Origin: an uncultured virus (IMG/VR IMGVR_UViG_2061766007_000848)
Lineage: Duplodnaviria > Heunggongvirae > Uroviricota > Caudoviricetes
DNA length: 29,692 nt
Virus record (IMG/VR): IMGVR_UViG_2061766007_000848
Direction: 5' to 3' (one strand)
Of this stretch, positions 1 through 29,692 are shown in pieces. The position numbers and the translations under genes are program-made. Numbering within the stretch: the stretch's first letter is position 1; the number at the start of each line of letters is the position of its first letter. The notes beneath the pieces were generated by a model. The model was not told the origin of the DNA. It did no database searches and worked only from the letters and a program-made list of their open reading frames with translations.

Positions 1-36
1 TGATTGCAAAATTTTCCATTTTTCTAAATTTTTATG

Positions 37-225
37 TTATTTAATTTCAAACGTATCAACCCCTGGAATGGCAGCCAAACTTCCCCAGGTACCATGTAAT
101 TGCCCCGCATCGTCTATGCGTTCAATCGTACCTACCTTGCCAACCATTTCGGCTGCCGCCTTATCATATTCTTTATCGGCGTAAACCGATATTATTTTGA
201 TTACATCTCCAACCTTTGCTTTCAT
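37..225 (-). CDS. DUF4314-like small protein
   Basis: GTIERIDDAGQLHGTWGSLAAIPGVD resembles my recollection of the DUF4314 pattern (GTVxxVDDxGQIHVxW..SLALIPGxD); its ATG overlaps the upstream stop. Confidence 0.7.
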   Translation of the reverse strand: MKAKVGDVIKIISVYADKEYDKAAAEMVGKVGTIERIDDAGQLHGTWGSLAAIPGVDTFEIK

Positions 226-802
226 AACTTTATTCTTTTTAAAACTGCTTTCAACGTTTCTTCAAATTCCATCCCCTCTGTATCAATGGTTATTATTTTC
301 ACAAATTCGGTTTTTGAACATTGTTCGGAAATGAACTTTGCTTGGCTATTTTTAGCCCTAATGCTGTCTAATTTACTATCGGTGATATCCTTTTCTGTTT
401 TTCCTGATTCCAAAATTCTTTTCCGCAGCCGTTGGTAGTTTTCCCAAAGCCGTAAATTCAAATGAATCAAAATGAACTCGCAACCATAGTTTAAGCAAAT
501 TTCACACAACGGAATAATCCACTGAGCCGATGTTTGACTTCCTTCTATTAACGTAATTTCATGATGTTTTACGCAATGTTCCACGTTCCGAATTGCCCCA
601 TCCTTCTTCAACTTACCGAAAGAACTGTCCAAGCCGTCACATTGATTTCCCTTCAAGCAATTACCTATTGCCGCCACTCTTCCACCATCGACATATTCCT
701 GGGTATCTGTTGAAATAAGTTTCGGGCTGCGGGTTGATAAGTATTCAATCAACTGATTCCGGAGGGTGCTTTTNNNNNNNNNNNNNNNNNNNNNNNNTCC
801 AT
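222..802 (-). CDS. P-loop nucleotide kinase (resembles phage DNA-modification kinases such as 5-hmU DNA kinase); Walker A partly lost in an N gap
   Basis: Frame extends upstream of the track ORF to KSTLRNQLIEYL at 773, the tail of a GKST Walker A. ATG at 802 lies just across the gap at 774-797. Downstream motifs: AAIGNCLKGNQCDGLD, TLIEG (Walker B) and lid-like NYQRLRKR. Confidence 0.65.
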
Positions 803-811
803 ATAATTTTT

Positions 812-1108
812 TTATTCGACATAATCTTCACTTTCGTCATAATGAATAATTGGCGGGTTGGCGCCCATATAGGGAATAGCCCGCAACGTATTGTAATCAA
901 TCCACTCAATAGCGTCTTCGTAGGTCATGGCGTTTTTCTCGACTAAATAATCAACCATTTTATCATAATCGTACACCACGCCATTTTCCGTAACATCGAT
1001 AACAGCTGTAACATAATCGTAGCCCCGAAAAATTTTCAAGTCCTTGTAGCCTTTCTTTTCGATGTAATCAACTAACTTATCAACTGAATCGAATTCCATA
1101 ATAATCAA
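812..1108 (-). CDS. conserved hypothetical phage protein
   Basis: Clean ORF with VVYDYDKMV...MTYEDAIEWIDYNTLRAIPYMG..PPII, a pattern I recognise from phage hypothetical proteins. Confidence 0.7.
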   Translation of the reverse strand: MIIMEFDSVDKLVDYIEKKGYKDLKIFRGYDYVTAVIDVTENGVVYDYDKMVDYLVEKNAMTYEDAIEWIDYNTLRAIPYMGANPPIIHYDESEDYVE

Positions 1109-1120
1109 ATAAACGTATAT

Positions 1121-1777
1121 TTAAACCCTGTTGTGATTAGGTTCTTTTAAACCCCTCTTAACTTCACTCAAATGCCGTCTTTGCTCTTCAGTCCAACGCT
1201 TTCCATAATTTGGATTTTTATCCCCAATGTATCTGCCCTTCATTTTTTCTGACTGTTTACGTTTTTGTTCTTCAGTCGCAGGAACCCCTTTGTTATGCGA
1301 TGGTCTTCCTAAACTTTTCTTTCTCATTTTATCCCTTGTTTCTTCTGAATGCTTTCGCCCTGTAAATGTTCCAGGGTGTGTTTTAAAATATTCTTTCATT
1401 ATTTCAGATTGACGCTTTTTATATTCAGGGTTTTGAGTTGTTTGCCTATTTTTAATAGTCATTTTTTCAATCACTTCAGGCAATTTAGCAGGATTGTATT
1501 CCGAAGTGTTTACGTCGCCGTCGGCTATATTGTAACCAATGTTTTTATCTTGGGAATGATACTTTTTTATGTAAACATATTCCCAAATACGTAACTCATG
1601 AAGCGTTTTGCAGCGCCTTAAAATCTCGCGTTTGAAATTTTCTTTACCATGCTTTTTCAAAGCAAATTCAAAAGCGGTTCCGCTACCTAAATAACCATCG
1701 TTTTCATCACCCTCATGTTTTCCAATATAAATTTTACCATTGGTTAAACATGTTGTTTTGTAAATAAAACCTATCAT
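1121..1777 (-). CDS. free-standing GIY-YIG homing endonuclease with NUMOD3 repeats (Seg/I-TevI-like)
   Basis: FIYKTT...KIYIGKH, YLGSG, ENFKREIL, catalytic E, GYNI; C-terminal NUMOD3-type repeats GRKHSEETRDKM, ATEEQKRKQSEKM, GKRWTEEQRRHLSE. Confidence 0.92.
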   Translation of the reverse strand: MIGFIYKTTCLTNGKIYIGKHEGDENDGYLGSGTAFEFALKKHGKENFKREILRRCKTLHELRIWEYVYIKKYHSQDKNIGYNIADGDVNTSEYNPAKLPEVIEKMTIKNRQTTQNPEYKKRQSEIMKEYFKTHPGTFTGRKHSEETRDKMRKKSLGRPSHNKGVPATEEQKRKQSEKMKGRYIGDKNPNYGKRWTEEQRRHLSEVKRGLKEPNHNRV

Positions 1778-1790
1778 AAAACAAAAATTT

Positions 1791-1799
1791 TATTTACTA
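1791..1799 (-). promoter_or_regulatory. TAGTAAATA motif, candidate phage late promoter element
   Basis: 13 nt upstream of the endonuclease ATG; an identical 9-mer lies upstream of terL. Confidence 0.25.
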
Positions 1800-1823
1800 T
1801 AACTGCCGGGATTGACTATTGAC

Positions 1824-3536
1824 TTATATAAACGAATATTTAAATCCAGTGAATAATTTATTGGAACCTAAAGTTGCTAACCAAATAGAAGAACTAATAT
1901 CGTCATTCTCCCCTACTGACTCCAAGCCTTTGTCCGTAAACGCCACAGAACTTAAATCAGAAAAAATTAAATCTTTAACATCTTGCGAATATTTATCGCC
2001 AATCGGAATATGCATTTTTCCACGCTCCATTAAAATTGCTATGCCTGGCCAGCCTGTCTTCAAATCATATTTATCTATTCCCGTAGTATGACCGATGACG
2101 GGCATTCCTTGTTTATCACTTTCCTGGACAAAAATTTGTTGAAAAGTATTTTGCTCTAAAACCATACAATTTGGTCTAAAACGAACATTTATACCTCTCA
2201 AAACCTGCATTTGCTCATGGAACGTTTTTCCCCTATCTCGATACATGTGCAGCAAATACATTTCCCGATTTTCATCCACGCCCCAAACAGTGAAAACAGT
2301 GTAATCGGCTCCAACGTTTGCCGAAATACTAAAATCACACCCCACTACTACCTTTGAAAATTTAAGCGGAAAATCGTCAACATTTCTTACCAAAGTATAT
2401 TTTTCCATCCCAACTAAACAACGCTCTAAAACCTTTAATGGGAAAATTGATGACTCATTAGTTATCGGTCGACAAAGGTTCTCACGGCTGAAAATGATAT
2501 TTCCTTGCGTAACTTTTTTCTCCATTAAGTCGGCAAAACTCCATCGCTGTGGCCAAAGAATTCTTCCATCGGGGAATATGGCTGGATATTCGATAACAAA
2601 CCAACCTTTCTTGTTATCCGTAGCAAAGCAACTTTTGCTTTTCAGGTCGCCGTATAAGTCTGAAGCGTGGAATGGCGTTCCGACTACTATAATTTGACCA
2701 CCAGGCACAAGCATGTTCATTATGACTGAATGAAAGTAGTCTATGCTTTTTTGACGTTGGAGTGCGCTGTATATGACATTATCTTTTAGTCCGTCGTCAA
2801 CTACTATCCAATAAGGGTGGGCGCCACGTACCGATGACCCAAAACCCTTGCAAGTCAATCGGGCGCCATTTTTACAAACTATATTGGTGCTTGCCCAGGC
2901 GCCATTGTTTTTAGAGTCAGGCATTAGCCGTTCTTTCAGTATGTCGTTTCCTTCAATGGTGCCTTTTAGTATTTCCATTAAGTCTACGGACTGTTGAAGT
3001 GAAAAGCTGAATAGGTATCCGCGATTAGAATTACTCTTTGTAGGTCGTGCCGAAAATATTGTATTTTTCGGTTTCGCATACGAATACAGTTTCCAGGCGC
3101 AGTAAGCATTGGAAAAGTAGTAGGACTTTCCGTGGTCACGAGCCGCATTGATGCACAACTTATTGTAGCGGTGAACCAAGTCGCCCCACTCCAGATGATG
3201 CCAACTGAGTTGAAAATCGGGCATGACCGATGTGATAAAATACGTCAAATTTCGTGTTCGCAAAATTTCCTCAATTGACTGCGATAGCCTTTCAGTATAT
3301 TTCGGGGCAAAGTCAACATTCGGGTTCCCTGTGTACATGACCTGGTATGTATCCTGCATCAAATTATCTAACACCCAATCCAGGTCGCCCTGGGAACCTT
3401 GCATCAATTCCAAAATTCCCTGGTCGTCCATTCCATCGATTATTTCATCAACGATGTTCAAGCATTCCAAATGATGCATGGGCGATTGAATTAGTTGCCC
3501 TAAATTCTTTTCCGTTATTTCGGGAGCGGTTACCAT
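1824..3536 (-). CDS. terL: terminase large subunit
   Basis: Walker A AARDHGKS, VRGAHP, Walker B WIVVDD, coupling motif VVGTPF, RNase H-like nuclease VVGCDFS...ADYTV, and C-terminal ENDD. Confidence 0.95.
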   Translation of the reverse strand: MVTAPEITEKNLGQLIQSPMHHLECLNIVDEIIDGMDDQGILELMQGSQGDLDWVLDNLMQDTYQVMYTGNPNVDFAPKYTERLSQSIEEILRTRNLTYFITSVMPDFQLSWHHLEWGDLVHRYNKLCINAARDHGKSYYFSNAYCAWKLYSYAKPKNTIFSARPTKSNSNRGYLFSFSLQQSVDLMEILKGTIEGNDILKERLMPDSKNNGAWASTNIVCKNGARLTCKGFGSSVRGAHPYWIVVDDGLKDNVIYSALQRQKSIDYFHSVIMNMLVPGGQIIVVGTPFHASDLYGDLKSKSCFATDNKKGWFVIEYPAIFPDGRILWPQRWSFADLMEKKVTQGNIIFSRENLCRPITNESSIFPLKVLERCLVGMEKYTLVRNVDDFPLKFSKVVVGCDFSISANVGADYTVFTVWGVDENREMYLLHMYRDRGKTFHEQMQVLRGINVRFRPNCMVLEQNTFQQIFVQESDKQGMPVIGHTTGIDKYDLKTGWPGIAILMERGKMHIPIGDKYSQDVKDLIFSDLSSVAFTDKGLESVGENDDISSSIWLATLGSNKLFTGFKYSFI

Positions 3537-3543
3537 AGCACTC

Positions 3544-3552
3544 TATTTACTA
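3544..3552 (-). promoter_or_regulatory. TAGTAAATA motif, candidate phage late promoter element
   Basis: 7 nt upstream of the terL ATG, immediately after a terminator-like hairpin. Confidence 0.25.
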
Positions 3553-3553
3553 C

Positions 3554-3586
3554 AAAAGCCAACAAGGTTTTTACACCTCGTCGGCT
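3554..3586 (-). terminator. hairpin, probable intrinsic terminator upstream of terL
   Basis: Minus strand AGCCGACGAGG-TGTAAAAA-CCTTGTTGGCT followed by a short T run. Confidence 0.5.
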
Positions 3587-3611
3587 CCACAAATTAATTG
3601 GAATGAAAAAA

Positions 3612-4355
3612 TTACCACTTTAATTTTTCGGTGACTTTTGCTTTAAGTTCTTTCAGCAATTCCTTCTTACGTTCATCGGTCAGGTCTTCGTTAGTTTCGA
3701 TTGCCGTCCGATAGCGCAAAATATCATTCGATATTACTTCACACATTGAAAGCACTTCGGTTTTGATAGTTTCGCAACGCTTGGTTTTATTGAAATTCAA
3801 TGTGAATTCATAAATTCCTTTTGTGAACTGAAGTAAACCAAAAGCCCGAAGAAGTTGGAAAATCTTATCGGCTTTGCTGTGCGATAAGTTTGTTTTCCTT
3901 ACTACCTCTGTTCGGGTGAAAACTCGTTTCGATGCGTTTTCAATGGCGTCACCGCCCGTCAGGATTTCCCAAAGTTTCACCGCCTGGTCCTCAGCGTGCA
4001 AGCGGTTTGACGTATCGTTCAAAAAGTCTTCCAAACTACGTTTTTCCTTGTTTTCCTTATCACGCACGCTCAAGTAGTCATGGATGACTCTATCCTCAAG
4101 AATTACTACCTCAACGCCATTTTCCTTTGCGGCTTCAGTAGCCTTTGCCGCTACATNNNNNNNNNNNNNNNNNNNNNNNNNNNNNNNNNNNNNNNNNNNN
4201 TCAGCAGGAAGGCTTTTCTTGGCCTTTGCCTGGAGTTCTTCGGGTGATTGGATTTTACTTTCGGTTTTCGGTTTTGCCGTTTTAGTAGTTTTGCCTTCCG
4301 TTTTCGGTTTTGTTGTAGCGGTTTTCCGCTTTTTCGGTGTTTCGTTATCAGCCAT
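3612..4355 (-). CDS. hypothetical protein with Lys/Thr-rich N-terminus and probable winged-helix domain
   Basis: Likely start MADNETPKK at 4355; FTRTEVVRKTNLSHSKADKIFQLLRAFGLLQFTKG is wHTH-like; contains an N gap. Confidence 0.65.
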   Translation of the reverse strand: MADNETPKKRKTATTKPKTEGKTTKTAKPKTESKIQSPEELQAKAKKSLPAXXXXXXXXXXXXXXXXVAAKATEAAKENGVEVVILEDRVIHDYLSVRDKENKEKRSLEDFLNDTSNRLHAEDQAVKLWEILTGGDAIENASKRVFTRTEVVRKTNLSHSKADKIFQLLRAFGLLQFTKGIYEFTLNFNKTKRCETIKTEVLSMCEVISNDILRYRTAIETNEDLTDERKKELLKELKAKVTEKLKW

Positions 4356-4383
4356 AAATTTTCGATTTTTATTGTTAAACAAT

Positions 4384-5046
4384 CTATTTCGCTCCACACT
4401 TAAATTCAAAAAACTCACTTCCCTTTGCCCTACCTTTCGCAACTTCCTCTACACCATCCCCTCGCTTGGCACGCAATTTACGCATATACCAGCGTAATAA
4501 GTCGGCTGTTGCTTCAACGTCATTCATGGCGCCATGGGCGTCTGTTAGTTTGATTTTAGCCCTTTCACATGATGCGCCTAAATTCAATTTTTCTTCACCG
4601 CTTATTCCCCAAGTCAATTTAGCCAGGGGAAACGTATCAACAATATTGGGGTACATCCACTCCAAAACGCTTTCTTTATTCTGATAGGCCAACGCCCAAT
4701 TCAGGAACCGATTATCGAAAGTGACGTTGTGCCCAACGGGAACCAGGCGCCCCATTTCACGCTTTTTGGTTTTAGCCCGATGTGATTCCCAGAACTCGAT
4801 AGCGGTGGCAACAAAGTCCTTAACGTTCATTCCTTTGTTTATATCGGACATTGTAACCATCGTACTGTCCAAGGCTTGCTGCTCAATCACCAAATCGCCA
4901 TAAGGCTTCACGAAAGTTTCCCATCGGTCAATTTCCTTCAGAGTGGAGCCGTCCAAAATTACCGCCGCATATTGGGTGATTGGATTTTTAGTTTCGTCCA
5001 AACCGCCTGTCTCGCAGTCAAATACTATGTAGTCAGATTTTATCAT
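4384..5046 (-). CDS. dnaQ: DEDDh 3'-5' exonuclease (DnaQ / Pol III epsilon-like)
   Basis: ExoI IVFDCETGG, ExoII GHNVTFD, VDT, ExoIII HGAMNDV. Confidence 0.92.
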   Translation of the reverse strand: MIKSDYIVFDCETGGLDETKNPITQYAAVILDGSTLKEIDRWETFVKPYGDLVIEQQALDSTMVTMSDINKGMNVKDFVATAIEFWESHRAKTKKREMGRLVPVGHNVTFDNRFLNWALAYQNKESVLEWMYPNIVDTFPLAKLTWGISGEEKLNLGASCERAKIKLTDAHGAMNDVEATADLLRWYMRKLRAKRGDGVEEVAKGRAKGSEFFEFKCGAK

Positions 5047-5324
5047 TTCTTTTTCAATAAATCAAATATTTCCCATCCTTCAGTGTACTTTAATGTCCAT
5101 TTGCCGTCAGCGTCTTTTCGATAAACAACGACGTATCTTCCACGGAACTTTTCATTTGTTAACTTTGTAGTGGGATGCGGAACCTGCTCCTCATATGGAG
5201 CCACCCGAACAATTTCGCCTTCCGAATAAGGTTTCAGCAAATATTTGTTCCAGGGCTTTTTGGTAATGCCTTCTTTGAGCACCAAAAATTTAGGTAGTTT
5301 ATCTTTTTCCGTAATTGCTTTCAT
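5043..5324 (-). CDS. hypothetical protein
   Basis: 93-aa ORF; its stop overlaps the dnaQ start (ATGA). Confidence 0.7.
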   Translation of the reverse strand: MKAITEKDKLPKFLVLKEGITKKPWNKYLLKPYSEGEIVRVAPYEEQVPHPTTKLTNEKFRGRYVVVYRKDADGKWTLKYTEGWEIFDLLKKK

Positions 5325-5348
5325 TTTTCATTCCATTTTTGTTAAATT

Positions 5349-5385
5349 AAAAGAAAACGGAAAAGCAGTCTGCCCTTCCGTTTTC
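5349..5385 (-). terminator. intrinsic terminator after HU
   Basis: Minus strand GAAAACGGAAGGGCAG-A-CTGCTTTTCCGTTTTC followed by TTTT. Confidence 0.75.
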
Positions 5386-5395
5386 CGGCATCCAT

Positions 5396-5668
5396 CTACA
5401 ACACTTTTTTGATAGCAGATGTTGGAGTGAATCTCAGCGTATGACTCTCTGGAACGTCAAGCGGTTTTTTGGTCAACGGATTGATGCCCTTGCGAGCAGG
5501 GTTGACTTTCTGTTTGAACTTTCCGAGCAGCGGGAGGTTGACCTCGTCACCATTTTCAACGCAAGCCTTAACAATTATCGGGCACATTGCGTCAATCACT
5601 TTGTTAACGTCTGTTTGCGTTAGTCCGCTCTTTTTAGCCACTTCGGCTACCAATTCTGACTTTTTCAT
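5396..5668 (-). CDS. hup: HU family DNA-binding protein
   Basis: MKKSELVAEVAKKSGLT..., V.L..LGKF, ARKGINPLT, LRFTPTSAIK. Confidence 0.95.
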   Translation of the reverse strand: MKKSELVAEVAKKSGLTQTDVNKVIDAMCPIIVKACVENGDEVNLPLLGKFKQKVNPARKGINPLTKKPLDVPESHTLRFTPTSAIKKVL

Positions 5669-5716
5669 TTTACATTTACAATTAAATTTAACAAAAATTT
5701 GTAACTCTTATAGTTG

Positions 5717-6106
5717 TTACTCAATCACTATAACTTTGAGCCCCTCTATTTCCAATAAGTCGATTAAATGCTTCCATTTTTTATCACGGACTTCTTCCTT
5801 CATGTACCACATTGATAGGTCGGTTTTGCTGATGAACTGACTTGGCGTTAAGCCCTTGTTGATTGTTATTCCAAACTCGAAATGCGGCTTTGGCGTTTCA
5901 ACAAAGCGCATATCCTTTTCAATGCTTGTAAGGTCGTAAGCCGAAATGACTATCCCCTCCTCCTGGAAATTTATCATCGTCTTTTTTAAACGCTTGGGCT
6001 CCTCCTCAGCAGCATCGACAATATCGGCTATATTTTGCGGTTTAGAACCCTTCATGAATTGGGGCTTGCCGCTTTCCTCTGGTATTTGACTTTCCCTAAC
6101 TTTCAT
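5717..6106 (-). CDS. hypothetical protein
   Basis: Likely start MKVRESQ at 6106, which avoids overlap with the upstream gene. Confidence 0.7.
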   Translation of the reverse strand: MKVRESQIPEESGKPQFMKGSKPQNIADIVDAAEEEPKRLKKTMINFQEEGIVISAYDLTSIEKDMRFVETPKPHFEFGITINKGLTPSQFISKTDLSMWYMKEEVRDKKWKHLIDLLEIEGLKVIVIE

Positions 6107-6108
6107 TG

Positions 6109-6336
6109 CTAAAACACAAAAAGAATTTTCTTGTAAGATTTTCGATTCACCCGAATACAAGTATCAACCCCCAGGTCGCCATTGCCGAACAAACATGTTA
6201 CTATTTGCGGGTGATTTTTCCAATGCGGATAATCCTTTTCATCGGCTAAAACAACATCCCCGATACGAATTTTGCCGCTGGAAAGAACGTAGGTTGTATT
6301 TTCAACCCTTCTGATTTCAAGTCCAAATATTTTCAT
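6109..6336 (-). CDS. hypothetical protein
   Basis: 75-aa ORF with A-rich leader, in operon packing. Confidence 0.65.
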   Translation of the reverse strand: MKIFGLEIRRVENTTYVLSSGKIRIGDVVLADEKDYPHWKNHPQIVTCLFGNGDLGVDTCIRVNRKSYKKILFVF

Positions 6337-6389
6337 TTTTCAAAAATTATGCTGGTGAAAATAACTTTGATGTTCCCCCCCTTATAAAC

Positions 6390-6448
6390 CAAAAAGAAAA
6401 AGTGCGCAAAAAGAAAAAGTTTATCAAAAGTTTTTTATCAAAAACTTT
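6390..6448. repeat. direct repeat CAAAAAGAAAAAGT x2 plus adjacent inverted repeat
   Basis: 14-mers at 6390-6403 and 6407-6420; AAAGTTTTT-TATC-AAAAACTTT at 6427-6448; C7 run at 6375-6381. Confidence 0.6.
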
Positions 6449-6669
6449 AAATCAGTGCCTCTATACTCGNNNNNNNNNNNNNNNNNNNNNNNNNNNNNNN
6501 NNNNNNNNNNNNNNNNNNNNNNNNNNTAGCCGTATTGGCGTTTCAGAACGCTTTCAACCTTTTCCCGATTTTCGGCTTCAACTACCATTTTGACTTGTTT
6601 GATTTGTTCCTTTGGCGATTTGCTGCCAAAGAACTTAATCTTGAATTTTTTTAATACCAAGGCAATCAT
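6424..6669 (-). CDS. hypothetical protein (N gap inside)
   Basis: ATG overlaps the upstream stop; C-terminal frame is uncertain because of the gap. Confidence 0.55.
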   Translation of the reverse strand: MIALVLKKFKIKFFGSKSPKEQIKQVKMVVEAENREKVESVLKRQYGXXXXXXXXXXXXXXXXXXXXEYRGTDLKFLIKNF

Positions 6670-7052
6670 AACTCGATTTTTTTATCAATTTCTAAAAGTT
6701 TCAAAAACAAATTCAACTTGCTAACAGTTGGGCACGGAATACAAGGTACGTAAAAACCGCCCCCGAATTCATCCGTGGTCAGGGTTGCTAAAATATAGCC
6801 GTAATTAGGATTGGGCCAAATACGCCACATCAGGCTTATGTCGAAAGTTGATTCAAACGTCCTATCCTTGCTTCTTGTAAAATTCTTTTCCAGAATTTCA
6901 TCGGTCAACTTGATTTCGGAAAGGTCATCGGCTGAATAGCAATGCTCGTAATTTTTAGCGCAAATTTGATTATTGCTAATTATAGCCGTAATTTCAACCG
7001 CCTGGTCGCCATGTAAAACTTGGTCGCCAATAATCACATTTTCAAATTTCAT
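6666..7052 (-). CDS. hypothetical phage protein
   Basis: IGD.V ... IKLTDEILEKNF pattern common in Bacteroidota phage small proteins. Confidence 0.7.
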   Translation of the reverse strand: MKFENVIIGDQVLHGDQAVEITAIISNNQICAKNYEHCYSADDLSEIKLTDEILEKNFTRSKDRTFESTFDISLMWRIWPNPNYGYILATLTTDEFGGGFYVPCIPCPTVSKLNLFLKLLEIDKKIEL

Positions 7053-7165
7053 AGTTTCATTCTTTTTAACAATTCAACAATCATACCTATCATGGCTACA
7101 AAAACCATGAAAAATATAATTGCCGCAATCATACCGATTATTAAAACAAAATTCATATCAATCAT
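7049..7165 (-). CDS. small single-pass membrane protein (below the track's length cutoff)
   Basis: MIDMNFVLIIGMIAAIIFFMVFVAMIGMIVELLKRMKL; fills the gap with overlaps at both ends. Confidence 0.6.
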   Translation of the reverse strand: MIDMNFVLIIGMIAAIIFFMVFVAMIGMIVELLKRMKL

Positions 7166-7379
7166 CCTTTCCAGGGTGCCAGGTAGAGGAATGAATTTCG
7201 TATTCACGAACTTTGTAAATTCGTCCATTGCAGTCCACGTGGTACAAAATTTTTACAATCGCTTCATCAACAGGCTTAACAACGTACACCCGAATTTGTT
7301 TAACAACGCCATCAAAAACTGCCTTATCAGGCATTATCCTGACATTGTCGCCAATGTTATATTTTACTTCGATTTTCAT
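7158..7379 (-). CDS. hypothetical protein (SH3-like 'KYNIGD.V' type)
   Basis: MKIEVKYNIGDNV start; coupled to its neighbours. Confidence 0.7.
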   Translation of the reverse strand: MKIEVKYNIGDNVRIMPDKAVFDGVVKQIRVYVVKPVDEAIVKILYHVDCNGRIYKVREYEIHSSTWHPGKDD

Positions 7380-7582
7380 AAATCAATCTTTTCAATTTTT
7401 TCAACGCCCAAAATCGTTTCACCATCATATTCGATTGCTTTCGCATCGGGCGCTGGTTTGTAATGCAGTTCAAAATAATCGTAGGTTCCGTCGCCAAACG
7501 TAACCTTATAAATTCTCTTCTGGGGTGCGCAACTCGATAATAGCGCTGCCCCCAGGATTAACATTGTTACTACTTTTTTCAT
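7376..7582 (-). CDS. small predicted lipoprotein
   Basis: MKKVVTMLILGAALLSSC is a signal peptide with a lipobox Cys. Confidence 0.7.
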   Translation of the reverse strand: MKKVVTMLILGAALLSSCAPQKRIYKVTFGDGTYDYFELHYKPAPDAKAIEYDGETILGVEKIEKIDL

Positions 7583-7715
7583 TTTTTAGTGTTTTTGTAT
7601 CGAAAAATTTATGATATTGATTATATCTGTAATTTCGTTCGCATTCGCTACAACTTCCTAAACAAAGTTCTTCCGAAACAAAGAACTTACAATTCAAACA
7701 CTTTATCATCGTCAT
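7506..7715 (-). CDS. small Cys-rich hypothetical protein
   Basis: CLNC...CLGSCSEC; overlaps the lipoprotein gene by 77 nt. Confidence 0.45.
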   Translation of the reverse strand: MTMIKCLNCKFFVSEELCLGSCSECERNYRYNQYHKFFDTKTLKNEKSSNNVNPGGSAIIELRTPEENL

Positions 7716-7938
7716 CCTCTTTATAGTCGATTAAAAGTTTGACCAATAACCATTTCACTGAAAAGTAGATAATGCCCCCGAAAGTTCCGTGGATAAATAG
7801 CGAGCCGAAAAAACTCACCAAAGTATATTCACCATTCTCGCTCCATGAATAGTAAGCGTAAACCATTATCAGCGCAACCCCGATTATGCAAACCAGGGCA
7901 TTCAAAAAGTTCAAAAATTTAAACGCTTTCATGACCAC
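7687..7938 (-). CDS. two-TM membrane protein
   Basis: Two hydrophobic stretches and an acidic tail. Confidence 0.65.
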   Translation of the reverse strand: MVMKAFKFLNFLNALVCIIGVALIMVYAYYSWSENGEYTLVSFFGSLFIHGTFGGIIYFSVKWLLVKLLIDYKEDDDDKVFEL

Positions 7939-7943
7939 CCCTC

Positions 7944-8216
7944 CTACTTAACTTCTTTTGATTTACAAACTAAAACGTCGCCTACAATAAAGTCGCCAAA
8001 GTAAACCTGGTGCTGATAAATTTCGGTTGCTTTTTCATTATAGGGCAAATCATTCAATTTTCCCTCTTCGTTGATGACCATTATGTCATGATTTTTCATT
8101 TGGGCTATTTCGATATATCCGCCCACGATTTCCTGGAGTTCAGCTAACTTGAAATCTTTTCCATTTTTCGGCTCGATGTCTAACACCTCACCATTTGCTT
8201 TGTAAATCTTTGCCAT
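7944..8216 (-). CDS. DUF3846-like protein
   Basis: LAELQEIVGGYIE...MVINEEGKLNDLPYNEKAT...DFIVGDVLV. Confidence 0.85.
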   Translation of the reverse strand: MAKIYKANGEVLDIEPKNGKDFKLAELQEIVGGYIEIAQMKNHDIMVINEEGKLNDLPYNEKATEIYQHQVYFGDFIVGDVLVCKSKEVK

Positions 8217-8236
8217 AGTTTTGAATTTTTGTTGTT

Positions 8237-8581
8237 TTAAAAAACTTTGTTAAAAAAATTTCTTGCGTAATTCTTGATATATTNNNNNNNNNNATCATAG
8301 TAGTCCCAATCAACCCCAAGGCTTTTTTTAGCCTTTGGGGTGGGTGTGGCTTTTGCCGCTTTCGGTGCGTTTGGGTCTTTCCGCCAATCGAATTTTCCAG
8401 GTTGGTACTCCTTCCAAATCCAGGGTTGTGTCGGGTGGTGGTCACCTACTTTGTGTGCCGTTTTAGCGACTTTCTTTTCGGGTTCGTTACCTACTTCCGC
8501 CTGGGCGTTCGGAACTAATGCTTTTAAAACCTCTTGTTCGTTTTGAGTAAGATTTGCCGATTTTGAATTTTGCGTTTTCAT
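8237..8581 (-). CDS. first gene behind the host-type promoter; low-complexity protein with a compact Trp-rich module
   Basis: Likely start MKTQNSK at 8581; HKVGDHHPTQPWIWKEYQPGKFDWR flanked by Lys/Ala/Pro linkers; end uncertain because of an N gap. Confidence 0.6.
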   Translation of the reverse strand: MKTQNSKSANLTQNEQEVLKALVPNAQAEVGNEPEKKVAKTAHKVGDHHPTQPWIWKEYQPGKFDWRKDPNAPKAAKATPTPKAKKSLGVDWDYYDXXXXYIKNYARNFFNKVF

Positions 8582-8647
8582 TTTCGATAGATTTTTACGA
8601 TTCAACATNNNNNNNNNNNNNNNNNNNNNNNNNNNNNGATTACAATA

Positions 8648-8678
8648 CAAAAATAATACGCTTTTTTAAAACGGCAAA
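8648..8678 (-). promoter_or_regulatory. Bacteroidota primary-sigma promoter (-33 TTTG / -7 TAnnTTTG)
   Basis: Minus strand TTTG (8678-8675), 19 nt spacer, TATTTTTG (8655-8648); A/T-rich UP-like tract upstream; lies just downstream of a terminator. Confidence 0.75.
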
Positions 8679-8730
8679 ATATTTTGCTAAAAATTTTTGT
8701 AAAAAATTAAATTTTTTTTTTAGCAACAAT

Positions 8731-8760
8731 AAAAAAGCCCCCAATATTTCTATTGGGAGC
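8731..8760 (-). terminator. intrinsic terminator
   Basis: GCTCCCAATA-GAAA-TATTGGGGGC-TTTTTT. Confidence 0.85.
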
Positions 8761-8791
8761 CCTCCAAAACTATGAGCAATAAAACAAAACA

Positions 8792-9041
8792 TTAATATTT
8801 GTTGTACCAGAATTCGCTGGTATCCACTTCGGGCTTTTCATCAAACACGACACTCTTTTTGCCAACCCGAATTTCATCACCGACAAAATGGTCACGAATA
8901 GGTTCCCGGAGCCTNNNNNNNNNNNNNNNNNNNNNNNNNNNNNNTTGTTGACCATGGCGAAAACGTTCCATTGTAGTTTGTAGTCAGGAACCGATAGGTT
9001 GCTTGCTTTGGCGTATCATATTGTTGTTTTTTAGTTTTCAT
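8792..9041 (-). CDS. hypothetical protein (missed by the track; split by an N gap)
   Basis: MKTKKQQYDTPKQATYRFLTTNYNGTFSPWST...RLREPIRDHFVGDEIRVGKKSVVFDEKPEVDTSEFWYNKY; ATG overlaps the upstream TGA. Confidence 0.6.
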
Positions 9042-10267
9042 TTTTTCTTTTCGCCACTATAATATTCAACATTCCTATTTTTAAACTGACCTGCCTTTGA
9101 CTTCGATGGCGGGATTTTATCCTTTCCCCTACCATTCATTGAGCGGTCAAAAACCTCTTCTTCTCCAGCATCCTGGCGCTTTCTTTCTGCTTCACCATCC
9201 CATCCCGCCTGGCGTGCCTCCATATCCTGCTTTTGTTTACGTAACTTTGCCAGGAATAAATTGCGCACGTTTGTAGCGCTGCTTTTTTCGGTTTCAGGAA
9301 CCTCCTCCGCCTTAATATCGATGACGTCTTTAGCAGCGTTGCGTTCTATTTCAGCAAAGTCGTAAGCAGAGTTGGACGGATAATTCATTTCAGCGTTGGG
9401 GTCAAATTCACCCGATATATCGACAAATTTTGCGTAGTAACTATTGTGCAAGCCCGCAATCAATTTCTTGGGGTCATAGTTCATTCGGGCTGCAACCCTA
9501 CCTAAAATAATTTCCTTCAAGTTTATGGTTTTCAGGATTTCCTTCTGTATATGGTTTTGAATCGTTACTTCAATGTTAACATCGATAGCGCCATTGATGT
9601 TGATGACGTCGCCCTCTGCTTCCTTCCGAATTTGTTCCAGGGTACGTAGCATGGAATTGTAAGCATCGATGCCGTTCAACGCAACGTACCTTGCTTTCAT
9701 TTTGGAATACATCCAGGCCAATTCTTCAAGCCTGGGGCGCTTGTTATACAAACGAACATCGGTCACCCGATTTCGGAATTCCTCACGCTTGCGTTCAATT
9801 TCAACAATATGCTTTTTCAACACCCCTTTGACGTCATCCTCATTCACGATTATACCATTATCCTCGCCCATGATTTTTACTACCTCTGCAATAGTAAACA
9901 TGCGCCCCAAAAGTTCAATGATATCTTCCTCGAATGGGCTTAACTTGTATTTCTCTACGTTCTCTTTTTTCTTGCCGCCATAACAGCCTGCTCTACCAAA
10001 CGCCAAGGACTTTGCCGTACTTACTTTTGCGCGCATTTGATTGTATTTACGCTTCAGCTCAAGTATATCTTCCTGTTCCTTGGGACTCAGGTGTTCAATA
10101 TGTTTTCTCAATATATGGGGAAGCATACCGATATTGATTTCATCCCCTTCAGAACTTATATAAGTAGTATTGTGCAGGATTGGGTGTTTCTCCAAGGCAA
10201 GCATTTTTTTATATTCTTTGGGATTTACAACATCCTCTGGAATTAAAATAGTCTTATTTGTTTCCAT
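9038..10267 (-). CDS. DUF2280-like domain protein, candidate terminase small subunit / DNA-binding protein
   Basis: HTH-like FTIAEVVKIM, then IERKREEFRNRVTDVRLYNKRPRLEEL...TLEQIRKEAEG, resembling my recollection of DUF2280 (FEETRKRF...IPIANKAYRLRAL...LLEQAAKEVG). Confidence 0.5.
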   Translation of the reverse strand: METNKTILIPEDVVNPKEYKKMLALEKHPILHNTTYISSEGDEINIGMLPHILRKHIEHLSPKEQEDILELKRKYNQMRAKVSTAKSLAFGRAGCYGGKKKENVEKYKLSPFEEDIIELLGRMFTIAEVVKIMGEDNGIIVNEDDVKGVLKKHIVEIERKREEFRNRVTDVRLYNKRPRLEELAWMYSKMKARYVALNGIDAYNSMLRTLEQIRKEAEGDVININGAIDVNIEVTIQNHIQKEILKTINLKEIILGRVAARMNYDPKKLIAGLHNSYYAKFVDISGEFDPNAEMNYPSNSAYDFAEIERNAAKDVIDIKAEEVPETEKSSATNVRNLFLAKLRKQKQDMEARQAGWDGEAERKRQDAGEEEVFDRSMNGRGKDKIPPSKSKAGQFKNRNVEYYSGEKKK

Positions 10268-10279
10268 TACAACTTTGTT

Positions 10280-10591
10280 TTACAATTCGTTTTTTGCTAT
10301 TATATTTGCGGTTCGTATAGCGGTTCTTGCGTTCCTTTTGGTTTTTGACTTTTTCGGTTTGATACGCAAGCGTCGTACCCTTAACACGCAAATTGGGTAT
10401 TGTTTTTTGCTTGGGGGATAATGTGATATGCCTTCAATTTTGTATTCTTTTATTTTATCAATGAAATTAATGATACCCCGAACAGTGCCTGGGGTGTAAA
10501 TAAAAATCCGACAATGTAGCAAATCGTCGGAATAGATGCACGCCAAAGCGTCTTTTTGCTGAACCGCCTTTGTTAACTGAACAAGGTTCAT
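10280..10591 (-). CDS. basic hypothetical protein
   Basis: 103-aa ORF in operon packing. Confidence 0.6.
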   Translation of the reverse strand: MNLVQLTKAVQQKDALACIYSDDLLHCRIFIYTPGTVRGIINFIDKIKEYKIEGISHYPPSKKQYPICVLRVRRLRIKPKKSKTKRNARTAIRTANIIAKNEL

Positions 10592-10734
10592 ACCTCTATT
10601 ATTTCTTCTTTAGAATTAAGTTTCAAAAATGAATCTTCATGTAAAAACGTTCCCATGATACCACCTATCAAAATAGGTTCACCCGAATAGTTGAATTCAA
10701 CCCTTATTAGTCTATTTCCTTTTTCGGTTTCCAC
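10588..10734 (-). CDS. small hypothetical protein (GTG start)
   Basis: (M)ETEKGNRLIRVEFNYSGEPILIGGIMGTFLHEDSFLKLNSKEEIIEV; overlaps the flanking stop and start. Confidence 0.45.
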   Translation of the reverse strand: METEKGNRLIRVEFNYSGEPILIGGIMGTFLHEDSFLKLNSKEEIIEV

Positions 10735-11096
10735 TACTCCATTGCATTTTTGAAATCTCTAATATCATTTGTTGTAAACCTTGTGTTTTTAAACAACCAC
10801 TCACAAGCCTTGTCAATCAATTGTTGTTTCTTAAAAATTGCCCCATTTTCAAACGATTGTGTAACTGCTTGATTGGCTTTTTCAATCAGTTGTTTTCGCT
10901 CAATTGAAAACTGCTCGTCTTTCCACTGCATTGCTTGCAACGCACATCGTTTGAAATCATCAAAGTAAGAATAGTGGTCATTGCCTACAATATTCTTTGC
11001 TATCTCCGTAGCCTTCCGCTCGTTTGCAGTCTCTTTTTTAGGGTTGTTTTGATACATACTCAAGAACTGAATTGGTGTAATGTTTTCTGAATCCAT
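10734..11096 (-). CDS. hypothetical protein, paralog of 13519-13827
   Basis: Likely start MDSENIT; shares NExKAxEI, AMQWKDEQ and QQxIDxACEW with its paralog. Confidence 0.7.
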   Translation of the reverse strand: MDSENITPIQFLSMYQNNPKKETANERKATEIAKNIVGNDHYSYFDDFKRCALQAMQWKDEQFSIERKQLIEKANQAVTQSFENGAIFKKQQLIDKACEWLFKNTRFTTNDIRDFKNAME

Positions 11097-11104
11097 GGTC
11101 AATT

Positions 11105-11284
11105 TTATTTTCGGTGTCCTATATGATATTTCCCGCAATCGGAGCATTTGTAAACTCGATAAATCGCTCGTTTTATGCCGTTTGATTCCATGTATTCGAT
11201 AGCGTCTTTTTCACTATCAAAGCCCTTCTTGGGCATCATTATTCGGTTTCCCTTCCTTGTCCAATGATTGTTTAAACTTTTCAT
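11105..11284 (-). CDS. small Zn-ribbon protein (missed by the track, 59 aa)
   Basis: MKSLNNHWTRKGNRIMMPKKGFDSEKDAIEYMESNGIKRAIYRVYKCSDCGKYHIGHRK. Confidence 0.7.
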   Translation of the reverse strand: MKSLNNHWTRKGNRIMMPKKGFDSEKDAIEYMESNGIKRAIYRVYKCSDCGKYHIGHRK

Positions 11285-11514
11285 TTTCGATTTTCAATTT
11301 ATATGCTTTGATAAGCATATCCTGGTGTCGAATAATGCTATCCCTATTATTTATAGTTTCCGTCAAACTATTGTTCAGCGCCCTTAAATTGTTTACATCG
11401 GAATAATATTGCGCCTGGGCTGCTTCCATTTGTTTTTGAAACGTAACCAGTTGTTGGTGAAGCAATTGAACTTCCTTATTCCTACTTTTGGAAAGTNNNN
11501 NNNNNNATTTCCAT
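11217..11514 (-). CDS. coiled-coil hypothetical protein
   Basis: Heptad-rich; start is near an N gap. Confidence 0.6.
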
Positions 11515-11543
11515 AGCAATTTATTTTTATTGTTAATACTCTC

Positions 11544-11965
11544 TTACTGAAGCGGGAAATAGCCGTTGAAAATATCGATAGCGAAAATGAAATCGCTGAC
11601 GTCCTTACGACGCGCATACCGAAATTTTTCTTTCAGCACGCTTGAAACACCCGCATATTTCAAATAATCCTTCCAAACAAATTCACCTTCAATTTTTTCG
11701 ACAAGCCAAATATCGACAATCAAACCTTTCCAGGAAATTCTGAAATGGTTATCATCCGCATATTTAAGCGGTTCTTCGCAGGCTGCGGCTAATCCTCTAA
11801 GAATTTCTTTTGATTTTTCATCAACCTTGATTCTTATGTCCAAATCCTTGGGCTGTCGATTGACGGGAAAGCCGCATGTTTTCAAAGCCAAACTGCCGCA
11901 AATGACATANNNNNNNNNNNNNNNNNNNNNNNNNNNNNNACCTTTTCTTCAAAATTCTTTTCCAT
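11544..11965 (-). CDS. minimal Pol-beta superfamily nucleotidyltransferase
   Basis: YVICGSLALKTCGFPVNRQPKDLDI (GS...DxD), third Asp in IVDIW, and late RRKD; start MEKNFEEK at 11965 lies across an N gap. Confidence 0.75.
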
Positions 11966-11966
11966 G

Positions 11967-12203
11967 TTACAACTTTCTTAAATCATCATTAATAATACGT
12001 TCTCTGATTGTAAAAACTTTGTCCAGAATATATTTCCTCCGCTCAAAGTTCAAAAAACTGATAGAATTAGTAAAGTCATTTGAACCCGATTTTCCAATTA
12101 TTGTTCCATCGGGTGCAATTACGAAAAATTGCCCGTCATGCCGGACCAACTTTCGGTTCTTAATAGCCTTGCGGCGCAACCGCCTTAATAGTTTTGTTTT
12201 CAT
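11967..12203 (-). CDS. basic hypothetical protein
   Basis: MKTKLLRRLRRKA start, typical of Bacteroidota phage small genes. Confidence 0.65.
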   Translation of the reverse strand: MKTKLLRRLRRKAIKNRKLVRHDGQFFVIAPDGTIIGKSGSNDFTNSISFLNFERRKYILDKVFTIRERIINDDLRKL

Positions 12204-12511
12204 TTTCCCTCCTTTTCTTTTAGCCTTAAAATTAAAGTATCTGCTATATCAACCGCAGTATCTATATCGTCTTGATTCATTTGTTGCATAGTAGAAATCA
12301 TAGCGCACAAAATATCCTTTGCCGCCTCTGCTCGAAAGGATTTCCAATCAAAGGAATTTGATTGTTCGGTGGTTTCCTGCGGAATATTGAAGTCAAGGTC
12401 TTCCGGTTTATAGAAATCCTTGAAGTCCGTGTATGATATAGCGCTGCCACCGCTCCAAGCGCTAACTTCAACGTCAATAATCTTTCCGTCTGATTTTCTA
12501 ATTGCTTTCAT
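12200..12511 (-). CDS. hypothetical phage protein
   Basis: DWKSFRAEAAKDILCAMI...AVDIADTLILRLK module. Confidence 0.75.
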   Translation of the reverse strand: MKAIRKSDGKIIDVEVSAWSGGSAISYTDFKDFYKPEDLDFNIPQETTEQSNSFDWKSFRAEAAKDILCAMISTMQQMNQDDIDTAVDIADTLILRLKEKEGK

Positions 12512-12515
12512 AACT

Positions 12516-13514
12516 TTATCCCTTTAGTTTCTTTAAATCTTGATAGAGTGATGTTAGAGTTTCACTTGCTGCAAAATTGTTATTATACCAATCATACACT
12601 TGTTCAAAAGCGTGCATTTGTTTATCACTTGGCTTCCAATTTTGTAGTTGTACTCTGTCTTTGATAGATTTGAGCCATTTTTCGGCATACCACAAATTAC
12701 CCATATCGTTTTCATTTTTAGCAACAGTCCTTACTTGCTTTATTGCCCACAAAGAATCATTGTAACCTGTCTCGTCTTCTTCACTCCAGGCAGGATTTTG
12801 TTTAATGTTTGTTTCATCATCTTCCATTAATTTTTCGTATCGTTCATCTTCCTCATCATTATCAATTCCTATCATTACTAATGCCTTTTCATCAGCATCC
12901 CATTCATAACCTTCTTCTTTTATCTTTTGGAACAAAAGTTCCCGTTGTTCTTTGGTGGCTGGATGAAAAGCATCCTTATTTTGTAAGGTATCCACATAAA
13001 AACTTGGATTGTTCATAAAGTGATAAGTGCAATGACATCTAATATTTAGCCCATCAATTTCTTTGAATAATACTAAACATTCATGAGAAGCAAGCACATC
13101 ACCATCCTTTGCATCTTCAATAGTCCATAATTTAAAATCACAATCAGGATGTTCACATAACACTTTAGTTTCTTCTCCAAAAATATCTTCACATAGATAA
13201 CCATCTTCCTCTATATCTAAAATGTGTAAATAACATCCACCTGGAGAAACAATCCAATCTCCAACCTTAAACTTTGATTTAATCTTATCAACGTGCTTCT
13301 GCTCACCTTGTTTTTCAATATAAGCAAGCCACTTTTCTTGTTTTCTTTCACCAACAAATTGTGGATGAGGTAATTGTAAAAAACTGATAATTTCTTTCCT
13401 TATCCTCTCATCCTCTGATTCATATAAGTCGGTAAATATCTCTTTAGCAACATTAGTGCCAAATCTTGCTGCCACTTTATCATTGGCCTCTTCATATTTC
13501 TTTTTGTAGTCCAT
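12516..13514 (-). CDS. mosaic multi-module hypothetical protein of a Prevotella-phage-type family
   Basis: MDYKKKYEEA, ESEDERIRKEII, EKQGEQK, KFKVGDWIV, WTIEDAKDGDVL, HPATKEQRELLF, WSEEDE, WKPSDKQM, LYQDLKKL. Confidence 0.75.
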   Translation of the reverse strand: MDYKKKYEEANDKVAARFGTNVAKEIFTDLYESEDERIRKEIISFLQLPHPQFVGERKQEKWLAYIEKQGEQKHVDKIKSKFKVGDWIVSPGGCYLHILDIEEDGYLCEDIFGEETKVLCEHPDCDFKLWTIEDAKDGDVLASHECLVLFKEIDGLNIRCHCTYHFMNNPSFYVDTLQNKDAFHPATKEQRELLFQKIKEEGYEWDADEKALVMIGIDNDEEDERYEKLMEDDETNIKQNPAWSEEDETGYNDSLWAIKQVRTVAKNENDMGNLWYAEKWLKSIKDRVQLQNWKPSDKQMHAFEQVYDWYNNNFAASETLTSLYQDLKKLKG

Positions 13515-13518
13515 AGTT

Positions 13519-13827
13519 CTATTTTCCTTTCTGTGCTTTACGAAAATCTTCAATAAGTTCACCTTTGTTCAACATACACTTTCCCCAATCATACCAATCC
13601 AAGTAACTATTGACGTTGTCCTTTATCCACTCACAAGCATCGTCAATCCATTGTTGCTTCTCTTGTGCGTGTTGCTCATCTTTCCATTGCATTGCTTCAA
13701 GAATGTCAGCATATCTTGCTCTAAAACATCTGTCGAACACTTCGTTATGAGTATAATGTGGCATAAAGTTACCATAGAACTTATTCATTATCTCTTTCGC
13801 TTTTTCTTCGTTTGATATTGCTTTCAT
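13519..13827 (-). CDS. hypothetical protein, paralog of 10734-11096
   Basis: SNEEKAKEI, AMQWKDEQ, QQWIDDACEW, DFRKA. Confidence 0.75.
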   Translation of the reverse strand: MKAISNEEKAKEIMNKFYGNFMPHYTHNEVFDRCFRARYADILEAMQWKDEQHAQEKQQWIDDACEWIKDNVNSYLDWYDWGKCMLNKGELIEDFRKAQKGK

Positions 13828-14272
13828 ATCTCCTTACTTAAATCAATCACATAATCAGCAAGCCTATTCCGGAATTCCTTATCNNNNNNNNNNNNNNNNN
13901 NNNNNNNNNNNNNNNNNATGAAATAGCGCTCCAAGGTCAAAGTCTTGCGTCATTGACGAATTATAACATTTTCCCTTTTCGCGAACCAAAAGAAAATAAG
14001 GCTTTCCGGCAACAGCCAGCATTATCGGTTTAGNNNNNNNNNNNNNNNNNNNNNNNNNNNNNNNNNNNNNNNNNNGTAACTTTTTCACTTGCTTTCATTT
14101 CAATGTTCTTATAAACGACCAAAGGTTATCAAGAAAGTTTATCAAATCTTCCTCGTCATCTTTTTTTAATTCCTCTAATTTTTTCACGTTTACATAGTTG
14201 TCAACCCGATGCGTTGGACTATCAATATCATTAGAAGATTTCCAAAATTCGGCTTGCTGAATAATCAGGTCG
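13824..14272 (-). CDS. two small hypothetical proteins fragmented by N gaps
   Basis: Open frames DLIIQQAEFW...SFIRTLK (stop at 14095) and KPIMLAVAGKPYFLL...; boundaries cannot be resolved. Confidence 0.4.
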
Positions 14273-14385
14273 NNNNNNNNNNNNNNNNNNNNNNNNNNNN
14301 NNNNNNNNNNNNNNNNNNNNNNNNNNNNNNNCGCTTTCACGCTCCCCTATCACCAAAATAAAAAATAACACACCAGAGTACAAAC

Positions 14386-14964
14386 TCAAACTCCAAATTT
14401 AGTATAAATGATTTTCAGCGTTTGCGAAAGTGAAATTTTTGATTCCTGAAGGTCGTAAGTTGTAACAGCAACATTTATTTTTTCAATTCTTTCAATGCCT
14501 TCAGTTAACAATGCTTCCATTTCGTCAATAATACCTCGATTAGTCATTCGTTTTTGCATATCGGGCATTAAAACGTAAAACGTTCCCAATTCTTCGGGAG
14601 GGGATACAATTACCAAACTGCCGTCTGGATTCACGCCTGCTAAAAATACCAATTCAATTCCATCCTTATTTTGCGCCAAAGCGTTATCATCTTCAACTGC
14701 CATGACTGTATAGGTATCGACAATTTTCCCCGAATCAATCAACGCAATCGTCATATCCACTTCCAAAACAGCGGGAATGAAATTGTACTCAAAATCGGCT
14801 TTTTCCCGAACAAAGGTTTCAGCATTAGGAACATCGACATCATACGAATGAATATATTGCACGGCATCTATCCACCTATCCTTATATGCAAATTTCATGC
14901 TTGTTAAACCTACCACGACGAATTCTGAACCCTCGTAGAAGTAATGATTTCCAACTGTTACCAT
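14386..14964 (-). CDS. protein with DUF1653-like N-terminal domain
   Basis: GNHY..EG..FVVVG...WIDAVQY...TFVREKADF.YNF. Confidence 0.55.
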   Translation of the reverse strand: MVTVGNHYFYEGSEFVVVGLTSMKFAYKDRWIDAVQYIHSYDVDVPNAETFVREKADFEYNFIPAVLEVDMTIALIDSGKIVDTYTVMAVEDDNALAQNKDGIELVFLAGVNPDGSLVIVSPPEELGTFYVLMPDMQKRMTNRGIIDEMEALLTEGIERIEKINVAVTTYDLQESKISLSQTLKIIYTKFGV

Positions 14965-14990
14965 CTTTAGTTTTATTTTTAATATATTTG

Positions 14991-15377
14991 TTAACTTTGA
15001 TATTCAATGTATTCGTAGCAAGTTGTTTTATCATCCGAACAGCGCTTGAATGGCGGTTCTACAAATTGCCATATTTTTTCAGGTAGGTTTTCGTGTTTTT
15101 CTATGAAACGTTCGCAACCTTCCCTTAATGGGCATGGAATCAATCCCCTGGCGCCCTCGCAAAATGTAAAATCAGTATTCATTTTTATATCATTTGTTTC
15201 ATTGAATTTGAAAATATTAGAAATAGCAATGATATCACAATCCGTTGGCGCAAACTTTTTCCATTCAGAATACTCCATCATAACATGACCAAAGTCGTAG
15301 GATGAATATGAAAATTCATACCCTGTTTTGTATTTTACTTTAAATCCGTAATAAACTTGTTTTGAGTCCATTATCAA
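14991..15377 (-). CDS. hypothetical protein with Cys-rich C-terminus
   Basis: DFTFCEG...CPLREGCERF...C..C. Confidence 0.65.
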   Translation of the reverse strand: MIMDSKQVYYGFKVKYKTGYEFSYSSYDFGHVMMEYSEWKKFAPTDCDIIAISNIFKFNETNDIKMNTDFTFCEGARGLIPCPLREGCERFIEKHENLPEKIWQFVEPPFKRCSDDKTTCYEYIEYQS

Positions 15378-16847
15378 TTGAATCTATTGAAATTATACTT
15401 ATTTTTTATATCTTGAAGGAAAGCGTTCCCCCAAACGTAAATCAATTCCTGGCGTGCCCTGGTTATGGCGACATATTTTAGGTTTTCTTCTTGCTCATAT
15501 TGCCATGGTTGCGTTGCATACCTACTTGGAATCAATTCGGGGCAAAGAAAAAACACCCTATCATTTTCCAAGCCTTTCGCCTTATGAATAGTCGATAGCA
15601 TAATGCCCTTGATATTGTCGCTGAATATATCGTTGATTAAATTACGTAATTCCTTCACACTATTCACTTCATCGCAAAGGCACTCGATGACTTCAATCTT
15701 TTGATTAAGCACTTCCATTTTCGGGTGAAAACTTGGCTTTTTGACGCCACGACTTTTCAATTTATCAAACAAGTTATTTTGCTCCACCTCCAGCATCGAA
15801 AATAAACCGCTAATGGTCTTGGCGCCTGTTTTTCCAATAAGGGCTAAAATGCCCTCGCCTATTTCCTTGCCCCTAATTTTCGATTTTATTTTATTTTTCA
15901 ACAACCATAGGTAGGTCTGGACAAGCGGTTTCAGGTTCCGACATAAAATCCAATCGCCATATTGCAGTTCCGTCAAACTACCATCTTTGACCACGCCCTC
16001 GATAGCGTTTGGCGCATATGAAATTTCGGGAACTATTTTTTGTGCTTCTTTTACAATGTTTTTGGCGCACCGATAGGAAACGCTCAAAGGTAGTTTCACC
16101 GCCTTACCATTAATGTTAGCCAACTTGTCGTAACTTTCGGCATCAGCCCCCGCAAAGCCGTAAATTGCCTGGCGCTTATCGCCAACTGTAACGAGCCGTC
16201 CCTTTCGGTTCAAACAATTTTTTATGAAGTCATGTTGGCATACCGAAAAATCCTGGCTCTCATCGCAAAACACATAGTCGTATTTTTTGAACCGAATAAA
16301 GTCATCAACCACGGGAACGTAAATCATGTCCATAAAATCAAATTGTCGCTTATCTTTCAAAAGCAACTCAAATGCTTTCATAGCAACCTTAATTTCGTCA
16401 TCCCCTATCATTAAGTCATAATGTTCGGCTAATTCATTGATGGCCTCTACGTTATTTTCACAAAGATTACAACGCATTAGGTCAAGTATTTTCGGAATTA
16501 CATAGTAGTACCAACCTCGCTTGTTTTCGGGTATGTTACCAAAAAATTTTATGGCCTGTTCGGTTTTGGCTATTCCCTTATTTGGATTCATTTNNNNNNN
16601 NNNNNNNNNNNNNNNNNNNNNGAATTGTCATTATTTCAACGTCATTCCGCTCGTTCCGTTCTTTTAGTTCATCGACAATCGAATTATTGAACGCTAAAAA
16701 CAACGCACTTGCCCCCTCTGGAACGTACTTTAACAACTCCAATAGCGTGGTTGTTTTACCAGAACCCGCAACGGCTGAAATATTTAAGTCCCGATTGGTC
16801 CGCTGAAAGACGCTGTATATCGCCTTCTGATATTTACTTGGAGTCAT
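15374..16847 (-). CDS. uvrD: SF1 UvrD/Rep-like DNA helicase (one gene split by the N gap at 16594-16621)
   Basis: MTPSKYQ Q-motif, AVAGSGKTT, CDESQD, VGDKRQAIYGFAGAD, SYRC, STIHKAKGLE, YVAITRA. Confidence 0.92.
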
Positions 16848-16848
16848 A

Positions 16849-17172
16849 TTAGAATTTCTTTGTNNNNNNNNNNNNNNNNNNNNNNNNNNNNNNNNNNNNN
16901 NNNNNNACTCCATCTTCCATTTCCTTTTGAAACAAAGAAATAAAGTTTGTTCGATTAGTATAATTTGCTGAATTCTTTTTCAAAAAGTCCGTAATGTTAA
17001 CACCTTCAACTGTATTGAAGTCGATTGACTGGGCGGTGTTGAAATAGCCTTCCTGCCACTTATATACGTTGAAAAACAAATACTCATCACTTTCGGGAAC
17101 CTTAATCTGAAGAATGATATGCCCCTCTAAAACTAATTGCTCAACGGCTTTTTGGTAGATATTGATTTCCAT
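16849..17172 (-). CDS. hypothetical protein
   Basis: Coupled to the sigma-like gene (TAATG); N gap near the C-terminus. Confidence 0.65.
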   Translation of the reverse strand: MEINIYQKAVEQLVLEGHIILQIKVPESDEYLFFNVYKWQEGYFNTAQSIDFNTVEGVNITDFLKKNSANYTNRTNFISLFQKEMEDGXXXXXXXXXXXXXXXTKKF

Positions 17173-17798
17173 TACAATTCCCCCCTATTTTGATAAACAA
17201 CTAAAATCTCTTTTATGTGTTTCAAGCAGCGCAAGTACTGGCCGCTTGTTATATCTTCGTTTTCTTTTAAAAACTCTGACGACTTCTGCCCCGACATTCG
17301 GCTGCGGCAAATACGCTTTTCAAGTTCATCAAACCCTAACTGCGCCAAAAGCAATTCTGTAGTATCAGGCTGCCGATGGTCATGAAAGCCTTTGTTCGAT
17401 GTTTCCAATGCTTCCGATATTTCAACGTGCCCATTGCTACGTTGTAATTCTTTTTGGTATGACCGATAAAAGTTTCTTGAAAGGCTTTTATTGAAATAAA
17501 AATAAAAATTGTAATTCGGCTTAACAATGTACTTTTGCAGGCATTTATCGAAAATAACATAGCAATCCGCAATCACCCCATCCCTATCGGGTATGTTTTT
17601 GGCTTCAGTATTTTTCAGCAAATTTAGGTAGTTAGCAACATTCTTCTTGACTACGTCCTTCATCATCTTGAATACCAAATTCTTGTAAGCGTTTACACGC
17701 TTTTCATTCGATGAATATTTTATAATGGCTATACATTTGTTAACAAATTTAGCCTTATAATGGTAGTCAACTCGAAAAAATGCGCTTTCTAAACCCAT
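17172..17798 (-). CDS. divergent sigma-70-like transcription factor
   Basis: Region-2-like DRDGVIADCYVIFDKCLQKY...NFYFYFNKSLSRNFYRSY; region-4-like FDELEKRICRSRMSG...ITSGQYLRCLKHIKEIL. Confidence 0.65.
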   Translation of the reverse strand: MGLESAFFRVDYHYKAKFVNKCIAIIKYSSNEKRVNAYKNLVFKMMKDVVKKNVANYLNLLKNTEAKNIPDRDGVIADCYVIFDKCLQKYIVKPNYNFYFYFNKSLSRNFYRSYQKELQRSNGHVEISEALETSNKGFHDHRQPDTTELLLAQLGFDELEKRICRSRMSGQKSSEFLKENEDITSGQYLRCLKHIKEILVVYQNRGEL

Positions 17799-17802
17799 GG
17801 CG

Positions 17803-18138
17803 TCAACCCTTACTTGCTTCCTTGAATCGTTTTACTGTCTCATTTAGTTGGAATTCCTTGAAAGGCTTTATTTCCTTTTCATAGTGCTCATGAGAACGTT
17901 TTTTTAGCATTTCCCGCTTTCCCTGCTTATCAGCGCTGGCATACTTTCCGATGCTAATATGACGCTCACTCCAGGGAATGTTTTCATACGGATTCATTTC
18001 CTCACGTATTTGCCCGCATTCGGGGCATGGCGCATTATCGCTTTGAAGTTTTCCGTTGACCATTCGATAATGGTTGGTCAAATATTCATCGACAACGCCA
18101 AACCTGGCACAAGCCTTATTTTTACAAACAAATTTCAT
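17803..18138 (-). CDS. Zn-ribbon protein (FmdB-like architecture)
   Basis: CKNKAC...CPECG. Confidence 0.65.
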   Translation of the reverse strand: MKFVCKNKACARFGVVDEYLTNHYRMVNGKLQSDNAPCPECGQIREEMNPYENIPWSERHISIGKYASADKQGKREMLKKRSHEHYEKEIKPFKEFQLNETVKRFKEASKG

Positions 18139-18139
18139 A

Positions 18140-18637
18140 TCACTTCTGTTTTTCGGTTATTCGTGCATATTCAAGAATTAGCAAAGCATCGCTGGTTGCT
18201 AATGTTATTTTTCCAATACTTGGATACAATTGTTGGGCTTTCGCCTTCAACTTGTTCTTCCATTCGGTTGACGACTTATTCCCCTTGGTACCTAATTGAA
18301 GTTCCTTTTGCCATTTTTGCGGTGTAACTTCAGTCGTAGGTATTTTCTTACAAAGCAACGCCATTTCCAGGTAGCCAAAGCCCTTTCCAAAATTGAACAT
18401 AGAACTGCCGCCCATTCCTGGAAGACCTCCTACCTTTTCAAGATAGCATACGCTGTTATGACTGTACATCGAAAGTAGTTGAAGTGTGTCCAAGGGCGTT
18501 TCGGGCATTTTAGCAACTTCAACTAATCGGTTTTGCGTAACCGAAAAAACTACTATTCCGCCATTCTTTCCTGGGTCAATTGCGATAATTTTATCGTCGT
18601 TCCAGAATTTCACTCGTTCGTTATTAGTCATGACCAT
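18140..18637 (-). CDS. ruvC: RuvC-like Holliday junction resolvase
   Basis: IIAIDPGKNGG, CYLEKV, SSMFNFGKGFG, VTPQKWQK, SDALLI. Confidence 0.9.
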   Translation of the reverse strand: MVMTNNERVKFWNDDKIIAIDPGKNGGIVVFSVTQNRLVEVAKMPETPLDTLQLLSMYSHNSVCYLEKVGGLPGMGGSSMFNFGKGFGYLEMALLCKKIPTTEVTPQKWQKELQLGTKGNKSSTEWKNKLKAKAQQLYPSIGKITLATSDALLILEYARITEKQK

Positions 18638-18662
18638 ATCGTTTTTAAATTGCGCTCCAAAT

Positions 18663-20530
18663 TTATAAAAACTTTGAATTCAAAAAACGACTGACGCCAT
18701 CTTCTTTGACTACATATAGCGTATTTTCGTTGTTGAAAGATTCACTAACATTCTGAGTTATCATCATAACAGTGATTCCAACCTTGTTTAGCGTGTTTAT
18801 TATCTTTTCCTGCCCCTTACTATCAATTCCTGGAAATACCTCGTCAAGCAAAAGTAAATTCAAGCCCTTTCCGTTTGTCGATAGGTTTATCAAATGCTGA
18901 ATTCCTAATACACCAGCGAGCGTAACACGACCACGTTCACCGCCCGATTTTGACATAAACGCTTCAGCCGTCACGCCATCATTCAAAACAAATACGTCTA
19001 TCTTTTCACGTACCTCGCCTGATTTAAGAATAGTGAAGCCATTTATCAGAACCGATATATCAACCCCGAATTTACGCAAGTAACTATTTGTGATGCCCTC
19101 GATTATTTTGATGGACTTGTTAGCCAAATAGGTCATGAAGCCAGAGCGCCCCATATTAAACTGCCAAAACCGAATTGAATCAATTTCGCTTGAAATAGGC
19201 GTCAGGCTTTTTGTAAGCCGTTTAATTTCCTTATCACATTCAGCGATACGCTCATTTAAACTTTTTAGCATTTTGTCATCCTTCTGGCGTTCCTTGATAG
19301 CCTTTTCTTCGGCTCGTAACTTTTCCAACCTGTCCTGGGCGTCCTTGCGTTCCCTTGCGCTGTTATTTATCTTGCGTTCAAAATTCGATATTTCATCTTC
19401 CAAAGCCTCAACTGATTCCTTTGCTTCTTCTGCCGTTTTAATTTTAACATTCAAAATTCTCAAACTTGCTTCTTTTGATTCAAGTGTNNNNNNNNNNNNN
19501 NNNNNNNNNNNNNNNNNNNNNNNNNNNNNNNCGTCTTTGCTTCTTCAACGGAAAGCCCTAATTCTGACTCATGGATAAATTCGTGTGAACATTTCGGGCA
19601 AGTGATTGTATCTTCAAGTTCCGCTTTGATTTTCTTTTCGGTTTTCCTACTCACCGCCAATTCTGATTCAACCGATTCAATATCATCCTTCAACGCTTTT
19701 CGGGCTCCCTTCAACTTTGAAACGTCTTCAACCTCGATTGCCTCGATTTGGGCTTTTCGGTTTTCAATAGCCTTCACCCACTTTTCTTCCCGCAAGTTCA
19801 TTTCGGCTATTTCAGCAATACATTCACGCCACTTTTCCTTAATTTGCTCCAACTCGCTTTCCGAATTATCATTAGCAAGAACTTCTTCCCTTTGCTCCAA
19901 TAACAATTCACGTCTATCGGATAACTTACCTATTTCATTCTCGATATTTTTGTATTCACCGCTTTTTTCCTTGTNNNNNNNNNNNNNNNNNNNNNNAATC
20001 ATATCAGCCGATGTAATTCGATTCATGATTTCTTTCTTTTCACCATCGCTGGCGGTGAAGAAAGTGTAGCGATTGTCCTGGCTGATTATGTAATATCTTA
20101 ACAAGTCCTCACGCCCTATTCCTATCAAATCAATAATACGCTTATTGGCCTCGTTGACGGAAGTTATTTGGCGGTTCAACTTTTCGTTTTCCCATATTTC
20201 AACTTTTGCAGCCTTTCCCCCTCTGAAAANNNNNNNNNNNNNNNNNNNNNNNNTCATTTTCAGCACTGGATTGAATAGGCTGAAAACTATTTTACAGTCA
20301 TCCGCATCCCTATTGATAAAATTATCCTTCTTGATTAGTCGAAGACTATCGTTCGTCAAAGCAATGCAAACCGCTTCAAATAAGGTTGTTTTTCCAGCCC
20401 CATTATTTTCCAAATTTCGGTCAGTTTCATTCTTACCAAAAATAACAGTGCATGAGTTGTTCTTGAATTCGTAAGTCGAATTCTTGTGCGAAAAAAGATT
20501 TTCTATTTCAATTTTTTCAGGATTCCACAT
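18663..20530 (-). CDS. sbcC: SbcC/Rad50/gp46-like ATPase (one gene across three N gaps)
   Basis: NGAGKTT Walker A, ISQ Q-loop, coiled coil with Zn hook CPKC, signature KSGGERGR, LLLDEVFPGID. Confidence 0.9.
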
Positions 20531-21565
20531 AACGCATGTTTTTAATAAGGTCAAACCCATATTTAAACTTTTTACCCTTAATTTCGTTATCAGCGCAAAA
20601 CTTCAAGAAGTCCTTTGTGATAGCACTTTTATCAAATGATAAAACGTTGTCTGATTCCGATATTTCCATCGCTTCAGCCATTTCGCTTGCTACAAACTTG
20701 CAGTCAATTCCATACTTTCCCTGGATTTCAGCAATATTGATTTTTTGGCAATCGGTTTTCTTGCCCCGAAAAACGAACCTGATATGGTCGTAGGTTTCGC
20801 CCTCGTACTTTTCCAAAAGGTTCATCAATGTTTCCTTGTCGTCAGCGGCAATAACTTCCTTGATATATTTCGGGAACTNNNNNNNNNNNNNNNNNNNNNN
20901 NNNNNNNNNNNNNNNNNNNNNNNNNNNNNNNNNNNNTTTCGCCGTAATTATTCTGATAAGCAGAGCCAGTGTAAATTACGTTTTCCGCTAACTTGGATGC
21001 GTTGTGATAATGCCCGATTAAAACATTTGACCATTTTTCAAACATCGATGGCTTGATTATAGAAGAGACTTTGGAGCCGTCGTTGTTAACAACCCCATCA
21101 AAGCCCGAATGGGTGATTAGAAAATTTGTTATTTCAAAATTTGGGCGCCCCTCGATAATTCTTTGATATTCCTCCAACCACTTCTCATCTTTGAAGTAAG
21201 GTATAAAGGCAANNNNNNNNNNNNNNNNNNNNNNNNNNNNNNNNNNNNNNNNNNNNNNNNNNNNCGCTAAAAACATCCAAATAACTCTTTTCATCATCAC
21301 TATCGGTTTTATCATGGTTTCCTGGAATAACGTGGAGTTCAATTTGATTTTCCGACAAAAATATCAGAATTTCCTTCCAATCTGTTAAACACTGAAGCGG
21401 TTGCCCCGAACGATTTGTGAAAACATCGCCACCGCAAAATATTCTCTTAACGTCGTACTCATCGCACAACCGCTTTAATTGGACAAATATATCCTTGACT
21501 AATTCCCCATTATCCTTATCAAGATGGACATCATTAACAAGTATGCCGACAGCTCGCTTTTTCAT
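20517..21565 (-). CDS. sbcD: SbcD/Mre11/gp47-like metallophosphoesterase nuclease (one gene across two N gaps)
   Basis: NDVH, GGDVF, PGNHD, ITHSG, GHYH, YTGSAYQNNYGE. Confidence 0.9.
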
Positions 21566-22683
21566 TCCTCTTCCTCCTCAATTCCGTTTGCTAAACGCTT
21601 TTTCAACTCGATTAAATCACTTTGCATAGCCTTATTAATCTTGTTATGCAAGACGGTCAAAAATTTGTTATGGTCGTAGTAATGCTGGAATAATTCCCTG
21701 GGTGAACTCCAAGTCAGTTTTCCGTTCAAAAAACTCATCTTTTTAGCCCCCTCCTTTTGAATGATTCCTGCTTCACAAGCATAGTCAATATCCTCTTGCG
21801 AGAGAATAATTCCGTAGCCTAACAAAATGCGAATATCGGTCTTTTGGCGACTTCCAAAGTCGTTTTTCACAACTTTCACTTCGGTTATCTGAGCAACCTC
21901 CACGTCGTCTATCTTTTCATGCTTCAATAGTTTCATCGATAGCCGAATAGTGGGAAGCAATTCAACCCATTCACCGCCTGTACTTTTTCGGGTTGTTATA
22001 CCCATCGTGCTTTGTTCGTACTGATGATTCAGCATTACAAAATGCATAACATGCGTGTACATTTCGGACATTATTGACTTGGCAAACTTTTTTGCTTCTT
22101 TTGCAAAGGCCATCATTTTTTCGTTTTTCAACTCGATGTCTTCAACGTCAGAACCCCTTTGAAGTTCTTTTTCCAAAAGTTTGGTATTTTCGGTCATTGT
22201 GTCTAATTCGGATTTTGATAGCGTTGCCCCCAGGCTGTCCCACAGGAAGAAAAATTTAGGTTTAAGTTTCTCTTCCTTCAAAACCTCATCGGCATCCATG
22301 ATAAGTTTCTTGACTTGCATAAACATCGCTTCAACGTACTTGACTTTGATGATTATAATACGCTGAACGGGCAAGCCTAATTGAAGGGCATAGTCCTTAT
22401 TGTCCCGATTTTCGCTGGAAAGTATAACAGCAACCCCATCATCGGGATTTTCTTGTAGAAAATATTTCATCGCCATTAAACCCAACGTTGTTTTACCACT
22501 TCGGCTCTTTCCTGCTATTTCGATAATGCCTGTCGGGAATCCAAAGGTTCTCAAGTTATAGTCGAGAGTAGGAGAGCCAGTGTGAGCCCAACTTTTTACA
22601 TCCTTGAATCCATCCTTTTCGGAAAACTTAATCACGTCCTCCGAATTAAAACGCTCAACAATTTTGTCGATTATACTTTTCAT
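21562..22683 (-). CDS. recA: RecA/UvsX recombinase
   Basis: TGSPTLD, IIEIAGKSRSGKTT, WDSLGA, LNHQY, STGG, VVKNDF. Confidence 0.92.
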   Translation of the reverse strand: MKSIIDKIVERFNSEDVIKFSEKDGFKDVKSWAHTGSPTLDYNLRTFGFPTGIIEIAGKSRSGKTTLGLMAMKYFLQENPDDGVAVILSSENRDNKDYALQLGLPVQRIIIIKVKYVEAMFMQVKKLIMDADEVLKEEKLKPKFFFLWDSLGATLSKSELDTMTENTKLLEKELQRGSDVEDIELKNEKMMAFAKEAKKFAKSIMSEMYTHVMHFVMLNHQYEQSTMGITTRKSTGGEWVELLPTIRLSMKLLKHEKIDDVEVAQITEVKVVKNDFGSRQKTDIRILLGYGIILSQEDIDYACEAGIIQKEGAKKMSFLNGKLTWSSPRELFQHYYDHNKFLTVLHNKINKAMQSDLIELKKRLANGIEEEEE

Positions 22684-22697
22684 AAAATAGATTTTTT

Positions 22698-22739
22698 AAA
22701 AAAGAGGGGCAACAATCATTTCAACTGCCGCCCCACCTC
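22698..22739 (-). terminator. intrinsic terminator between SSB and recA
   Basis: GGGGCGGCAGT-TGAAATG-ATTGTTGCCCC-TCTTTTTT. Confidence 0.75.
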
Positions 22740-22766
22740 CGTAACATTTAGAAAAATGGTTCCAAA

Positions 22767-24086
22767 TTATTTCTTACCCGCCAATTTACGCTTAATGTCC
22801 TCCAGGGATACCTTACTTTTTGGAGCGTCATCCTCTTCTTCCTCTTCCTCTTCTTCGTCATCAGATTCATCGGCTCCATTGGTTTCGGCATTTCGGATTG
22901 CATTTCGTAAGTCGTCATCCGACATTGACTTTTTAATCGAAATGTCCAGGTCGTTATCCTTAACGTATTTTTTCAACGCATCCCTGTCCATGGCGTCAAA
23001 CTTATCACCCGATGATTCTTCCTCTTCCTCCTCGTCGTCTTCCTCTTCTTCGTCATCGGTTTCGTCTTCTTCCTCCTCGTCGTCAACTTTCGATGCTTTC
23101 TTGGCGGGCGCTGACTTTTTAGCAGGCTTTTCATCCTCCTCTTCGTCATCGGTTTCCTCTTCCTCTTCGTCGTCTTCGGGCTCAACTTTCTTCACGCTTT
23201 TCTTAACCGCTTTCTTTTTCGGCTCATCGTCATCGCTATCGTCGCTGTCATATTGAGCCTTAATTTCCTCAACGTGCTCAAGCCAATCGTCATCATCGAA
23301 AAGCCCGATGCCGTTTTCGTCATCGAAATTCTGCAAGCCCTCCAAAGCCTTTTCAAAATCTCTCATTCCGTACTTTGGAAGCACTTCATTAAGCGGTTTC
23401 AAAGTCATGAAATATTCGATTTCCTCGTCTGTCAATGGACGTGCCACAACTTTCTTTGGGAACGATACCTCATAATAATTTTCACCCTTCTTTTTGTTCG
23501 GGTTCTTCATATACTTGACCAAAATAGGTAGTCCCTCGTCTGGGTCAGTAAATGGGTCAACCTCGATTGCCTCATCCTCGTCTTCTGAGAAGGCAAGTTT
23601 ATTCATGGCGTCGCGAACCATCTTTTTGAATTCCCAAAGTTTTGCGCGCAACTCCTCATCGGGATTTACGGCTGCCGCATAGCAAAGCCAGGTGTAAGAT
23701 GGACTCAGACTATCTTTTTGACCAGTCAGTGCCTCTAACTTATCGGCATCCTTTGCCCATTTCTTCTTTGCGTATTTTACGTACTCATCTACCAAATCCC
23801 ATTTTGTTCCTCCATGGACTTTTGAATCCAGGACTGTGGTTCGTCTTGGGTCACCATCCCTACCAGTGACTGTGAGCCAATAACATTTCTTTGGAATGTA
23901 GAAGTCTTCAACTCCTGGATGGGCGGGAAAAATTCGGATTTTCAAAGTTTTGCCGTCTTCCAGGTTCAAATACTCATTGCTGCTGACGCCAACCATTTCG
24001 TTGTCTTCGTCAACACGCTTTTTCAGTTTTTTAATCGGAGTTGCCTTCAGCTGCGAACGCAAATCTCCAGCAGTGCTTTTCGCCAT
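22767..24086 (-). CDS. gp32-like single-stranded DNA-binding protein with a long acidic tail
   Basis: KIRIFP, DPFTDPDEG..I, YEVSF core; about 160-aa D/E/K-rich tail; lies between the UvsY-like gene and recA. Confidence 0.75.
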   Translation of the reverse strand: MAKSTAGDLRSQLKATPIKKLKKRVDEDNEMVGVSSNEYLNLEDGKTLKIRIFPAHPGVEDFYIPKKCYWLTVTGRDGDPRRTTVLDSKVHGGTKWDLVDEYVKYAKKKWAKDADKLEALTGQKDSLSPSYTWLCYAAAVNPDEELRAKLWEFKKMVRDAMNKLAFSEDEDEAIEVDPFTDPDEGLPILVKYMKNPNKKKGENYYEVSFPKKVVARPLTDEEIEYFMTLKPLNEVLPKYGMRDFEKALEGLQNFDDENGIGLFDDDDWLEHVEEIKAQYDSDDSDDDEPKKKAVKKSVKKVEPEDDEEEEETDDEEEDEKPAKKSAPAKKASKVDDEEEEDETDDEEEEDDEEEEEESSGDKFDAMDRDALKKYVKDNDLDISIKKSMSDDDLRNAIRNAETNGADESDDEEEEEEEEDDAPKSKVSLEDIKRKLAGKK

Positions 24087-24104
24087 TTTTATAAATTTTA
24101 CAAA

Positions 24105-24635
24105 TTAGTCAATCAACTTTTTCGTTCGTTTTATTAAAACGTTGTTCACCTTCCCCTCGATAGCCGAATCAGGAATATCGCCTTGCTGGACAGTCAAGGA
24201 AAGTTTGTCCAACTTTTCACTCTTATCTTTTGCGGACCAAAATACCGAATTCATGTAGTCCCTTGTTTTTTGGCATTCAATCAGCTTTTTTCGGATAGCC
24301 TGATAAGCCTTGTTCACAACTACAGCGTTGTTCAACGCTTCAACAGTTGGAGCCTTTCCGTTGTTCTCAGCGGCTAATTCGGCTCTCAAGCGTTCCTTGG
24401 TTTTCGCCTCAAATACTTCTAAATTCAACTTCGCCTCAGCCACCTGGCTTTCGGCTTCAGCAAGTAGTTGGCCAAAGCGGTTTACAATCACGGGAAACGT
24501 TACCAACTCACCTATCAAATTTGAATAGTCAATCTTCAATAGGGAATCAATATCCATATCCTCATCAAAACTATCAAACAACAGTTTGTAAGTTTTTTCA
24601 CCGATGGTTATAATCTTCTTTTCCATAACTAACAA
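24105..24635 (-). CDS. UvsY-like recombination mediator
   Basis: LKIDYSNLIGEL...long helix...PTVEALNNAV...SAKDKSEKLDKLS; syntenic with SSB and RecA. Confidence 0.6.
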   Translation of the reverse strand: MLVMEKKIITIGEKTYKLLFDSFDEDMDIDSLLKIDYSNLIGELVTFPVIVNRFGQLLAEAESQVAEAKLNLEVFEAKTKERLRAELAAENNGKAPTVEALNNAVVVNKAYQAIRKKLIECQKTRDYMNSVFWSAKDKSEKLDKLSLTVQQGDIPDSAIEGKVNNVLIKRTKKLID

Positions 24636-24665
24636 CTTTTAGTCGGTTTTTTCAAACTTTCCTGG

Positions 24666-24917
24666 TCATCCTGCNNNNNNNNNNNNNNNNNNNNNNNNNN
24701 NNNNNNNNNNNNNNNNNNNNNNTCCTTCAAAGTTGGGAGTTGCCTCCCTATTTTCTACCATGTTTCTGTACCTACGTACTTTGTCCCACAAATGAACCAT
24801 ATTGCCGTTCAGCCCCAAGTCGAATGAAGCCCCCTTGTAATCTTGGTTCTTTTTTACGAGCAGGTCGCTCATGCCATTGAAAACGCTTTCAATGCTTTCC
24901 TTCGTCATCTTTGCCAT
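24666..24917 (-). CDS. NMAD1/DUF1599-like nucleotide-modification-associated protein
   Basis: LLVKKNQDYKGASF..LGLNG..VHLWDKVRRYRN; the C-terminal ExxxDxxxD region falls in an N gap. Confidence 0.7.
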   Translation of the reverse strand: MAKMTKESIESVFNGMSDLLVKKNQDYKGASFDLGLNGNMVHLWDKVRRYRNMVENREATPNFEGXXXXXXXXXXXXXXXXAG

Positions 24918-25551
24918 ACAAACTTTTAATTAAATTATTTAATTCATCAAAATTCAATTCAATCCCTGGAATATCAAACCTAAATTTAAGAACATCCATT
25001 ACTTTTTCAGCCGTTTTCGTAGCGTTTTGTCGGCAATATTCCCATTTAGCATATAAACTGTTGTTTCCTAACTCACGCTCTCTTTTCATATAAAATATAA
25101 GCGCAAGCCAATCACATAATTTACAAAAAAGTTTAGCGTCGCTGATAGCGCTGCAAATATTATCAACCATCATACANNNNNNNNNNNNNNNNNNNNNNNN
25201 ATTTTTTTCGCAAAATTCTTCAAGCGCCCTATGGTGAGCAAAATCGTTTAAAACTTCCCTAATCTTTTCACCATTATAAGCGTTGTATTTTGTCTCATGT
25301 GACATGTCCCGCAATATTAGCGCTTCATCCCAATCATGAAACATTAGAGCATCCAAACAGGCCAGTTTGAAGTCTAAAACTTTTGGACAATTATTATTTC
25401 CAAAGATATCCTCAAGCAGTACCCTACCAAAAATTAAAACCTTATAAGAATGTTGGCTGACGCTTTCTTCTTTGAAGACGTCTATTTCCTGCCATTGCTT
25501 AATGTTATCAAGTCGCTTCAAATAAGCCCCATTGAAAATTTTACTAATCAT
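24889..25551 (-). CDS. HD-domain deoxynucleotide phosphohydrolase (YfbR/DatZ-like)
   Basis: RL..IKQW, ESVSQHSYKV, ALMFHDWDEA...D....KY, CKLCDWLA, ERELGN. Confidence 0.85.
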   Translation of the reverse strand: MISKIFNGAYLKRLDNIKQWQEIDVFKEESVSQHSYKVLIFGRVLLEDIFGNNNCPKVLDFKLACLDALMFHDWDEALILRDMSHETKYNAYNGEKIREVLNDFAHHRALEEFCEKNXXXXXXXXCMMVDNICSAISDAKLFCKLCDWLALIFYMKRERELGNNSLYAKWEYCRQNATKTAEKVMDVLKFRFDIPGIELNFDELNNLIKSLYGKDDEGKH

Positions 25552-25562
25552 TTTTTACAAAA

Positions 25563-28500
25563 TTAAGATTTACTATTCCGCCATTCTTCGGCTCTTGTAG
25601 TCTTTTCCTTATGGTCAGACAATATGTATAACTTTGTTTTGCTGTTACTGAACAACTTCTTCTCATTCTTCCAGGTATCTTTTTCGACAATTCCGCTCAA
25701 CGCTACAACGCAGCCTTTCAGGTCGGCTATATCTTCACCGATTTTTTCATAAGCATCAGGCCAAAGTAGTACAGGAATAATGGTATTATTGCAGTTGATA
25801 TTCAGCGTGCACATGGTACCCGATTTAATTGCTTTTTCCTTGTAGTAAATAAGTTTCCCCGCAATCGCAACCTCTTGTTTTTCCTTTGTTGCTAAAAATT
25901 CAACGTCATTAACAAACAAGTTGGCCAACCGCTTATTCGGAATAGCATCTTTAATCATATTTTCATAATCAACTTCGCCAAAGCCCGTCAACCGCTTTTG
26001 CTCCATTATCCAAAAAGCATTTGAATTGCTATCAACCGAAGTGTATTCTTCCGGAAGTTGCTCACCTTTTGTTTCCAAATACTTTTCCAAAAGCCCCTTT
26101 CTATCACGAGGATTATTCAGTTCCTCTATCAAGTCAAACGCTCCAGCAATGATAAGGCACTTTACAACAGTCTTATTCACCTTTGAAGGCACTCGGCTTA
26201 AAAACTCTTCCAGGGAATAAAACTTTCCGCCCTCGTTCCTTACATTCATAATGTTCTGAACTGCCACTTCACCAACCCCTTTGATTTTTGTAAGGCTGAA
26301 GAAAATACGTTGTTCTTTGGCATCACATGTAAAGTTTACGTCAGAAAAGTTTACGTCAGGCGGACGGATTTCGATTTCAACACCAGTTTTTTTCAATTCC
26401 GNNNNNNNNNNNNNNNNNNNNNNNNCCTTTGAAAATTGAAGAGCCGTTGTCCAAAACTCAAGCGGATAATTCACTTTGAACCACTGACTCCAATATGAGA
26501 TTATCGTATACGCAACAGCGTGAGAATTTGAAGTAACAATTCCGTTTGAAGTTAAGAAAGTGTGACTCACATCACCGCTTACTTCCACATCATAAACTTC
26601 TTTTTCACCCACAAATTCAATACTAACAATACATTCATTTACAACTGATAATCCCTTTTCACCCATATTGAAATCATACTTTTTATTTGTTGGTTCGTAA
26701 CCGCCATTACAAAATAAATAATCTCCTACTTTTAATTGAAAAACTAATTTTATCCCATTAGGTGTAGGAAATTTATGGTTCATGGTTACGTTTATAGTTT
26801 TACCAAATTCAGTAGTGATTTTATACACTTTTCTCACCCCAACAAATCGTATATCTACAATCTTATTTTTCTTCAATCTGCCGTCTGAAGATAAAGAAAA
26901 ACACATCCCATATCCTTTACTATTATATTTTTTTCGCAAAGCATAATGTCCACTTTCTTCAGCTTGTTTTACTGACATGTTCTTTATCTTATACATTTCA
27001 GCAATAGTTGGAATAAAACTATCAAAATTATTGCCAACTCTTAATATAGTTTCATCTCCATCTATACATTTGTTGAAGCCGTAACCGCTAAAAGCAAGCA
27101 ACTTGTCCCAAACGTGGGCAGCATATTCCTTTGGCTTTTCTATTCCATTTTTTGAAAGCAATTTTTCGTAGCCTGTTTTGAACTTTTCGCCGTAACTACT
27201 CAGCGTCTTGATATCCTTCTTTTTTATTGTCGTTCTTAAAATATCAGACTCAACCTCCGTCAACCCGCCAACCACAACCGCTTTCATGATTTGTTCCTGA
27301 TATACGTACAACCCGAAAGTCTCGCGAGTTATATTTTCCATTCCAAAATCATAGGCTGGTTTTTTCTTGCCGTTTTTGATATCGCAAAAGTCCTGGTGGG
27401 CGTTCATTTCCATTGGACCAGGTCTGAAAAGAGCCGACATGGCTATAAGATTTTCCAGACTTTCGGGCTTCACTTGCCGGCAGTAGTTCATCAAANNNNN
27501 NNNNNNNNNNNNCATCTTCATTCCAACCTCGTCTGAAATACTTGTAGGTCTGTTCGTCATCCAATGGGATTGCATTGACGTCAATAGCCTTTCCTGTGTT
27601 TTGCTTTATAAGGTTTAAGATGCTTTTGAATTTGTCGAGTTGTGAAAGCCCTAAAATATCCTCTTTCAGAAAGCCCGATTTATCAATGTACTTTCCTTCC
27701 CATTCACTAACTAACACGCCATCGATTTTCTTGACGGGCATCCACCCCCATAAATCAATTTCTTCATTGGTTCCATCTACCTTGTGTTTCGGTACAATTA
27801 CAACGGCTGAAGGGTGAACGCTTTCCGCCTTTGGCTGAAGAAGTGCGTATTTTGTTAGGTGAACTAATTCGGGATTTTCTTGAACGAATTTAAAAAGTGC
27901 TTTTGACTTTGATGCGTATTCAATCAAATCGCCCCAAGTGTACTCCACCTGGTCATCAATGTCCTTTGTTAGTTTGTTAGTCAAGTCGAATGAAAGCCCC
28001 TTGACCTTCCCGAAGTCCTTTATGCAAGTTTTCAATTTCATTCGTGTATAGGTTCCAATGCTGCATGTGTAGGCATAACCATAGCGGTCTTTGATGTATT
28101 CCTTTACGATATCACGATATTCCGTTGGAAAGTCGCAGTCAATATCGGGCATTGAGTCGGCTGATTTTGCACGCTCACCGCTTACACGAGTTTCGTTAAG
28201 AAAACGCTCAAACATCAAGCCGTACTTTAATGGGTCAACATCGGTGATGTATAGACAATAGGCTATCAAACAACCGCATACCGAACCACGTCCAACGCCA
28301 GTGTTGATTCCGTTATCTCGACACCACTTTATTATATCCCAAAGAATCATGAAATAGTCGCAAAGCCCATTCGGAACAATTACATTACATTCCGTTTCAA
28401 TCTGCTTCAAATACCTACCTAATTCTTCAGGCGGCAAGTTTCCCAGGCGCTCGTTTATTCCCTTTTCAAGTTCTTTGAAAAATTTCTTTTCTACGTTCTT

Positions 28501-29692
28501 AACTTCAAAATGGGGCAATTTACGCTCACCTGTGTTTATTCTGAATTCTATCTTATCCGAAAGCCTGGATGCGTTTTCAATGCCCTCGATAATAACATCC
28601 GCCAATGGCTTTACATCTTCAAGCCATTCTGAATATGAATCCATTGNNNNNNNNNNNNNNNNNNNNNNNNNNGATTTTCCGATTCAGGTGTTACTTTTCC
28701 ATCAACCTTGTTCAGCATCGCCTTCAACGAACATTCTTCCTTGTCTAAATAGTAGGAATCATTTATCAATATCGGCTTCATCAACTTTTTGTATTCACAA
28801 AGATAGGTATCGATGTTGGTCAAATGGTTCCGGAATAACTGATTGGAAGTGTACTCAACTGTATCAATTTGATAGTAAACCTCGTCAAATGCTTTTTTGT
28901 ATTTTGCTATAAGTTTTACGGCTGCTTTCTTATCATCCTTAATGTAGTTGAATTCACTTTCCTTTGGAATGACGCAGCAAAGCCCTTCCCCTAATGTGTA
29001 AAGAAGTTCATCGGGGATAAATCCGCCATAATCTACGTTGATTGCTTTATTGATTAGCAAAAGACTTTTCCACCCCTTTTCATTCAAAACGAAAAACTTC
29101 AATTCAAACGTTTCCTGGTTAGCCTTATCAGCCGAATAATCGATGGCGACCGTCACAGTTTCCCCGATTATTGATTTCATCCCTTTCTTTTCGCAAGCGG
29201 TTTGGAATGATAGCGTTCCAGCCAGTGTATTTCGGTCACAAATTCCAACCGCCTTACAATTCAAAAAACTTGCTTTCTTGACCCACGTTTCGCAGGCGCC
29301 AGAGCCGTTCATCATTTCGTACTCCGAATGAACCCCCAGGTGAACAAAATCCATGACCTGGGGTTCGCTTGACTTTCCAAGGTATTTAAAGTCATTGAAT
29401 TCGGGCTTGTAAATCATTTCATTGTAGCGGTTCTTATCCTTCTTCAACGATGAATAATAGAATTTGCCGCCAAACTCGAACAAAATGAAATTAACCTTAT
29501 TTTCATCCAAAATATCGAATTCCTCATCCGATAGAATGAACGAAAAATCTTCATCAATTACCTTTCCGTCAAATGGCTTCAAATAAAGAAACGTACCAAC
29601 GCCATCTACGGAAATAATATCAGAGCCATCTAATTCTGACTCTGATATTACTAACTTGTTTTCAACTATCCAATTTGATAAACTTTCCGTCA
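25563..29692 (-). CDS. dnaE: DNA polymerase III alpha subunit with intein (one gene across N gaps; start codon at the window edge)
   Basis: PHP HLGVHSEY, ICDRNTL, INDSYY; GRGSVCG, FERFLN, PDIDCDF, HPSAVV, KEDILGL, LFRPGP, YQEQIM, YGFNK/SHA.AY, IKGVG HhH, C-terminal OB fold. The frame stays open to the last base. Confidence 0.95.
26526..27068 (-). mobile_element. mini-intein (181 aa) in DnaE, no homing endonuclease
   Basis: Inserted at GFNK|SHAVAY; begins CIDGDE, block B TMNHKF, block F VYDVEV, ends IVTSN before Ser+1. Confidence 0.93.

What the first reader, a model, noticed from the sequence alone, without database searches (positions are those of the whole stretch)
24666..25551. HD nucleotidase and NMAD1-like gene coupled directly behind DnaE: candidate nucleotide-pool remodelling module for a modified-base genome
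Seen: an HD phosphohydrolase starts 11 nt after the dnaE stop and overlaps an NMAD1/DUF1599-like gene. Known: YfbR-type HD enzymes dephosphorylate deoxynucleotides, DatZ removes dATP in diaminopurine phages, and NMAD1 is associated with phage nucleotide-modification loci. Inference: the pair removes a canonical dNTP/dNMP so that a family C polymerase incorporates a substitute. The characterised base-substituted phages I know use family A or B polymerases, so a DnaE-based example would be unusual.
Basis: partly seen in the sequence, partly recalled or inferred. Interest (0 to 1): 0.7.

Follow-up and report, generated by a model that had tools for sequence, protein, structure and literature searches.

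The report
Gut phage thymine-replacement gene module
These two genes belong to a conserved gene cluster of an uncultured phage family that likely replaces thymine with hydroxymethyl-uracil in its DNA, a known trick that here would be run by a bacterial-type DnaE polymerase, for which my literature searches found no precedent.

Summary
A YfbR-family HD hydrolase starts 11 nt behind dnaE and overlaps an NMAD1/DUF1599 gene. The modified-base idea is well supported, but for thymine, not adenine. In all 67 informative loci of 77 relatives, a SPO1/SP10-type dUMP hydroxymethylase homolog lies directly upstream of dnaE, just beyond this window's edge. The clade-1 aGPT/HMUDK-helical gene is in 29 of 29 near-complete relatives, and PurZ in 0 of 29. 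The window also encodes a weak but specific 5-hmdU-DNA-kinase-like gene. The HD enzyme is likely the thymidylate-removing phosphatase; a YfbR-family dTMP phosphatase is proven in phage DSS3_VP1, and phage M6 has the same hydroxymethylase–HD–DUF3310 order. The slot behind HD holds NMAD1 (35 loci), a DUF3310/gp1.7-like gene (36) or a dNMP kinase (4), so NMAD1 may supply the monophosphate-kinase step. The phage fits 'Gratiaviridae'. The main text of that family's description does not mention this pathway. The four nearest cultured DnaE phages lack the hydroxymethylase and the HD gene. No enzyme or DNA was tested, the HD lacks the usual catalytic arginine, and the window's own hydroxymethylase is inferred. 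Verdict: new variant of a known kind.

The parts
25563..29692 (-). dnaE, family C DNA polymerase with an intein; begins at the window edge; the dUMP hydroxymethylase homolog lies just upstream in relatives and is outside the window
   Evidence: Pfam PHP, DNA_pol3_alpha, finger, HHH_6, Intein_splicing; 80-90% identical to G001 DnaE from residue 2
24889..25551 (-). YfbR-family HD 5'-deoxynucleotidase, predicted thymidylate (dTMP, possibly dTTP) phosphohydrolase
   Evidence: PF12917 E 4e-11; metal ligands H34, H72, D73, D147, E76, D82 and sugar-gating W20 conserved, Q19 at the catalytic Arg position
24629..24917 (-). NMAD1/DUF1599 gene, about 100 aa, 3' part under an N run (end inferred); candidate (hm)dUMP kinase or accessory factor
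   Evidence: orthologs pass PF07659; slot shared with DUF3310-like and dNMP-kinase genes; end
24105..24626 (-). conserved 173-aa gene that follows the slot (UvsY-like by my recollection; phrog_20212, unknown function)
22767..24086 (-). single-strand DNA-binding protein of the same replication operon
   Evidence: phrog_1192 E 2e-4; synteny
222..822 (-). P-loop kinase resembling 5-hmdU DNA kinases (5-HMUDK); N run near its 5' end
   Evidence: 98%-identical homolog P0122 hits phrog_800 positions 31-214, E 1e-8, the range hit by proven M6 gp54; hhalign to gp54 57%, E 1e-4; Atlas top hits HMUDK/Ploopntkinase3 at 0.85-0.87; below Pfam cut-offs
1824..3536 (-). terminase large subunit, used to tie the window to the complete relatives
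   Evidence: phrog_38; 86.5% identical to G001, 80-81% to G003 and G004

Best explanation
The HD gene and NMAD1 gene sit in a conserved hydroxymethylase–dnaE–HD–slot cluster that likely swaps dTTP for 5-hydroxymethyl-dUTP before replication, so that the phage's DnaE would build 5-hmdU DNA. Inferred steps: (1) a phage dUTPase, and in a few members a dCMP deaminase, supplies dUMP; (2) the thymidylate-synthase homolog makes hmdUMP; (3) the HD enzyme dephosphorylates dTMP (possibly dTTP) and starves the thymidine pool; (4) the gene in the slot behind it (dNMP kinase, DUF3310/gp1.7-like protein or NMAD1) phosphorylates hmdUMP, and host kinases finish; (5) DnaE inserts hmdU opposite A; (6) the hydroxyl may be modified further after replication. 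Shown here: gene families, order, residues and co-occurrence. Not shown: any activity, and the hydroxymethylase gene in this window's own genome.
For: Synteny: TS homolog directly upstream of dnaE in 67 of 77 loci; the other 10 are cut by contig ends. The 22 metagenome loci show the same order, 18 reaching the TS gene. Hydroxymethylase identity: best phage hits are SPO1 gp29, SP10 'dUMP hydroxymethylase' and M6 gp58 at 35-47%. It prefers phrog_5131 (7e-71; the SPO1/SP10 family) over phrog_160 (1e-34; the ThyA family). 53 of 53 distinct full-length copies have Cys-Asn at ThyA C146-H147; the 11 aligned lack ThyA W80/W83 and keep Asn at 177, like the known dUMP hydroxymethylases. It is the only TS-family gene per genome: 28 of 29 records match, one is cut, and the 199-kb record holds two genome copies. 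PF18723 is in 29 of 29; Lee 2018 found this class only in thymidine-hypermodifying phages among the seven genomes compared. dUTPase is in 28 of 29. Precedent: the PF12917 enzyme of DSS3_VP1 is a dTMP phosphatase (PMC12697855); hmU phages use dTMPase, dTTPase and a dNMP kinase (PMC8989533). M6 order is hydroxymethylase, HD, small gene, DUF3310-type gene, polymerase; an Ackermannvirus has hydroxymethylase then dNMP kinase. Negative control: DAC16, MA9V-3, phiST and BS-TP1 have DnaE but no hydroxymethylase (MA9V-3 has only an ordinary ThyA), no PF12917 and no PF18723.
Against: The window ends at the dnaE start and no genome is held; the closest relatives are about 74% identical in DNA. The HD has an invariant Gln where DatZ R19/YfbR R18 is described as strictly conserved, so its chemistry may differ. 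It is only 13-15% identical to the DSS3_VP1 and M6 HD proteins, which form another subfamily (phrog_6047). The lysines that bind DatZ's triphosphate are also present in monophosphatases, so the substrate cannot be read from sequence. dCMP deaminase is in only 3 of 29, against 3 of 3 control hmU phages. Tree support joining the family to hydroxymethylases is 81/92, with long branches and an unsettled bootstrap. NMAD1 shows no homology to the DUF3310-like family (hhalign 0.3%). The T-containing sites GATC and CTAG are nearly absent from the window, G001 and G004, so T-containing sites are still avoided. SPO1 itself has no PF12917 gene. The relatives are related, so counts are not independent events.
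Confidence: 0.72

Rival explanations
1. The genome is 5-hmdU-based, but the HD protein is not the thymidylate remover. It is a broad dNMP phosphatase, a regulator of dUMP/hmdUMP, or a degenerate enzyme, and thymidine is removed by the dUTPase-family gene.
For: Gln at the catalytic Arg position; the DSS3_VP1 enzyme has substantial dUMPase activity; SPO1 gp22.1 is annotated as a possible dUTPase/dTTPase and SPO1 lacks PF12917; a bifunctional dTTPase/dUTPase is described for SH-Ab 15599.
Against: All six metal ligands and W20 are invariant across 38 aligned homologs, with further invariant basic residues R13, R81, K88, K144; the gene is fixed beside the hydroxymethylase and dnaE; M6 and RHph_I72 also place an HD gene behind the hydroxymethylase.
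Confidence: 0.13
2. Ordinary nucleotide housekeeping: the TS homolog is a divergent true thymidylate synthase and the DNA is unmodified.
For: Strong avoidance of GATC, CTAG and AGCT in the window; no amino-acid:DNA transferase in 29 genomes; dCMP deaminase is rare.
Against: Motifs, best hits and PHROG preference place the enzyme with dUMP hydroxymethylases, apart from ThyA; PF18723 in 29 of 29; kinase-like gene in the window.
Confidence: 0.08
3. The substituted base is cytosine: the TS homolog is a dCMP hydroxymethylase and the HD removes dCMP or dCTP, with glycosylated hmC as in T-even phages.
For: The top PDB sequence hit is the CMP hydroxymethylase MilA, E 4e-17, level with ordinary TS; E. 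coli YfbR is annotated dCMP phosphohydrolase; the tested phage DNA glycosyltransferases act on hmC.
Against: Asn at position 177, where T4 gp42 has Asp (the role of this residue is recalled); the nearest characterised homologs are dUMP enzymes; C-containing sites CCGG and CGCG are strongly avoided; the companion genes belong to thymidine pathways.
Confidence: 0.05
4. A diaminopurine (Z) genome with a DatZ-like dATPase.
For: PHROG label 'dATP triphosphohydrolase', E 1e-10.
Against: PurA/PurZ 0 of 29 with a ringing S-2L control; the label is not specific; I22 is replaced by Glu and identity to DatZ is 16%.
Confidence: 0.02

Closest known systems
Pseudomonas phage M6/YuA-like thymidine-hypermodifying phages (gp54-gp62)
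   Same: dUMP hydroxymethylase followed by an HD hydrolase, a DUF3310-type gene and the polymerase; clade-1 aGPT gene; P-loop 5-HMUDK.
   Different: M6's polymerase is a 664-aa single-chain enzyme (family A in the related RHph_I72); here it is DnaE. No clade-2 amino-acid transferase here (0 of 29; M6 control rings). The HD belongs to another subfamily, and genes are spread over the genome.
Bacillus phages SPO1 and SP10 (5-hmdU and glutamylthymine DNA)
   Same: Closest hydroxymethylase (37-45%); dUTPase-family gene; SP10 gp186 fuses the kinase and helical halves that are separate genes here.
   Different: SPO1 has no PF12917 or PF18723 gene; their polymerases are family A (recalled); Gram-positive hosts.
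Roseophage DSS3_VP1 dTMP phosphatase (Dtm, PF12917)
   Same: Same Pfam family, with a proven role in removing dTMP for a T-substituted genome (PMC12697855).
   Different: dU rather than hmdU DNA; T7-like polymerase; 13% identity (I picked the DSS3_VP1 HD gene by motif, not by accession).
'Gratiaviridae' (Benler et al. 2021, PMC8008677)
   Same: DnaE, DnaG, SF1/SF2 helicases, SbcCD, RecA, contractile tail, DPS-like ferritin, and glycosyltransferase + ATPase + kinase-like genes between portal and capsid genes in the relatives.
   Different: The main text has no occurrence of 'thymidylate' or 'hydroxymethyl' and reads the glycosyltransferase as capsule-modifying; supplements not read.
Cellulophaga phage phiST
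   Same: One of the nearest cultured DnaE relatives (34%), with a fully substituted base, dG to 7-deazaguanine (PMC10516641).
   Different: That substitution is proposed to be post-replicative (DpdA3); no hydroxymethylase or YfbR-like gene.
S-2L DatZ and E. coli YfbR
   Same: HD fold with the same metal ligands and deoxyribose-gating Trp.
   Different: Gln for the catalytic Arg, Glu for DatZ I22; no PurZ; 16% and 21% identity.

Membership tests
YfbR-like HD 5'-deoxynucleotidase (PF12917) | Pfam score above the curated cut-off | tested here: met
   43.4 against 25.9 bits
YfbR-like HD 5'-deoxynucleotidase (PF12917) | two-metal ligands (H, HD, D; E, D) and sugar-gating Trp | tested here: met
   H34, H72, D73, D147, E76, D82, W20
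YfbR-like HD 5'-deoxynucleotidase (PF12917) | Arg before the Trp that stabilises the phosphate intermediate | tested here: not met
   invariant Gln19 in 38 of 38 aligned homologs; a substitute Arg could not be checked without a model
DatZ / Z-genome system | PurZ in the genome | tested here: not met
   0 of 29 relatives, S-2L control positive; the window's own genome is not held
DatZ / Z-genome system | Ile22 adenine filter | tested here: not met
   Glu22
NMAD1/DUF1599 (PF07659) | Pfam score above the cut-off | tested here: met
   met by 8 of 8 full-length orthologs; the window copy is incomplete and scores no hit
5-hmdU ('hmU') phages, pre-replicative pathway | dUMP hydroxymethylase gene | tested here: met
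   in relatives, 67 of 67 informative loci; outside the window for this phage
5-hmdU ('hmU') phages, pre-replicative pathway | no separate canonical thymidylate synthase | tested here: met
   one PF00303 gene per genome; no ThyX hit among the ORFs scanned from six genomes; ThyX not searched across all 29
5-hmdU ('hmU') phages, pre-replicative pathway | dCMP deaminase | tested here: not met
   3 of 29; controls M6, SPO1 and SS9 ring
5-hmdU ('hmU') phages, pre-replicative pathway | dNMP kinase | tested here: inconclusive
   P-loop dNMP kinase in the slot in 4 of 77 loci; the genome-wide search missed a known copy; no unexplained Walker A protein of this kind in G001, G003, G004, G027
5-hmdU ('hmU') phages, pre-replicative pathway | hmdU or a derivative in the DNA; dTMPase/dTTPase activity | not testable with these tools
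   needs LC-MS and enzyme assays
Thymidine-hypermodifying phages (M6, ViI, SP10, phiW-14) | P-loop 5-HMUDK | tested here: inconclusive
   weak match in the window, L043 and 1 of 29 genomes; below Pfam cut-offs
Thymidine-hypermodifying phages (M6, ViI, SP10, phiW-14) | clade-1 aGPT / HMUDK helical domain (PF18723) | tested here: met
   29 of 29 relatives; five genes past the kinase in L043
Thymidine-hypermodifying phages (M6, ViI, SP10, phiW-14) | clade-2 amino-acid:DNA transferase (PF18724) | tested here: not met
   0 of 29; M6 and SS9 ring, SP10 also lacks it
'Gratiaviridae' | DnaE + DnaG with helicases, SbcCD, RecA; contractile tail | tested here: met
   window and G001
'Gratiaviridae' | DPS-like ferritin; glycosyltransferase, ATPase and HipA-like kinase between portal and capsid genes | tested here: inconclusive
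   ferritin, glycosyltransferase and Walker A ATPase found in relatives; the 787-aa protein has no family hit and is called HipA-like from recalled motifs only
'Gratiaviridae' | monophyly with the 18 published genomes on a TerL tree | not tested
   the published genomes were not fetched

The most novel reading that the evidence does not exclude
'Gratiaviridae' are a whole family of gut Bacteroidetes phages with hydroxymethyluracil genomes made by a family C polymerase, and they carry a sugar on that base (base-J-like). The glycosyltransferase read earlier as a capsule enzyme is interchangeable with a TET-associated DNA glycosyltransferase (GT-B-like in 17 of 29, TAGT in 12 of 29, both in 1, neither in 1; same gene slot in G027). 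NMAD1/DUF1599 is a small non-P-loop nucleotide kinase for hmdUMP, and members such as this window add a 5-hmdU DNA kinase without any known transferase, which implies an undescribed thymidine modification.
Probability: 0.25. Interest if true: 0.85.

Novelty: new variant of a known kind. Interest (0 to 1): 0.62.

Why it matters
It predicts non-standard DNA for an uncultured phage family found in human gut assemblies. Such DNA affects restriction and CRISPR escape and may bias library preparation and abundance estimates. It would extend pre-replicative base substitution to DnaE polymerases; the characterised cases I checked use other polymerases (DSS3_VP1, SP-15, phiW-14, S-2L). It gives a cheap test for a domain of unknown function, NMAD1 as a kinase stand-in, and names candidate enzymes for a new thymidine modification. 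It also offers a DNA-directed reading of the family's glycosyltransferase.

Tried and rejected
Z-genome/DatZ: rejected. Queuosine-like genes: no hit among the ORFs scanned from six genomes; not searched across all 29. No cultured phage in INPHARED matches the window's HD at E 1e-3; a distant family member found only GXN1 and GR1 at E below 0.01. NMAD1 and the DUF3310-like slot gene as homologs: not detected; neither has a solved relative by sequence. The genome-wide phrog_139 search was insensitive, missing the known G014 kinase, so it is not used as evidence of absence. Palindrome avoidance as a proxy for T modification was inconclusive. GC-only 4-mers are more depleted than A/T-containing ones (window 0.39 vs 0.76, G001 0.13 vs 0.69, SPO1 part 0.33 vs 0.93), but GATC and CTAG are near zero, G027 shows no difference, and controls were partial genomes (the script stopped at its last summary row). 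DAC16 as a cultured model: the gene upstream of its dnaE is a helicase and it lacks the module. The PIG-L-like label for the gene beside the glycosyltransferase is recalled from motifs and got no Pfam or PDB support. No structure model was obtained, so active-site geometry and the NMAD1 fold remain open. No near-identical contig extending the window was found. The scan's earlier notes returned nothing.

Full report
Observation. The window is a minus-strand phage replication and packaging region with many short N runs; no whole genome is held. The dnaE stop is at 25563. The 220-aa ORF 25551-24889 starts 11 nt later and overlaps the next ORF, which starts at 24917, by 29 nt. The 220-aa protein is YfbR-like (PF12917, E 4e-11). 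The second ORF is NMAD1/DUF1599 by its full-length orthologs (8 of 8 above the cut-off). Its real end is probably 24629 rather than 24666.

Context from relatives. The HD family has 327 homologs at E up to 1e-3 and none in cultured phages. Two scans gave 77 IMG/VR loci and one gave 22 metagenome loci. In the 77, dnaE is directly upstream of HD in 76, and a ~400-aa thymidylate-synthase homolog is directly upstream of dnaE in 67. The other 10 loci are cut by contig ends. The window ends at dnaE's second codon, so that gene would lie just outside it. Core window proteins are mostly 74-92% identical to those of complete genome G001, and the HD 63%. These ~100-kb contractile-tailed phages match the description of 'Gratiaviridae' (PMC8008677, passages read). 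I did not place them on a tree with the published genomes.

The TS homolog is most likely a dUMP hydroxymethylase. Its best phage matches are SPO1 gp29, SP10 and M6. It scores 7e-71 on the SPO1/SP10 PHROG against 1e-34 on the ThyA PHROG, the reverse of E. coli ThyA. All 53 distinct full-length copies carry Cys-Asn at the catalytic cysteine. The 11 that I aligned lack ThyA's W80 and W83 and keep Asn177, where T4's dCMP enzyme has Asp (residue roles recalled). In the tree, ThyA proteins form their own clade (100/98) and the family joins the dUMP hydroxymethylases at 81/92, a rough value. The top PDB hit, the CMP hydroxymethylase MilA, is level with ordinary TS.

Genome-wide inventory. I searched 29 long records (28 of the 77 loci plus L044; 26 at least 90% complete; many closely related; one 199-kb record holds two genome copies). 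PF18723 (clade-1 aGPT/HMUDK helical) is in 29 of 29. There is one TS-family gene per genome, 28 of 29. dUTPase is in 28 of 29 and dCMP deaminase in 3 of 29. The amino-acid:DNA transferase is in 0 of 29 with positive controls, and PurA/PurZ in 0 of 29 with a positive control. A full P-loop 5-HMUDK half is in 1 of 29. The four nearest cultured DnaE phages (DAC16, MA9V-3, phiST, BS-TP1) lack the hydroxymethylase, PF12917 and PF18723. So the HD travels with the hydroxymethylase rather than with DnaE.

The HD enzyme. It keeps the two-metal ligands and the deoxyribose-gating Trp defined for DatZ (PMC8065100, passages), but has Gln at the catalytic Arg and Glu at DatZ's adenine filter. The PHROG label 'dATP triphosphohydrolase' is not specific, since YfbR scores higher on it than DatZ. 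A PF12917 protein of DSS3_VP1 is a proven dTMP phosphatase with weaker dUMP activity (PMC12697855, passages). hmU phages deplete thymidine nucleotides with dTMPase and dTTPase (PMC8989533, passages and Discussion). M6 and RHph_I72 place an HD gene behind the hydroxymethylase, and SP-15 carries a PF12917 gene too. Thymidylate removal is therefore the likeliest role; mono- versus triphosphate cannot be told from sequence.

The slot behind HD. It holds NMAD1 in 35 loci, a phrog_480 gene in 36, a P-loop dNMP kinase in 4 (phrog_139, E 3e-9 and 1e-15 for the two tested), and is cut in 2. The phrog_480 proteins match DUF3310 only weakly (E 0.02-0.06 in 2 of 14) and 'nucleotide kinase' PHROGs at E about 1e-3, while a clear member of those families matches phrog_480 at 7e-7. 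DUF3310 is linked to the T7 gp1.7 nucleotide kinase (PMC10700055, passages). In the genomes tested the alternatives exclude each other: no convincing NMAD1 match in 5 of 5 non-NMAD1 genomes, and no phrog_480-type match in 3 NMAD1 genomes or the kinase genome. M6 has a DUF3310-type gene and SS9 a dNMP kinase in the matching place. This suggests a shared monophosphate-kinase step, but NMAD1 shows no homology to the DUF3310-like group. I put NMAD1 as a kinase at about 0.4.

After replication. The window's own gene 222-822 resembles 5-HMUDKs, weakly but by three routes. In L043 its homolog lies five genes from PF18723; SP10 gp186 fuses the two (PMC5889632, passages). No known transferase accompanies it. 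A GT-B-like glycosyltransferase (17 of 29) and a TET-associated glycosyltransferase (12 of 29) are nearly exclusive and share a slot. Phage enzymes of both folds glycosylate DNA and are often found with TS genes (bioRxiv 10.1101/2023.12.21.572611, passages). Here they lie far from the TS gene, among late genes, so a protein or cell-surface target remains possible.

Against the reading. No activity is shown. The window's own hydroxymethylase is inferred. dCMP deaminase is mostly absent, the catalytic Arg is missing, T-containing palindromes GATC and CTAG are still avoided, and the loci are not independent.

Novelty. hmU substitution and HD-type dTMPases are known. phiST shows that a DnaE phage can carry a fully substituted base, by a proposed post-replicative route (PMC10516641, passages). 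DSS3_VP1 and SP-15 have family A-type and phiW-14 a gp43-type polymerase (PMC5977210, passages). Searches for hmU together with DnaE, gut or Bacteroides phages found no such report, and Benler's main text lacks 'thymidylate' and 'hydroxymethyl'. The library omits most subscription journals. Supplements of Benler 2021 and Lee 2022 were not read and those of the preprint are closed, so these genomes may appear in their tables. PMC13458397 and PMC13092281 were seen as passages only. The paper that defined the NMAD and aGPT domains was not read.

Verdict. Real feature, and a new variant of a known kind. Best explanation 0.72; interest 0.62. The bold reading (glycosylated hmU, NMAD1 as a kinase, a new modification) has probability 0.25 and interest 0.85.

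Noticed in passing
window 222-822 (-): P-loop kinase like 5-hmdU DNA kinases, three genes past the terminase. It is absent from 28 of 29 near-complete relatives and present in L043 and G012. PHROG and RefSeq label this family 'terminase small subunit', including proven M6 gp54.
   Followed up: yes
G001 48837-50288; G027 34918-35727 and 53123-53938; G014 10464-11330: The GT-B-like glycosyltransferase (17 of 29) and TET-associated glycosyltransferase PF20691 (12 of 29) are nearly mutually exclusive and share a slot beside a deacetylase-like gene (label recalled) and, in some genomes, a radical SAM/SPASM gene.
   Followed up: partly
window, about 26590-27065 (-): Intein in dnaE. Several relatives instead split dnaE with a GIY-YIG endonuclease gene or carry longer insertions.
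   Followed up: no
G001 60734-61783: FkbM-family methyltransferase directly behind the PF18723 gene, found in only 1 of 6 whole genomes compared.
   Followed up: partly
window 1-29692: GATC and CTAG are almost absent and AGCT, CGCG, CCGG and GGCC strongly depleted, which suggests a host with several restriction systems.
   Followed up: partly
G003 70337-70825: MazG/PRA-PH-like pyrophosphohydrolase in the one genome of 29 that lacks a dUTPase.
   Followed up: no
L112 8022-9865 (Streptococcus phage GXN1); L113 7941-9895 (Geobacillus phage GR1): Cultured phages with a YfbR-like HD gene next to a very divergent TS-like gene (GXN1), or next to a glycosyltransferase and upstream of a large PHP-domain gene (GR1): possible further modified-base phages.
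   Followed up: no
window 1121-1777 (-): GIY-YIG/NUMOD3 homing endonuclease behind the terminase; paralogs occur at many sites in relatives.
   Followed up: no
G012 7212-8093: The PF18723 match contains one TGA inside; frameshift, split gene or recoding was not examined.
   Followed up: no
G014 1192-2799; G012 (L118 10793-11452): A GroEL-like chaperonin in G014 and a 2OG-Fe(II) oxygenase in G012.
   Followed up: no
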